A stretch of 63,566 nt of DNA, the filler included, from Craspedostauros australis (lineage: Eukaryota), in the NCBI GenBank assembly GCA_030167865.1. It is 7 parts of 7 records of this genome, joined end to end, with 100 filler letters (N's around TTAATTAATTAA, not from the genome) between each part and the next. Parts side by side here need not be neighbours in the genome. Positions count along the whole stretch, not along the records: positions 57,855 to 60,097 come from JALAGF010005978.1; 6 more parts are not named here. One strand, written 5' to 3'. Positions within the stretch are counted from its first letter, which is position 1, and every line of letters begins with the position of its first letter. The notes under the pieces were generated by a model, which saw only the letters and a program-made list of their open reading frames with translations, was not told the DNA's origin and made no database searches. The position numbers and the translations under genes are program-made. Below, one piece after another: positions 1 through 63,566 of the stretch.

Positions 1-1
1 C

Positions 2-1327
2 TTGGTCCGCGATGACCTCCGAGACTGGAGATACTCCAAACTGCAATATTGGGTTGTATCCATCGGTCTGTCATCAGTCCTGCTGGTGATAACCAGCATC
101 ATACTCAAGTGGGTGATGATCGGCAAGAAGAGACCGGGCCAAGCGAGGACCGGTATCTGGAGTGAATTCGCAGACTGGGCATGCGACTATCACTTCGACC
201 GAGCATGCATGATACTCGACGGACTGACCACCAATTCGATCATTTGGAACCTGGTCCACATGGCTCATGGATTGGACATCGATCTGCGATCAAAGATCTT
301 CAGTGACAGCTTCCATCCATCCGGAGTCGACCTCATCACCATCCGACGATCGTTCGTATCCGTCGTCACCTTCCACACGAAGGAAAACAGTAAATACAGG
401 AGAGTCACGATCGAGGATAGCAGCATTGGGATGCTGACGACCTGCGCGCCGGGTGTGACAGTCCGCAACGCTTTGGTCTCGCCGCAGACACACATCACGG
501 AGAGCGTCATCCATCCAAAGCCCGATCCGCGCAACAAGAGAGTATCAGACTTGAAACTGACCGGGATCATGGTGGCGAGCACATTGCTGTATGCTGTCAT
601 GTTGCTTGTTGCGGCAATCAGCTTCATCCCAGCCTTTGAGCTATGGATGAATGTCGTCAAGCCGCAGTCATCATTCGAGGCAGTCCCACTGGTGGTGCTA
701 TCGGTCATCATCCAGACCATTGTGTGGACCATGCTCTTGCGTGTCCACATATTCATGACGTTCGCGNNNNNNNNNNNNNNNNNNNNNNNNNNNNNNNNNN
801 NNNNNNNNNNNNNNNNATTCATGACGTTCGCGGGAAGCAATGAGCGAACGACGCCATGGTGCTTGCCGCTGTACATGGTGTACCAATCGTTCGCTTACTC
901 AGTCCATGTATGGTCGCTGTATCCCATCCTCTCGGGAACACCGATGATCAACAGCGTTCTCCGCTTTCGTGGGGTCAACGTTGGAGGTCGCTTGCTCTAC
1001 TTCGGCTTCCGCCTCTTCGAGCCGACCTACGTCACCTTCACGGATGGATGCGTCGTCGATGAATGTTGGATCACTGGTCACTGCGGCGTATTCTCCCAAC
1101 TGTCTTTGGGACAGTCACACGTCAGCGGAGTGTTGCATCAAAATTGTGCTGTCATGATGGTGGCGAAGACAGCAGCAACAGCGGACAAAGCAAGGTTGGC
1201 TGAACACGGACCTCAGCATCTCCTCATGAACTCGGATGAATCGCTGGGTGGAGGGCAATCGCAAGCCTCCCAGGAGATGGTCTATTCAGATACGACCGAG
1301 GCGAGCGAGTGGACCAACCTTTTGTAA
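2..1327 (+). CDS. 5'-partial membrane protein resembling the C-terminal region of Pls/PosA-family (epsilon-poly-L-lysine synthetase-like) NRPS
   Basis: TM hairpins alternate with soluble repeats: LKWVMIGKKRPG...DLITI and ILSGTPMINSVLRFRGVNVG...EPTYVTFTDGCVVDE...TGH. This matches the KWxxIGxxxPG / LxGTPxxxxxLRxxGxxIG pattern of the NRPS terminal domain. The gap at 767-816 is an overlap artefact (751-766 repeated at 817-832). A and T domains would lie upstream of the window. Confidence 0.68.
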   Translation: MVRDDLRDWRYSKLQYWVVSIGLSSVLLVITSIILKWVMIGKKRPGQARTGIWSEFADWACDYHFDRACMILDGLTTNSIIWNLVHMAHGLDIDLRSKIFSDSFHPSGVDLITIRRSFVSVVTFHTKENSKYRRVTIEDSSIGMLTTCAPGVTVRNALVSPQTHITESVIHPKPDPRNKRVSDLKLTGIMVASTLLYAVMLLVAAISFIPAFELWMNVVKPQSSFEAVPLVVLSVIIQTIVWTMLLRVHIFMTFAXXXXXXXXXXXXXXXXXFMTFAGSNERTTPWCLPLYMVYQSFAYSVHVWSLYPILSGTPMINSVLRFRGVNVGGRLLYFGFRLFEPTYVTFTDGCVVDECWITGHCGVFSQLSLGQSHVSGVLHQNCAVMMVAKTAATADKARLAEHGPQHLLMNSDESLGGGQSQASQEMVYSDTTEASEWTNLL

Positions 1328-1604
1328 AGTAGAGTGGCACTTTTTCTTCGATTACAACAGAATGAAGCATACGACACGATCAGCAACGCCACCAGGGACT
1401 GTGCTGAGCCCAACCCGCTGGCTTGTTCATGATGAGATCAACTTGATAACATCATTTTATCTACAATGTGTATCATTGTAAACGATGAGGACCGCAAGTC
1501 ATGACGCTTTTCTCACCCTTCGTGTTTTTGGAGATTGACTATCGCACGCTACTATTGTAATAATAAATGCTTTGGTTCCTTCTTTCTTCCCCTCTCCGTT
1601 GTTC

Positions 1605-3764
1605 TTAAGCCACGGCCGCGGGTTCATACTGCGCAAGAAGCGTCTCCAATTCTTCCCATTCCTCCATCATGTCTGCGACTTGCCCTTCCAGCTTTTGCTT
1701 CTTACTGGAGATATCCGTGAGCTTTTCGACATCGTTCCCGACGGTCATCATCTCTTCGTCCAGCGCCGAGATCTTTTCCTCCGCATTTTCCATCATACCT
1801 TCGAGCTTGCTTATCCTCTTCGGCGCGTTGTACAACTGCTTGCGGATTTTGGGATCGATATCTTGCACGCTGGGTGGTGCGGAAACATTCGACGCCGCAT
1901 CGTCGCCCTTTGTGGGAGCGGCGCCACGCATCGGCTGCGTACTAGTGAAGGATGTATCCCAGTCACCGGCGTTGGTGCCACGCTGTTCCATCGTCAAGGC
2001 GCCATCCTGCACCGTGGCAACATGGGTGAATCCAATCTGCTCGCAGAACGACTTGTCGTGGCTAATCACGACGACGGCACCATCATCTTCGCCCCAATCG
2101 GAAAGGGCGTCGCTGAGAGACTCCACGCACTCCACATCCAAGTGGTTGGACACCTCATCCAACAGGTACAGATTGCTCGGTTTCAACGCAAACATGGCCA
2201 ACGCCACGCGCGCCTTCTCACCACCGCTGAGGGCCTTGATTTGCCGCAACGATTTGTCGCCCGTCAGACCCAGTCCACCCATCACGGTGCGAGCGTCCTT
2301 GTCGGAGATGTGGATGTCGCCAAAATCGCCCTCGCGGGCGTATGCCGTGACGAGATCGACGGCACGCGCATCGAGCTCCAATTCCTGCGCCAGGTCCTGC
2401 GTGAACATGCCCAACCGCAACGATTCGTTCTCGATACGCTCGCCGTCCAGCAGCTGCAGCTTACCACGTAACGTGTGCAGGATGGTGGACTTGCCGGCTC
2501 CGTTGGGACCGCGGATCAGCAACTTCATGCCTCTCGTGATCTCGAGGTTGATGTCGGACACGAGTGGGACATCCGCAGAGTATCCCACTTTGGCATCCTG
2601 CAACGACAGCAGGACGTCGCCCATGGCGCGCGGTGGGTCCGGCAGATTCAGGGACGGCTTGAAACGCGTTTGCATGATACTCTCCGCGGGCGCATCCAGC
2701 AGACCTTGATCCCTCATCTTGTCGAGCTGCTTGACGCGCGACTGAGCGGCCGATGCCTTCGTGGCGGAGGCGCCCCACTTGTCGACGAAGGCCTGAAGCT
2801 TGGCCGCCTTGTCTGCGTTGCGTTCGTACTCGGACTGCGCGGCCAGAGCACGATCGGCCTTCTGCTGCAGGAACTGCGAGTACGACACGCTCTTGTAGGT
2901 CTGCAATCTGCCGCCGCTGATCTCGCCGACATGATCCATGGCCTCAAGCAATTCTCTGTCGTGCGTGATGAGGATCATGGCGCCGCCATCGTAGCGGCGC
3001 AGGTAATCCGCCAACCACCGGCGCGCGCCACGGTCGAGGTGATTGCCGGGCTCGTCGAGCAAGCACAGGGATGGCTTACTGAGCAGGAGCTTGGCGAAAC
3101 TGACGCGCATCTGCCAGCCTCCGCTCAGCTCGTCGCAGGTCTGGGTCAGGTTGGTGAAGCCCAGCCCCTTGAGCATGCTGGCCACTTCCTGCTCCTGCTC
3201 GTATCCTCCGACGCGTTCGTAATTTTCCATGGCGCGATCCAGCTTCTGCAAGGCCTCATCGGACGGCGATTCCGTCGCCACGAGCTCTTGAGCCTTCTCG
3301 AGCGCCTTGCGGGCGACCTCGACCTCGGCCATGGCCGATCCGGCTTCCTCCATAATGGTCTTGGTGGAACCCGCCACGGCAGTTTGGCGCAGGTATCCGA
3401 CCTTCTGGGTGGTCCCGACCGTGATGGTGCCATCGTACGGGATTTGTTCCATGATGGCCTGGAATAGCGTAGACTTGCCGCAGCCGTTCGTTCCGGTCAA
3501 GGCCCACTTGGCCTTGGGTTCGATGCGCCAATCGATGGAGGATAGGATGGGGGCGTTGCCGCGCATCACTTCGACGTCCTGGACGAGCAGGGCAGCGCCG
3601 CGCGCGTCACCACGCGAGAGATCATCCTGAATGGCCTTGGCGTGGAGTGGGCGGAAGGCTTGACGCGCCGGAAGGACGGGGTTGGAAAGGTAGGCTGCCG
3701 TCAGCATGCAGCAGGACTGCAGCAGCAACAGCGACGCCAACGCGCGGCGGTGTCCACCTGTCAT
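1605..3764 (-). CDS. ABC-F family ATPase (Uup/EttA-like), probably plastid-targeted
   Basis: Two ABC cassettes without TM domains: GTNGCGKST/LSGGW/LLDEP and GPNGAGKST/LSGGE/LLDEV. Inter-cassette linker and C-terminal coiled coil present. The N-terminal signal peptide ends TAA-Y, an ASAFAP-like site. Confidence 0.93.
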   Translation of the reverse strand: MTGGHRRALASLLLLQSCCMLTAAYLSNPVLPARQAFRPLHAKAIQDDLSRGDARGAALLVQDVEVMRGNAPILSSIDWRIEPKAKWALTGTNGCGKSTLFQAIMEQIPYDGTITVGTTQKVGYLRQTAVAGSTKTIMEEAGSAMAEVEVARKALEKAQELVATESPSDEALQKLDRAMENYERVGGYEQEQEVASMLKGLGFTNLTQTCDELSGGWQMRVSFAKLLLSKPSLCLLDEPGNHLDRGARRWLADYLRRYDGGAMILITHDRELLEAMDHVGEISGGRLQTYKSVSYSQFLQQKADRALAAQSEYERNADKAAKLQAFVDKWGASATKASAAQSRVKQLDKMRDQGLLDAPAESIMQTRFKPSLNLPDPPRAMGDVLLSLQDAKVGYSADVPLVSDINLEITRGMKLLIRGPNGAGKSTILHTLRGKLQLLDGERIENESLRLGMFTQDLAQELELDARAVDLVTAYAREGDFGDIHISDKDARTVMGGLGLTGDKSLRQIKALSGGEKARVALAMFALKPSNLYLLDEVSNHLDVECVESLSDALSDWGEDDGAVVVISHDKSFCEQIGFTHVATVQDGALTMEQRGTNAGDWDTSFTSTQPMRGAAPTKGDDAASNVSAPPSVQDIDPKIRKQLYNAPKRISKLEGMMENAEEKISALDEEMMTVGNDVEKLTDISSKKQKLEGQVADMMEEWEELETLLAQYEPAAVA

Positions 3765-4489
3765 CTTCGATTGATATGTGTGGTACGAGGAGGGGTGTGG
3801 GGATGGTAGGTGTGAGTGATTTGGTGGCCCTCAATGCTATTGTGGGTTCTATCGTTGATGTTGAGAATCTTGTGTTCGATGACGACAGCGCCGCACCTGT
3901 GTTCGTCCTTGGTGTGGCTGCGTCTTCGGCTGTTTGTTCTTCCGACCGATGAATCTACGAACGAATGAATGGTGAACAACAGACCATGGACGATGTTGAA
4001 TGATGATGTTGTGCGCATGATGTGTGTGAAGAAAAGAAATCGCGAAAAAGAACAAAACCACGCACGAACACTGATGTGTGGTCTGTCCTGCGACGGGAAG
4101 TGGTGAATACGTGTCCCAAAAGTGGACAAATTCGTGGTACACTACTACGGAGACATTGGTGTATGAATTGATGTGTTGTTTGCAACAGTAGTAGTAAGAT
4201 TTGGATTTAGCTAGTGGTAGGTACCAAAGAGGTGGTATCTTCCAACCAACTCCAGGAAGGAGATCAACACATCACGACCGAGACATCGAGAACAGTGTTC
4301 GGCGAGGTTCTATTGCGCTCGCGGTCGTTCGTGCTCATGCCACACATCTCCACCTGTGCGAGGATCACAAAGATCACAAGCGTAAATCACACACATCACA
4401 AATCACCACCGAGAGATCTGCACCCGCACCGCCATCCGACAAGCACCCAACGCAACCAACTCTTGTCCTCATCTTATCGGAATACTACG

Positions 4490-5089
4490 ATGACCATGAC
4501 GGATTCTAGCACGCACGGCCCAATGCGCACGTGGAAGTGCCTCTGCATGTCGATCGCAATCAGCGTTCTGGTGGCCAGCAGCAATGGCAGTGGCAGCCCG
4601 CTCGGCGGCGTCGCAGCGGCAGCATCATGGGACGATCCAGAGAACGACATTTACAAGCAGCAAGCACTCGCCAAGCCATGGTTCACCTCGAGCCTCGTGA
4701 TCGGCGGGACCAACTTCTACATTTCCCCCATCTCAATCGTCTCGTTCTTCTTCGTCGTGATCAACTGCTACTACATCATCTTCCGCAGCGGCGGCAGCGG
4801 CGCCTTTGCGCGTGCCAACCACATCCTCGTGGCGGAGGAGGAGGCCGCCAAACGTCTCAAGAGCAAGGTGGGCAATGACTTTGCGAGGTTTCAGGAGCAC
4901 GCCGCCAAATACAGCTCATGTCCCAGCAAGAACAACGGCGGGGATCTGGGCAAGTTCAAACCGGGTGACATGGCGCCGCCGTTTGATAAGACCATCTTCA
5001 ATCCGGAAAACCCCATTCATGTCACGCTGGGTCCCATCCAGACGCAGTTCGGATGGCATCTGATCTTCATTCAGGATCGGAAGCTGTAA
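4490..5089 (+). CDS. Parvulin (PpiC-type) peptidyl-prolyl isomerase with N-terminal hydrophobic segments
   Basis: Motifs ARANHILV, SSCPSKNNGGDLG, MAPPFD and GPIQTQFGWHLI. The start is placed at ATG 4490 by judgement (4523 is an alternative). Confidence 0.88.
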   Translation: MTMTDSSTHGPMRTWKCLCMSIAISVLVASSNGSGSPLGGVAAAASWDDPENDIYKQQALAKPWFTSSLVIGGTNFYISPISIVSFFFVVINCYYIIFRSGGSGAFARANHILVAEEEAAKRLKSKVGNDFARFQEHAAKYSSCPSKNNGGDLGKFKPGDMAPPFDKTIFNPENPIHVTLGPIQTQFGWHLIFIQDRKL

Positions 5090-6286
5090 TTGTTGGGTGT
5101 GTGCGTGCAATCGCAGTGCGCTACGAATAGGTGAGTGTGCAAACAAGCACTGTCCTCTGCGCGATCGCATGAACGAACGGATGGATGGATGGATGGCGGA
5201 GCATGGCATGGCATAACTGCGCGCTGAAACAGAACGCCCGAGACGATTTGCCTGGCAACTTTTGTGAACCGCAACCCCTCATGCAAACCAACGTGCACAG
5301 GTATTCCAGAACGACAACATACTCATCCTCTCCATCTCGTGGGAGTCAATTTTGAACCCTCAACCAGCAAGAAGAGTTGACATAAAATCATAGAGGAGCG
5401 TACTATTCAACGCACAAACTACAAGTAGAGTCCTCCGTTGTCGCATTGCGCATTTGTTCTATTTCGCATAGCAAGCAAGCATGATGAACCAACGACAGAC
5501 TCCCACAAGCACCTCCAAAGGAATTGAAACATAGCAACCGAGGCATCAGATGAATGCTGCCCCATTCCTTCCCCCAACGCCCACCCCTGCTACTCATTCA
5601 ACTGTCAGGGTCCATCACGAACAATACAATCCCATCACCGTGCAGTTCCTGACTACAATCATCACCTCTCAAGAAATTCCGGCACCAATCCCATGGCGAG
5701 GAATGTCAACAAACCTGCCACCAATTTGGCGGCGACCTTGTGTTTCTGTGCCAAAAATGTTTCTCTCGCGACATGCGCGTTGCGAAATTTGGTTAGCCCA
5801 ATTGTGACGCGACGTTGACATGGGAAGGACACACAAACACAATCCCGAATAACGCATGCACATGGAGAATCGGTTAGATTGCGCCATGTGTTAAGTACGA
5901 TTTGTCGAGCACCGTTGAATTGATAAACTTGGTGCTCCACAAAATCAGTGAGTTTGAGCAAATCATCATTTTTCGTTTCGTCATCTCTCTCCCCATTCCA
6001 CCAACCAACTGTCACGCACGCCCACCACCTCCCCTTTCTCCCTGCAAATGTATTCACCATGTTCCTATTGTGGTCGTCGTCGTCGTTGTTGTTGCTACCA
6101 TTGGATGGAGTGTTGCAACTCCGAGTGCTACTGCGTGCAATGCCACCAGCAACACAACCAGCCCATCAAACCACCCATCAACTCATTCATCAACTCATTC
6201 CTTCTTTGTGATCATTCATTTCAAGCACCAACGACAGAAATCCGCAACGCCAGTATTCGTGCGTACCGTACACAGGAAACGAGATC

Positions 6287-7663
6287 ATGAACCAGTTGAA
6301 GATGAGAACGCCACGGCAGAAGCACCGCATCACCGATCGTCACGGCGACCGCGGTGACAGTAACGTTGACAAGAACAACAATGGCAGCAACCGCATCGAC
6401 CGCAACAGCCGACATGTGGGCGCTGACAAAATCCCAGACATCATCCGGGCAAACAGCATCAGCAGCAACGGCAGCAGCATTCACAATCATGATGATGAAA
6501 ATGATGGCAGCATCGTCGTCATGTCCGGCAGCAGCGACAGCGACAATGCCGTGCATCATGCGCACGGTGAGATTGAAGCGGCGCTATCGGCTGAACAAGA
6601 CGATGCGTACATGCAGCAAGCCTTCAGCATGGAGTCCAAGATGGGAGAGATGAGCAACAGCTTCGAGAGTGATGATGATCCATACTACATGCGCACCGTG
6701 CGACGCACATCCTCCGATGATTCTCCCGAAAGCAAGTCCACAGCATCCACCAAGAGTTCAGCATCCGATGAGGAACTCGGGCATGGTGGGCGCGTATCTC
6801 CAACCATCCAGGAAGCTGTTCTGGCATGCAAGAGTGACTCCAAGCGTCGCCAAAAACGACGGCCCCAAACCCCAAAGGACATCACTATCACCCACGACAG
6901 CAATACTGCCACATCCTTGCGCCGATTCCAGCTCTGGATCCACGGTCCCATCTGGACATGCATCGGCATTGCCACGTCGTGGGCCGCCGTCATCCTGCTC
7001 ATGGTCGCCCGCAACAGCTCCGCCTTCGCCTCCCTCGATGTTCCGATCTACATCGATCCGACCTTCGCCAAAGTTGACACCATCGGTATCATGAACTTGC
7101 GGCTCTGCTACAACACGACATCTCCCACCGACTGCATCCAGCACGAATGGATGTCGTCGGAGATTCCCGACTCCAAGTTCGAAGCCGCGCGTATCTTGAC
7201 CGCCATCACGATCCTCCTGGGTATCGGCAACAGCCTCATCATGATGACCTCGATCGGTTGGACGTCGTTGCGGCTGCGTCCATTGGGCGTGCTGTATCTC
7301 GTCATCTACGTGTTGCACTGCGTGTCATTTCTATTCTTCGATTCGGATTTGTGCCAATCGCACAACTGCCGCATGCAGTCGGGTGCCATCTATTCCATCA
7401 TCGGCAGTCTATGCTGGATTCTAGCGTGCGTCGCTTGCGCGCGCATGGATACGGCCAAGCACAACAAGTGTGTGGAATTGGAGAGAGTTCGTCGGCGCGT
7501 GGCCAAGTACCAAGAGTGGTTTGTGCAACAGGACAACGCTCTGAAACGACGGCAACCAAAAGTGGCGACAGCCACGACCACGAAAACAACGAAACCACGA
7601 AAGCAGAAGAAGACCAATCGCATCGATTTGAACGAAATGCAGAGTAATACTTCTAGTGTCTGA
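6287..7663 (+). CDS. Four-TM claudin/PMP22-like membrane protein with long disordered N-terminus
   Basis: Four hydrophobic segments in the C-terminal half. Loop 1 contains GIMNLRLC...DC and is followed by FEAAR. Loop 2 reads DSDLC...C...GA. The C-tail is basic. Confidence 0.6.
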   Translation: MNQLKMRTPRQKHRITDRHGDRGDSNVDKNNNGSNRIDRNSRHVGADKIPDIIRANSISSNGSSIHNHDDENDGSIVVMSGSSDSDNAVHHAHGEIEAALSAEQDDAYMQQAFSMESKMGEMSNSFESDDDPYYMRTVRRTSSDDSPESKSTASTKSSASDEELGHGGRVSPTIQEAVLACKSDSKRRQKRRPQTPKDITITHDSNTATSLRRFQLWIHGPIWTCIGIATSWAAVILLMVARNSSAFASLDVPIYIDPTFAKVDTIGIMNLRLCYNTTSPTDCIQHEWMSSEIPDSKFEAARILTAITILLGIGNSLIMMTSIGWTSLRLRPLGVLYLVIYVLHCVSFLFFDSDLCQSHNCRMQSGAIYSIIGSLCWILACVACARMDTAKHNKCVELERVRRRVAKYQEWFVQQDNALKRRQPKVATATTTKTTKPRKQKKTNRIDLNEMQSNTSSV

Positions 7664-7680
7664 TTATTCGTACGATGCTT

Positions 7681-9771
7681 TCAAGAAAAGCCATCTTCAT
7701 CGTCATGATACCCGCTGCTCATTTCCACTCTGCTGTGACTCGTGGTGGTCTTGGGACGCGCACACAGACAGGTCAAGATGGTGCTCATCAGCGACAGAAT
7801 CAAAACAACCCAAACGAGGGATTGCGGAATGACGATGCTCCCAATCTCCAATCCAGGTCGCGCCTGCGCATCATCGTTGTTGTTATCGGATGTCGCCGCC
7901 AATTCGGAGGCACACGTCGGACAATCCGGACAACTGACCTCATCCACGGAGGTGCCACTCTCGTCACAATCGGTGGCAGAACAGACGGGACAGGCCGCGT
8001 CCGGCGCCTTCTCGTATCGTTGAATGTCCTGAATGTGCGTGTTGAAGGACCGGCTGCCGGTCTGATGCATGAAGATCTGCATCATCTCCTTGGCGATGTC
8101 CGGTATATCCATGGGCACCATGTGTCCGCTGTCCAACAGCTTGAGGAGGGCGAAGTTCTCGTAGGCCTTGTAATACCCCGACACGGCCTGCGAGACCTTG
8201 GATCGCCAGGCGTACCGCGCCGCGATGACGTAGTCGTGCTGATGCTTCCACTCCAACTTCTCCATCCAAACCTCGTTGCCGACATGGTTGCAAACGAGAT
8301 CGTGCATGCCGTTGAAGAAGAGGAGGTTGATGGGGGCGTCCTGCGTGTCGTCTTCCAACAGCTCGATGACATCCTGCGTGACGCCGAGGCCGTCTTGATG
8401 GGCCAGAGCGTTGTAAGGTGGATCCGTGCATTCGGCGTAGATTTGTCCCGCCTTGCGCGATTCCGATGCGTGGATGGCGGCGAGGACCGAGGTGTAGAGC
8501 GTTTTGGGAATGCGGGCCACGTGCTTGGCCGGCGTGCTGTGACCGCCGAGGTAGGCCTCGACGATCTTGTGGCCAGGCGGGAACTCTCGGTCGTGACCCG
8601 TCTCGAACTTTCTCATGTCGTACGAGCTGATGCGGTAGGACGAGCCCTTGCCCACGGCATTGTGGATGATCCTGTTCTGCAGGCCGAAGCACAGGTTGTT
8701 GTCGAGATCTCCCTGATCAAGTCTGTGCTGGCAGTTGATCTCCTGCTTCGCGAGGTAGTTCATCTGCGGTTCACCGATCATGCCGTACCCGTATGCCACG
8801 CCGTGACCGCTGTACTGGTACTTGGGATGCACCCATCCGTTGCCAATAGCCGCGCCGCTGAGGGGCATGACGATGCCACCATCCGCAGGCGGGGTGGACT
8901 TGAGCTGGTCGTTCTGCTTGCGAATGTAGTTCATCATGGAGGGGACGTAGTGACCGGCGTGGGATTCGCCGGAGAAGAAGAGGTCGCGATTGAGCGTCTG
9001 CAACGAGCTATCGGCGTCGGGTGCATCGAGGAACTTGTCGGAATGCAGCTTCATGAACTCGGTGAGGAAATAGTAGAAGTCGATGTTGACCTCCTCGTCA
9101 TTGCCGGGATACGACCCACTCCCCCCGGTTGTGAACGATAGTCCTGTTCCCACCGGTTGGTCTATGTAGAGCGTGTAGGCAGGCGCCGTGTGCCACGAAT
9201 GCGCATGCGCCTTGATGTCCCACCGTCGCTTGGTGTCGTCCTCCACGAGACGGAATGGCCCGTTCTCCAACCACAGACCATCCATGGAGGAGCAGGCCGG
9301 TCCGCCGTTCAACCAGATCAGCAGAGGCGACTTGTCCGTCTCGGTGTCCTCCACTTCGTTATGGGCGTCCGTCGCGGGGGCGAACAACCAGTAGAAGAAG
9401 TACTTGTTGCCGTCCGCGCTGGCAGGCAGCAGTCCCGCCCAGTGTCGCGTGGTGAACTCGCTGGCATCCAGCAATGGCAGATTCGTCACGAGATGATCAT
9501 CCGGATTGGTGGGAACGTTCACCGGGACCTTGCCTTTCGATTTCAGGTCGCGAGGGTGCGCATGGCTGCTGACGCTTTCATCGGTGAGGAGACGGCGCTG
9601 ATGGCTGTCAACGTCGTTCACGCCGTCGATGCCATCCCAAGCAGAAGCCGCGGATCGTTGGTTGCTCTCGCTCGGCAGAATGCGGATTGCCAGTGTTGAT
9701 GGAACGATGAGCGTCGTTATCACCAACGGCATCAAGGTGGCAAGCCTGGTTGCCGCTTGTCTGTACATCAT
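7681..9771 (-). CDS. Serine carboxypeptidase, family S10 (Kex1-like, C-terminal TM anchor)
   Basis: Motifs WLNGGPACSS, YIDQPVGTGLSF, GESHAGHY (catalytic Ser), DLVCN (Asp) and GHMVP (His). Signal peptide, RRL propeptide and C-terminal TM segment present. Confidence 0.93.
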   Translation of the reverse strand: MMYRQAATRLATLMPLVITTLIVPSTLAIRILPSESNQRSAASAWDGIDGVNDVDSHQRRLLTDESVSSHAHPRDLKSKGKVPVNVPTNPDDHLVTNLPLLDASEFTTRHWAGLLPASADGNKYFFYWLFAPATDAHNEVEDTETDKSPLLIWLNGGPACSSMDGLWLENGPFRLVEDDTKRRWDIKAHAHSWHTAPAYTLYIDQPVGTGLSFTTGGSGSYPGNDEEVNIDFYYFLTEFMKLHSDKFLDAPDADSSLQTLNRDLFFSGESHAGHYVPSMMNYIRKQNDQLKSTPPADGGIVMPLSGAAIGNGWVHPKYQYSGHGVAYGYGMIGEPQMNYLAKQEINCQHRLDQGDLDNNLCFGLQNRIIHNAVGKGSSYRISSYDMRKFETGHDREFPPGHKIVEAYLGGHSTPAKHVARIPKTLYTSVLAAIHASESRKAGQIYAECTDPPYNALAHQDGLGVTQDVIELLEDDTQDAPINLLFFNGMHDLVCNHVGNEVWMEKLEWKHQHDYVIAARYAWRSKVSQAVSGYYKAYENFALLKLLDSGHMVPMDIPDIAKEMMQIFMHQTGSRSFNTHIQDIQRYEKAPDAACPVCSATDCDESGTSVDEVSCPDCPTCASELAATSDNNNDDAQARPGLEIGSIVIPQSLVWVVLILSLMSTILTCLCARPKTTTSHSRVEMSSGYHDDEDGFS

Positions 9772-10215
9772 GGTGCGTCGTTCGAATCGCAGGCGATTGC
9801 AAGAGATGTGATCGATCGGAAACAATGGACTCGCAAGAATGAAGAAGATCAGACGGACAATAGCCGCACAGGATCAACTTTGCTCGCATCAGCTTGTGCC
9901 AGAAAAGTGTGGCGATTTGCAGCTGAGGAAACCGTTGGAGGTTTGCCATGGTTGTTCGTTTCTTTGTTTCTTGATGTGATGACCGTTTTTGCCACGAACC
10001 ACTGATACGGGACTATCCAAGTACATCGAAATCGTCAAACGTGATGGAATCTCTTGGCGCCAACCATCAAAAAGATACTTCCGCGTCCTCATTCATTGCG
10101 TGCCACACACCCATCACCACAGCCACAACAATTGACCAAAGAATCAGTGAAGCCAAGCATCACAGAAGTGCACATAGAGGATACAGGAGAGACAACGATC
10201 CCCCATCGCCCCCCG

Positions 10216-10587
10216 ATGCTCGCCCGCCTCACGCGCACGATCCTGATGGTCCGATCGAGCGGAGGAGGTCTGGCCAAGGCGGTCGAGTTTTACCATTCCG
10301 CGCTGGGTTTGGGCGTCGTGCGCGTGACGGATGAATGGGCCGAGCTGCAGACGCAGAATGGGATCTCCGTCAGCCTGCAGGCCGTCACGACGGAACCGCA
10401 GCTGTCGACGGGATACTCGCCCATCCTCAATTTTCAAGTGGACGATATGGACAGCACGATAACGAACTGCGTTCAGATGGGTGGTCATCTGGATGGTCCC
10501 ATCCAGTATCCGGCGCATGGCAAGGTCGCCGTGATGAGGTCGCCCGACGGGCACATGATCGGATTGTACGAGCAGACGACGAAGTGA
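10216..10587 (+). CDS. Glyoxalase/bleomycin-resistance (VOC) family protein
   Basis: AVEFYHSALGL, LNFQVDDMD and GKVAVMRSPDGHMIGLYE are typical of the VOC fold. Confidence 0.85.
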   Translation: MLARLTRTILMVRSSGGGLAKAVEFYHSALGLGVVRVTDEWAELQTQNGISVSLQAVTTEPQLSTGYSPILNFQVDDMDSTITNCVQMGGHLDGPIQYPAHGKVAVMRSPDGHMIGLYEQTTK

Positions 10588-11340
10588 AGCGGTGCATGCC
10601 CGAGGGGAGAAGTGGAAAAGAGGATCATATAATACTATACTCATGCCCATGCCCATACTCATACGAACCACACGCACTATGAATAGAGCACAACTGCCGA
10701 TATTATTGTCCGACATACATCACAACCACCAGGTGGCAAAACACTTTCACCAGACTTTAGACAATAGGCACCACCGCAACTTCGATCCAAGACACAAGGA
10801 ATTGGGGACGCCATGAACGAAGCGGGCCAACTCCAATCCGTGTTATCACCATGAGTGCGATTGCCGCGGATGCCATAAAGATGGGAATGGGATGGCTGCG
10901 GTGGCGTCGGCAGTAGCATCAAAGTAGGAGCGAACAATGGTAACCACCTCGGGTTTGGGATTATAGATCCTTGAGTGATGTCCACAGCGCAGCGCTGGGT
11001 CCAACTGTTGAGTCAAGATACAGAAGAAAGAAACCGGCATAGTGATACATTGAACGCAGTTCATTCAACCCAACAGATGCGGTTCAATTACATTTGTCTC
11101 CTTCCCCTGCAAATTAAGATCTGATCGATGCATGATAGATTAATCAATTTCTGATGTGCTTTGAATTGTCGAGACCACTTGTTGGAGATCTGCCGTGTGT
11201 TCGTCACCGCCGGTTCGACGGTGCGGTCCATGGCAGCAGAATCGAAGGTTCTGTTTCATCAGCCATTCGATAGGTCCAGAAGCGTTCAGCGCACAGCGAC
11301 CCAAGGAGAGCACCCAAGTCACCATCAATCGATCGCCCGC

Positions 11341-11898
11341 TCAATGAGGCTTCGGCACATGCCCATCTACGTAAAAGTTCCGCGTCGCCTTGGGCATCTC
11401 CAACACCGCACCTTCCATATCTTCGCGCACCGTGATCTGGCAACCCAACCGGCTCGTCTCCGTCAATCCGAATGCCATATCCAGCATGTCCTCTTCATCT
11501 TCAGAAGCTTCCTCCAGCGAATCGAACAGATCTGGTTCCAAAATCAAATGACACGTCGAGCAGGCGCAAACGCCTTCGCAGGCACCTTCCAGATCGATAT
11601 CATGGCGATGCGCGACTTGAAGCAAGGATTCGCCGACGCGGGCTTGCACGACGCGTTGCGTGTCATCGGGTTGCACGAAGGTCACGGAGACGGTAGGTGC
11701 ATCGTCACCAATGGCAGGTCCGCCGTGCCATCGTTTGGTTGATGGCGGCGATGTGGATCGTGCTGCGAAGGCGGATGATGTTGTCGGTGTGGAGATTCGC
11801 GTGCTCAATGTCCTTGCGATTGTTTGATGTGATGTCCGAGATGAAGATGTCAGCACTCTCCGCAAGACTCCGGAGGCGATCATTTGAGAGATCGTCAT
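11341..11898 (-). CDS. Mitochondrial [2Fe-2S] ferredoxin (adrenodoxin/Yah1-like)
   Basis: Motifs GACEGVCACSTCH, EEDMLDMAFGLTETSRLGCQ and the C-terminal NFYVDGHVPKPH. The N-terminus is an Arg/Ser/Thr-rich mitochondrial presequence. Confidence 0.95.
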   Translation of the reverse strand: MTISQMIASGVLRRVLTSSSRTSHQTIARTLSTRISTPTTSSAFAARSTSPPSTKRWHGGPAIGDDAPTVSVTFVQPDDTQRVVQARVGESLLQVAHRHDIDLEGACEGVCACSTCHLILEPDLFDSLEEASEDEEDMLDMAFGLTETSRLGCQITVREDMEGAVLEMPKATRNFYVDGHVPKPH

Positions 11899-13263
11899 GG
11901 TCTATCTGCTGAAGGAGTGCTCCACTTGCTTGTGTCGTACCTCCGTTCGAATGCTTATCTCACTGAAGCGACACCGCTCGAATGGCTTTGATCGGGACAA
12001 AGGTGCTGGACGAAGATGTGGATTGATTGAGAACAGAGTATCTCGTAGAGAGGACAGGGAGAGGTGCTATGGGCATGCTTCTACAACTCCGAGGATGCAG
12101 ACTGTGGCCTTGGTTGTGATGATGTGCTTCCTCTCTGTCCAAGTTTGAGCCATGTCCCTTGTGACGATGATTGATGATGGTGGTTTGATGTTTGATGATG
12201 GTCGTCGTGTGTTTGCTCGATCTTTTCGCTTCGTTTTTCGTTTGATTGGTGATGACGTGGATGACGTTCTCGACTCGTACGACTATTTCAAAGAACAATG
12301 CTACTCGGGACTTGACTGAGTCGTCAATCCGCACCACGATGATAGGTATCTCTCCCCAGAGAGAGACTACTCTGGAGTACGATACACATGTACACCAAGG
12401 GATTCTCGAAGGATGCCAGTGCCCATTTTGAAAAGCTCAAGAGGCCATGACACATTTGAAGATCTCTTCGTCGAGTCCACATGAGGGAGTCCCAACGGTA
12501 TGCCTCCACTTCTGTCCACTTCAAGATTAATATTGTCGAATATGATGAAACCTTGAAGCACCGCCTGGAAAGAGTAGGCTTGATCGATGTCTCGACAGAT
12601 GAGTGGGCAACAGAGCAGATGGAGGCAGCAGAAAGTCGAATTGAGTTTGCCCTGAAGTTGTCCATGTCTGTATGCCCTTGTTCGGTGTCTGTCTGTTTGG
12701 TTCACAACCCTCTTGACTGTTTGCATCGATGTCCGTTTGTCGAAATGACACTCTTTCGTTTGTCATGAAATCGAAGCACCCGTGACTCGACTGAATCGTA
12801 TCCAAAATAATTCATTCGTGCAACCAAAATCCAAGAACACGGCAGAAACAACAACTTTTGGCAGCACACAACCACCAGAACTTCACAACACCACCACAGA
12901 CAGCAGGAGACATCACAAATCGCTCTGAACGACAGCCCAGACACAGAGCACAGGCCAAACCCTCCCACAAGAAGATCCATCTGCATGCATAGTCGTACAC
13001 AACAACCATCCAGCCACTCAAGCAGCCACCCAAGCAGCCTCCAAGTCATCTGACCAACCCATCAAGAGAGAGAGAGAGAGAGAAATTCCTCAACCTCCGC
13101 GCCATCAACAGCAGTCAAGCTCAGTGCACCACAGAATATAGCAGAATACTCCGGGGGAGAGCAACACGGAATAGCGCAAAAGGAGCATCATATAATAGCG
13201 GTAGTACTCCACGAGCACACGCAACATCGGCACAAACGAGACACCAATCGCACCAGCATCATC

Positions 13264-14652
13264 ATGGGGAACAAGCCAGCGACATTGGGCATCTCGACCG
13301 ACCATGAGTCCTACAAGGCCGGATCCACCATGACGGGAACCGTCTACCTTTCCATCCAGAAGCCGCTGACGAACAACCCCGCCTCGTCGCGACAGACGCT
13401 CAATCTGGAGATTTGCGGAGAGGAGCACGCTGTCATCCACCATCGGACGACTGAGGAAGATCACCGGAGCACGTCTCACAACAGCGGAAACATCCATCGA
13501 GACCAAGATCACTATGAAGAGTCGTCGTTCCCCTTCTTCCAACTCCAAGTTCCACTGGCGATGGTGGACACGAGCCGTGCGGGTCGGTACGAGTACCCTT
13601 TCTCCTTGACACTGCCGACCACGCTTCCGAGCAGTATGCATCGCCAATCCAGTGGACAGTCCTACTGCGAAATCCGGTACCACCTGAAGGCCACGTTGGG
13701 GCGCAACGGAGGCTTGTTCTCCGCCGGTCCGCAACCCCAACAAAAGGAGATCAACATCATGGCATCGCCCACCAAGACGCAGGATACAGGGGTCACGGCA
13801 CCCAGAGAATACGTCCCCGTCATGGCTTGCTGCTGTTGCTGCAGTGAAGGCACAATGATGCTGGAGGCCGCCAGCAACAGATCCATCCTCGCGCCCAATC
13901 AAACCTGCACGGTGAAGTTCATGGCCAAGAACATGTCCAAGCAGAAGGCCAAGCGCGTGGAAGTTACCCTGATGCAGTCCTTGGAATGGAATGTCAACGG
14001 GCGCACGGAGAAGACCCGCACGACGCTGGATCGTCACACCATCGACGCGCGCATGCTGCCGGAGCTCAAGAAGAAGCGTCGTCACCAACGCGAGGACTAC
14101 TTTGGCGCACCTGAAGAGCAGGGCCTCAACAGCACTGACGCCGGCGGCGGTGGTAATACTCACAGTGTAGACATACGGGTGCCGCCCAATGCGTTGGACA
14201 CGTATGCAGGAAGGTCCGTCCAAGTCAGGCACGCCTTGTTGGTGACTATCTGGACCAAGGGATGCTGTTCCACCAACCCAGAAGCGCGCATGCGCTGCAC
14301 CATCGCATCCGGCTCGATCCCTGCACCTACGAGTATGGCAGCTCAGAGCAGCAGCGGCGCTGCTGGGACCATCGATCCGCTGGCGGGCAGTGCCTCCATG
14401 TCTCCATCGGCTTCAGCGCCACCGTCGTACATGGACAACGAGGTGACATTCGAACCACCCCAGGTGCCTCCCATGGCTTCTGTCACGCCGGTCTCCTATG
14501 CCGACTCTTTGAACACACCCCAAGCGCACGCCACGGCGTTGCCGCAAGACTGGGATGCCCAAACCGCCGACGTCGTGGAGATTCCAATGGCCCAAGCAAC
14601 TCTGTTGGGTCCAGCCGCATCCACACCCACGGAAACCAAGCATGTGAGGTAG
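13264..14652 (+). CDS. Arrestin-domain protein (alpha-arrestin-like)
   Basis: YKAGSTMTGTVYL, GEEH and GRYEYPFSLTLPTTLPSS...IRYHLKA form an arrestin N-domain. A C-domain and a Pro/Ser-rich tail containing PPSY follow. Confidence 0.8.
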   Translation: MGNKPATLGISTDHESYKAGSTMTGTVYLSIQKPLTNNPASSRQTLNLEICGEEHAVIHHRTTEEDHRSTSHNSGNIHRDQDHYEESSFPFFQLQVPLAMVDTSRAGRYEYPFSLTLPTTLPSSMHRQSSGQSYCEIRYHLKATLGRNGGLFSAGPQPQQKEINIMASPTKTQDTGVTAPREYVPVMACCCCCSEGTMMLEAASNRSILAPNQTCTVKFMAKNMSKQKAKRVEVTLMQSLEWNVNGRTEKTRTTLDRHTIDARMLPELKKKRRHQREDYFGAPEEQGLNSTDAGGGGNTHSVDIRVPPNALDTYAGRSVQVRHALLVTIWTKGCCSTNPEARMRCTIASGSIPAPTSMAAQSSSGAAGTIDPLAGSASMSPSASAPPSYMDNEVTFEPPQVPPMASVTPVSYADSLNTPQAHATALPQDWDAQTADVVEIPMAQATLLGPAASTPTETKHVR

Positions 14653-15920
14653 ACCGACCAACTGCCTGGCTACCTGACGCAATGAATGAACAACGATGCA
14701 GGCATTGGATCTAAAGAGTTCAAATGGCACACAACTTCTATGTGAGAGTTCACAATAATGAGCAGTAATAATGCTAATTTGCATATTGTTATAATACTCA
14801 ACACAATGTCGGTATACAAATAGACGAGTATGGTACATGCTGCGTGTGCGCCCGATCCGAGTAGAGACTGGAGTCAATTCATTTCGGACAGTCGATGGTG
14901 TTCGCGCCCATTCGGAATTTACCCAGAAAACCCCAGAGGACTGCGAGCGTACCTGAGCTAGTGTCCGGCTTTTATTCGATGCTTTGGGCACGAACGGTAC
15001 CCAACAAGATCCGTTCAGTTCAGGCATACCTTGTTGGTGACCATTCGGGTCACCTAGAATGCGCCTCATGACGCCCATCACGCTGGTCCTCACCCGAAGC
15101 GCATTCCGTGGCGTTGCTTTCTCGACGACCGAGACTTGCAAACCTTGGACGAGGCAGCGATTCTGATGGGACAAACGGCCCCACCGAGAACAGCCACTTG
15201 CACAGCCATTGAAAGCGAGTATCTTCACTCTCACTATGTAGATGCTGATGTATTGCTTAGCATAAACTATTGCAGAATGTACGAGTACGACTCCATGTAG
15301 TTCGTACATGTAGCAGCGTAGAGCAGGATGGAGGCTGGACGGATTGGCTGTCTCTTTGCTTCACCCTAGTTTTGACGGGACTCATAGACAGGCCTCACTC
15401 GTGAATGGGTTGAGCGCGTGTCTCATGCCGACATCATGAAAGATCCACGAGCGCTGCACAATCCAACACGCGTTCCACTTGTGCTTCCACAAAATACTTG
15501 CTTGTATCTATTCTAATAGAATATATTACATCATCAATCACACAGTTCACCACACTCCGCAGGCGTGGACCTTTGAGATATAATACAATCACGAGCTATT
15601 ATACGAACAAAGTGAGCAAGAAGTGTGCAAAGGCGTTGGCGTACTCGTAGTGCATGCGGCCATTTTGCTCTGCCAATCTCGTACAAGTACATACGGCAAA
15701 GTGCAAGGAGCTGGCACCAATTCTCTCTCAGTGACAGACGAGGATGCAGTCGAGGCCAAGAAGAGGGGATCTGCACAACATTCAAGATCCTTGAGCCATC
15801 ATCTCGTGGTTCATCGATCTTTCACTGCCGATGGAGACAAACAGACGGATGAAGGTTCCGCAACGAAGAAGGGATGAGTGCAACTGCCGATACATCGACT
15901 ACTGGACTTTGAAGTACGCA

Positions 15921-18900
15921 ATGGGGACAGCAATGACGATTGCAATGATGGCAACGGCCACGGCATTGGTGGCAATGGCAACCACGATGCCAAGCACAGC
16001 CGATGCTTTCACGCTGCATCCCAGCACAAGTATCCGTACGACCAAATCAGTTGGTCACCGGGCCTTCGCTGTTCTGACAAGGCACTTCGCAAGTCGCGAC
16101 AATGGAGATGACCCGATGCAGCATATTGGCATTCACGGAATCACCAATGCCAGAGGATCAACTCACAATAGCACCAGAGCAGCATCACGGCGTGATTTTC
16201 TGAAGTGGAATTCGGCCTCGGCAGTCGCTGTCAGCACAATGATCGGCTCTCCATCATCGTCGCTTTCCGATGGCACCAACTCGCAACCCGCGATGTCGTC
16301 GCCACCCATCAACAGTGAAGCAGCCACACGAGCTGCATCGTTGCTCGATGTCAGCAGCATCCCATTCTCCACCACACGCAAGTACAAATCCATCAAGCTC
16401 TCCAACGGATTGGAGGTGCTGCTGGTCCACGATAGGCGACAGCGAGCATTGGCATCCGCCGCGTTGACGATCCGTGGAGCTGGCCAATTCTACGACACGT
16501 TGGATGGCATAGCGCATCTCATGGAGCACATGGTCCTCAGCAGTCCCATTCTGGAGGGTACATCTATCACGGATGCTGGCATTCGCTTCATCAAACGCCC
16601 CGCATCCTCCTTCAAGGACTTTGAAGAGTGGTTGATTGACTACGACGGCGCCTCCAACGGTTTCACGGCCTACGAAAAGGTCTGCTTTCATTTCACGTGC
16701 CCGCCCGAAGTCTTCTCCAGCGCCCTGCAACGCTTCGCTTGTCTCTTTCGACAGTCCACAGTTCAGAACACGTGCCAAGACCGCGATGTTCTAAGGCGCG
16801 AAGTGCGGCGAGTCAATTCGGAATTGAACTTTCGCTCCAGCGGCAACCAGGAGCTCTACCTGTTCAAATCTCTCATGAATCCCAACCACCCCTTCTCCCG
16901 CATATCGGCAGGGACGTTGGAATCTCTCGAGTTTTTGCCCAACAGACAAAATGTGGATGTATCGGCTGCGTTGATCGACTTCTTTCGCAATCAGTACTTG
17001 CCGCAGAATGCGGTCCTCGTTGTGGTCGCGCCGATGGATGTTGATGTGCTGAAATCTTGGGTGATGCCGTTCGCCAACACGCTGTCCCTGCAGCCAACGG
17101 CGGCGGCGTCCCAATTGGCGGATGCTGACAACGACATCATGCTCAGGCAGCAGCTGTCATTTACGCGACCGTTGCAACCGCAAGGACTGCGGCGTACATA
17201 CCCGCCAGCCTTCCTCCCAAACAAAATCAACACTCCGATCTGCCTGTATCGTCCCAAAAGTCCAGTTCGGCTGGATGAGAATGTGGAACGCATCATCTTC
17301 CATTGGCCGTTGGAACTTGACTACTCCAGGACCAAGTCCACGCCGCACAACGTCGTATCGCCTGCTCAAGTCGCATTCTGCCTTTCTCAGATCTTCGGTC
17401 GCAAAGGTCCAGGCTCGCTGTACCTGCTCTTGAAGAGCCAAGGGTGGATACCAGACGGATCGCAGTCCATCCCGCGGTTCTCCTTTCCGGTGGAAGTCAG
17501 CGGATTCCAGGTCCTCAAAATGGAACTGCATGTCACCACGGAGGGCTTCGTCAGTCGCGCGGCCGTCATCGCGGCCGTCTATGACGCCATCAATGTGTTG
17601 AGAGACAGTGACGGTACCGGTGCTCCCTTCGTGCTGAAGCGTGCGCTGATCGCACAGTACGCAGCTGTGGCCGAGCTATACGGGTATCGACTCAGCCCAC
17701 GACCTCCCGATGCCATCGAGCTTGCCTTCGATGCGCAAACGTATGGCGTGGACGGACCGAAGGGCGTGGGCACGGCAGGATGGCATCGCTTTCCATCGTC
17801 GACGGATCTTTGGGATCTCGTGCGGCTGCAACGATCGTTGGCGCAGACGCTGATGGTCATGAGCGACGTCTCCAACGCCGTCATCTTCACCACCGCTTCC
17901 AAGAAGTCTATCCTAGCCGCCAGGAACACTCTGTTTGATGATTCTTTGCCGCGCATGTCACCGGCGAGCTGGGACGTGGATGGATTGACTGGTGCACGGT
18001 ACTACTACGACGACGCATTCCGTCTTCCGGCGAAACCTGGCGATTGGCTCATCAAACAGTTCGTGGAGGATGAGCTTTCAGCCCCCCAAATCGACCCCCT
18101 CGTTCCTCCAAGCATTCGGTTGGCCCGCAACCCACTTGGTGTTGCGCTGGAGGAGGAAGCGTTGCTGCGGCAGCAACAGCAGCAGCAGGCAACGCACCGA
18201 AACGCATCAAAGATGGTTCCAAAACTGCAACTAGATCTACCGCAAGATCTACAGCAACCATCGTTTGACGACATCACGTCTCGAAGGCTGTTGGCTGAGT
18301 CTTCTAATGAGCGATCATCCGACGACGGTGGTCGTGCCGCGCTCATGAATGAGATGGTGGACGATCCGTCGAAATTGGCGCTCGTACGGGATAGCTGGTC
18401 GGTGTTGAAGGTGATTGGATTCGAAACCAAGGGACCACGCCTGCGCCTACCCCCAGCAGCGCCCGAACCATCGTGCAGGAGCGTCTTCATCCTGCAGATG
18501 CTGTCGACACGGCCGGCCGAAGCTACGCCCGAAATGGCGGCCTGCGCCGAGCTGTGGAAACTGTCGTTTGAATCCGCCGTATCAGATCTTGCCGAGCTGG
18601 GCGTGCCTGGTGCGCTGGGATTTGAGATCAGCTTCAATCGGTACGGCATGCGAATTGCATTCTTGGGGATCAGCCAGAACATCGCATCCTACGCCAGACG
18701 CCTGGCACGTCGCTTGGTCGATCATCCACGCAGGATGTCTGAGAAGCAAGCGCAGTTTCCACCGGGGGTTGTGGATGCCGCCATCCGACGCGTCAACCGA
18801 GAACCGGGCATCCCGGGCAACCGCAAGCGACAGATCGTGAGCATACTTAGGGACGCCACCCCGATGGACGCTGGACGCGAGGCAACGGCGTTCTTTCGAT

Positions 18901-19142
18901 CTTGCGCCGGCGGGACGTGCGTCTCCCAAGGCGATTTGCTGCCGAAGGAGACCATCGCGTTGCTCGCGGACCTGAAAACAATTCTACGCGTTGTGACCGG
19001 TTCCAACATCAGCCCCACCCCGCCAACGCCCGCAGTCAAAGATGTGGTGTACAATGCCATGTGGGTGCCCAGGTTCGCCTCGCTGTGCTCCGTTCCTGGC
19101 ACCAATTTTGTTTCCGATGCCTGCGGGCGGATCGCCAGGTGA
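15921..19142 (+). CDS. M16 (insulinase/pitrilysin) family zinc metallopeptidase with plastid-type presequence
   Basis: Motifs LSNGLEVLL, GIAHLMEH (HxxEH), SNGFT, REVRRVNSE and HPF...GTLESL. The signal peptide ends ADA-F. The start at ATG 15921 is a judgement. Confidence 0.85.
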   Translation: MGTAMTIAMMATATALVAMATTMPSTADAFTLHPSTSIRTTKSVGHRAFAVLTRHFASRDNGDDPMQHIGIHGITNARGSTHNSTRAASRRDFLKWNSASAVAVSTMIGSPSSSLSDGTNSQPAMSSPPINSEAATRAASLLDVSSIPFSTTRKYKSIKLSNGLEVLLVHDRRQRALASAALTIRGAGQFYDTLDGIAHLMEHMVLSSPILEGTSITDAGIRFIKRPASSFKDFEEWLIDYDGASNGFTAYEKVCFHFTCPPEVFSSALQRFACLFRQSTVQNTCQDRDVLRREVRRVNSELNFRSSGNQELYLFKSLMNPNHPFSRISAGTLESLEFLPNRQNVDVSAALIDFFRNQYLPQNAVLVVVAPMDVDVLKSWVMPFANTLSLQPTAAASQLADADNDIMLRQQLSFTRPLQPQGLRRTYPPAFLPNKINTPICLYRPKSPVRLDENVERIIFHWPLELDYSRTKSTPHNVVSPAQVAFCLSQIFGRKGPGSLYLLLKSQGWIPDGSQSIPRFSFPVEVSGFQVLKMELHVTTEGFVSRAAVIAAVYDAINVLRDSDGTGAPFVLKRALIAQYAAVAELYGYRLSPRPPDAIELAFDAQTYGVDGPKGVGTAGWHRFPSSTDLWDLVRLQRSLAQTLMVMSDVSNAVIFTTASKKSILAARNTLFDDSLPRMSPASWDVDGLTGARYYYDDAFRLPAKPGDWLIKQFVEDELSAPQIDPLVPPSIRLARNPLGVALEEEALLRQQQQQQATHRNASKMVPKLQLDLPQDLQQPSFDDITSRRLLAESSNERSSDDGGRAALMNEMVDDPSKLALVRDSWSVLKVIGFETKGPRLRLPPAAPEPSCRSVFILQMLSTRPAEATPEMAACAELWKLSFESAVSDLAELGVPGALGFEISFNRYGMRIAFLGISQNIASYARRLARRLVDHPRRMSEKQAQFPPGVVDAAIRRVNREPGIPGNRKRQIVSILRDATPMDAGREATAFFRSCAGGTCVSQGDLLPKETIALLADLKTILRVVTGSNISPTPPTPAVKDVVYNAMWVPRFASLCSVPGTNFVSDACGRIAR

Positions 19143-20088
19143 TGCCGTATATTAGATTGTACCATACCCCTCTAATAGGTCGTATGTATAATGTGTGTAT
19201 GCAAAGAGCAATCCAGCATAGCACTTCTTGCGAGGGCTGTGCTATGCAAGACATTAGTACTGATGGAACATTCGAAGATCGAACTACTCGGACGCGGCGG
19301 TGGACATACTAAAACGACGGGGCCTTCCGCATCGAAAGAGGACATCGACATGCAGTGAACAGGACATACTTCTGCTCGATTGTCGTAGTATTAAGCTGTC
19401 TATTTTACCTACGATAATATAAGATATGCACTGCTGTCATAAAATGAGCACTGCTACTACTATTACTATTATGCTGTGCATATCATTGGGACCATGCTAC
19501 CATCACACCACCATGGAAGCGCAAGCGTGGATAGTAGCTCGCGTGATTGCGAGTCTTGGAGGACTGCCAAACCGCTCCCACCCACAGAGATCTCACATGC
19601 TCTTCTTCCGTTCCGATGGCCACCAACGACACCCCAAAACGAATCATCACGGAATCAAGACGCGAATCTCAGCGCGCACTTGGACAAGAATATCATTCAA
19701 AAATAACGCCTAAACGATTATTGAGCTTCCCTCGCTTTTGTACGATTGGCCATTGTGTTAGCAAATGCGCGCCTGTCGTGTTCTCATTGGAAACTGTGGG
19801 AGATTCTTCTGGCGGTGCGCGCAGGCCCATACTTGCAAGATTGGCAGAAATTCTGCATCCAACGACAACGGATTCCTCCAACCGCAAATGGCCGAGAAAG
19901 CCGAAACAGCACCGCCCAAGCACCCAACAACTCCAACCATGAGAGTTCTTACAGAAGAGCAGAAATGGAACCACAACCACAAAGATCCCCATCATTCATC
20001 ATAAATCACAGACGATTGCAACATTGCCTTCTCGAACGTCAGCAGTACTTCACTCACTCTCATACCAATACCAATAACACACCGAAAG

Positions 20089-21056
20089 ATGATGATCTCA
20101 ACCAGCAGAATGTTCCTGATGACGGCGGCTGCCGCCATCCTGATGGCCTCGCAGTCACTCGTCGAGGCCTCATGCCCTGACAACTGCGGAGAGGACGGAG
20201 GATGCGTCGACGACATGTGCGTCTGCGACAACGGCTACGCCGGCGCCGATTGCAGCTTCCCTGTGCTGGTCTGCCCAGGCGCCAGGATGACGTGCTTCGA
20301 AAAGGCCAAGTGCGTCTCGTACAATCAGCAGGATCTCGACATGGAAGACAGAGATTGGTCTTGCGACTGCACCGACGAATTCGGCAACATAGATTTCACC
20401 ATCGACAGATGCTACGAACCAAAGATCGAGAGCTGCGAGAGAGACATCGAGACCAGCACCTTCGCATTCTGCATCAACGGCGGAACATGCCGCGGACTCG
20501 TCGATGACGGTGACTTGCACGTCGGATGCGATTGTCCTGATGGATACGAAGGTACGTCTATTGTTTGCGACGGTACCTGTTTCTTCTTTGAGACGTGCTG
20601 TGTATTGTCTTCTCGGATAAATCACAGCATTGGTTTGACCTTACCAATCGGCTGTTGCTCTCGTCGTATCGTCATTGTCTGGTGCTCCATGGCTCACACA
20701 CACACGCTCTCTCGCTCTTCTTTCCTTTTCCGTTTGACGTTTGACATTCGCCATCTTCCACAACGCTCCGTCGATCGTAATCGTAATCGTAATCGTACCA
20801 CTCTATCCCATCCTTTCTCAACACAGGTCTTCACTGCCAGTACGAAGAGGGAGATGCCCCAGATGGAGAACTGCTGGTCGTCGAAGAGCGGGCGCCAAGC
20901 TCAGGCAAGAGCAAGAGCAAGAGCAAGGTCGGCACCATCAGCGGCTTGTTCATCGCTGCCATCGTTGTGAGCGTCGTTGGAGGCATTGGGTTCATCGTCT
21001 ACAAGAAGACCATCGGAAGCCCAGGAACCACAAGCTCTGGCGTCCCATCGTACTAA
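20089..21056 (+). CDS. Single-pass membrane protein with EGF-like repeats; 2 exons (20089-20551, 20827-21056)
   Basis: Signal peptide followed by CVCDNGYAGADC and CINGGTC...CDCPDGYEG. Removing the GT-AG intron 20552-20826 completes the EGF motif (GYEGLHC) and gives a TM segment (GLFIAAIVVSVVGGIGFIVY-KK) and a TAA stop at 21054-21056. Confidence 0.85.
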
Positions 21057-21736
21057 GCTCGCCGCAGTGCGAACGCGATGCAGATGCCCAAGGGACGATG
21101 ACGATGATAGCGATTGAGGAAAGGGCAAATTCTATTTGCTCTCTCTCTCTCTCTTCTTTGATTCCGAATCAGATTGTTTACTCTTAACAGGTTCATTAGA
21201 TTGTTTCATTACTTCAATTTACCGTCTTGGCCCAGATCCAGATCGAGAGCCAGCCTTTGAAGCCACCCCATGTGTGCATCGCATGGGTGGGAACGAATAG
21301 TCAGGTTCGCATGTTCGTGCATGCATTCCTGCTGTTGGTGTTGGTGTTGTCCAAACACCGTGGACGTGTTCTCCCACCAAAGACGACGTGAATCAATCGA
21401 ATGAGTCAAGCAATGACAGAACGTTGTTTCCACGATGGCGGCAAAAATCGCCTTCCGCCATTCACACGCACCACAACATCACGCATGACCAAACGTGCCG
21501 CCGGATGACGCAAACAGCGAAGTTCGAGCGGGCGTGAAAGGACCACAGCACACCCTCAACACATTCCACACTTCGCAACACCACACATCGCATCATACAG
21601 CACAGCACAGCACAGCACAGCACTGTACCACACTACTCGGACCAGTATTCGACCAGAAGAAGGTCATCACTACCGCCCTTGCTTCCGACATCGACGCAAG
21701 CATCAATTCAGAACTCCGCCGTTTGCGGCCAACAAG

Positions 21737-22462
21737 ATGACGAACGCCGCTTCATCCTGCCACAGAAGGGTGTGTCTATTCGGCACGTCCGCCAATCCGC
21801 CAACGGGAACGGGAGGGCATGTCGGCATCGTCCAGGCCCTATCCGGCCTGCGGTTGTTCGATGAGATCCGCGTCCTCCCCGTGTACCAGCACACCTTCTC
21901 AGCGAAACGAAATCAGCTCATCTCCTACGATCAGCGTGTCGAGATGTGCCAGCTGGCCTTCCAGAATATTCCGAACGCCGTGGTCTCGCGAGCCGAACAA
22001 CGATCGTGGCAGCATCAGGCACAACACGCGACGGATCTGCAAGCCCTGAGAGTGGGCACGGCCGATCTGCTGGAAATGCTGCAATCGGAATCACCGCACG
22101 ACGAGTTCACTTTCTGCTTGGGAGCCGATACCTTCATGGATCTGACGGCATGGAAATGGAAGCGATCGAGAGATGTTCTGCGACTGTTGCAAGGGCGGTT
22201 GGTCGTCTTTCTGCGGCCAAGTGCCGGTGAAGGCGCGCTCAGCGACAAGGAACGCATTCGGAATCGCATTGCCGATGTGAACAAGGAGATGGGGTATTCG
22301 CACGATCCCATCATTCTCCTGGAAGTACCGACGTTGGAAGCCATCTCATCCTCGATGGTGCGGTCAGCGGGTTCGGTAGAAGAGATCAAGCAAATCGTCA
22401 CTCCTGAGGTTCTGGATTACATTGTCTCGAACGACATGTATGGATTCATGGGACGCAACTGA
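21737..22462 (+). CDS. Nicotinate/nicotinamide-nucleotide adenylyltransferase (NadD-like)
   Basis: LFGTSANPPTGTGGH (variant of GxFxPxHxGH), R..M..LAF, LGADTF.DL..WK, ISSSMVR and V.DYI...MY. Confidence 0.85.
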   Translation: MTNAASSCHRRVCLFGTSANPPTGTGGHVGIVQALSGLRLFDEIRVLPVYQHTFSAKRNQLISYDQRVEMCQLAFQNIPNAVVSRAEQRSWQHQAQHATDLQALRVGTADLLEMLQSESPHDEFTFCLGADTFMDLTAWKWKRSRDVLRLLQGRLVVFLRPSAGEGALSDKERIRNRIADVNKEMGYSHDPIILLEVPTLEAISSSMVRSAGSVEEIKQIVTPEVLDYIVSNDMYGFMGRN

Positions 22463-25400
22463 TGCTGTCGAAAACCGAAGGGTCGGGAAGGCTGAGAAGC
22501 TCCAGATTATGCTCCAGATGTATTCCGCTGAGTCTCTCTTTCCCACTGAAGTTATTGGAACCTTGTAAATCTTCGTTTACTCACCGATTTGACACCGAAT
22601 TGGCCGCCAGAAATGAATGCTGGATGCTTTCGCACTGCGCGGCGTGGTTGGCGGATGCGACCTCCAAGTTTGTCAACGAAAGGGTGTTTGCACAGCGCAT
22701 ACACCGCTCCGGACCGAGACTCGCCGTGTGGCACTGTCCGGATACAGCGGCGCACAACGCCTCCATTCACTTTCTGGATGTTGACCCTGGCAGAGCGAAC
22801 TGCATTTGTTGTTCGCGTCTGGACGATGTTCGCGAAGGAGGATGCTTGGCAACAAACTGCTCTGTGGCACCATGTGATGCATGGGAAGAATATTCGGCAT
22901 CCATTGACACCATCAAATCCGAACATTCCCTGTTTTCGTGAGCATGTTGGGAGTGATGCTGGTTCTCCTTTCGCGACTCCCACCAGAGGGTCTGCGGACG
23001 AAGACAATGCCCTCAGCAAAGTCGCAGGAACGTTCACATCGGCGTGCCGCACATCTGGGAGGAATGGGACGATCTGTGGTATTATACAATTTTCACAGTA
23101 GTGGTCACTGCGTTTGCCAAACCAACTCCCCTGTGCCATCTCTACAATGCAGTGCTCGCGCTTGGCTGTGTCAAATGGATTTGCAACACCAGTCGAGTCT
23201 GTAGTATATATAGTGCAATGCCTACAATGCACGTGGAGCAGGCAACAGCGAAGTCTCCGTTGACATGGCGCGTGTGTTTGGTTCGTTGCGTATGCGCATC
23301 TTTGTGTTCGTGGAGCAGCCGTTTGAGCCATGGCGCATCACCGTGTGGCGAAGTCTAAATGAATGTAGGGTTCGCACGCAGAATATCCGTTCGCTCATTG
23401 CACGAGCTGCTCATTCTGGCGATCTGCTAACAACACAAGAAGACAGATGACTCTCAGGCGATATCAAAGACCACACAGGAACCGCCCCCAACAAAATCCA
23501 AGCAGAGTGAACGACACACCGTTCGGGTAGTCCACCAATGTCGCACCGCTAATGCAGTGCTGTCGACAGTTGTCTGTGCCCCATTTCTGATTCTTCGCCG
23601 GAAGGCTGCAAGTGCTGTTGTTTTTGGGCGATTCATCGTAAGAATTCGGAAGTCCCTATTGACAACTCTGTGGGATGCTGATCAGTGAAGGCAGATCTTT
23701 GAGCCGAGATTGGCAACTGGCAACCCACGACAATAAAAGTAATAAAGCTATTCTGTAAAAATATATAATAGGTCGTAGAGGATGAAAATGTACTGCTTGG
23801 ATAGGTAGATGGATGGATGGATTGTTGGAGGGGTTGGCAACTATTCTAATATTCTATTACTCCGTTGTGAAATGATTTCCACTTATCTATTTTATCATCG
23901 GTTCGACGCCGTGTCGTAGTGGCAAACTTTGGGAGCTGCGGTAGATATACTCCCCAGTCGCCTCCCACGCTGGACTGACGCTACCTTTTCGACCTTCGGT
24001 ACCCATCGTAGTATCGTCAACAGTTGATGTACTAAAGTGTGTAGATACCATGTTAACAATACCAGATTAATGGAGGACAGGAGCTCCACATTTAGACTGT
24101 TTGTTCAGCACCATGTCTCCACGTTTCTGTCATTGGATGACTTCGCAGGAGTTGGTTCATGTGCTTTCACTTGTTCGGGTCGTTGGAAGGTTAATTTTGG
24201 TGTGCCATCGCGCACTGTTTCGCGGGTCTGAGTCCTCCCAACTCCCTCGACTTGCGCTCCCTCTCGCAAGTCTTCCCCAACCCTCCCGACTCGAACACCA
24301 CCGCTGATGCCTGCCCCAGCGCACATCCGACCTGCGCGGAATGTGAAACGGTGTCGCGATAACACTAGTTGCAGAGTTTTGGCCCCTTGTTGCCACTGGT
24401 TTGCTAACACCAAACTCGACACAACAACACAACAATGGAGAAGCACAACGAAACTTCACAAGCGCCATCAAACGGCATCAACGGCACTGCAACAACCAAC
24501 GATCCAGTGCAAGATATGAGCGCATAGGCAGAACCACCATGGGAAGCTTGGTGAATGAGCGAGAGGAGGATGCCAGAGTGGTCGATTTGAGACCGTGGCG
24601 CGCCCACGTGCAAATGACACGATTCGGAGGAAAATCCGCTGGTTGGATATGATCTTTGCATGGAATGCACAGGGCATCACAACGGATATTGATGGGCAAG
24701 ATGCATCCAGGAGGAAACAATGGAGGTGCCCACGAAATATGAGGCTCGACGGTGGCCTGGAAGGTGCGGAGGGCAAGGATCAAGTGGAGGGCAACAGTCT
24801 TTTGGTGGGTGGTGGCGCACACATCATGTGGCTTTGGCAGTGATGGGTGCCATGCACAAGTCTCCCAAATCGCCAATCCACCCATTCAAGATGTGTCCAG
24901 AATCAACTCAAGATGGCCAGGGCGAAGTATCCTGCGCGGATATTGGCTGGAAAAGGCTGCATTCTGGGAGGCACACGAGGGTTTTTTGGGTGTCGCAAAA
25001 ACTCGACGACGGCGTCATCACATGGAGGTGTACCTTCCAAGGTATGAACGCCCCACCCACTATGAATGCATCAACATGTCGCCAAGGAATATGGGAATGC
25101 ATGAGGGGCGTGTGGAGGGGCTGCAAGGTCGTATCGACGAGATACGGATCCAAATATGAACAGCATCCGCGCGGCCCCCAAAATGTCGAAATTTCTGTGT
25201 TTCAGTGCAGGGAGGCTTTGGGGCAGACAGAGCTCCCAAATCGTTCTGTCCTTCATGGAGCGGATATGTGGGGAGTATATGGAGCCAATGTGGTGCGCAA
25301 ATGCCATGATGATGATGATGATGATAGTGGGTGCTGAACGAACGGCAGCAGGGCACAATCAAGAATTTTTGGCATCCACCACATGACAGTCAGCAAGCCA

Positions 25401-25772
25401 AAGCGATGCTAAAAATAAAGTTCATAGAAATGCAACTTCGATATTCAGAATAACCGATAGACAGGCGTCCGAATTCACTATTTTTTTTAATATTAAACCA
25501 CGTGTTGATGAGATATAGCATGATGAGCAGTCGTCTGGATGGTTTTGGTTGTGCTCTAGATTAGTCTATTTATCACGACTCACCACCCACAAAACTCCAC
25601 AACTAGTGCTATCGTGACACTGTTTTGCATTCTGTGCAGGTCAGATGCTTTGCACATCACTCTTCATTCCACACAACAGTACTTGTGAACACAGCAGCTT
25701 CAACAACAGCAACAACAACAACAACAAGCATCCCTACAGTGTTTGCTTTTACTGTGTCACTATTTCTTTCTT

Positions 25773-26214
25773 TTACACCTCTGCAATTTGTGATGCTTGT
25801 GATGCTACTTCTGCTGCTGCTTGTGCTGCCTCCACTGCTGCTGCTTGTGCTCGTTTTTCGTCCCTTTCCTTTTTCGCTCTCTTTGCTTGTGGTGACGCCT
25901 CCACACGGTGTGGCAGTGGTCCATCATTCATGAGCTTGTTTTTTCGCAGGTGAGGCAGGTTGTAGTCATTGCTCCCTTTGTGCACGATGATCTCGTCCAT
26001 CACTTTTTGCAACGTGAGGAACACTTTGCAGAGATTTTCAGGTGGATACTCGGCGAACATTTGCATCATCCGATTGTTGAGGTCGGTGAGGCCAGATGCG
26101 TTCGTCTTCAGTTGCCTGCTCTGCATCGAGTTGAACAGGCCAAGATCAAGCACGTTCAGATCAGGGCTTTTGGCTGGTTGCGTGTACAGCTCAATTTCAC
26201 GGTGGTCCCAATGA
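25773..26214 (-). mobile_element. C-terminal part of a DD39D (plant/stramenopile mariner-like) transposase, truncated by the contig end
   Basis: The frame reads LYTQPAKSPDLNVLDLGLFNSMQS...VFLTLQKVMDEII...GSNDYNLPH, which carries the QPxxSPDLNxLDLG signature of DD39D transposases. Confidence 0.85.
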
Positions 26215-26215
26215 C

Positions 26216-26315
26216 NNNNNNNNNNNNNNNNNNNNNNNNNNNNNNNNNNNNNNNNNNNNTTAATTAATTAANNNNNNNNNNNNNNNNNNNNNNNNNNNNN
26301 NNNNNNNNNNNNNNN
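26216..26315. other. Artificial contig spacer 44N-TTAATTAATTAA-44N (also at 32032-32131, 46213-46312, 51813-51912, 57755-57854, 60098-60197)
   Basis: The same 100-nt structure occurs six times, and the 12-mer places stop codons in all six frames. Confidence 0.97.
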
Positions 26316-26448
26316 TTCCATGGTTCCGATGAACAGGGCGATGAATGATTCATCATCACCAAGGCTAACACCACTGCCTCATCGCCTTCGTCTCGTTTAT
26401 TTCCATTCATCGACACGAACGCACTGTGTTGGATGAGGTTGCGCAGAG

Positions 26449-28815
26449 ATGTCTGATCTGGGCCGAGCTTCGCGCGGCGCCAACAAAAAGGTTGGTCATG
26501 AGACAGACCGATCGAATGGACCCGACGATGATCTCCCACGGGACGGATATGGACGAACNGAGCTCATGCGGGCTTGTCGTGATGGAGATGTTTGGAAGGT
26601 CGAGATTCTGATNGAAGCAAGTCCCTTGCGTATCAACNGCAGTCTCACCGACTTCAACGGCTTCACGCTGTTCCATCACGCATGCTGCAGCAAAAACTTA
26701 GACGTTGTGGAGTACTTGGTTGAATCCACGCAGGTCGATATTGACCCAAATGCACAAACCAGGGACATGTACACGCCATTGCACTTTGCATGCCTTTACA
26801 AATCTCTCGACGTGGTCGGGTACCTCTGTACAACGAAGGGACTTCGCATCGATCAGTTCCTTCGTGACCATAACGGTGACATGCCAATTCACATCGCGTG
26901 CGCAAACAGGGATGTTTGTGCGCTGAAGTGCCTGGTGCAGGCTGACCGGACGAAGACAGTTTGCAACACAACGGATAGGAATGGCCGGACGGCACTCCAC
27001 TATTCATGCGGATACTTCAACAAATCCATGGCGGAGTATCTCATCAATACCTGCCAATCTAGTCTTGATGTCAACATTCAAGACAAGGACGGCCGGACAC
27101 CAGCCCATCACATGTTTCAATTGATGGATGGCCAGTTGATGGAACTTCTGCTTCGAAAGGATCAAGCCTACGTCGATCTCACCGTCGCGGACAACAATGG
27201 CGAGACACCGTTCCATCTGGCTTGCAAGAGCGCACCGAGAGAGGTGATTGAGCTCATGATGACATCGACCAAAGCGAAGATCGACCTGGAAAGAACGAAC
27301 GAGTCCGGTCAAACGCCATTCCACTGTGTGTGCATGAATTATGATCGGGGTGTGGCTCTTTGTTTCGCCCAATTGGATCTCGCTTCCATTGATTTCAGCG
27401 CACAAGACAACCAAGGCAATACTCCGATCCACTACGTGTGCGAAAGAGGATTTACTGGCTTGATGAGAGGCTTGGTGGCACTCGCATTGGAGCAACTCAA
27501 CGACGCATTCAGCATTCAAAACAACGCCGGTGAGACGCCATTCCATTGTGCGTGTAGGAATAGAGGTGATGGAGAAGATTTCATCCAGTACCTCATGGAA
27601 TCGGACCAAATCAAAATTGATTTTGATATCCATGACACGAACGGCAATACACCATTCTATTCCGCCTGCAAATATGGCAGTGTGGGTGTCGTGAGCTACT
27701 TGATTGAATCGAGTGAGGTTGATGGCAGCGTCTATACAAGAGACAGCACCGGTAACACACCGCTCCATAGTGCATGCGCCAGATATGATGAAGACTTGGT
27801 GGAGTACCTTCTTGGGTTGGACGAAGACAACATCGGTATGACATTGCAAAATGATGACGGCAACACACCTCTTCATCTGGCATTATTGAAAGACAGCATT
27901 TCTTTCCTTTGGTGCATCAACGAGAACGAAGATACGCATTTCGACATGGAACTCCAGAACAACGATGGGGACACGCCGCTTCATCTGCTGGTGCGATCCG
28001 GCTTTCCCAATCATGCGGATTGGTTGGCTGATATTGCGTCTCGTGATATCGATGGCACCATCCGAAACAACAACGGCAATACTCCGCTCCATCTCGCGTA
28101 TATGAACGCCAGACCTTACATGCTCGACGCGCTGCTCGAGTTGAACAACCTGAAGGTGGATGTCAATGCACAGAATAATGATGGCAACACCGCCCTCCAT
28201 CTTGCATATCAAAATGAGTCATTGCATTTCCTCCAGGATAAGTACTTGGATGGATTTCACGAAGATTGCTTTGATATTACCATTCAAAACAACCATGGCG
28301 ACACCCCAGTCCATTACTCCAGGAAGGATCACAGAGTGCTTGCCGTCGACCAAGAGATGAAGCTCACGAAACTCTACGATCAAATCCAAAAGGACATAGT
28401 CCCGAATCGTAACTTGGATCAAGGCCGCACCGTCGAAAGGGGAGATGCGATAGATCGCTTAATCACATCAGCACAACCATTGGCGGATATACAGAACAAG
28501 AACGGCGACACACCAATGCACCACGCAGCCAGCAACGGGTTTCTCAAAATGGCAGTGTCTCTGATTAAGTCAGATGGAGGAGTGGATGTGAGCATTCAGA
28601 ATCGCCATGGCGATACACCGTTGCATGTGGCAAGTAGAAATGCTGGAAAGCGAGTGATTGAAGCATTACTCAACAGTGCGGGCGTGATAATTGATTTGGA
28701 TATCAAGAACAACGCCGGCGAAACTGCGATGGGCATCGCGAAGACGAAAGGGCAGAGCGACATCGTTGCGTTGTTGGCAGGACGAAGGCGGAGAAAGCGC
28801 ATAAAGTTCATATGA
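26449..28815 (+). CDS. Ankyrin repeat protein (about 19 repeats) with basic C-terminal NLS-like tail
   Basis: Recurrent GxTP(L/F)HxAC units are spaced about 35-37 aa apart. The protein ends GRRRRKRIKFI. Confidence 0.92.
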   Translation: MSDLGRASRGANKKVGHETDRSNGPDDDLPRDGYGRXELMRACRDGDVWKVEILXEASPLRINXSLTDFNGFTLFHHACCSKNLDVVEYLVESTQVDIDPNAQTRDMYTPLHFACLYKSLDVVGYLCTTKGLRIDQFLRDHNGDMPIHIACANRDVCALKCLVQADRTKTVCNTTDRNGRTALHYSCGYFNKSMAEYLINTCQSSLDVNIQDKDGRTPAHHMFQLMDGQLMELLLRKDQAYVDLTVADNNGETPFHLACKSAPREVIELMMTSTKAKIDLERTNESGQTPFHCVCMNYDRGVALCFAQLDLASIDFSAQDNQGNTPIHYVCERGFTGLMRGLVALALEQLNDAFSIQNNAGETPFHCACRNRGDGEDFIQYLMESDQIKIDFDIHDTNGNTPFYSACKYGSVGVVSYLIESSEVDGSVYTRDSTGNTPLHSACARYDEDLVEYLLGLDEDNIGMTLQNDDGNTPLHLALLKDSISFLWCINENEDTHFDMELQNNDGDTPLHLLVRSGFPNHADWLADIASRDIDGTIRNNNGNTPLHLAYMNARPYMLDALLELNNLKVDVNAQNNDGNTALHLAYQNESLHFLQDKYLDGFHEDCFDITIQNNHGDTPVHYSRKDHRVLAVDQEMKLTKLYDQIQKDIVPNRNLDQGRTVERGDAIDRLITSAQPLADIQNKNGDTPMHHAASNGFLKMAVSLIKSDGGVDVSIQNRHGDTPLHVASRNAGKRVIEALLNSAGVIIDLDIKNNAGETAMGIAKTKGQSDIVALLAGRRRRKRIKFI

Positions 28816-29980
28816 AGTATCGGTGTCAACAACTGCGGAGCAAGGCAGATCGAGTTACGCCGGTGTTGGAACACTCGAGTACTCTAGTCTACGGAATGTA
28901 TCCTTTTATGTTGCTTTTCATTATTGACTTCGCAGTCAAGTCCACCGCTCTATGCTGTTACTACTCCCACGCAGTTGGCGCAAGGTGGTTGTCGTCACCA
29001 CCAATCGGGAAAATGCAAAGGGTGTATGGAAAAGATATGTAGCGCGGCCCATGGTCTCCGGAGACGGAGCAGCATCAGGCATTCTAGTCCTTTATAGTTC
29101 AGACAGTGGGTTGGACCTATGCCGCGATTCAATTGGAGCCTCGACGGTGATGACATGAATGACCCTTCGCAACATGCTGATGTGTCCTTCACCTTGTGCA
29201 GTGCCTTGAACACAACCCATCGTACGTACATGATAGATGGCGCACGAGTTTCAATCATCTTCGATCGGTATTGAATCGTCGCCTTGATTGCAGAACTGAT
29301 TGTGGAGTCGGTGGAGGCGATATCTCTGCTTTTCGATGTCTCTGCCTCTGAGTTTCAAACCCATGGACGTTCAACATACGGACATGCTTGCAGCGCCTCG
29401 TAATGTCGTGCTGTGCCGTGCACATGTGAAGTGTTCTGCTCTTGAGCATGTCGAGCAATCGCTGTTGCCGAAGCTTCGCCGACAACCAGCGTATGTGGTA
29501 TGCGTTTCGCATGCGTCGTCTTCTTGGATACTGCGATGTCGGGTACTGATCGTATCCTGCGATGGTACCCAACCATCGATCCGCGTGGCGCAGGAGCTGG
29601 CATTGATAATGCAGCTGACCATGGTGGCACGAGCTGCATCCGCGGACCTTCACATCGTGATCATCGTGACTTCATCCGTGGTGACGCGGCCATCATGAGA
29701 TTGGTGAATGCGTTGCTGGCATGCTTGCAGAAGCAATGCTGTGTTCTGCGTTTCTCCATCTCTCTGTCTCGCATCACCTTCTCTTGATCATGGCCGTTGC
29801 TTGCTGTCCCATCACGTCCCGTCATGCTTGGTTACGTTCATACCTCATCTCTTCTCTTCACTGCACGGATGGATCTCTGTCAACGCGATTGTCATGTGGT
29901 CATCGTTGGCAACATCGCGCTTCATCGGCGCTCATCAAGAGCAGTGGCGCTTCATTCCACCTTCATCTGCCATCCTCGTC

Positions 29981-30030
29981 CCACACCACACCACACCACA
30001 CCACACCACACCACACCACACCACACCACA
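29981..30030 (+). repeat. (CCACA)10 microsatellite
   Basis: Read directly from the sequence. Confidence 0.9.
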
Positions 30031-30540
30031 CGACCATGTCCATTCCTCCTCATGCCGCCCCCACCGCTCCAGCCTTTGCCTTGTCTCGTGTCTGCCATTC
30101 TGGCGAACAAGAATGGAAGCCACAAAATTTGGTGATGTTGCGCGCCATTTTTGTTCTTGTTTGGTCGTGTCCAAATGAGTCCCTAGCTTCCACGATCGAA
30201 GTGCGTGATCCATTCAAATGAGTCGATAAAGGTATCCACAAAGATTCGTCGCCCCCATCAAACCGCCTCTCCAACTCCTCTCTCTCTTGTGCGTATTTCA
30301 TCCGAGCAACATCATTCAACCACTGGATGAAACATGTTCGAAGGCATCCATCAAGCTGAAGTATTATGCGCTACCAATGCAGCAAGCGAGGCAGCATCCA
30401 GCTTTGAATCAACAGATACAAAGATGGAGTTGAGTTGAGTTGAGTTGAGTGCTCCTTCGTGTTCGTAGAATTGGCCAAACCGGAATGGTGTCAAGCCAGG
30501 ATCTCTGCTGTCCCCATGAGTGCGGTGGACGCATCGACCA

Positions 30541-32031
30541 TCACCTATCGTACTCGCATGGTATTCTCTTGTATGGAGTTCTATTGTGGGGTATTCTATT
30601 ATATGATATGTTTGTGTATGGTGAAAATTGTGTCTGTATGTAGACGGGCGGTGTGATGCTGTGGTATTCATGGTTGCGTACCCGCTCGGCGATTGGCTGC
30701 AACTGCATCTGCGACTTCAAGTCTAAGCGCAGGAAAGCAAGNTACTGAACCATCATGGCTGGCAGCACCTTGTGCAGAACAGGACTGAACCATTGCTGGA
30801 CGATGTCCTTCGATCCGTACCATCTCGATTCCGAGGCTTCGGATGTGGGAGATGTGTGTTGATCGTGCTCATGTTGATGCTGATGCTGGTTCTGCAGCAT
30901 GGAGGTGTGGTACACGTTGTCCAAGGTGATCTGGAGATTGGAACCCTCCAGGTGTGCAAGCGGCACAGGGACGATGCCATCACCGTCCTGGTGTCCTTGA
31001 CCNNNNNNNNNNNNNNNNNNNNNNNNNNNNNNNNNNNNNNNNNNNNNNNNNNCGCAAGCATGTGATCAGCATCTGGCTGTGAGGTGATGGTGTGTGGGGA
31101 AGGGATGTGCGCTTGCTGCTGCTCGACGTTCAATGCGGATCCGGCAGCAGACACGTAGAAGAGACGGTCGTTGAAGAAGGCACCTGGGAAGGTGTCGTGA
31201 ATGATACGGAGTGCACCGCCGGTGATGTCGACGGAGCCCTTGGGGCATGGGATGTGGGGAGACCCGAGCGTGACGATTCCCAGAATGCTGTCGATGTCAA
31301 TCTGCAGATCCTTGCCGTTGGTNTCATCCATTCCGTATCCGACAGCGGCTCTGTTGATTGGAAGGAGGCGAATGGTGAATGAGGCGTGATGAACGTGATG
31401 ATGCATGGAGGGAGAACGCGAGTGTTGATAGTGTGAGTGAAATGAATGGAAAATAGCAGAGTGGAGGGCTGAAGCATGCACAGGAGCAGTCGCACAGGAG
31501 CAAAGCCTCGCCAAACTCACCTTGCGAGCCAGCCACCAGCGGAGTGCCCCACCAGGATGATCTTGGCGGTTGTGCCTTCCTCCTTGGCGACATTCTGGAT
31601 TCTCTTGACCTCCTTGGCCACCTTCTGAAGGTACCATCGGTACGCCCACTTGGTTGCTGGTGCCTTGAAGGTCATGAAGTCGAGATCACACATGCCGAAT
31701 GCGATGGTCTGTGCCCAATCATGTCGCTGGAGTGGCAGGACGTGGATGTGATCCATTGCGTTGGTCATGTCGTCATTGTTGCTGTTGTTATTGCTGTTGT
31801 TATTGCTGTTGTCGTTGCCCCACCATCCAGCGTCGATGGCTTGCTGTGCGATGTTGGGAACAAGGTCATCGACGTAGTCGCTGGCTGCGGTTGCGAAGCC
31901 TGGNAGAACGAGGACGTGCGTTTGCTGTGGATTGATGTGAGTTGCCGTGGCGGCTGGTGGCGGTCCTTGTCGTGTGTGTGTGGTTGATGTTTTTGACGCC
32001 GATGGTGTGTTGTGTGTCACCCACGCTTGGC
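30541..32031 (-). CDS. PGAP1-like alpha/beta-hydrolase (lipase/esterase); intron 31351-31520; both ends uncertain
   Basis: VLVxPGF, ILVGHSAGGWLAR (nucleophile elbow) spliced to AAVG...IVTLGSPH, then DITGGAL. After the gap it reads GDGIVPVPLAHLEG...VYH...WYGS. Confidence 0.8.
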
Positions 32032-32131
32032 NNNNNNNNNNNNNNNNNNNNNNNNNNNNNNNNNNNNNNNNNNNNTTAATTAATTAANNNNNNNNNNNNN
32101 NNNNNNNNNNNNNNNNNNNNNNNNNNNNNNN

Positions 32132-35100
32132 AGGATGACAAGCGCTTCCTTTCGTTCCGGCGCCAATTCGAAGCGATCGCGTATACTCATGGACTTGAGT
32201 ATCACATCGATCCTTTGTGGGAGCCGGGTCCATCGGACATGTTGTTCTACAACATGCAGAACAGGTACTTGTACTCTGTTCTGAGCCTCCATGTCAAGAC
32301 NNCGCGTGGCNACCAACTCCTTCGCAAGCATCAAGCGAGCAAGGACGGTCGAGCTGTCTATCAGAGTCTCATTGAGATTTACACCAATGGTGTCAACGGT
32401 GAGAGTGCGGCAATGGCACTTCGTGCTCGCATCGCCTCCTTCACCTTGGATAACAGCTGGAAGAAGAACCGTGAGAACTTCGTGGACACCTGGCAGGGAA
32501 CCATCTCCGATATCGAAGATATGGAAGATGATGCTCTGCCGGACAACACGAAGAAGACATGGCTGCACAACTCGATTTCTCCTGACAAGGATCTACTCAA
32601 TGCTCTCACGAGCACTTCCTACGTCCGCGACGAGATGCTCGCAGCCATGCCCTCCGGTTTCGAGATCAAGGTGGCTGGATTCGATCACCATCTCAACTCG
32701 GTTCGGATCCATGCGCAACGCCTCGATTCTTCCCACCCTCGTCAGACTCAAAAGCGAAACGTCAACAACGCCGCGACAGGGAAAGGAAAGGGTGGTTCTT
32801 CGGGCAAGTCTCCTGCCAAAGGCAACGGCAAGACTTACACCAACGACAAGCGCGGTCGCATTCCGAATGAGGAATGGGCCACCATGTCTTGGGCCCAGAA
32901 GAAGGACTACGTGCACAACAACCCCTCCTGTAGTGCTGGCAAGGGCGACACCTCGCGTGCCGCTAATAAAGCCAAGTCCTCGGGTAACTCTTCGTCCACT
33001 CCAACGACCAACGCTCCCGCTCCCTCCAACGCTGGCGGCAATGCGGATTCAAAGGGCGGTCCTCCGGGATCTGCCATCAACCGCATGCTCGCGCAGGCTC
33101 GTCAGTCTGGTCAATCGACCGCTGATTTCGTCGATTCGGATGGCGGGGCGTGGCGACGGGTGAATTCTACCGTGGTCCGATACAACTTCGAGACCTCGGT
33201 GGAGACGAAGACGGGTGCGCTCATCGACAGTGGCGCCAATGGCGGCCTCGCTGACGACGACGTGCTAGTTCTGTGCAAGACAGGCACCACGGCGGACGTG
33301 AGCGGCATTGGTGATTCCACCATTGCGAGTTTGGACATTGGCACGGTTGCGGCCCTGCTTCATACGAGCAGCGGCCCGATCATCGCCAAGTTCCACCAGT
33401 ACGCTCTATACGGGAAGGGCAAGTCCATCCATTCTACCAACCAACTCTCTGCGTTTGGTATGGATGTGAATGAACGCCCACGTGGACTCCCTGGCGGTCG
33501 ACAAACTGTCGTCACACCTGAGGGGCACGTCATCTCGCTGTCCATTCGTGCTGGCCTGTCCTACATGGATATGCGCCCGCCAACCCCTGCCGAGATGGAT
33601 CGGTACCCTCATGTGGACTTCACGTCCGATGATGTCTGGGACCCTTCCATTCTCGATCAGGAGTTTGGTCTTGATGATGTCCGCGCTCTCGCGGACGATG
33701 ATGATGATNNNNNNNNNNNNNNNNNNNNNNNNNNNNNNNNNNNNNNNNNNNNNTCGACGGATGAGGCGCGCGGCACTGTACCGCATTCCGGGTCCGCTGG
33801 CAACTCCGGTTCCGTTCGTGTTCGCAGCTCGCCCATCGACTATGAGGCGCTGCGTCCGCACTTCGGCTGGATCCCTGCTCGTCGGATCAAGGACGCTCTC
33901 GGTTGCACTTCCCAGTGGTACCGCACTTCGGAACGTTTCGCGATGCGCAAGCATTTCCGCACTCGTTTTCCAGCGGCCAACGTCGATCGTCTACATGAGA
34001 CGGTCGCGATGGACACTTTCTTCTCTGATACGCCCGCTCATGATGACAGTGTCCCTGGCCATGGTGGCTGCACCATGATCCAGGTGTTCGTTGCGCTCGA
34101 CTCTTGGTACACATCGGGATTCCCGATGGCGTCCGAGCGGCAGGTCGCGGACTCCTTGCTCGACTTCATTCGTCGGCATGGAGCGCCTGACCTACTAATG
34201 TCGGACAACGCGAAATCAGAGGTGGGATTCCAAGTGCAAGACATCCTGCGTCAATACGCAATCAAGGATCACCAGAGTGAACCGGAGCACCAACACCAGA
34301 ACGGAGCCGAGCGCCGCATACAGGACATCAAGCGTACTGTCAACGGTGTCATGGATCGCACGGGTACCCCGTCGCGATTCTGGCTCATCTACACGATGTA
34401 CGTCATTGACTTGTTCAATCACATCGCGCAGCGCACGTGTGGTAATGTGACACCGTCACAGGCTGCCTTCGGGCAGCGTCCAGATGTCAGCAAGTACCTT
34501 GCGTACTACTGGTGGCAGCCGGTCTACTACCGTGTGGAACGTCCTGGCTTCCCGAGTGAGTCCAAGGAGCGCCGCGGCCACTGGGCTGGTCCGTGNNNNN
34601 NNNNNNNNNNNNNNNNNNNNTTCTGGGTGCTCGACGATGCGACACAACAACTCCTGCCTCGGTCTGCTATCCGCGCCGCCGATGATGCCTCTACTCGCAA
34701 CTTGAGAGCCAACTATCCTTTTCCACTCGTGGGGGAGGATGCCGATTCTGCGACTACTGTATCAGACAGCGATGACGGTGACTACACAGACAACANNNNN
34801 NNNNNNNNNNNNNNNNNNNNNNNNNNNNNNNNNNNNNNNNNNNNNNNNNNNNNNNNNNNNNNNNNNNNNNNNNNNNNNNNNNNNNNNNNNNNNNNNNNNN
34901 NNNNNNNNNNNNNNNNNNNNNNNNNNNNNNNNNNNNNNNNNNNNNNNNNNNNNNNNNNNNNNNNNNNNNNNNNNNNNNNNNNNNNNNNNNNNNNNNNNNN
35001 NNNNNNNNNNNNAGCGTATCAAGATGCTCCTATCACTCAACGATGGGGAGCTTCACGAACTGATTTCGTATGTCGAACTTTCCGACGTCTTCGAGCAACA

Positions 35101-37457
35101 AACCACGGATGGTGCAACAAACAACCCGCAGGCAGAGAACCAATGGTCTTTCCAAGACATCGTGGATCACGAAGGTCCCCTCCCTCAGACATCCCCATCC
35201 TACAAGGGATCAAAGTACAATGTCACTGTGCTTNNNNNNNNNNNNNNNNNNNNNNNNNNNNNNNNNNNNNNNNNNNNNNNNNNCAAAACGTCCGAACCGT
35301 TATCTGTCATTGCGAAGGACGACCCGGTCTCTTGCGCTATTTATGCGCGGAAACACGATTTGCTTGGGGTTCCCGGGTGGAAGCGTTTCTGACACATCGG
35401 TATTCGCCAACACTCGATCGCTCGTGCAATCGCCACCAACAAGGCGAACCGCAGCAATACACCCGTATTCCAATTCGGCGTTCAGGTACCGCGCAACCAC
35501 AAGGAAGCGATGATGCTTGACGCCAAGAATGGNAACACGCTGTGGGCTGATGCCGAGCGCAAGGAAATGGACCAGCTCACGAGCTACGAAACTTTCAAGA
35601 CCCTCGGATACCACGCCAAGGTACCCGATGGGTTCCAGAAGATTCGACTGCAATGGGTATACGCCGTGAAGCACGATCTGCGCCACAAGGCCAGATGTGT
35701 CGCCGGCGGTCACCTGACAGCGCCATGCAAAGACACAGCCTACGCTGGAGTCGTCAGCCTCCGTTCCCTCCGCCTCGCACTACTCGCTGGGGAGATGAAC
35801 GGGCTTCAGACCATGGTNGGCGACATCGGCAACGCGTACTTGGAAGCCTACACCAAGGAACGCATCTGCTTTGTCGCTGGAGACGAGTTCGGAGACAAGG
35901 CCGGCCACACAATGCAAATCGTCAAGGCACTCTACGGCCTCCGCACTTCCGGCGCACGCTTCCACGAAGCGCTCGCAGACACACTCAGGGACCTGCAATT
36001 CTTCCAANNNNNNNNNNNNNNNNNNNNNNNNNNNNNNNNNNNNNNNNNNNNNNNNNNNNNNNNNNNNNNNNNNCTCATGGCCACCATGAAGGACCCGCAA
36101 GCCTTCTTCGACACCCTCACTTCGGTCTACGGATACAAGCTGAAGGGCGTCGGACCCATCTCCTACCACCTCGGCGCAGACTTCGGTCGCGATAGCGATG
36201 GCACCATGAAAATGAGCCCGCAATCGTACATCAAGCGCATGCTCAGCAACTACGAGCGCATGTTCGGCTGTGCCCCCACGAAGGCCAGCTGCCCACTCGA
36301 TCATTCCGACAGCCCGGAACTCGACAAGTCGCAAAAGCTCTCCGAGATCGACAAACGCAAGTTCATGTCGCTGATCGGCGCGTTGCAATGGTGCATCACC
36401 CTTGGACGGTTCGACATCTCTGTTGCCGTCATGACCCTCGCACGCTTCCGTGCCGCCCCTCGCAAAGATCACCTCGAGCGCGCACAACGCGTCTGCAGGT
36501 ACCTGCGCAAACATCCCGATGCCGCCATCCGGTTCCGCACGGGCGTCCCAAACCACGAAGAGAGTTTTGTTGTTCCCAAACACGACTGGCTCTATTCCGT
36601 GTACGGACACACACAAGAGGAAACTGACCCAGACGTGCCCACTCCGAAAGGCGCGATCGTCCGCACCACCACCTTTGTGGATGCAAACCTCCTCCACTGC
36701 AAGGTCACCGGCAGGTCAGCAACTGGCATCCTTCACCTTGTTAACCAAACTCCCATCGAGTGGTTCAGCAAGCGCCAAGCCACTGTCAAGACTGCGACCT
36801 ACGGGTCCGAGTTCGTTGCTGCCCGACAGGCCACCGAACAGATCATCTCTCTCCGCCTCGCTCTTCGCGAAATGGGCATTCCCATCGACGGTCCCAGCTG
36901 GATGTTTGGTGATAACCAAAGCGTCATCACTTCGTCTACTGTGCCTATGAGCATGTTGTCCAAGCGGCACAATGCTCTCGCCTACCACAGAGTCCGCTCC
37001 GCAATCGCCGCCGGGGTCCTCTACTTCGTCAAAATACACGGCTCACAAAATGTGGCCGACATCATGACCAAGTTCCTACCTTGGGCATCCTTCTGGCCCC
37101 CTCGTCAAGCCCCTGCTCTTCTGGAAGGGTACCAGCCCCTCGCCGGATCGCGTCACCTGAACTGCTACCTACATCGAGACACACTTTGGGGAGTATTAGN
37201 NNNNNNNNNNNNNNNNNNNNNNNNNNNNNNNNNNNNNNNNNNNNNNNNNCATGTTGTCCAAGCGGCACAATGCTCTCGCCTACCACAGAGTCCGCTCCGC
37301 AATCGCCGCCGGGGTCCTCTACTTCGTCAAAATTCACGGCTCACAAAATGTGGCCGACATCATGACCAAGTTCCTACCTTGGGCATCCTTCTGGCCCCTC
37401 GTCAAGCCCCTACTCTTCTGGAAGGGTACCAGCCCCTCGCCGGATCGCGTCACCTGA
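32132..37457 (+). pseudogene. gag-pol polyprotein of element A with an in-frame TGA at 35390-35392
   Basis: The post-gap frame ending at 35392 and the ORF starting at 35510 are the same frame (WKRF*HIGIR...FGVQVPRNHKEAM). The correct pol end FWPLVKPLLFWKG is in the duplicate copy 37250-37457. Confidence 0.8.
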
Positions 37458-37490
37458 ACTGCTACCTACATCGAGACACACTTTGGGGAG

Positions 37491-38393
37491 TATTAGCTCA
37501 AACTAGTATTCCTATTAGTCGTGTTAAGATTTAGTCGAGTTAATCAAATGACCGACTGCTCAGAGTTTGAGCGGGAATGAAGCGTGACTCGATGTCGGTG
37601 GGATGGGGTCCCACCCTCGAATCGTGTCCTACTTAAGACGATGTCGCGTGTCCGCTGAATTTGGGTTGGGCGATCGGGCCATCCCACGCCACTTATGGGC
37701 GTGACATGATCTGTCCAGAACGGACAATCGGGTCAAACCGTTGGATGAACCTTGTTCCCCCAAATTGATCGGAAGAGAGTGAACAACAAACTCTNNNNNN
37801 NNNNNNNNNNNNNNNNNNNNNNNNNNNNNNNNNNNNNNNNNNNNACCGACTGCTCAGAGTTTGAGCGGGATTGAAGCGTGACTCAATGTCGGTGGGATGG
37901 GGTCCCACCCTCGAATCGTGCTCTACTTCAGACGATGTCGCGTGTCCGCTGAATTTGGGTTTGGGCGATCGGGCCATCCCACGCCACTTATGGGCGTGAC
38001 ATGACCTGTCCTGAACGGACAATCGGGTCAAACCGTTGGATGAACCTTGTTCCCCCAAATTGATCGGAAGAGAGTGATCAACAAACTCTCTCTCCGACCG
38101 TCACGAAATTGATGTCTCCTCTTGGAAATGGCAACATCGACACCGCGATGATTGCACGTACGGAGACTCAACGCTCCACTATACTACTACTAATAGAGAT
38201 GTTGTAGATCCAACTATAATGGATGCTGCACATCACATGCTCACAATCCTTTTGAAAGTCTCATTTGGATTCGTACAGCTCTAAAGACTAAGACACACTC
38301 TTGCAATCAAACTCACCAACCTACTGCACTACCACGGATTGATCACCCTTCGGCGTTCAGTAAGTTCACCTCGTTTTCATTATCGTTTTATCA
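37491..38393 (+). repeat. 3' LTR of element A (TATTAG...TTATCA; about 610 bp after removing a gap-flanking duplication)
   Basis: It starts immediately after the PPT. The 3' end is inferred from motifs shared with the solo LTR at 39696-40330 (CATGCTCACA, CTCACCAAC, TTGATCAC, terminal CGTTyTAwCA). Confidence 0.65.
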
Positions 38394-38509
38394 GAATGGG
38401 AAAGAGCATAGTCGTTGGGTGTGTGATGTGTGATGTGTGATGTGTGATGTGAGTTCGCTGGAGCGGACATTCTGTCCTGTCTGTTGTTGTCGGTTGGTGT
38501 GGGACGCTG

Positions 38510-38683
38510 CAAGTTAACACACACATGAATTGTCATTGAGGGTTGGAAACACAAAGGATTCAGATTATAAGGGTTATAGGGTCGTGTAGGGTCGTCAGAG
38601 AGTACACTGTTCTCCCATAGTTGGGCGATGCCCATGTTCGCACGTTAACCCCGTTTTAACCGTTTCACACGTATCCCTGTTTG
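38510..38683 (-). repeat. 3' LTR of element B
   Basis: 174-bp direct repeat of 45372-45545, preceded on the minus strand by a polypurine tract. Confidence 0.92.
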
Positions 38684-38854
38684 GTCCCCTCGATTCGCTG
38701 TGGCTCTGCTGACTGTCGGATCGTCACATTTTCGCTTCACACGGTATGTACCTGCTGCATGCCCCATGCGTGGGCACCACAGGGCGCTCATCCCATCCAC
38801 CACGGGTTGAATCCGTGGCCGACCATCCATGGGTACTGTCGCGCAGGCTGCATG

Positions 38855-41800
38855 TTAGAATAAAACACATTGTGCTTGAGTGGTTCGTCTTGGCCCTGAT
38901 TGTGGTTTGTTGAGCATGTCGGCGAGATTGGTTTCTGATGGCTCGTATGAGACGGTCATCACACCCGCCGCGATGCTCTCTCGGACAAAGTGATATGCGA
39001 TGGCGTTGGCTTTCTTTCGTAACTGTGATGCGGGGAGTGAGGCGTTGTACACAACGCTCTGGTTGTCAACGCGCATGTCCGTAGGGCCGTCCATGGGGAC
39101 GCCCATCATACGCAGCTTGTAGCGCATGCCGATGACGATCTCCGTTGCCACCTTGAGTGCGGTGAACTCGCTGCCGAATGTGGGTGTCTCGATGCTGTTT
39201 TGTTTCTTGCTGTGCCATAGGATGGGCGATGAGTTCAGATACAGTAGGACTCCGGTGCGCGATCGTCGCGTCACCCGATCACCAGCATGGTCAGCATCAA
39301 CGAAGCAAGTCATCTGGACCTCCTTTCCACGTGGTGGCGGCATGTCGTTCGGTATCTGTTCGTGGGCGTCGGCGTAGAAGTCGCCCCACTCCGGTTGTAT
39401 CACAGCAGGTTTGTCAACGTATGCATCATCAAAGACAAGACGAGAGCGATCGTGTGAGTTCAAATAGGCAAACATGTGGAAGAGCGTTCGTAGGTGACCC
39501 GTACGTGGTGCAGCACAGTATGAGGACATCATGGACGTTTCACAGCAGATGTCGATTCGGCCCAGTTCAACAGTCCAACGAAGGATGCCGATCAGCTGCT
39601 GATAGAACGCCATCTCTTCTGCGTCGCACAACGGTGTTGCATCCAATTCGGGTCGATAGTTGTTTGGTATCACGCTGGGTGCCCTTGTTTTGAGGTATTA
39701 GCGCACGCTAAATCTCTAACAATAGCGACACCCGTCGACCAATCAGAAATCTCCACTTGTCTTACTTTTTCCGTTCCGAACGGAAATTTTGGTCGAAAAT
39801 CCGTTGTGTCAAATTTGTGTCGCATTTCGCGTCGCAAGAATCGTTTTCCCTNNNNNNNNNNNNNNNNNNNNNNNNNNNNNNNNNNNNNNNNNNNNNNNNN
39901 NNNNNNNNNNNNNNNNNNNNNNNNNNNNNNNNNNNNNNNNNNNNNNNNNNNNNNNNNNNNNNNNNNNNNNNNNNNNNNNNNNNNNNNNNNNNNNNNNNNN
40001 NNNNNNNNNNNNNNNNNNNNNNNNNNNNNNNNNNNNNNNNNNNNNNNNNNNNNTTTTGTTCATTGACTTTTGCACCTCATCTTCACGCAGTAACACGCAC
40101 ATTTGCCGTGTTGTCTCCGTGTTAATTTCACTTGCAATTTTTGCATGAGACCTGTCATGTCTCTCTCATGCTCACAGTTCCAAGAAGACAATCTTGTGAG
40201 CTCGACAGCATTCCTACTACCATACGAATAATACAGTAAACAAACACTCTCCTCACCAACAACAACGACTTGATCACTCTACGTTCTCGGTGCGGTATCC
40301 TTCGTACCCATCTACGATTACGTTCTAACATGAGGCGTCCCTGTCGGTCTGTGAGCCACTTCGTCACGATTTTGATGGCGGCTCGTATGTATGCTTGTGA
40401 TCCCCTGCTCCATTTGGGACGTGTTGCATCAGAATCAATGTGATAGGGCGCGATAGTGGAGCCAAGGTAAGTAGTAGGAGGGCCGATAGAACCCGGTTTG
40501 AGGAAGAGTGTGAGTCGATTGCATCTAGGATGCGCTGGGGTTGTTTCGACACGGCAAGGATGTCGTCTGTATACACAAGCACGTATTCATAATACTCTGA
40601 CCCATCGCTCGCCACAGCCGGTTTCATCCAGACGTCGCTGTCTGCGCGGCAGGATGTGTATCCCATCGAATCGCGCAGTGTCTCAGCCAGATGCGCGCGC
40701 CAAGCGGCTCCGCTGGATTTCAGGCCATACAAGGCCCGACAGATGACGGCAATCTTGCCTTGATCGGACCCGAACTCGGGCCCGCATCGTGTGTATATTC
40801 GTTCTCTGCACGGTGTGTTTAGGTATGCGTTCTGGACGTCAGCTGCCAGTATGTTGCAATCATTGAGTGCGGCAAGCATGAATGCAATGCGCACGCTCTC
40901 GCGTGACACCACACTCGCATAGGTGATGGCCGCTGGTGCCTCTGTCATGTGGCCACCAGCCACCAATCGTGCTTTTCGTGTGAGGTCGACCTTCACTGCG
41001 AAGATCATGTGACACTCCATGTATTGGTGTCCGATTGGGTTGGGTGTGTCGGCTTCTTTGATATCGAAGGCAGGGCGCACGGCTTTCATCTCCTTTTCGA
41101 TCGCCTTACGCCACATGTCAGTGCCCGATTCCGCATCGATGGCAAGCGCATGTCGCACGGAGGTCGGTAGCGCAACACCGAACATCTCTTGTTTGCGCAC
41201 TTGTCTCCGTTTGGTTGCCATGATGATGCGTTGTCGCTTGCGGAGGGTGTGTGGCACCCACCACTTGAACGCTGGTTCATTGATAAGGAGATTGGCCTCC
41301 GCGTACTCAGCAACACGGACGGGGTCGGCCTCCTTCGCATCTCGTAAATGTATCCATGAGGTTGACCCGTCTTTCCAACGTATGCACAGTTTCCATCCTT
41401 TCGTGGATTTCGTTTTGTGAGAAGCAAAAGAGACAGAGGGTAAGCGTTTGTGGTCGATGATCTCGTCCATGAGGACGGTCTCGTATCCATCATCGTCGAC
41501 ACGAGCATAGATGTTTTCTGCGATCTGGTTGGCACTGAATGCCTCTTGATGCCCGTCGAGGAATTCGACCTTGTAGCGTGATGTGTCGAGAATCGGATTG
41601 TCGTGCGAATGGCCGATGAGGTTGCCATCTGCGTCTCGTTTCCTTCGCTTCACAGTACCGAATCGCATCTCGTCCCCTGTTGGCAGGACGACCTTCGCTG
41701 TAATGTATCGATCATACACTTCACTGGCGACGTCTTCGGGTTCGACGATGGGTTCCAGTGGCTCTGTGTTCTGTAGGTAGGCGATGTCGGCGGCGGTGTC

Positions 41801-43399
41801 ATCGACTTTGTCGCCGTCGTCATCTGGTTCCATGCCTTCCATGCGTTTGTTCCATTTGGTGCTCAGTTTGGTCATGAAATCGGTTTGCTTTTGCTTGAGC
41901 ACGTCATCGTTTGTATCATCATGTGAGAGAGGCAAGACAGAGGATTTGGAAACAACGACGCCATTGGCGGTGAGTATGTACGAGCACATGGCCTCGCCAA
42001 CAGAACGGCTTGGCCCCAAATAACGCCCGAGTTGCTTCACGTTCATGGAGGCATCCTGTATGTTGATGTACCAGACGAAGTCAAACCATGCAAATTCGGC
42101 AATGTGTGAGATGTCGGCAGTGTCGCCAGACAGGATGGTAGCAGGCGTCTCTCCATGCAGATCGTATACGGATAACGCCGTGTGACTTCGGATCTCCGCA
42201 CAGTATTCAAAGCAATAGTCCCACAGGTATTTGGGCGTGTTGGTGGATGTCATCAGTCTGCGATAGTGACGACGCAGTTCGCGGATGGTTGCCTCCGCAC
42301 GGTTTTGGTTGTGTATGTACGCCTCGATTGGGCGTATGGACACTTGTGCCTTGTGCAACTTGCGGCGGAACTCGCCAGCCACAAGCTCTTTCGCGTTGTC
42401 AGGTATGATTGTGTGAGGAATGCCGTGGTCACGAAACATCTCATCAAGGGTGCGGTGTGCGTTCTTGCGTTCCGTCATCGGATACACACGAACCCAGTGG
42501 AATGGTGTGCAATATATCATCGCACATTTGTTGCCACGGATTGATTTTGTCTTCGCGTGCATGGTGTTGGCATACACTTGTGTATTCAGGCGACGATAGC
42601 GCAGTTGCATGGCATACAGATTGAGTCGTCGTGTGCCTGTGGTGTTACGGAAGTCGCGCATAGCAAGATGCGTTGTGACCTGCAACGTTCGTGTAGCCGC
42701 GTCAACGCCGATACGCCAGCGTCGTGCCAGTGCTTCTGGGGTGATCGTCTCCTTTCGGTTGGAGGACTGCGTTCCGCTCACCGCCTTGATGTCACGTAGG
42801 ATGGTTGGCGACATGGGCGTTTGTGTTGTTGGGATGGACGCCCTGATGGCGTCCTCATCGTCCCCTGCTGACCAGTGTGCTGGATCCCATGTGGACTCCT
42901 GTGTCATCATGACATGGATGCAATCATGGTCGGATTGGACTTCTTGTCGTGTCGGTTTTCTTGTGTGGAAGTACAATATGGTACCACGTAGTCGGAGCGG
43001 GATGTGGAGGTTGTTAAGGGAGGAGATCACTGAGTGATCCTCCGGTTTCCGTTCATCCTCATTGATCATGAGTAATGGAACATCATTAATAACAACACCA
43101 GCAGCTCGCATCTGATTCAGGCACAATAACGGGTGCTCAAGACGAGGAAAGTAGATCGATTGTGGAAAGAAAAGGACGAATGTTTGGTATGTTACAGGAT
43201 CATCATATGCTATTGCTGCTGTGACGATTGGCACATTGTCGATGTTCCCGAGTGAGTCAAGAAAGGGGGTTGCAGTCACAGTTTGATTCGTGGTGTGCAC
43301 AATGTATGCTGTGTCGCCAAAGCAACATGTGTCAGCGTGTGAGTCAAGCTCCGCTCGCGGCGTGTCAGATGACAGAGAGAGATGGACAGATGTAATCTG
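38855..43399 (-). pseudogene. pol of element B (PR-INT-chromo-RT-RH), frameshifted near 40505 and interrupted by a solo LTR
   Basis: After AIDSH the RT continues in another frame (FLKPGSIGPPTTYLGS...KWLTDRQGR). Excising 39696-40330 plus one TSD restores QGRLKTRAPSVIPNNYRPELD. The first catalytic Asp of the integrase reads Asn (VYANT). Confidence 0.88.
39696..40330 (+). mobile_element. Solo LTR (or gap-collapsed LTR element) inserted into the RT of element B, 5-bp TSD TGAGG
   Basis: TGAGG at 39691-39695 and 40331-40335. Termini are TATTAG...CTAACA. Its removal restores the host reading frame. Confidence 0.88.
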
Positions 43400-43420
43400 T
43401 CAGTTCCCTCCGTGCTGTGA

Positions 43421-44902
43421 TCAGGAACGATTGTTTTGGTTGCGGCGAGACATCATAGAACCGATACCAGCGGTTTGATTGGTACCAGTGTTGTTGTTCT
43501 GGCTTGGTGGGGTAGTAGGCCCATAATGGCCATCCGTATCCTCACGGGAACGTTTGGACGGAGTGCCCTGGCCAACAGACATCACACCACGACGCTTGTC
43601 ACGTGCGCCGCGCAACTCCAATGCGCGTGCCTTTTGGGCGGACGACATGACGGCCCACTCCTCAGGGAGATAGTGACAGTCAGTGATGACCATATTGGGA
43701 TTGTATTGTTTGGTCCGTCCTTGACCTCCACGTCCTGGTTTGTTGGCTCTGTAATGGCCGCCTCGGCCGCTGCTGTTGTTGTTGCGTCCCATGGACGAGA
43801 TTTGACGCGTGGGAGTCGATGCCTGTTTTCGGCCGATCACCTCGCTGAGTGCGTTCACGGTGGCAGGGAAGCTGGTACGGATGCTGTCGTTGAGCATGAT
43901 CGCGTCACACGCGGTGGTCAAATGTGGCACACGAATGCCATGCATCAGATGCCGGACTTTGGCGTCCTTGACAAGCGGTTCACCACATGCAGCCATGTCT
44001 TCAAAGGCAGAGTTCAAGCGTTAGGTGTACGTTTCGAATGTGAAGTTGCGTGACTTGCCATCGTAGAAGGTGTTGTTGATGATGCCGGTCGCGGTTGCCT
44101 TGGTTCGGACTTGATAGGAGTCACCGCGGTAGTGTTCTTGGAGTGTCAGGTATGCGGTGCGTCCATCTCTGGATCGCTCATTACCCTACACCCAGTTCCA
44201 TGCTGGTCCACCGTGGGTCACATGGCGAATGACCTGCCATACGGCCGCATTGTCCGCTTTGTGTTTGAGGCCTACATGGGCAGCTCGGTCAATGAGCTCC
44301 TCTTTGAGGGACGGAGTGCCGAAGGGAGTGTTGACAGCTGGCATTCTGTCTTCAGGTTTGAGAGGGTTTTCGCGGATGATGTACGACAAGGGGATGTCGC
44401 TTGCGCCCAGTGTATTCTCAAGGTAGTTCGCGATGTCCTCGAGAGTCTCGCGGACGTTATCCACGCAAGTGAGGGGATCGGGCAGGTCCATCGATGGTGC
44501 GCCCTTTGCACGGACTTCCTCTTCAAAGAGGGACCAGAGAGCGTTGAGGCGCTCAATCGGTGCTTCGGCAGCAGTGAAGGGACATTGGATACGATCAAAA
44601 TGGAAGCACAGATAGCGGAGCTTTCGAAGCTTCAGTTCGTGCACCCATCCGATGGTAACTCCAGGATCCTTGATCTGTGCCGGAGTGATGGATCGGTTGC
44701 CTGATGTCTGTGCTGGGTTGGCGACGAGGCCGCTTCCCTTACGGATACGATCGCAGAGCTTCTCCAAGTTGCTATCGGAGAACATCAGAAGGTCTTCGAA
44801 GGTGTTGAGTCCTTGTGCACTGAGTGCCTCACCGATGTCGGCCTTGATGAAACCCATGACGTTGGTAAGGTAGTTGCAGATCTCGTCGCTGTTGGTCAAC
44901 AT
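43421..44902 (-). pseudogene. gag of element B with two internal stops (TAG 44186-44188, TAA near 44021)
   Basis: One continuous frame reads MLTNSDEIC...IPLSYIIR...AWNWV*GNERSRDGRTAYLTL...FYDGKSRNFTFETYT*RLNSAFEDM...RNQNNRS*. Confidence 0.85.
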
Positions 44903-45371
44903 GTTGGATGCTGTATGGTTGTTGAGTGCAAGAAGGGGAAAGTAAAGCAACAAGATGTTGAGTTGTGACAGAAAGCTCCGCTGGGACAAGGCGTGCTTCG
45001 TCGTGTGAGTTTTTCGGCTTGTGTGTGTTGGTGTTTTCGACCCACGGTGAGAAGCACGGATGTGGCGACGAGGCACACGATCTTTCACTCAGTAGGAGCG
45101 CGTGTCTCAGTAGGGGTTCCGCGTGGCCTGCGGTTGGTGCGTCCACCTTGTCTTGCCATCCACACCACGCCAAAGCGAACGGGGGAGTACATCCCTCTGG
45201 CACCGGCCAACATGCACCAGAACATCATTGTCAAAGGGGATGCAACACGATTCCAAGCTGTGCCGGCTCACGGCGGTCCACCCTCGGAGCGGGGTNNNNN
45301 NNNNNNNNNNNNNNNNNNNNNNNNNNNNNNNNNNNNNNNNNNNNNNNNNNNNNNNNNNNNNNNNNNNNNNN

Positions 45372-45545
45372 CAAGTTAACACACACATGAATTGTCATTG
45401 AGGGTTGGAAACACAAAGGATTCAGATTATAAGGGTTATAGGGTCGTGTAGGGTCCTCAGAGAGTACACTGTTCTCCCATAGTTGGGCGATGCCCGCGTT
45501 CGCACGTTAACCCCGTTTTAACCGTTTCACACGTATCCCTGTTTG
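45372..45545 (-). repeat. 5' LTR of element B
   Basis: Direct repeat of 38510-38683. The PBS would fall in the adjacent N gap. Confidence 0.92.
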
Positions 45546-46563
45546 GCTGGATCGTTGGTCCATGAATCTGTCATTTGTGATCTTGTCGTGTTGTTTTCTT
45601 GATTTTCGGACAAACTTTGGTTCTTCGTTGTTCGTTTGTTCAATGTAATTTGTCCTTGCGAGCAACAAACGACATTTGCACTTAACCATTGACGATTCCC
45701 ATCCAATCAGATTCGACCAAAGTGCGCCAATTTCACACCCACATTTTCGATCAAGACAACAAAACTGGATCGGGCATCGACCAAGGGATGCAGTCTATTG
45801 TCAAGTATGAGACAAGTAGATGACGCCAAGTCGATCTTCGAACCATGATGGAACCACAAAAGTGCAGCGCTCACAATGGTGCAGGAGCGCGTCCATAGTT
45901 CCACATATTTCGGAAGCCGCTGCAATTAGCCCACTGCTGTCGCTGATCGTCAATTCTGTTGCTTGAGTCGTTGGCCTCGTGATGCAAAGCGGTAGGACAT
46001 CATGCCCCGCACCATCTCCAGCATCCGGGTCATCCGCAAACCTGCGTAGCTTGCTGAATCAATGCCATGTTCATCTCCTTCCATTGGTGGAATTCGAAAA
46101 GGCCAACACCACACAGATTCGCGAGCACTTGAAAGTCAACACACAGTCTGCCAGAGTCCGGAGCCCTCGCAAGAGGATTGCGAGCAACATCAATTCGGAG
46201 CGTGTAGATCGCNNNNNNNNNNNNNNNNNNNNNNNNNNNNNNNNNNNNNNNNNNNNTTAATTAATTAANNNNNNNNNNNNNNNNNNNNNNNNNNNNNNNN
46301 NNNNNNNNNNNNCTTTGGGTTGGCACGTTCACTACTTTTGCAGATGCTTGCTGTGCTTTCTCATCATCTGCCTTTGGTGCTGCTTTGCAGGTAATTGTGC
46401 TTTGCATATTTCAGTTGGGCGGAAGGCACCATTTGGAGACGATGATGAGATCATCATCCGTCGTTGGCTCAAGCCCTTCAAGACTTGGGTTTGGCGTGGA
46501 GCTGATCCGGTCAGAGAAGTGGGTCGTTCCCTTGGTGCCGCTGCCGCTGAGCAGACAAGCCGC

Positions 46564-47865
46564 TTAAGATGTGCAGGCTGGGCAGGAGCTGCCGGACGCG
46601 ACGGTAAAAACGGCAGTGAGAGGCGTGCAGGCGTTGGGGGCCTCAAAATTGTAGTAGCAGTAGCTGCATCCGGAGTATTTGGCAACAGGCGTGTCGTTGC
46701 ACACGCCATCGGAGAGGTTGATGTCGGCACTCCAGTAGAACTGGTATCCCAAGTATCGGCAAGAGTAGGCTGGAACGCAGGTGCCATCGCCAATCATGGT
46801 GGATCCCTCGAACTGGTTGTATGGGGTGGCCGGGTCGACATAAGTGTTACTGACGTGGGAGTTGACGTACGAACACGAGAAGTTGTTGGTGCAGGATCCG
46901 GCCCCGACGATGGTGTCGGAGACACGCTTGTTGTCGGTGGTGCCGTTGCCCTGGTCTGGTGTGATGTTGGCGTAGGATGCTGGTCCAGCACCCATGGCGG
47001 CGCAGCCGAGGGTTCCCTTGCAGGAACCTGCTCCGATGATGGCATCACCGTTGGCCTGCTGGGCGAAGGCGTAGCACGACATGTCTCCCGTGCAGGATCC
47101 TGGGGCCACAATAGAGGCCTTCTTGGATCCGGAGTTGAAGTTGAAGTATGCGCATGCTTTGTCATCGTTGGCCCCGGTGCCGCTGATGCAGGATCCCTGG
47201 AAGATGATGGACTGGGTCTCGATGCTTTTGCAAGCCTCCTTTCCGACGCAGCTGTTGGATGCGATGGAGGCGATGCCCACCCAAGAGCAAGCGTCGGTTC
47301 CGGTGCAGCAGGTGCGTCCCGCTTCGGCGCACCAGGCCATGGCTTTGGCGGCGGTTCCGGTGAACATATCTCCGTCAGCAGCGGCTCCGGCAGTGAATGC
47401 CTCGAAGACACCGGTCTTTCCGCTGATGTCATTGAAGAGGGCGACACCGGCGGCGGTGCTGGCTTGGCTGGCGAAGATCTCGAGGAGGTCGGCCTCTTTC
47501 TTGATGACCGCGAGGAGAGCAACTCCGGTGGCAGTGCTTGGTGTTCCGAGCGCGGCCAGGAAGGCGGCAGGGGTCATGTCGCTGTCCTTGGCCTTCTTGT
47601 TCTTCATGCCGTTGGCCTTGTCAGACTTGGGGTCGGAAGAAACGGGTGGCTTGGTGTCATCCTTGAGGCGGCGGAGCTTCTTGGTGACGCCGGTGACCTC
47701 CTCGATCTTTTTCTCATTGTTTCCGTAGTAAGTCCAGGAGAGCTTGCTGTTTCCGGCGACCTTTTCTTCCTTGTTGGCTGGGATGCGGAGGTTGGCGGCA
47801 CCATCATCAGCGGTGGCGGTGGTGGCGATGTGAGCCAAGATGAGGGAGCTGGTTGCGAACTTCAT
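46564..47865 (-). CDS. Secreted cysteine-rich repeat protein
   Basis: Signal peptide MKFATSSLILAHIATTATA, an RRL processing motif, then about 7 repeats of (I/V)xxGSCxGxxxC. Confidence 0.8.
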   Translation of the reverse strand: MKFATSSLILAHIATTATADDGAANLRIPANKEEKVAGNSKLSWTYYGNNEKKIEEVTGVTKKLRRLKDDTKPPVSSDPKSDKANGMKNKKAKDSDMTPAAFLAALGTPSTATGVALLAVIKKEADLLEIFASQASTAAGVALFNDISGKTGVFEAFTAGAAADGDMFTGTAAKAMAWCAEAGRTCCTGTDACSWVGIASIASNSCVGKEACKSIETQSIIFQGSCISGTGANDDKACAYFNFNSGSKKASIVAPGSCTGDMSCYAFAQQANGDAIIGAGSCKGTLGCAAMGAGPASYANITPDQGNGTTDNKRVSDTIVGAGSCTNNFSCSYVNSHVSNTYVDPATPYNQFEGSTMIGDGTCVPAYSCRYLGYQFYWSADINLSDGVCNDTPVAKYSGCSYCYYNFEAPNACTPLTAVFTVASGSSCPACTS

Positions 47866-50800
47866 TGTGTTGGTTTGGTTTGGTTGGTTTTGTGAAGGTT
47901 CGGACGTTGGTGTCTGTTCGTTCGTATAATAGTTCACGGTCGCAGTGCCACCGTCGCCACATGCACAAAAATGTGCAGAGATGGATAGGGAGATAGAGAG
48001 ACAGAGATGGCAAGGTTGGTGTGAGAAATGGAGAATTGGGAATGAGAGAGTTCCGACACAGAGAGGGAATGTGACATCTTGTGGTGCGACTGTTTTCCAC
48101 ACAACATGATCGGTTCGCCTCGCCGCGCTCGCCGTTGCGTGCTATCGTGCTCCCTTCACAGGCAGTATTTCGACTTCACTCTGTCTACAGCACATGGTGA
48201 GCTGGCAGCGAAGCACAGGAAGGCTGCTCCAAGACCATCGCACGAGAAATCATCGCAGACTTCTTGCCGACGGAGGTGCGCATNNNNNNNNNNNNNNNNN
48301 NNNNNNNNNNNNNNNNNNNNNNNNNNNNNNNNNTTTGTGAAGGTTCGGACGTTGATGTCTGTTCGTTCGTATAATAGTTCACGGTCGCAGTGCCACCGTC
48401 GCCACATGCACAATAATATGCAGAGATGGATAGGGAGATAGAGAGACAGAGATGGCAAGGTTGGTGTGAGAAATGGAGAATTGGGAATGGGAGAGTTCCG
48501 ACACAGAGAGGGAATGTGACATCTTGTGGTGCGACTGGTTTCCGCACAACATGATCGGTTCGCCTCGCCGCGCTCGCCGTTGCGTGCTATCGTGCTCCCT
48601 TCACAGGCAGTAATTCGACTTCACTCTGTCTACAGCACATGGTGAGTTGGCAGCGAAGCACAGGAAGGCTGCTCCAAGACCATCGCACGAGAAATCATCG
48701 CAGACTTCTTGCCGACGGAGGTGCGCATCGCGGTGGCGAGGCGACGAAAGGCGGAAAGATCACCACGGGCGCTGCTCCATGGCTTCGCCAAACCAAGCAT
48801 CACGTTGGTCCTTGGTGCCCCTCATCACTATGGTCTGCGCAGCGATTGTCTGCGCCACCGTGTGGACGTCTGCGATGTTGAAGTCGAACTGCCATGGCCG
48901 TGCTGCCGTTGCCGCCGCCACCGCCATGGTGGTTGTGTTTGTCATTGGAATGGCAACTTGCTTCAGCCGCGATGGCAACGGTAGTCACTGTCGGGGGTGG
49001 AGAGTGCTGCATGTCTTCTTACCTTTTGTTTGTTGTGCAGCTGGTTGTGGTTGCTTGTCGGTTTGGATTGTGAGATGATCAAGTTTTGTGAGAGGAAGAG
49101 GCCGCTCGTGGATGTCTTTGTGTTTGCTTGTGCTTGTGCTTGTGCTCTTTGTCGCGACGATGTGCGAAGCAGCAGTCAAGTCAGAGCTACCAACAAGGTG
49201 GGGAAGATGTGCAGTCGAGTACTGCTCGATGCGTTGTGGAGTGCTGTGTGGTGTGGTATTGTCCTTCCACTAGTGGGTTGACGAAAGACGCGGTGGGGGA
49301 CCACCATCGCCATATTCCTTTCGCGGTGGCAAACGATTGCCCCAAATTTACGATTGCGTGAGTTTGCGCCTCGCACGTGGTCCTCGCCACAATTTCAGCG
49401 GCACACGTGCAGAGAGAACACAAAACGAGAGCACGAAACCAAATTGACGCTGGCGTTGACAAAATCCCGCGGGTGGATCCGAACACATGAAAACACAACT
49501 ATGGAGGGCTTAGGCAGACCACCGGACAAGGTAACGGAATCAAATGTCGCATTTGGCCAGTCTGATCGCCAAATTCGTCATTTCATGCTTGTAGCGCGTA
49601 AAAAACCACTCTTGGGAAGCGCGTCTGAGATTGGTCGCGCCTCTTTTCTGTTCAATTGGTCCTTGAACGCTGATTGGCCTGTCAAAATAGCGCCTCCGAT
49701 GTCGCAGAGAGAATTTCGGGGATTCAATCGGACGTACTGAAGCGAGAGAAGATCATCGTTGGCCGTTCCGGCTTGACCTTCTTCATCACTTCTCCGTTCG
49801 GACATGTTTACACTTAACACGAGACACGGAGTCTAGTCATGAAGGTGTCGCTTGGGACACCAAGATGCCACAACTCCGACCATTCCGCTCGAACGAAGCC
49901 CGCCATCTGGCCCATGCCTGCGCAAGCCCAAGCGATGCACGTGTGACGAAGGAACTTTGTGTTTACTGACCATGCGCTCTGGAAAATTTGGCGGCCTGAG
50001 ACATACTACTATCATTCATAGAACAAAGGCTCCCATGCTCGTCTGGCTTCCGCCTTGGATGACGATCGTGTGGGGGCGCGTTTGTGCCGAAAGTCGGCGG
50101 CATCGTCTCTCCTCGACTCCTCAACCAATTTGACCACGACGCCATCGATGGAACGAAGATACGCGCCTGGGGACTTCGATGCTCAACTGCACGTCTGTGA
50201 TGTGGTGTGGCGCGACCTTTTGTTCAGCAGAGGACAATCTCATCGGACATTCCGTGGACGAGCCATCACATCCGAGAGGGAACGATGGCAGACGCAACTC
50301 CGTCGGCAGTATGACTCAGAAGCGATTCAGATCGCTTCCACACATGATGCAAAATCCATAGGACCCACGTCAGCCAATGACCGTACGACCGCGGCAGGAT
50401 TCTGAAAAATGGGCTCCGATGGAGACTAAAATTTAACCCTATATACTTTAACACATTGGTAATAAGGACCAGGTTCTAGACAGTGAGTCCGGGCCTTGGT
50501 TATAAAGTTATGATGGCGTCAGCCTAGCGTTTTAGAGGCAAAACGTGATGCAAGCGGCCAGATTTCGCTTTTTCGGAGCTCCTGTCACGACACGTGGCAC
50601 CCATTTCTATCTGATTTTCGCTTTCTTTGTGTTTTGCTTGGTGGGAAGCTCGATTTGGAACAAAATGACGTGCTCATTTCGATGTTAGTTCGAGTCGAAA
50701 CTGTGATGACGTGGTTCTTCTTGTCGTTAAGTGCATGGCAACGTCGCATGTTCCCTGTTGAGTGACATCGTCAAGTTCACGAGTGGTTGGACAGACTTTT

Positions 50801-51912
50801 TATTTGATATCTTCGTCCCACCTGGTTCAGATCGATGCTGATTCTCACGGTCTTCTGGGTCGCAGAAGCGTGTGCTCGCCAATTCGTCTCGAAAGTGCAT
50901 TTGGGACACTCGTCGTGCGATGAAAATGAAATCCACCGTATTTGCGTTTTTGCATCACGTGTCGCCACACAACACGGCAGAGAGTCTTTCGTTGCTCATG
51001 CGATCCTTTTGCGCTGGTTCGATTCTCGCTTTGTTCTCCGTTCTGCACTGCGCGTTGTTGTTGAGTGACCTTGTGTCATACTCCTCTACATCCATCACAA
51101 CATCATGTGCACTGCATACTCTACACACACCCTGCTATTCTACTCTGTATGATGTTGCTTTTCTGCATAATAGATCTGGATTGTTTGCCAACTGCTATTT
51201 TTGTTATTCTAACATGACGTGCACAATCACCTTCATCACTGATGTTGGAAATCCGGGGTTAGGTAGTAGATTAATCTGTTATCAATCTGTACCAATTTAG
51301 AACTGTGAGAACAAACTCCTTGACTCTCCAATTCCAATTCAGCAGCAAGTGTAATCTGTAGCAGTTCACCATGATCATGCACTTGTCCATGGTTGCTTCC
51401 ATCTGCTTCATCAGCTTGCTCTCATGCTCTCTTCTGCAGATTCATCATGCATTCCCGTGGTGATTGCATCTTCTACATTCGAGCAGCATCTCTCATAGAC
51501 GCACAGGTACCTTCAGCATGGGTCTCAGTCTGATCGATCCCACTTGACCTTCGGTTCCTCAGTATTCCTCCTGCGCCATCATCACATACTCACCGGTCAT
51601 GTTCGTTCCATGTCGCGTCGTCAATCGTGCTCTTGAGCGGATAGGGGCATCGCTTCCGTTTCTCTTTCTCAAAGAAGCGATCCCTTGTCCGTCGATGTGC
51701 ATCGACATGTCTGATATATATCGACAGTTTCGCCCATAGTCTTGGCTCATGTGCGAATACATCCCTAGAGGTCGACCCATAGGTTCGCCCTCATCACAGC
51801 GGTGGTACATGGNNNNNNNNNNNNNNNNNNNNNNNNNNNNNNNNNNNNNNNNNNNNTTAATTAATTAANNNNNNNNNNNNNNNNNNNNNNNNNNNNNNNN
51901 NNNNNNNNNNNN

Positions 51913-54900
51913 AACTTCTGGACCAACCAGCGGACCAACTCCACAGCCAACATCCCAGCCAACAGCCAGTGCTGCACCAACCAACTGCGTTGATCCGGAT
52001 GGCGCCAAGCTCGTCGAATCCACTGATCCTTCCTACACTGCCGACCCCAAGCCAATCATCCTCACATTCGAGAGCGACGATGCAACACTGGTCGAATTCG
52101 ACTTCGTTCAGAACATCATCAACGGAGTCATCCCTCATGTCTTCATCAAGTACCGCAAGTCTGAGACTGGTATGAAGGAATGCGCTGAGTTTACAAATGT
52201 CGGAGAGAACACTCCAATCTCACTTTCTGCCGAGTGTGTGGACATGTCCACGAATGTGGTGATCTACATCTACACTGGCGATGACTTTGTCAGTGAGAAC
52301 TGCGAGGCATGCAGCCTTCCAAGTGATGACAGCGAAGGCGGCTCAGGCAATCCAGACAGCTTTGCTGCGTACTACTTCGATGTTCCATGCAACACCGAGT
52401 GTATTGAGCCAACTGCAGCCCCAACTTCGGCGCCGACCTCTGGACCAACCTCTGGTCCAACATCCGGACCAACTTCAGGACCAACATCTGGACCAACTTC
52501 CGGCCCAACTAGCGGACCGACTTCAGGTCCAACTTCGGGACCAACTTCTGGGCCAACTAGCGGCCCAACTAGCGGACCAACATCTGAACCTACCTCTGGA
52601 CCAACTTCAGGACCAACATCTGGACCAACTAGCGGCCCAACTAGCGGCCCAACTTCTGGACCAACTTCTGGGCCAACCAGCGGACCAACATCAGGACCAA
52701 CTTCCGGCCCAACATCTGGACCTACTTCGGGACCAACATCTGGACCAACCAGTGGACCAACATCCGGCCCAACATCTGGCCCAACTAGCGGACCAACGTC
52801 TGGACCAACTAGCGGCCCAACTTCGGGACCAACTTCTGGGCCAACCAGCGGCCCAACCAGCGGACCTACCAGTGGCCCAACTTCAGGACCAACTTCAGGA
52901 CCTACCAGCGGACCAACTTCTGGACCAACTTCCGGCCCAACATCTGGCCCAACCAGTGGACCAACTAGCGGGCCTACCAGCGGACCAACTTTTGGACCAA
53001 CCTCGGGACCGACATCCGGGCCAACGAGCGGACCAACCAGCGGACCCACATCTGGACCAACATCTGGACCAACTTCCGGCCCAACCAGTGGACCAACATC
53101 TGGACCAACGTCTGGACCAACGTCTGGACCAACGTCTGGACCAACCAGCGGACCAACATCTGGACCAACCTCCGGACCAACATCTGGGCCAACATCTGGA
53201 CCCACATCTGGACCAACCTCTGGCCCAACCAGCGGACCAACTTCAGGCCCGACATCTGGACCAACTTCGGGACCTACTTCCGGACCTACTTCAGGCCCAA
53301 CCAGCGGACCCACATCTGGACCAACTAGCGGACCAACTAGCGGACCAACATCTGGGCCAACCTCCGGACCTACTTCAGGCCCCACCAGCGGACCAACCAG
53401 CGGACCAACATCTGGGCCAACATCCGGCCCAACTAGTGGACCCACATCCGGACCAACCTCTGGACCTACTTCCGGACCTACTTCCGGACCAACATCTGGA
53501 CCAACATCTGGACCTACTTCGGGACCTACTTCCGGCCCAACTAGCGGACCAACCTCTGGCCCAACCTCCGGACCTACTTCGGCACCAACTAGTGGCCCAA
53601 CATCTGGACCAACCTCTGGGCCAACCTCTGGACCAACTAGCGGACCGACTAGCGGACCAACCTCGGGACCAACATCTGGACCAACCAGCGGACCAACCTC
53701 TGGCCCAACATCTGGACCTACCAGCGGACCTACTTCAGGACCAACTTCAGGCCCAACTAGTGGACCAACCAGCGGCCCAACATCTGGACCAACCAGCGGA
53801 CCTACCAGCGGACCAACTAGCGACCCAACATCCGGACCAACATCCGGCCCAACAAGCGGACCAACCAGCGGACCAACATCCGGCCCCACCTCTGGACCAA
53901 CTAGCGGCCCAACTTCGGGACCAACCTCCGGACCAACCAGTGGCCCAACGTCCGGCCCAACTAGCGGACCAACGTCGGGACCAACCAGCGGACCAACCTC
54001 AGGACCAACCTCAGGACCAACGAGCGGCCCAACTTCCGGCCCAACTTCTGGACCAACTTCGGGACCAACCAGCGGACCTACTTCAGGCCCAACCAGCGGC
54101 CCAACTAGCGGACCAACTTCTGGGCCAACCAGCGGACCAACATCGGGCCCCACTTCTGGACCCACCAGTGGACCAACATCCGGACCAACTTCTGGACCAA
54201 CCAGTGGGCCAACCAGTGGGCCAACAAGCGGACCAACCAGTGGACCAACATCCGGCCCAACATCTGGACCAACATCTGGACCAACATCTGGACCAACATC
54301 CGGACCAACTCCACAGCCAACATCCCAGCCAACAGCCAGTGCTGCACCAACCAACTGCGTTGATCCAGATGGCGCCAAGCTCGTCGAATCCACCGATCCT
54401 TCCTACACTGCCGACCCCAAGCCAATCATCCTCACATTCGAGAGCGATGATGCAACACTGGTCGAATTCGACTTCGTTCAGAACATCATCAACGGAGTCA
54501 TTCCTCATGTCTTCATCAAGTACCACAAGTCTNNNNNNNNNNNNNNNNNNNNNNNNNNNNNNNNNNNNNNNNNNNNNNNNNNTCCAGATGGCGCCAAGCT
54601 CGTCGAATCCACCGATCCTTCCTACACTGCCGACCCCAAGCCAATCATCCTCACATTCGAGAGCGACGATGCAACACTGGTCGAATTCGACTTCGTTCAG
54701 AACATCATCAACGGAGTCATTCCTCATGTCTTCATCAAGTACCACAAGTCTGAGACTGGTATGAAGGAATGCGCTGAGTTTACAAATGTCGGAGAGAACA
54801 CTCCAATCTCACTTTCTGCCGAGTGTGTGGACATGTCCACGAATGTGGTGATCTACATCTACACTGGCGATGACTTTGCCAGTGAGAACTGTGAGGCATG

Positions 54901-57754
54901 CAGCCTTCCAAGTGATGACGGCGAAGGTGGCTCAGGCAATCCAGACAGCTTTGCTGCGTACTACTTCGATGTTCCATGCAACACCGAGTGTATTGAACCA
55001 ACTGCAGCCCCAACTTCGGCGCCAACCAGCGGACCAACTTCTGGACCTACTAGCGGACCAACCTCTGGCCCAACATCTGGACCAACTTCTGGACCAACTT
55101 CCGGACCAACCAGTGGACCAACTAGCGGGCCGACTTCCGGACCAACAAGCGGACCAACCTCTGGACCTACTTCGGGCCCAACATCTGGACCTACCAGCGG
55201 ACCTACCAGCGGCCCAACCAGTGGCCCAACGTCTGGACCAACCAGTGGACCAACGTCTGGACCAACCAGTGGACCAACCAGTGGACCAACCAGTGGACCA
55301 ACCAGTGGACCAACCAGTGGACCAACCAGTGGACCTACTTCGGGCCCAACATCTGGACCTACCAGCGGACCAACCAGCGGCCCAACCAGTGGCCCAACTT
55401 CCGGACCAACGTCTGGACCAACGTCTGGACCAACCTCTGGACCAACTAGCGGCCCAACCTCAGGACCTACTTCTGGACCCACCAGCGGCCCAACTAGTGG
55501 ACCAACCTCGGGACCAACATCTGGACCAACGTCTGGACCAACATCTGGACCAACCAGTGAACCTACTGCGGGACCAACATCCGGACCAACGTCAGGACCT
55601 ACTTCAGGCCCAACTTCCGGACCAACCTCTGGACCAACTAGCGGGCCGACTTNNNNNNNNNNNNNNNNNNNNNNNNNNNNNNNNNNNNNNNNNNNNNNNN
55701 NNCGGCGAAGGCGGCTCAGGCAATCCAGACAGCTTTGCTGCGTACTACTTCGATGTTCCATGCAACACCGAGTGTATCGAACCAACGGCTGCCCCAACTT
55801 CGGCGCCAACCAGCGGACCAACCTCTGGACCAACCAGTGGGCCAACCAGCGGACCCACCTCTGGCCCAACGTCTGGCCCAACTTCCGGGCCAACAAGCGG
55901 ACCAACATCTGGACCAACCAGCGGACCAACTAGCGGACCAACCTCCGGACCAACCAGTGGACCAACCAGCGGACCAACATCTGGACCAACTAGCGGACCA
56001 ACATCTGGACCAACTAGCGGACCAACATCTGGACCAACTAGCGGACCAACATCTGGACCGACCTCTGGACCAACCTCTGGGCCAACTAGCGGACCAACCA
56101 GCGGACCAACGTCTGGACCAACCAGCGGCCCAACTTCGGGACCAACTTCGGGCCCAACCAGCGGACCAACGAGCGGACCAACTAGTGGCCCAACTTCGGG
56201 ACCAACATCTGGACCAACCTCGGGACCAACTTCTGGACCAACTAGCGGACCTACTTCGGGCCCAACCTCTGGACCTACCAGCGGACCAACCAGTGGCCCA
56301 ACCAGTGGACCTACTTCTGGACCAACCAGCGGACCAACTAGCGGACCAACATCTGGCCCGACATCTGGACCTACCAGCGGACCTACTTCCGGACCAACCT
56401 CTGGACCAACCAGCGGCCCAACTAGCGGCCCAACATCTGGACCTACTTCAGGACCAACTTCCGGCCCAACTAGCGGACCAACCAGCGGACCAACATCCGG
56501 ACCAACCTCGGGACCAACATCCGGCCCAACATCTGGACCAACATCTGGACCAACATCTGCACCTACCAGCGGACCTACTTCTGGACCAACATCTGGACCA
56601 ACCAGCGGACCAACTTCAGGACCAACTTCAGGACCAACCAGCGGACCAACTTCAGGACCAACTTCAGGACCAACTAGCGGCCCAACTAGCGGCCCAACTA
56701 GCGGACCGACTTCAGGTCCAACATCAGGACCAACGTCCGGACCAACGTCCGGACCTACATCTGGGCCAACCAGCGGACCAACTTCTGGACCAACTAGCGG
56801 ACCAACTTCTGGACCAACCAGCGGACCTACATCCGGCCCAACTAGCGGACCAACATCTGGACCAACTAGCGGACCAACCAGTGGACCAACCTGGGGACCT
56901 ACTTCGGGACCAACCTCGGGACCAACCAGCGGACCAACAAGCGGCCCAACATCCGGACCAACATCCGGCCCCACCTCTGGACCAACTATCGGCCCAACTT
57001 CGGGACCAACCAGCGGACCAACCAGTGGCCCAACGTCCGGCCCAACTAGCGGCCCAACTTCTGGACCAACATCTGGACCAACAAGCGGCCCAACTTCCGG
57101 CCCAACTAGCGGACCAACCAGCGGACCAACTAGCGGGCCAACCTCGGGACCAACATCTGGGCCTACTTCCGGACCAACCAGCGGACCAACGTCGGGACCA
57201 ACCTCTGGACCAACATCTGGACCAACAAGCGGCCCAACTTCCGGCCCAACTAGCGGACCAACCAGTGGCCCAACTAGCGGACCAACGTCGGGACCAACCA
57301 GCGGACCAACCAGCGGACCAACGAGCGGACCAACCAGCGGACCAACATCCGGACCAACGAGCGGACCAACATCCGGCCCCACCTCTGGACCAACTAGCGG
57401 ACCAACCAGTGGCCCAACGTCCGGCCCAACTAGCGGACCAACGTCGGGACCAACCAGCGGACCAACCAGCGGACCAACNNNNNNNNNNNNNNNNNNNNNN
57501 NNNNNNNNNNNNNNNNNNNNNNNNNNNNNNNNNNNNNNNNNNNNNNNNNNNNNNNNNNNNNNNNNNNNNNNNNNNNNNNNNNNNNNNNNNNNNCCAACCA
57601 GCGGACCAACGTCGGGACCAACCTCTGGACCAACATCTGGACCAACAAGCGGCCCAACTTCCGGCCCAACAAGCGGACCAACCAGCGGACCAACCTCCGG
57701 CCCAACTTCTGGACCAACCAGCGGACCTACATCAGAACCAACCAGCGGCCCAAC
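51913..57754 (+). CDS. Internal fragment of a large mucin-like protein: alternating ~140-aa Cys-rich domains and (PTSG)n tracts
   Basis: The reading frame is open across the contig apart from gap-induced frame changes. Cys domain copies lie at about 51985-52410, 54355-55000 and 55703-55785 (partial). Neither start nor stop is in view. Confidence 0.88.
52435..57754 (+). repeat. 12-bp coding minisatellite CCN ACN (TCN/AGY) GGN in three tracts (about 52435-54310, 55022-55652, 55807-57754)
   Basis: Read directly. The first tract is about 1.9 kb, roughly 155 units. Confidence 0.95.
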
Positions 57755-57854
57755 NNNNNNNNNNNNNNNNNNNNNNNNNNNNNNNNNNNNNNNNNNNNTT
57801 AATTAATTAANNNNNNNNNNNNNNNNNNNNNNNNNNNNNNNNNNNNNNNNNNNN

Positions 57855-60097
57855 TACAGATTCATTCGGTTCCTCGCACTCTGCACTCGGTGCTGGACGA
57901 CAAGCAGTCGTCTCAGCACTGGCATCCTCCTCCGCCCAACCTCAATGTTGGACCTCTTCGCGTCGTCCGCGTGGACGCCGTGAAGGTGTATGGTAAACCT
58001 GTGCTGCATCCTGGTGGTCTCATCCCGATCGGCTGCCTTCGGTCGGAGTTTGTGCTGGCGCCTTCCGTGTTCGGTCGTGGCAAGTGGTGCGCTCGCCCGC
58101 TTCGGTCGTTCGAGCGTCTTCGTGCGCTCGACTTCCCTGATACGGTTGCTCTCACCCTTCCTTCTGCTTCTNCTTCTGCGCTCCCNGGCAANTTGTTNTT
58201 CTCTGTTTTGTCCCAACTTTGCACATTCAACGAGGGGGGTACTTTTCTTTTCGATTCTTCTTCCTTTGCGACTGGCTGCCGTCCTGCCAGTTCGCCTCCA
58301 TCTTCTGCCGGTCGCGGCTTGAGTCCGTCTGCAGCGGTATTCATTCCTGGATCCACTGCAATGACATCTACCGCTCACCGTGCTACCATCAACTCTATGT
58401 TGCTGCCATCTTCTGGCGATTCCATGCCTCTCACTTCATCGCTCCACACCATCAGCTCCGTCTCTCCTCCTGCCTCGTCACCTACCAACGACAACTCGTC
58501 TTGTACTCCTGATTCCACAGATTCATCAGCAGCCAGNNNNNNNNNNNNNNNNNNNNNNNNNNNNNNNNNNNNNCTTCAGCGCAGCGTGCTGGAGGAGGCA
58601 GAATGGAACCGGCGCGCTCAGAAGGCTACCAAGTCCGACGACGCATCCATTCCCACTCACCTCTGGATGGATCAGCTGGTCAAGGGGTCTGCAAATCAAT
58701 GGGATATGGCGGATATGCAGAACCTGGAAGCCGGATGCAACGGCCTGAGGAGATGGATGTTGGGATGGTGGNNNNNNNNNNNNNNNNNNNNNNNNNNNNN
58801 NNNNNNNNNNNNNNNNNNNNNTCGTCCGCGTGGACGCCGTGAAGGTGTATGGTAAACCTGTGCTGCATCCTGGTGGTCTCATCCCGATCGGCTGCCTTCG
58901 GTCGGCGTTTGTGATGGCGCCTTCCGTGTTCGGTCGTGGCAGGTGGTGTGCTCGCCCACTTCGGTCGTTCGAGCGTCTTCGTGCACTCGACTTCCCTGAT
59001 ACGGTTGCTCTCACCCTTCCTTCTGCTTCTGCTTCTGCGCTCCCGGGCAAATTGTTCTTCTCTGTTTTGTCCCAACTTTGCACATTCAACGAGGGGGGTA
59101 CTTTTCTTTTCGATTCTTCTTCCTTTGCGACTGGCTGCCGTCCTGCCAGTTCGCCTCCATCTTCCGCCGGTCGCGGCTTGAGTCCGTCTGCAGCGGTATT
59201 CATTCCTGGATCCGCTGCAGCGGCATCTTCCGCTCACCAGGTTACTACCAACTCTATGTCGCTACCATCTTCTGGCGACTCCATGCCTCTCACTTCATCG
59301 CTCCACACCATCAGCTCCGTCTCTCCTCCTGCCTCGTCACCTACCAACGGCAACTCGTCTTGTACTCCTGATTCCACAGATTCATCAGCAGCCAGTCACC
59401 CTCCCATCACGACATGGGTGGCTCCATCAGAACTTCAGCGCAGCGTGCTGGAGGAGGCAGAATGGAACCGGCGCGCTCAGAAGGCTACCAAGTCCGACGA
59501 CGCATCCATTCCCACTCACCTCTGGATGGATCAGCTGGTCAAGGGGTCTGCAAATCAATGGGATATGGCGGATATGCAGAACCTGGAAGCCGGATGCAAC
59601 GGCCTGAGGAGATGGATGTTGGGATGGTGGAGTCGGCGTGTCACCACCTCCTTCTGGAGATGTTACTGTCGGCATCACCCCTCCCTGCGTCGTGTCACCA
59701 CCAAGGTTGTTGCTGTTTCAACTGATGGCATCTACCGATGGAACCGGAAAGGCAGGGCAAGGTATGCAGCNNNNNNNNNNNNNNNNNNNNNNNNNNNNNN
59801 NNNNNNNNNNNNNNNNNNNNNNNNNNNNNNNNNNNNNNNGTGTCGCTCCACTTGGTGGAATTGGGACGACGGATCTCGCCCTCTGTTCTGGAGGTGGGCC
59901 AAGGAATATCAGACTATCATTCAAGAGGGTCTGCCGGTACACTTTCAATCGTCGCCGCCAAGCTACACTCAACTGCAACGCAACGCCAACGATCCCCACA
60001 TTCGAGACATGATGGCAGCCAAGCTGTGCAAGGTCCGACAAAAGCGATACATCATCCCAGGCACTGTTCACTCCCTCACTTCGTTCTTCGGGGTACC
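57855..60097 (+). mobile_element. Two overlapping diverged copies of a retroelement ORF (DIRS-like RT N-terminus preceded by a C5-methyltransferase-like segment)
   Basis: Copies 57855-58771 and 58822-60097 differ by several substitutions. The ORF ends WWNWDDGSRPLFWRW...KLCKVRQKRYIIPGTVHSLTSFFGV, which resembles the start of a DIRS-type RT (xxFxVPK) and is cut by the contig end. Confidence 0.55.
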
Positions 60098-60388
60098 NNN
60101 NNNNNNNNNNNNNNNNNNNNNNNNNNNNNNNNNNNNNNNNNTTAATTAATTAANNNNNNNNNNNNNNNNNNNNNNNNNNNNNNNNNNNNNNNNNNNNCAG
60201 GCATTTACAAAACGAGCACCAACAACAATAGAGGACCACAAAGAGGCAGAGAGGACAACACAACCGCATCAACACCAGATCCGTCTTTTTGTTCGTCTGA
60301 TCTGTTCATCGAAAAGCGAACATAATTGCGATCGAAACAGCCGACAAGAGTTGGACTTCGAGTATCCCATCAACCTCCATTTGCATCC

Positions 60389-63300
60389 ATGGACGCAAAG
60401 ATGACAACCGCTGCAGTGACAAACAACATGACGGCGAGTAGTAAGATCGACGTCGGGAGGAACGCGTCAAGCATGCGGCTGNCGNGAAGAGCTTTGCTTT
60501 CCTTTCGGTCCGGACAGGGTCAGGATGCCACCACCGCGTCGGTGCGTTCCGGTAACTCAACCACCATCTCCACCGTCACCATCGGCGGCGATCGATCGTC
60601 AATCGAGGATGGGTCCAAGCACGAGATATACAGCATGGACAATACGCATTCAGATCACAATGGTAGTGACCTGGGCAGCCGAAGTTTTCACCAACCCAGA
60701 AGACCAACCAACAGTACCAGGAGCAACGGCAGCAGCATCGACGAAGATGACATCGATGATGCATCATCGTCTTGGAACAAGCTCGACTTTCTTCATTCTG
60801 GATTCGTTGGTCGGGATGATGAGTTGGAAAAGCTGAGATCGATCTATGGCCGGCTATGTCGCAAGCAATCAGTAACATCNTCACCGGACACGGAAGTCAG
60901 CAAGGAGATGCAAGTCGTTCTGGTTCATGGCCACTCTGGGACGGGCAAATCGGCATTGGTGGAAGCATTCGTCCGCCCGCTTTTAGCCAAAGCGAAGCAA
61001 CCGAAAGCCGCCGACACCGAACGGGAGGATGAAACAAATGATGACGAAGCGCAACCAACAGCAACGCCAACGGCAACAACACCATCGACAGAACAAGCAA
61101 CGCCACAGCCTGCTGCCCAATCTATCGCGAAGCCGTGCTACTTGTGCAAGGGCAAATACGATCAATTCAATGTTGGCGGCGCGCTATCTGCTGTCACGGA
61201 AGCATTCTCAGAGTTCTTCCTCCAATTGGCCAACTCGGACGACATCAANGAATGCGAGCGTATCGCAACCGCCATCTGCGAGAAGCTGGATGCGACCCGC
61301 CGAAAGCTGTCGTACCGCATCATCCCGGGGCTGGCCAAGCTCATGAGCAAGGTCGATCCTGATGGAACGAACCGCGCTGCTGTTGGGTATGACTTCGGCA
61401 CGCGCAACACAAACAGATCAAGCATCCATGGATCCCTGAAGCACTCGGACGGGGACGCTGGTCCCCTCGCACCATCCGTGACAGGGAGTCAAACCACCGA
61501 GATGACCGTTGAAGAGAGTCTCGAGTCGTTGATCTCGCATGACGCAGGCTTTCAACAGATCGTGTTTGGTTTCAAGGTCATCATCAAGGTGGTCAGCACG
61601 ACCACACAGCCAGTAGTGTTGTATCTCGATGGTGAGTGAACGGTGGCTGTGGCCAATCGCAGTGGACAGTACCAAATGTCATGGTCTATTCGTGTGTCAT
61701 CACAGAATGCAACAACTTCCCATTTATCTGTTCGCACACTCACAACTATACGCACATGGCCCAATCCGCCGTCCTTCGCATCATTCTCGCTATTCCGCTC
61801 CACTATCCCATGCCATACCTCGCCATGCCACACCCAAACTATTTTGATAGATCTGCAATGGGCCGACGACGCGTCATTGAAACTCATTGCTGATATCCTC
61901 GTGGATACGTCTATCCAGAATTTGCTGTTGATCGGATCCTACCGCTCCAACGAGGTCAACGACGATGATCAGCATCCACTCAACATCATGCTGAAAGAGT
62001 GGAAGCAGACCGAAGCGCAGAGGATCCACGAGATTCCACTCAACGACTTCACCAAGGAGCAAGTCGCACAGTATATTGCGAACGGACTCAAGCTGGACGT
62101 CAATCGCAAGGTCAACGAGCTGGCGACGACGCTGCACAACAAGACGAAGGGGAACGTCCTGTACGTCATGCAATCCCTGGAGGAGCTTCATAGGAAGCAG
62201 ATCCTGGCTCGCAACATCCATACCATGCAGTGGGACTGGGATCACGAACGANNNNNNNNNNNNNNNNNNNNNNNNNNNNNNNNNNNNNNNNNNNNNNNNN
62301 NCCATGCCACACCCAAACTATTTTGATAGATCTGCAATGGGCCGACGACGCGTCATTGAAACTCATTGCTGATATCCTCGTGGATACGTCTATCCAGAAT
62401 TTGCTGTTGATCGGATCCTACCGCTCCAACGAGGTCAACGACGATGATCAGCATCCACTCAACATCATGCTGAAAGAGTGGAAGCAGACCGAAGCGCAGA
62501 GGATCCACGAGATTCCACTCAACGACTTCACCAAGGAGCAAGTCGCACAGTATATTGCGAACGGACTCAAGCTGGACGTCAATCGCAAGGTCAACGAGCT
62601 GGCGACGACGCTGCACAACAAGACGAAGGGGAACGTCCTGTACGTCATGCAATCCCTGGAGGAGCTTCATAGGAAGCAGATCCTGGCTCGCAACATCCAT
62701 ACCATGCAGTGGGACTGGGATCACGAACGAGCAGCCAAGGACCTGGATCTGGCAGCGAACGTCATCGACCTCATCACATCCAAGCTACACTCGCTACCAC
62801 AGGATGTCCAGACCTGCCTGATGATGGCATCCTTCCTTCGATCGATGTTCAACCAGTCCGTGCTGGAGATCTTACTGGAGAAGGAGGCAGAATGGCATCG
62901 CTCCAATATCACTGCTTCCGATGGGTTGGACCATGGTGGAAACACCGCAGAGATGGGCAACCTGGAAAGCATCCTGGAAACTGCCACGAAGGAAGGCTTG
63001 CTTCAGAAAGTTGGTCCTGCGCGAACGCAAGCCCAAACGCAAGCCCCGCAGGAAGGGATGGCATTGGCAGACGCAGACAAGAAGAAGCCTATTGGCATAG
63101 GCACCCGTCCTTCGTCAGAAGCTGCCGCTGCCGCTACACCATGCGTGTACAGATTCGTTCACGACCGGATCCAGCAAGCAGCCCATGCCATGACCCCGAA
63201 GGGCAAGGAACTCGAATGTCTCAGGCATCGCCTCGGGAAGGCCTTGATGGAGCTTACATCACACCCCATTCTGGGAGAGAGCTGGATGGTGTTCGTTGCT

Positions 63301-63566
63301 GCGGACCAATTCGAATCGATGCCGGTGATGTTGCCTCCAGTTGAAGTCGTTTCGCCGCTCGATTTGGTCCACCTCAACCTCACAGCGGGTCAGATGGCAG
63401 TCTCAGTCTCTGCCTTTGTGCACGCATCGAAGTATCTCAACCGAGCCTTACAGATGATCGAAACCATGGTCCATGATGCGTGGGAAACGCAACATGATCT
63501 GTGCCTTGAGGTGTACAAGACCTTGGCAAAGGTCGAGCTGAGCCTTGGCTACCATGACCGTGGATC
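60389..63566 (+). CDS. STAND-type P-loop ATPase (AAA_16/COG3899-like) with helical C-terminal region; intron 61632-61850; 3'-partial
   Basis: FVGRDDELEKL, Walker A GHSGTGKS, GKYDQ. Splicing gives Walker B VLYLDDLQWAD, followed by IGSYRSNEV, KTKGN, YRFVHDRIQQAA and LNLTAG...SAF...YL. Region 61822-62251 is repeated at 62302-62730 across a gap (artefact). Confidence 0.9.

Follow-up and report, generated by a model that had tools for sequence, protein, structure and literature searches.

The small scaffold at positions 57855–60097 of the window (the whole stretch of Craspedostauros australis DNA analysed, 63,566 nt) raises the question of whether a diatom retrotransposon has joined a cytosine methyltransferase to its polymerase and, if so, whether that domain is still an enzyme. 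The sequence-only reading had seen here, in one ORF, a C5-methyltransferase (C5-MTase)-like segment fused to a DIRS-like reverse transcriptase (RT), possibly captured for self-methylation. The explanation that we favour, and regard as probable, is that the scaffold is a truncated, twice-assembled piece of the Pol of a retrotransposon with DIRS-like gene order, in which the MTase-like domain is non-catalytic.

The window consists of seven concatenated scaffolds with joints of the form N44-TTAATTAATTAA-N44, and the locus in question is one small unplaced scaffold of 2.2 kb, which N runs split into four pieces (57855–58536, 58574–58771, 58822–59770 and 59840–60097). All of the peptides originally quoted for this region could be located in its sequence, and the features that we assign to it are listed below.

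57755..57854, no strand: scaffold joint (N44-TTAATTAATTAA-N44), the upstream boundary of the scaffold.
57857..58231, plus strand: copy A, C-terminal part of the predicted C5-MTase-fold domain, assigned by alignment to the relative P0113, whose homologous part was modelled.
58232..58536, plus strand: copy A, linker of low complexity rich in Ser/Pro, with little conservation across the family.
58574..58771, plus strand: copy A, continued in the second piece with the beginning of the N-terminal region of the RT (LQRSVLEEAEWNRRAQKATKSDDASIPTHLW...).
58824..59099, plus strand: copy B, C-terminal part of the predicted C5-MTase-fold domain, beginning 36 residues later than in copy A.
59100..59432, plus strand: copy B, Ser/Pro-rich linker.
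59433..59770, plus strand: copy B, helices of the RT N-terminus, KATKSDDASIPTHLW (59481–59525) and then LRRWMLGWWSRRV...
59841..60095, plus strand: N-terminal part of the RT fingers, from WWNWDDGSRPLFWRW (59853–59897) to YIIPGTVHSLTSFFGV (60048–60095).
60098..60197, no strand: scaffold joint (N44-TTAATTAATTAA-N44), the downstream boundary.

Within 57857..58231, which includes four single N bases, we find a post-motif-VIII 'R.L.S.LD' segment (PRTLHSVLD, 57872–57898), a small domain resembling a target-recognition domain (TRD) with the sequence HPGGLIP, the motif IX-like RPLRSFERLRALDFPD and a helix at the position of motif X. The motif IX-like stretch is present again in copy B (58953–59000), together with the P.K helix at the motif X position (LPGKLFFSVLSQL, 59043–59078), and of the 10 residues conserved in the family between G226 and K284 (P0113 numbering) copy B retains all. 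In P0113 this part of the scaffold has its homologous region at residues ∼186–300. Further downstream, the region matching 59433..59770 superposes on MMLV RT from residue 24 onwards in a relative's model, and 59841..60095 ends directly before the VPKG..DIRMVYDG block of the family. As the scaffold begins right after the upstream joint, it misses the first half of the MTase-like domain, and it likewise ends short of the RT core, RNase H and the C-terminal domain; the scaffold thus has only the TRD/IX/X part and the first part of the RT. The sequence-only reading had placed both the MTase half and the RT core beyond the contig, in agreement with a scaffold that ends at joints on both sides.

The region had also been described as holding two diverged copies. 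There are indeed two partial copies, formed by pieces 1 and 2 (copy A) and by piece 3 (copy B), but they lie on the same scaffold and are 97% identical, with 21 of 768 comparable bases differing; an identity of 92% is the value reached when N is scored as a mismatch. Their reading frames differ, such that no single continuous ORF exists. Given this near-identity and the different frames, the copies probably represent an assembly duplication, either of alleles or of repeat copies. The dN/dS ratio between them (0.62) is uninformative, resting on just 21 differences. A similar duplicated block is seen on both sides of another N gap, at 62252–62301. When Pols of the family were aligned to the 63.5-kb window with tblastn, matches were confined to 57959–60098 (best E 1.7e-24) and no other part of the element was detected in the window. 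A tblastn match of the window ORF itself at 47578–47775 (E 0.037) was dismissed, as it falls in a low-complexity ORF on a different scaffold.

A search of a whole library of 1.84 billion representatives with the window ORF identified 139 relatives (clusters) at E ≤ 1e-3, and 248 of 389 candidate metagenome stretches were confirmed as family. Full elements are ∼8–8.7 kb in length and contain three ORFs. The first, ORF1, is a long ORF upstream of Pol (∼750–870 aa) with a coiled coil at its end, and is presumed to be Gag-like. Pol measures ∼1,200–1,330 aa in full-length relatives and is ordered as a C5-MTase-fold domain (∼265 aa), a Ser/Pro linker, RT, RNase H and an alpha/beta C-terminal domain. 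The third, ORF3 (∼520 aa), overlaps the end of Pol, and has a Cys-rich N-terminus and a tyrosine recombinase (YR)-like catalytic pattern, R-K-RxxR-W-Y. Of six long contigs examined, four are self-closing, with identical ends of 127–300 nt and a period of 8.0–8.7 kb, as repeats do in assemblies, and this closure hides the termini. That the window holds just a fragment, with the rest of the element nowhere in its 63.5 kb, would also suit a gene of the host, or a domesticated remnant, unconnected with any mobile element; we consider this very improbable, as the relatives form units of three ORFs that include RT/RNase H, several of them self-closing, and a tiny, unplaced, duplicated and gap-ridden scaffold is typical of unresolved repeats.

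The family was not reached by sequence profiles. The window ORF has no Pfam match, and no Pfam family was matched by ORF1, Pol or ORF3 of the relatives. A search for homologous proteins with the window ORF returned nothing, and the same search with residues 1–330 of a second member, P0140, returned only P0140 itself; with the A2 profile it returned 14 proteins, all free of Pfam domains, of which three bear just the label 'hypothetical protein' and the others no name. PDB sequence searches with A1, P0140, A2 and A4 gave no meaningful match. The evidence on fold comes from predicted structures, modelled on alignments that were shallow, at 34 and 38 sequences.

The AF2 model of the P0113 N-terminal domain, built without templates, has a pLDDT of >85 over residues 40–300 and displays a two-domain fold, with a large class-I MTase domain, a small TRD domain and the motif IX/X helices that close it. 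Residues 32–300 of this model match residues 3–325 of M.HhaI, inclusive of the small domain and C-terminal helices (VIA-align, Z 19.9, rmsd 3.1 Å, 253 residues aligned). The first 19 ranks of the VIA-align search are all C5-MTases (Z 19.9–11.1), the next match being a generic Rossmann fold (Z 9.4), and in Foldseek ranks 1–33 are all C5-MTases as well (best E 9e-9). The model is nearer to M.HhaI, a compact bacterial-type enzyme with a full TRD, than to DNMT3A/B (Z 13.4–13.6). The window ORF (P0003) is tied to this model by an alignment of its residues 39–94 with P0113 residues 211–265 (42% identity, BLASTP E 1e-8), supporting the assignment of the window segment as the C-terminal part (TRD, motif IX and motif X helix) of a predicted C5-MTase-fold domain. 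The originally proposed C5-MTase-like C-terminal segment is thus borne out, as is the order of its parts: a TLxDxL-type segment, motif IX and the motif X helix follow one another as in bacterial C5-MTases, with the TRD in between. Comparison with PF00145, which had been put forward as a check, gave a divided answer, the AF2 fold retrieving C5-MTases in Foldseek but no Pfam match to PF00145 being obtained.

It might be argued that this likeness is a modelling artefact or a generic Rossmann match, with motif IX arising by chance. The modelled domain shares only 7–16% sequence identity with solved MTases, the underlying alignment has a depth of 34 sequences, and the PDB sequence searches were empty. 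Furthermore, when the family was compared with 33 bacterial PF00145 proteins using hhalign, the sole notable local alignment (R.LT..E...D.P...P.K to motifs IX and X) had an E-value of 0.0032 and a probability of 10%; global mode gave no alignment to the DNMT profile, and against Escherichia coli Dcm only motif IX aligned (E 0.36). We give this explanation very little credence, however, as Z falls from 19.9 to 9.4 for the best protein that is not a C5-MTase, the match extends over the small domain and the C-terminal helices, neither of which is present in generic Rossmann proteins, and no template entered the P0113 model. Moreover, two independent weak signals agree: the motif IX/X alignment and the language-model features of P0140, for which (residues 15–290) the first match in an ESM-feature search was a PF00145 cluster (score 0.87). 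By sequence comparison, the C5-MTase likeness of the window ORF is beyond chance in light of its 139 relatives, the alignment to P0113 and the hhalign match to motifs IX and X.

If the fold is that of a C5-MTase, the next question is whether its catalytic apparatus persists. The scaffold has no N-terminal half of the domain, and so motif loss is deduced from relatives at 20–45% identity, which we compared with the bacterial consensus fIDLFaGiGG, gGfPCQpFS, lENV, PQ.ReR, RrLtpRE.ARLqgFPd and Q.GNaV. Two sets of complete N-terminal domains were used, one of 24 picked by hand from a motif scan that included H...GG.T, and one of 32 picked by a regular expression requiring H...GG.T. In neither set did we observe FxGxG, PC, ENV or QxRxR at the positions of motifs I, IV, VI and VIII. 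In place of the bacterial DLFaGiGG, the family has ..G.P.W at motif I (P53 in 22/32, W55 in 27/32), with no Gly-rich cofactor loop after strand 1 in the 32 domains. After strand 4, at motif IV, there is a D, a gap and then PP or other residues (D109 in 20/32, followed by PP in 14–17/32), and Cys is outside the four commonest residues of every column from 103 to 118. ENV is missing after strand 5, and motif VIII is replaced by H-x3-G-G-V-T-D, with T156 in 27 domains and H149, G153 and G154 in all 32, an invariance that is partly circular given how this set was selected. Motif IX (R.LT..E..RL.gFPD) is retained, R251, L253, E257, D263 and P265 each being present in at least 80% of the 32 domains, and the window's RPLRSFERLRALDFPD has the full RxL...E..R...FPD. 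At the position of motif X there is no GN(A/S)V; P-x-K aligns there instead (P282 in 32/32, K284 in 30/32; PGK in the window), in keeping with the degenerate motif X noted at the outset. Motif IX is thus the only C5-MTase signature to survive in the family, motifs I, IV, VI, VIII and X being absent, and the small-domain/motif IX half, which is the part held by the window, is the best-conserved portion of the domain. Profile searches point the same way: PF00145 was matched by none of three window pieces, none of 26 relatives and none of eight relatives even at E ≤ 10, and a bacterial-DNMT HMM run against 157 proteins and every ORF of 80 loci found no PF00145-like match (best E 0.43).

These results bear on whether the domain is an active, or recently active, C5-MTase that methylates the element's own cDNA in the manner of SymbioDIRS-Dnmt3. 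Such an enzyme would be compatible with the C5-MTase fold of the modelled relative and with the conserved motif IX, complete in the window, and it has a precedent in the Dnmt3 domains carried in the Pol of DIRS-like elements, for which de novo CG methylation is shown (PMC5890265). Nevertheless, with FxGxG, PC, ENV, QxRxR and GN missing from the complete domains, and PF00145 and the bacterial-DNMT HMM both negative, we judge it highly unlikely, and capture for self-methylation, the possibility raised earlier, for which motifs I, IV, VI and VIII were sought upstream in complete relatives and not seen, finds no support in this family. A further alternative, which we view as improbable, is that the MTase scaffold here supports another kind of enzyme, for example one with an amino-methyltransferase-like or other SAM-independent activity. 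It would employ the His-x3-Gly-Gly-Val-Thr residues and the D..PP after strand 4, which are frequent or invariant and occupy the motif VIII and IV sites of true C5-MTases, and on account of these residues some unorthodox catalysis is conceivable. Set against this are the selection of the 32 domains on H...GG.T, the P53/W55 region where a Gly-rich cofactor loop would follow strand 1, and the top structural neighbours, all of which are C5-MTases and none N6/N4 enzymes. Amino-MTase motifs are defined as D/N/S-PP-Y/F/W, with an aromatic residue after PP, and the family's PP is without it. Most likely, as judged from its sequence, the N-terminal domain is a non-catalytic pseudo-methyltransferase rather than a self-methylating enzyme.

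The remainder of Pol is assigned with the aid of a relative (L153), the predicted model of whose Pol segment has a pLDDT of 86.5 and a pTM of 0.88, with the alpha/beta C-terminal domain at model residues ∼690–887. Foldseek matched it to foamy virus PR-RT (2.6e-15) as well as to MMLV, CaMV, Ty3 and HIV RT, and VIA returned MMLV RT at Z 18.4/18.1, Ty3 at 15.2 and RNase H1 at 9.7 on residues 542–671; overall, the Pol core scored Z 15–18 against MMLV, foamy, Ty3 and HIV RT. An LTR/retroviral-type RT and RNase H are therefore found in one Pol ORF in relatives, even as RT families in Pfam were matched by none of eight long Pols at E ≤ 10, and no Pfam family of any kind, the Dam-like N6-adenine MT that follows RNase H in the DIRS1/PAT-like subgroup included, was matched on nine full Pols. 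As predicted for full-length copies, RT and RNase H thus lie downstream of the MTase-type segment. Taken with the M.HhaI match, these RT matches mean that a C5-MTase-like domain fused to a DIRS-like RT holds at the level of fold. Absence of both MTase fold similarity and upstream motifs, or absence of a downstream RT, had been named as speaking against the fusion; the fold similarity and the downstream RT were both found in relatives. The Pol tail after RNase H (flW.P.PaaA...PRLMT..WRK.L) may resemble those of DIRS/Ngaro elements.

ORF3 is a candidate tyrosine-recombinase-like protein by its residue pattern: all of 17 sequences share R336, K372, R466, W489 and Y508, and nearly all R463. Its Atlas neighbours carry PF00589 (18% of members, score 0.96) and ALOG+PF00589 (78%/29%, score 0.94). 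It had no Pfam match at E ≤ 1 and no PDB sequence match, and hhalign against 30 bacterial PF00589 domains gave a misaligned hit (E 0.34). An ORF3 with a shared C-terminal tail stands downstream of Pol in 19 of 20 long loci, and no DDE integrase or protease was detected in the family elements. The label DIRS-like is accordingly upheld in part, by RT/RNase H and a candidate YR-like ORF in those loci. DIRS-type termini, which consist of inverted repeats plus a complementary internal region or of split direct repeats (A1-[ORFs]-B1A2B2), are putative here: in the three loci with flanks (L149, L150 and L200) no repeats of ≥ 18 nt bound the unit and split direct repeats were not seen. In L164, the only repeats were 75-nt tandem repeats.

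Under the favoured reading of a truncated Pol with a non-catalytic MTase-like domain, the element would copy itself via RT/RNase H and insert through the putative ORF3 recombinase. Its MTase-like domain would no longer methylate, the Gly-rich SAM loop, catalytic Cys and ENV/QxRxR all being missing, and may have been retained for a non-catalytic role, most likely nucleic-acid binding via the conserved small-domain/motif IX half, with the element's own RNA/cDNA or target DNA as candidate ligands.

This arrangement has partial counterparts among known systems. With M.HhaI and the bacterial and phage C5-MTases of PF00145, the family shares a predicted two-domain fold and the same succession of elements, from the 'l.dil' segment after motif VIII through the TRD and motif IX to the motif X helix; unlike them, it has no SAM loop, catalytic Pro-Cys, ENV, QxRxR or GN. 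DNMT3L is a catalytically inactive DNMT-fold host regulator that pairs with DNMT3A/B, and the family resembles it in a DNMT fold that outlasts its catalytic motifs, implying a non-enzymatic role, but here the dead domain belongs to a retrotransposon polymerase and not to a host regulator. In SymbioDIRS-Dnmt3 of Symbiodinium, the Pol ORF contains a cytosine-MTase domain and RT, the former a recognisable Dnmt3 (PF00145) with key residues conserved and proven de novo CG methylation, and the latter so divergent that Pfam seeds fail to align (de Mendoza et al., 2018; PMC5890265, Methods for the RT). The family likewise has an MTase-type domain and an RT beyond Pfam inside Pol, plus a separate, here putative, recombinase ORF; unlike in SymbioDIRS-Dnmt3, its domain is invisible to PF00145 and without motifs I, IV, VI, VIII and X. 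Ngaro/PAT-like DIRS members share with it the order of a Gag-like ORF, an RT/RNase H ORF and a recombinase ORF, with no DDE integrase or protease, whereas the N-terminal MTase-fold domain of Pol is extra to the family, with no Dam-like MT family matched. In the Cafeteria Ngaros, Pfam RVT_1, RNase H and Phage_integrase are all matched (PMC8547959), unlike ORF1, Pol and ORF3 of the family, in which, moreover, the search for split direct repeats was negative. Retrotransposon Pols with a cytosine-MTase module, a feature that the family resembles, are also found in EpiLTRs and among other TE-borne DNMTs; the words diatom and stramenopile do not occur in that paper (bioRxiv 10.64898/2026.05.21.726589). 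A literature search, with subscription journals and Repbase outside its scope and covering parts of sources that included PMC5029228, PMC5890265, PMC9998398, PMC12344493, PMC8547959 and bioRxiv 10.64898/2026.05.21.726589, found neither a degenerate C5-MTase-fold domain described from DIRS-like elements nor a DNMT-bearing retrotransposon described from diatoms.

A broader proposal, which we advance tentatively and regard as rather doubtful, is that a widespread YR lineage of aquatic protists keeps a dead C5-MTase under selection, and that this derives from one ancient DNMT capture shared with the active SymbioDIRS-Dnmt3. The domain could then be a non-enzymatic epigenetic or nucleic-acid tool: it might pair with the DNMTs of the host, or act as their decoy, in the way of DNMT3L, guide integration as a reader, or bind RNA or primers as a DNMT2-like module. 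If true, DNMT-bearing DIRS-like elements would go back much further, and extend much more widely, than the two or three known lineages suggest.

To our knowledge, cytosine-MTase retrotransposons have so far been confined to few lineages, namely Symbiodiniaceae, Klebsormidium, Cymbomonas and Euglena, in all of which the MTase domain is recognisable by sequence and its activity presumed. Here, the same predicted fold heads the Pol of a large family missed by profile libraries, with its catalytic motifs gone and its DNA-recognition half conserved, suggesting that a retroelement can keep the MTase fold for a non-catalytic purpose. Surveys with PF00145, RVT_1 and PF00589 would consequently miss a share of the DNMT-like domains carried by TEs, and of the YR retrotransposons, that occur in algae and plankton metagenomes. 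The alignments A1–A4 offer an annotation handle on such ∼8-kb elements, now labelled 'hypothetical protein'.

Seven unplaced scaffolds make up the window, with an N44-TTAATTAATTAA-N44 linker between each and the next; as the joints concatenate separate scaffolds, genes flanking a joint are not true neighbours. The Pol fragment under study fills exactly one scaffold (57855-60097, 2,243 bp), which N-runs break into four pieces:

26216-26315, N44-TTAATTAATTAA-N44 joint
32032-32131, identical joint
46213-46312, identical joint
51813-51912, identical joint
57755-57854, identical joint
60098-60197, identical joint
57855-58536, piece 1 of the Pol scaffold
58574-58771, piece 2
58822-59770, piece 3
59840-60097, piece 4

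All peptides quoted in the sequence-only reading of this DNA were found in 57855-60097. That reading described two diverged copies and one ORF over the whole interval. Two copies are present, piece 3 being repeated by pieces 1 and 2 at 92 % over 809 nt (BLASTN, with N scored as a mismatch); they are hardly diverged, with 21 differences in 768 comparable bases, and are most simply explained as two alleles or two copies of a repeat that the assembler placed in one scaffold. Their dN/dS was 0.62 (252 codons), a value resting on too few changes for interpretation. The copies lie in different reading frames, and therefore no single ORF spans this N-broken scaffold. On the following scaffold, 61640-62326 and 62194-62790 form a near-exact duplicate block around the N gap at 62252-62301, with the peptides ...HATPKLF and SFVIPVPLHGMDVASQDLL... 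on either side of it, an assembly duplication of the same type.

The window ORF had no Pfam match. HMMER searches of all 1.84 billion cluster representatives returned 139 related proteins at E ≤ 1e-3, of which eight reached E ≤ 1e-10 and none E ≤ 1e-30; many gave separate matches to the MTase-like region and to the region beyond the linker, and long family members measured ~1,075-1,323 aa. Fourteen further relatives, unnamed or termed 'hypothetical protein' and without a precomputed Pfam domain, came from a word-indexed protein database, whilst metagenome contigs scanned with a degenerate pattern gave 389 candidate stretches, of which 248 were confirmed as family; 80 loci were retained. Relevant Pfam families were matched by none of 26 scanned relatives at E ≤ 0.01 and by none of eight long relatives at E ≤ 10, and PDB sequence searches using single family proteins or profiles as query returned nothing.

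We folded one relative, P0113 (393 aa), without templates from an alignment of 34 members, and obtained a model with a mean pLDDT of 80.7 (block means of 82-98 over residues 41-290). Foldseek against the PDB ranked M.HhaI first (E 9e-9), and every match listed at ranks 1-33 was a C5-MTase, including HhaI, C5-carboxymethyltransferase, M.MpeI, DNMT2, M.HaeIII, EhMeth, DNMT3A and DNMT5; the first other protein was Dot1 (rank 34, E 1e-3). A Foldseek-independent, all-against-representatives comparison aligned 253 residues with M.HhaI (model 32-300, chain 3-325; Z 19.9, rmsd 3.1 Å), with C5-MTases at all of ranks 1-19 (Z 19.9 to 11.1) and the best unrelated Rossmann protein at Z 9.4. The family N-terminal domain is thus predicted to have a C5-MTase fold, which upholds at fold level the C5-MTase-like domain first proposed. 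A faint signal at the sequence level appears to fall in the same place: local alignment of the family N-terminal profile (25 rows) with 33 bacterial PF00145 domains (E 0.0032, probability 10 %) paired "R.LT..E.l..DvP...P.Kvl" with "R.LT.RE.ARL.gFPd...GNaV" (motifs IX and X) over 47 columns, and the 34-member alignment matched E. coli Dcm at motif IX alone, with R.LT..E (E 0.36). Global-mode alignment of the family profile with the bacterial PF00145 domains gave nothing. By language-model features, residues 15-290 of a second relative, P0140, had a PF00145 cluster as nearest neighbour (score 0.87), a lead only. The bacterial consensus has the motif order previously assumed, namely motif VIII, "l.dil" segment, TRD (the small domain), motif IX and motif X. 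As the window piece aligns with P0113 residues 211-265 (42 % identity, E 1e-8) and keeps 10/10 family-conserved residues from G226 to K284, it encodes the half of this fold made up of the small domain and motifs IX and X; the half with the large domain is past the scaffold edge, as anticipated.

Model strands were then mapped on two alignments of complete N-terminal domains (n = 24 and n = 32). In the larger, strand 1 is followed by ..G.P.W (P 22/32, W 27/32) in place of FxGxG, and strand 4 by D (20/32), a gap and frequently PP (14-17/32); in both, a conserved Cys after strand 4 and ENV after strand 5 are absent. The strand 6-7 hairpin reads H-x3-G-G-V-T-D where the bacterial consensus has "gvPQ.ReR", although invariance of H-x3-G-G-V-T is partly circular, the 32 domains having been picked by the regex H-x3-[GC]G-x-[TS]. 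At motif X, P-x-K (P 32/32, K 30/32) replaces GN, in keeping with the degeneracy noted earlier; motifs I (FxGxG), IV (PC), VI (ENV) and VIII, proposed as the ones to look for, occur in none of these domains. An HMM of 33 bacterial C5-MTase domains had no match among ORFs of at least 80 aa from the 80 loci and 157 proteins (best E 0.43). With five defining motifs looked for and absent, the domain falls outside PF00145; its fold and motif IX mark it as derived from that family or convergent with it. Eighteen positions are conserved in at least 80 % of the 32 domains, 11 of them within residues 199-284, the half corresponding to the DNA-recognising half of real C5-MTases. We infer that the domain no longer transfers methyl groups and still serves in binding or scaffolding; a live rival is that the conserved His and Thr support an unorthodox activity. 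An active, self-methylating enzyme, as had been suggested, is at the least unsupported in a family without FxGxG, the conserved Cys, ENV, a QxRxR-type motif and GN.

DNMT-carrying retrotransposons are reported from Symbiodinium and Klebsormidium, as the earlier reading stated. In the relevant passages of PMC5890265, DNMT domains inside Pol are established for Symbiodinium DIRS-like elements, whose RT did not align to Pfam seeds, and SymbioDIRS-Dnmt3 belongs to the Dnmt3 clade, keeps key residues and performs de novo CG methylation in yeast, in contrast to the present domain, which lacks motifs I, IV, VI, VIII and X. Further TE-borne cases, in the passages concerned, are Gypsy-Dnmt3 in Klebsormidium and DNMT4-like EpiLTRs in Cymbomonas and Euglena (10.64898/2026.05.21.726589); the corresponding part of a 2025 survey has the same cases and none further (PMC12344493), and a diatom DNMT survey leaves TE-borne DNMTs unmentioned in its five passages with retrotransposon terms (PMC9998398). 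Literature searches outside Repbase and subscription journals brought up no YR retrotransposon reported to have, at the N-terminus of its Pol, a degenerate C5-MTase fold that sequence comparison fails to see.

The proposed RT context is supported by a model of the relatives' Pol. An 887 aa segment that starts at the KAxKxDDA motif and ends at the stop (metagenome locus L153:3616-6276; 38 aligned sequences) was modelled with pLDDT 86.5 and pTM 0.88, and Foldseek matched it to foamy-virus PR-RT (2.6e-15), then to MMLV, CaMV, Ty3 and HIV-1 RTs. VIA-align, a structure comparison, gave Z 18.4 (326 aligned) and Z 18.1 (242 aligned, rmsd 2.8) for MMLV RT, 16.1 for HIV-1, 15.7 for CaMV, 15.6 for foamy virus and 15.2 for Ty3, and placed RNase H1 downstream, on residues 542-671 (Z 9.7). 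As the MMLV superposition begins at model residue 13, KATKSDDA...FFGV in the window (59481-60095) is already the N-terminal part of the RT; it stops just short of the family blocks VPKG..DIRMVYDG, D..MFLNF and YVDD, so that the RT core is indeed off-contig. Residues ~690-887, at the end of Pol, form a confidently modelled alpha/beta domain carrying the conserved W.PPPAAA...HKRP..H.F..PRLMT..WRK.L, which may correspond to what follows RNase H in DIRS/Ngaro elements.

The order upstream ORF, Pol, ORF3 was constant in 20 long loci. A long ORF in the same orientation precedes Pol in 17 of these (~750-870 aa where complete), and weak coiled-coil leads were the sole Pfam leads, in three of four such ORFs scanned. 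ORF3 (450-570 aa, common C-terminal tail) overlaps or follows Pol in 19/20. Seventeen ORF3s, 31-50 % identical to the first sequence of their alignment, share invariant Arg336 (LRGEE), Lys372 (GRFKGE), Arg466 (SRSFRRG), Trp489 (NRWR) and Tyr508, with Arg463 nearly so; R466 and W489 are 23 residues apart, as are their counterparts in XerD and Cre. Among the nearest clusters in the ESM Atlas, one carries PF00589 on 18 % of members (score 0.96) and another ALOG on 78 % and PF00589 on 29 % (score 0.94). As Pfam, PDB sequences and hhalign against 30 bacterial integrase domains lent no support, we regard ORF3 as a probable, not proven, tyrosine recombinase. Its N-terminal third (L153:6029-7603 and 16 others) had no Pfam match and is Cys-rich, with conserved C..Cg...G.fCaNf...R..w.pC...WcG.CY and FQCD.C.FRN, patterns suggestive of zinc-binding modules preceding the recombinase-like domain. 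Of six long contigs examined, four (L162, L124, L168 and L137) begin and end with the same 127-300 nt, the period being 8.0-8.7 kb (8,044-8,723 nt), and hence the unit assembles as a circle, possibly because terminal repeats collapsed, because copies stand in tandem or because the DNA is circular; such ends are expected for terminal direct repeats or tandem copies, and hide the true termini. Three loci with flanking sequence showed no repeats that bound the unit. The element works like a DIRS-order retrotransposon and probably belongs to that order, its recombinase and DIRS-type termini being putative. Amongst individual loci, 75-nt tandem repeat arrays lie on both sides of a 5'-truncated member (L164:2747-4454 and 10080-10361), and a 2,022-aa ORF (L150:86-6151, minus strand) is found immediately upstream of a complete element, with a 42-nt repeat at 1-42 and 6185-6226.

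A window-wide comparison with the family revealed nothing else related to the element. Perfect repeats with a 12-nt period take up more than 2 kb at 54852-57806; they are N-interrupted, are open in several frames on both strands, and translate as (PTSG)n or, in a different frame, as DQPA/LDQ-type repeats. They may be a satellite or belong to a repeat gene of mucin-like or cell-surface type. A long ORF at 60326-61639 and 62194-63564, in which a large helical region comes after a P-loop motif (VLVHGHSGTGKSALVEAF), possibly specifies an NTPase of the STAND/AAA type; it has no relation to the element.
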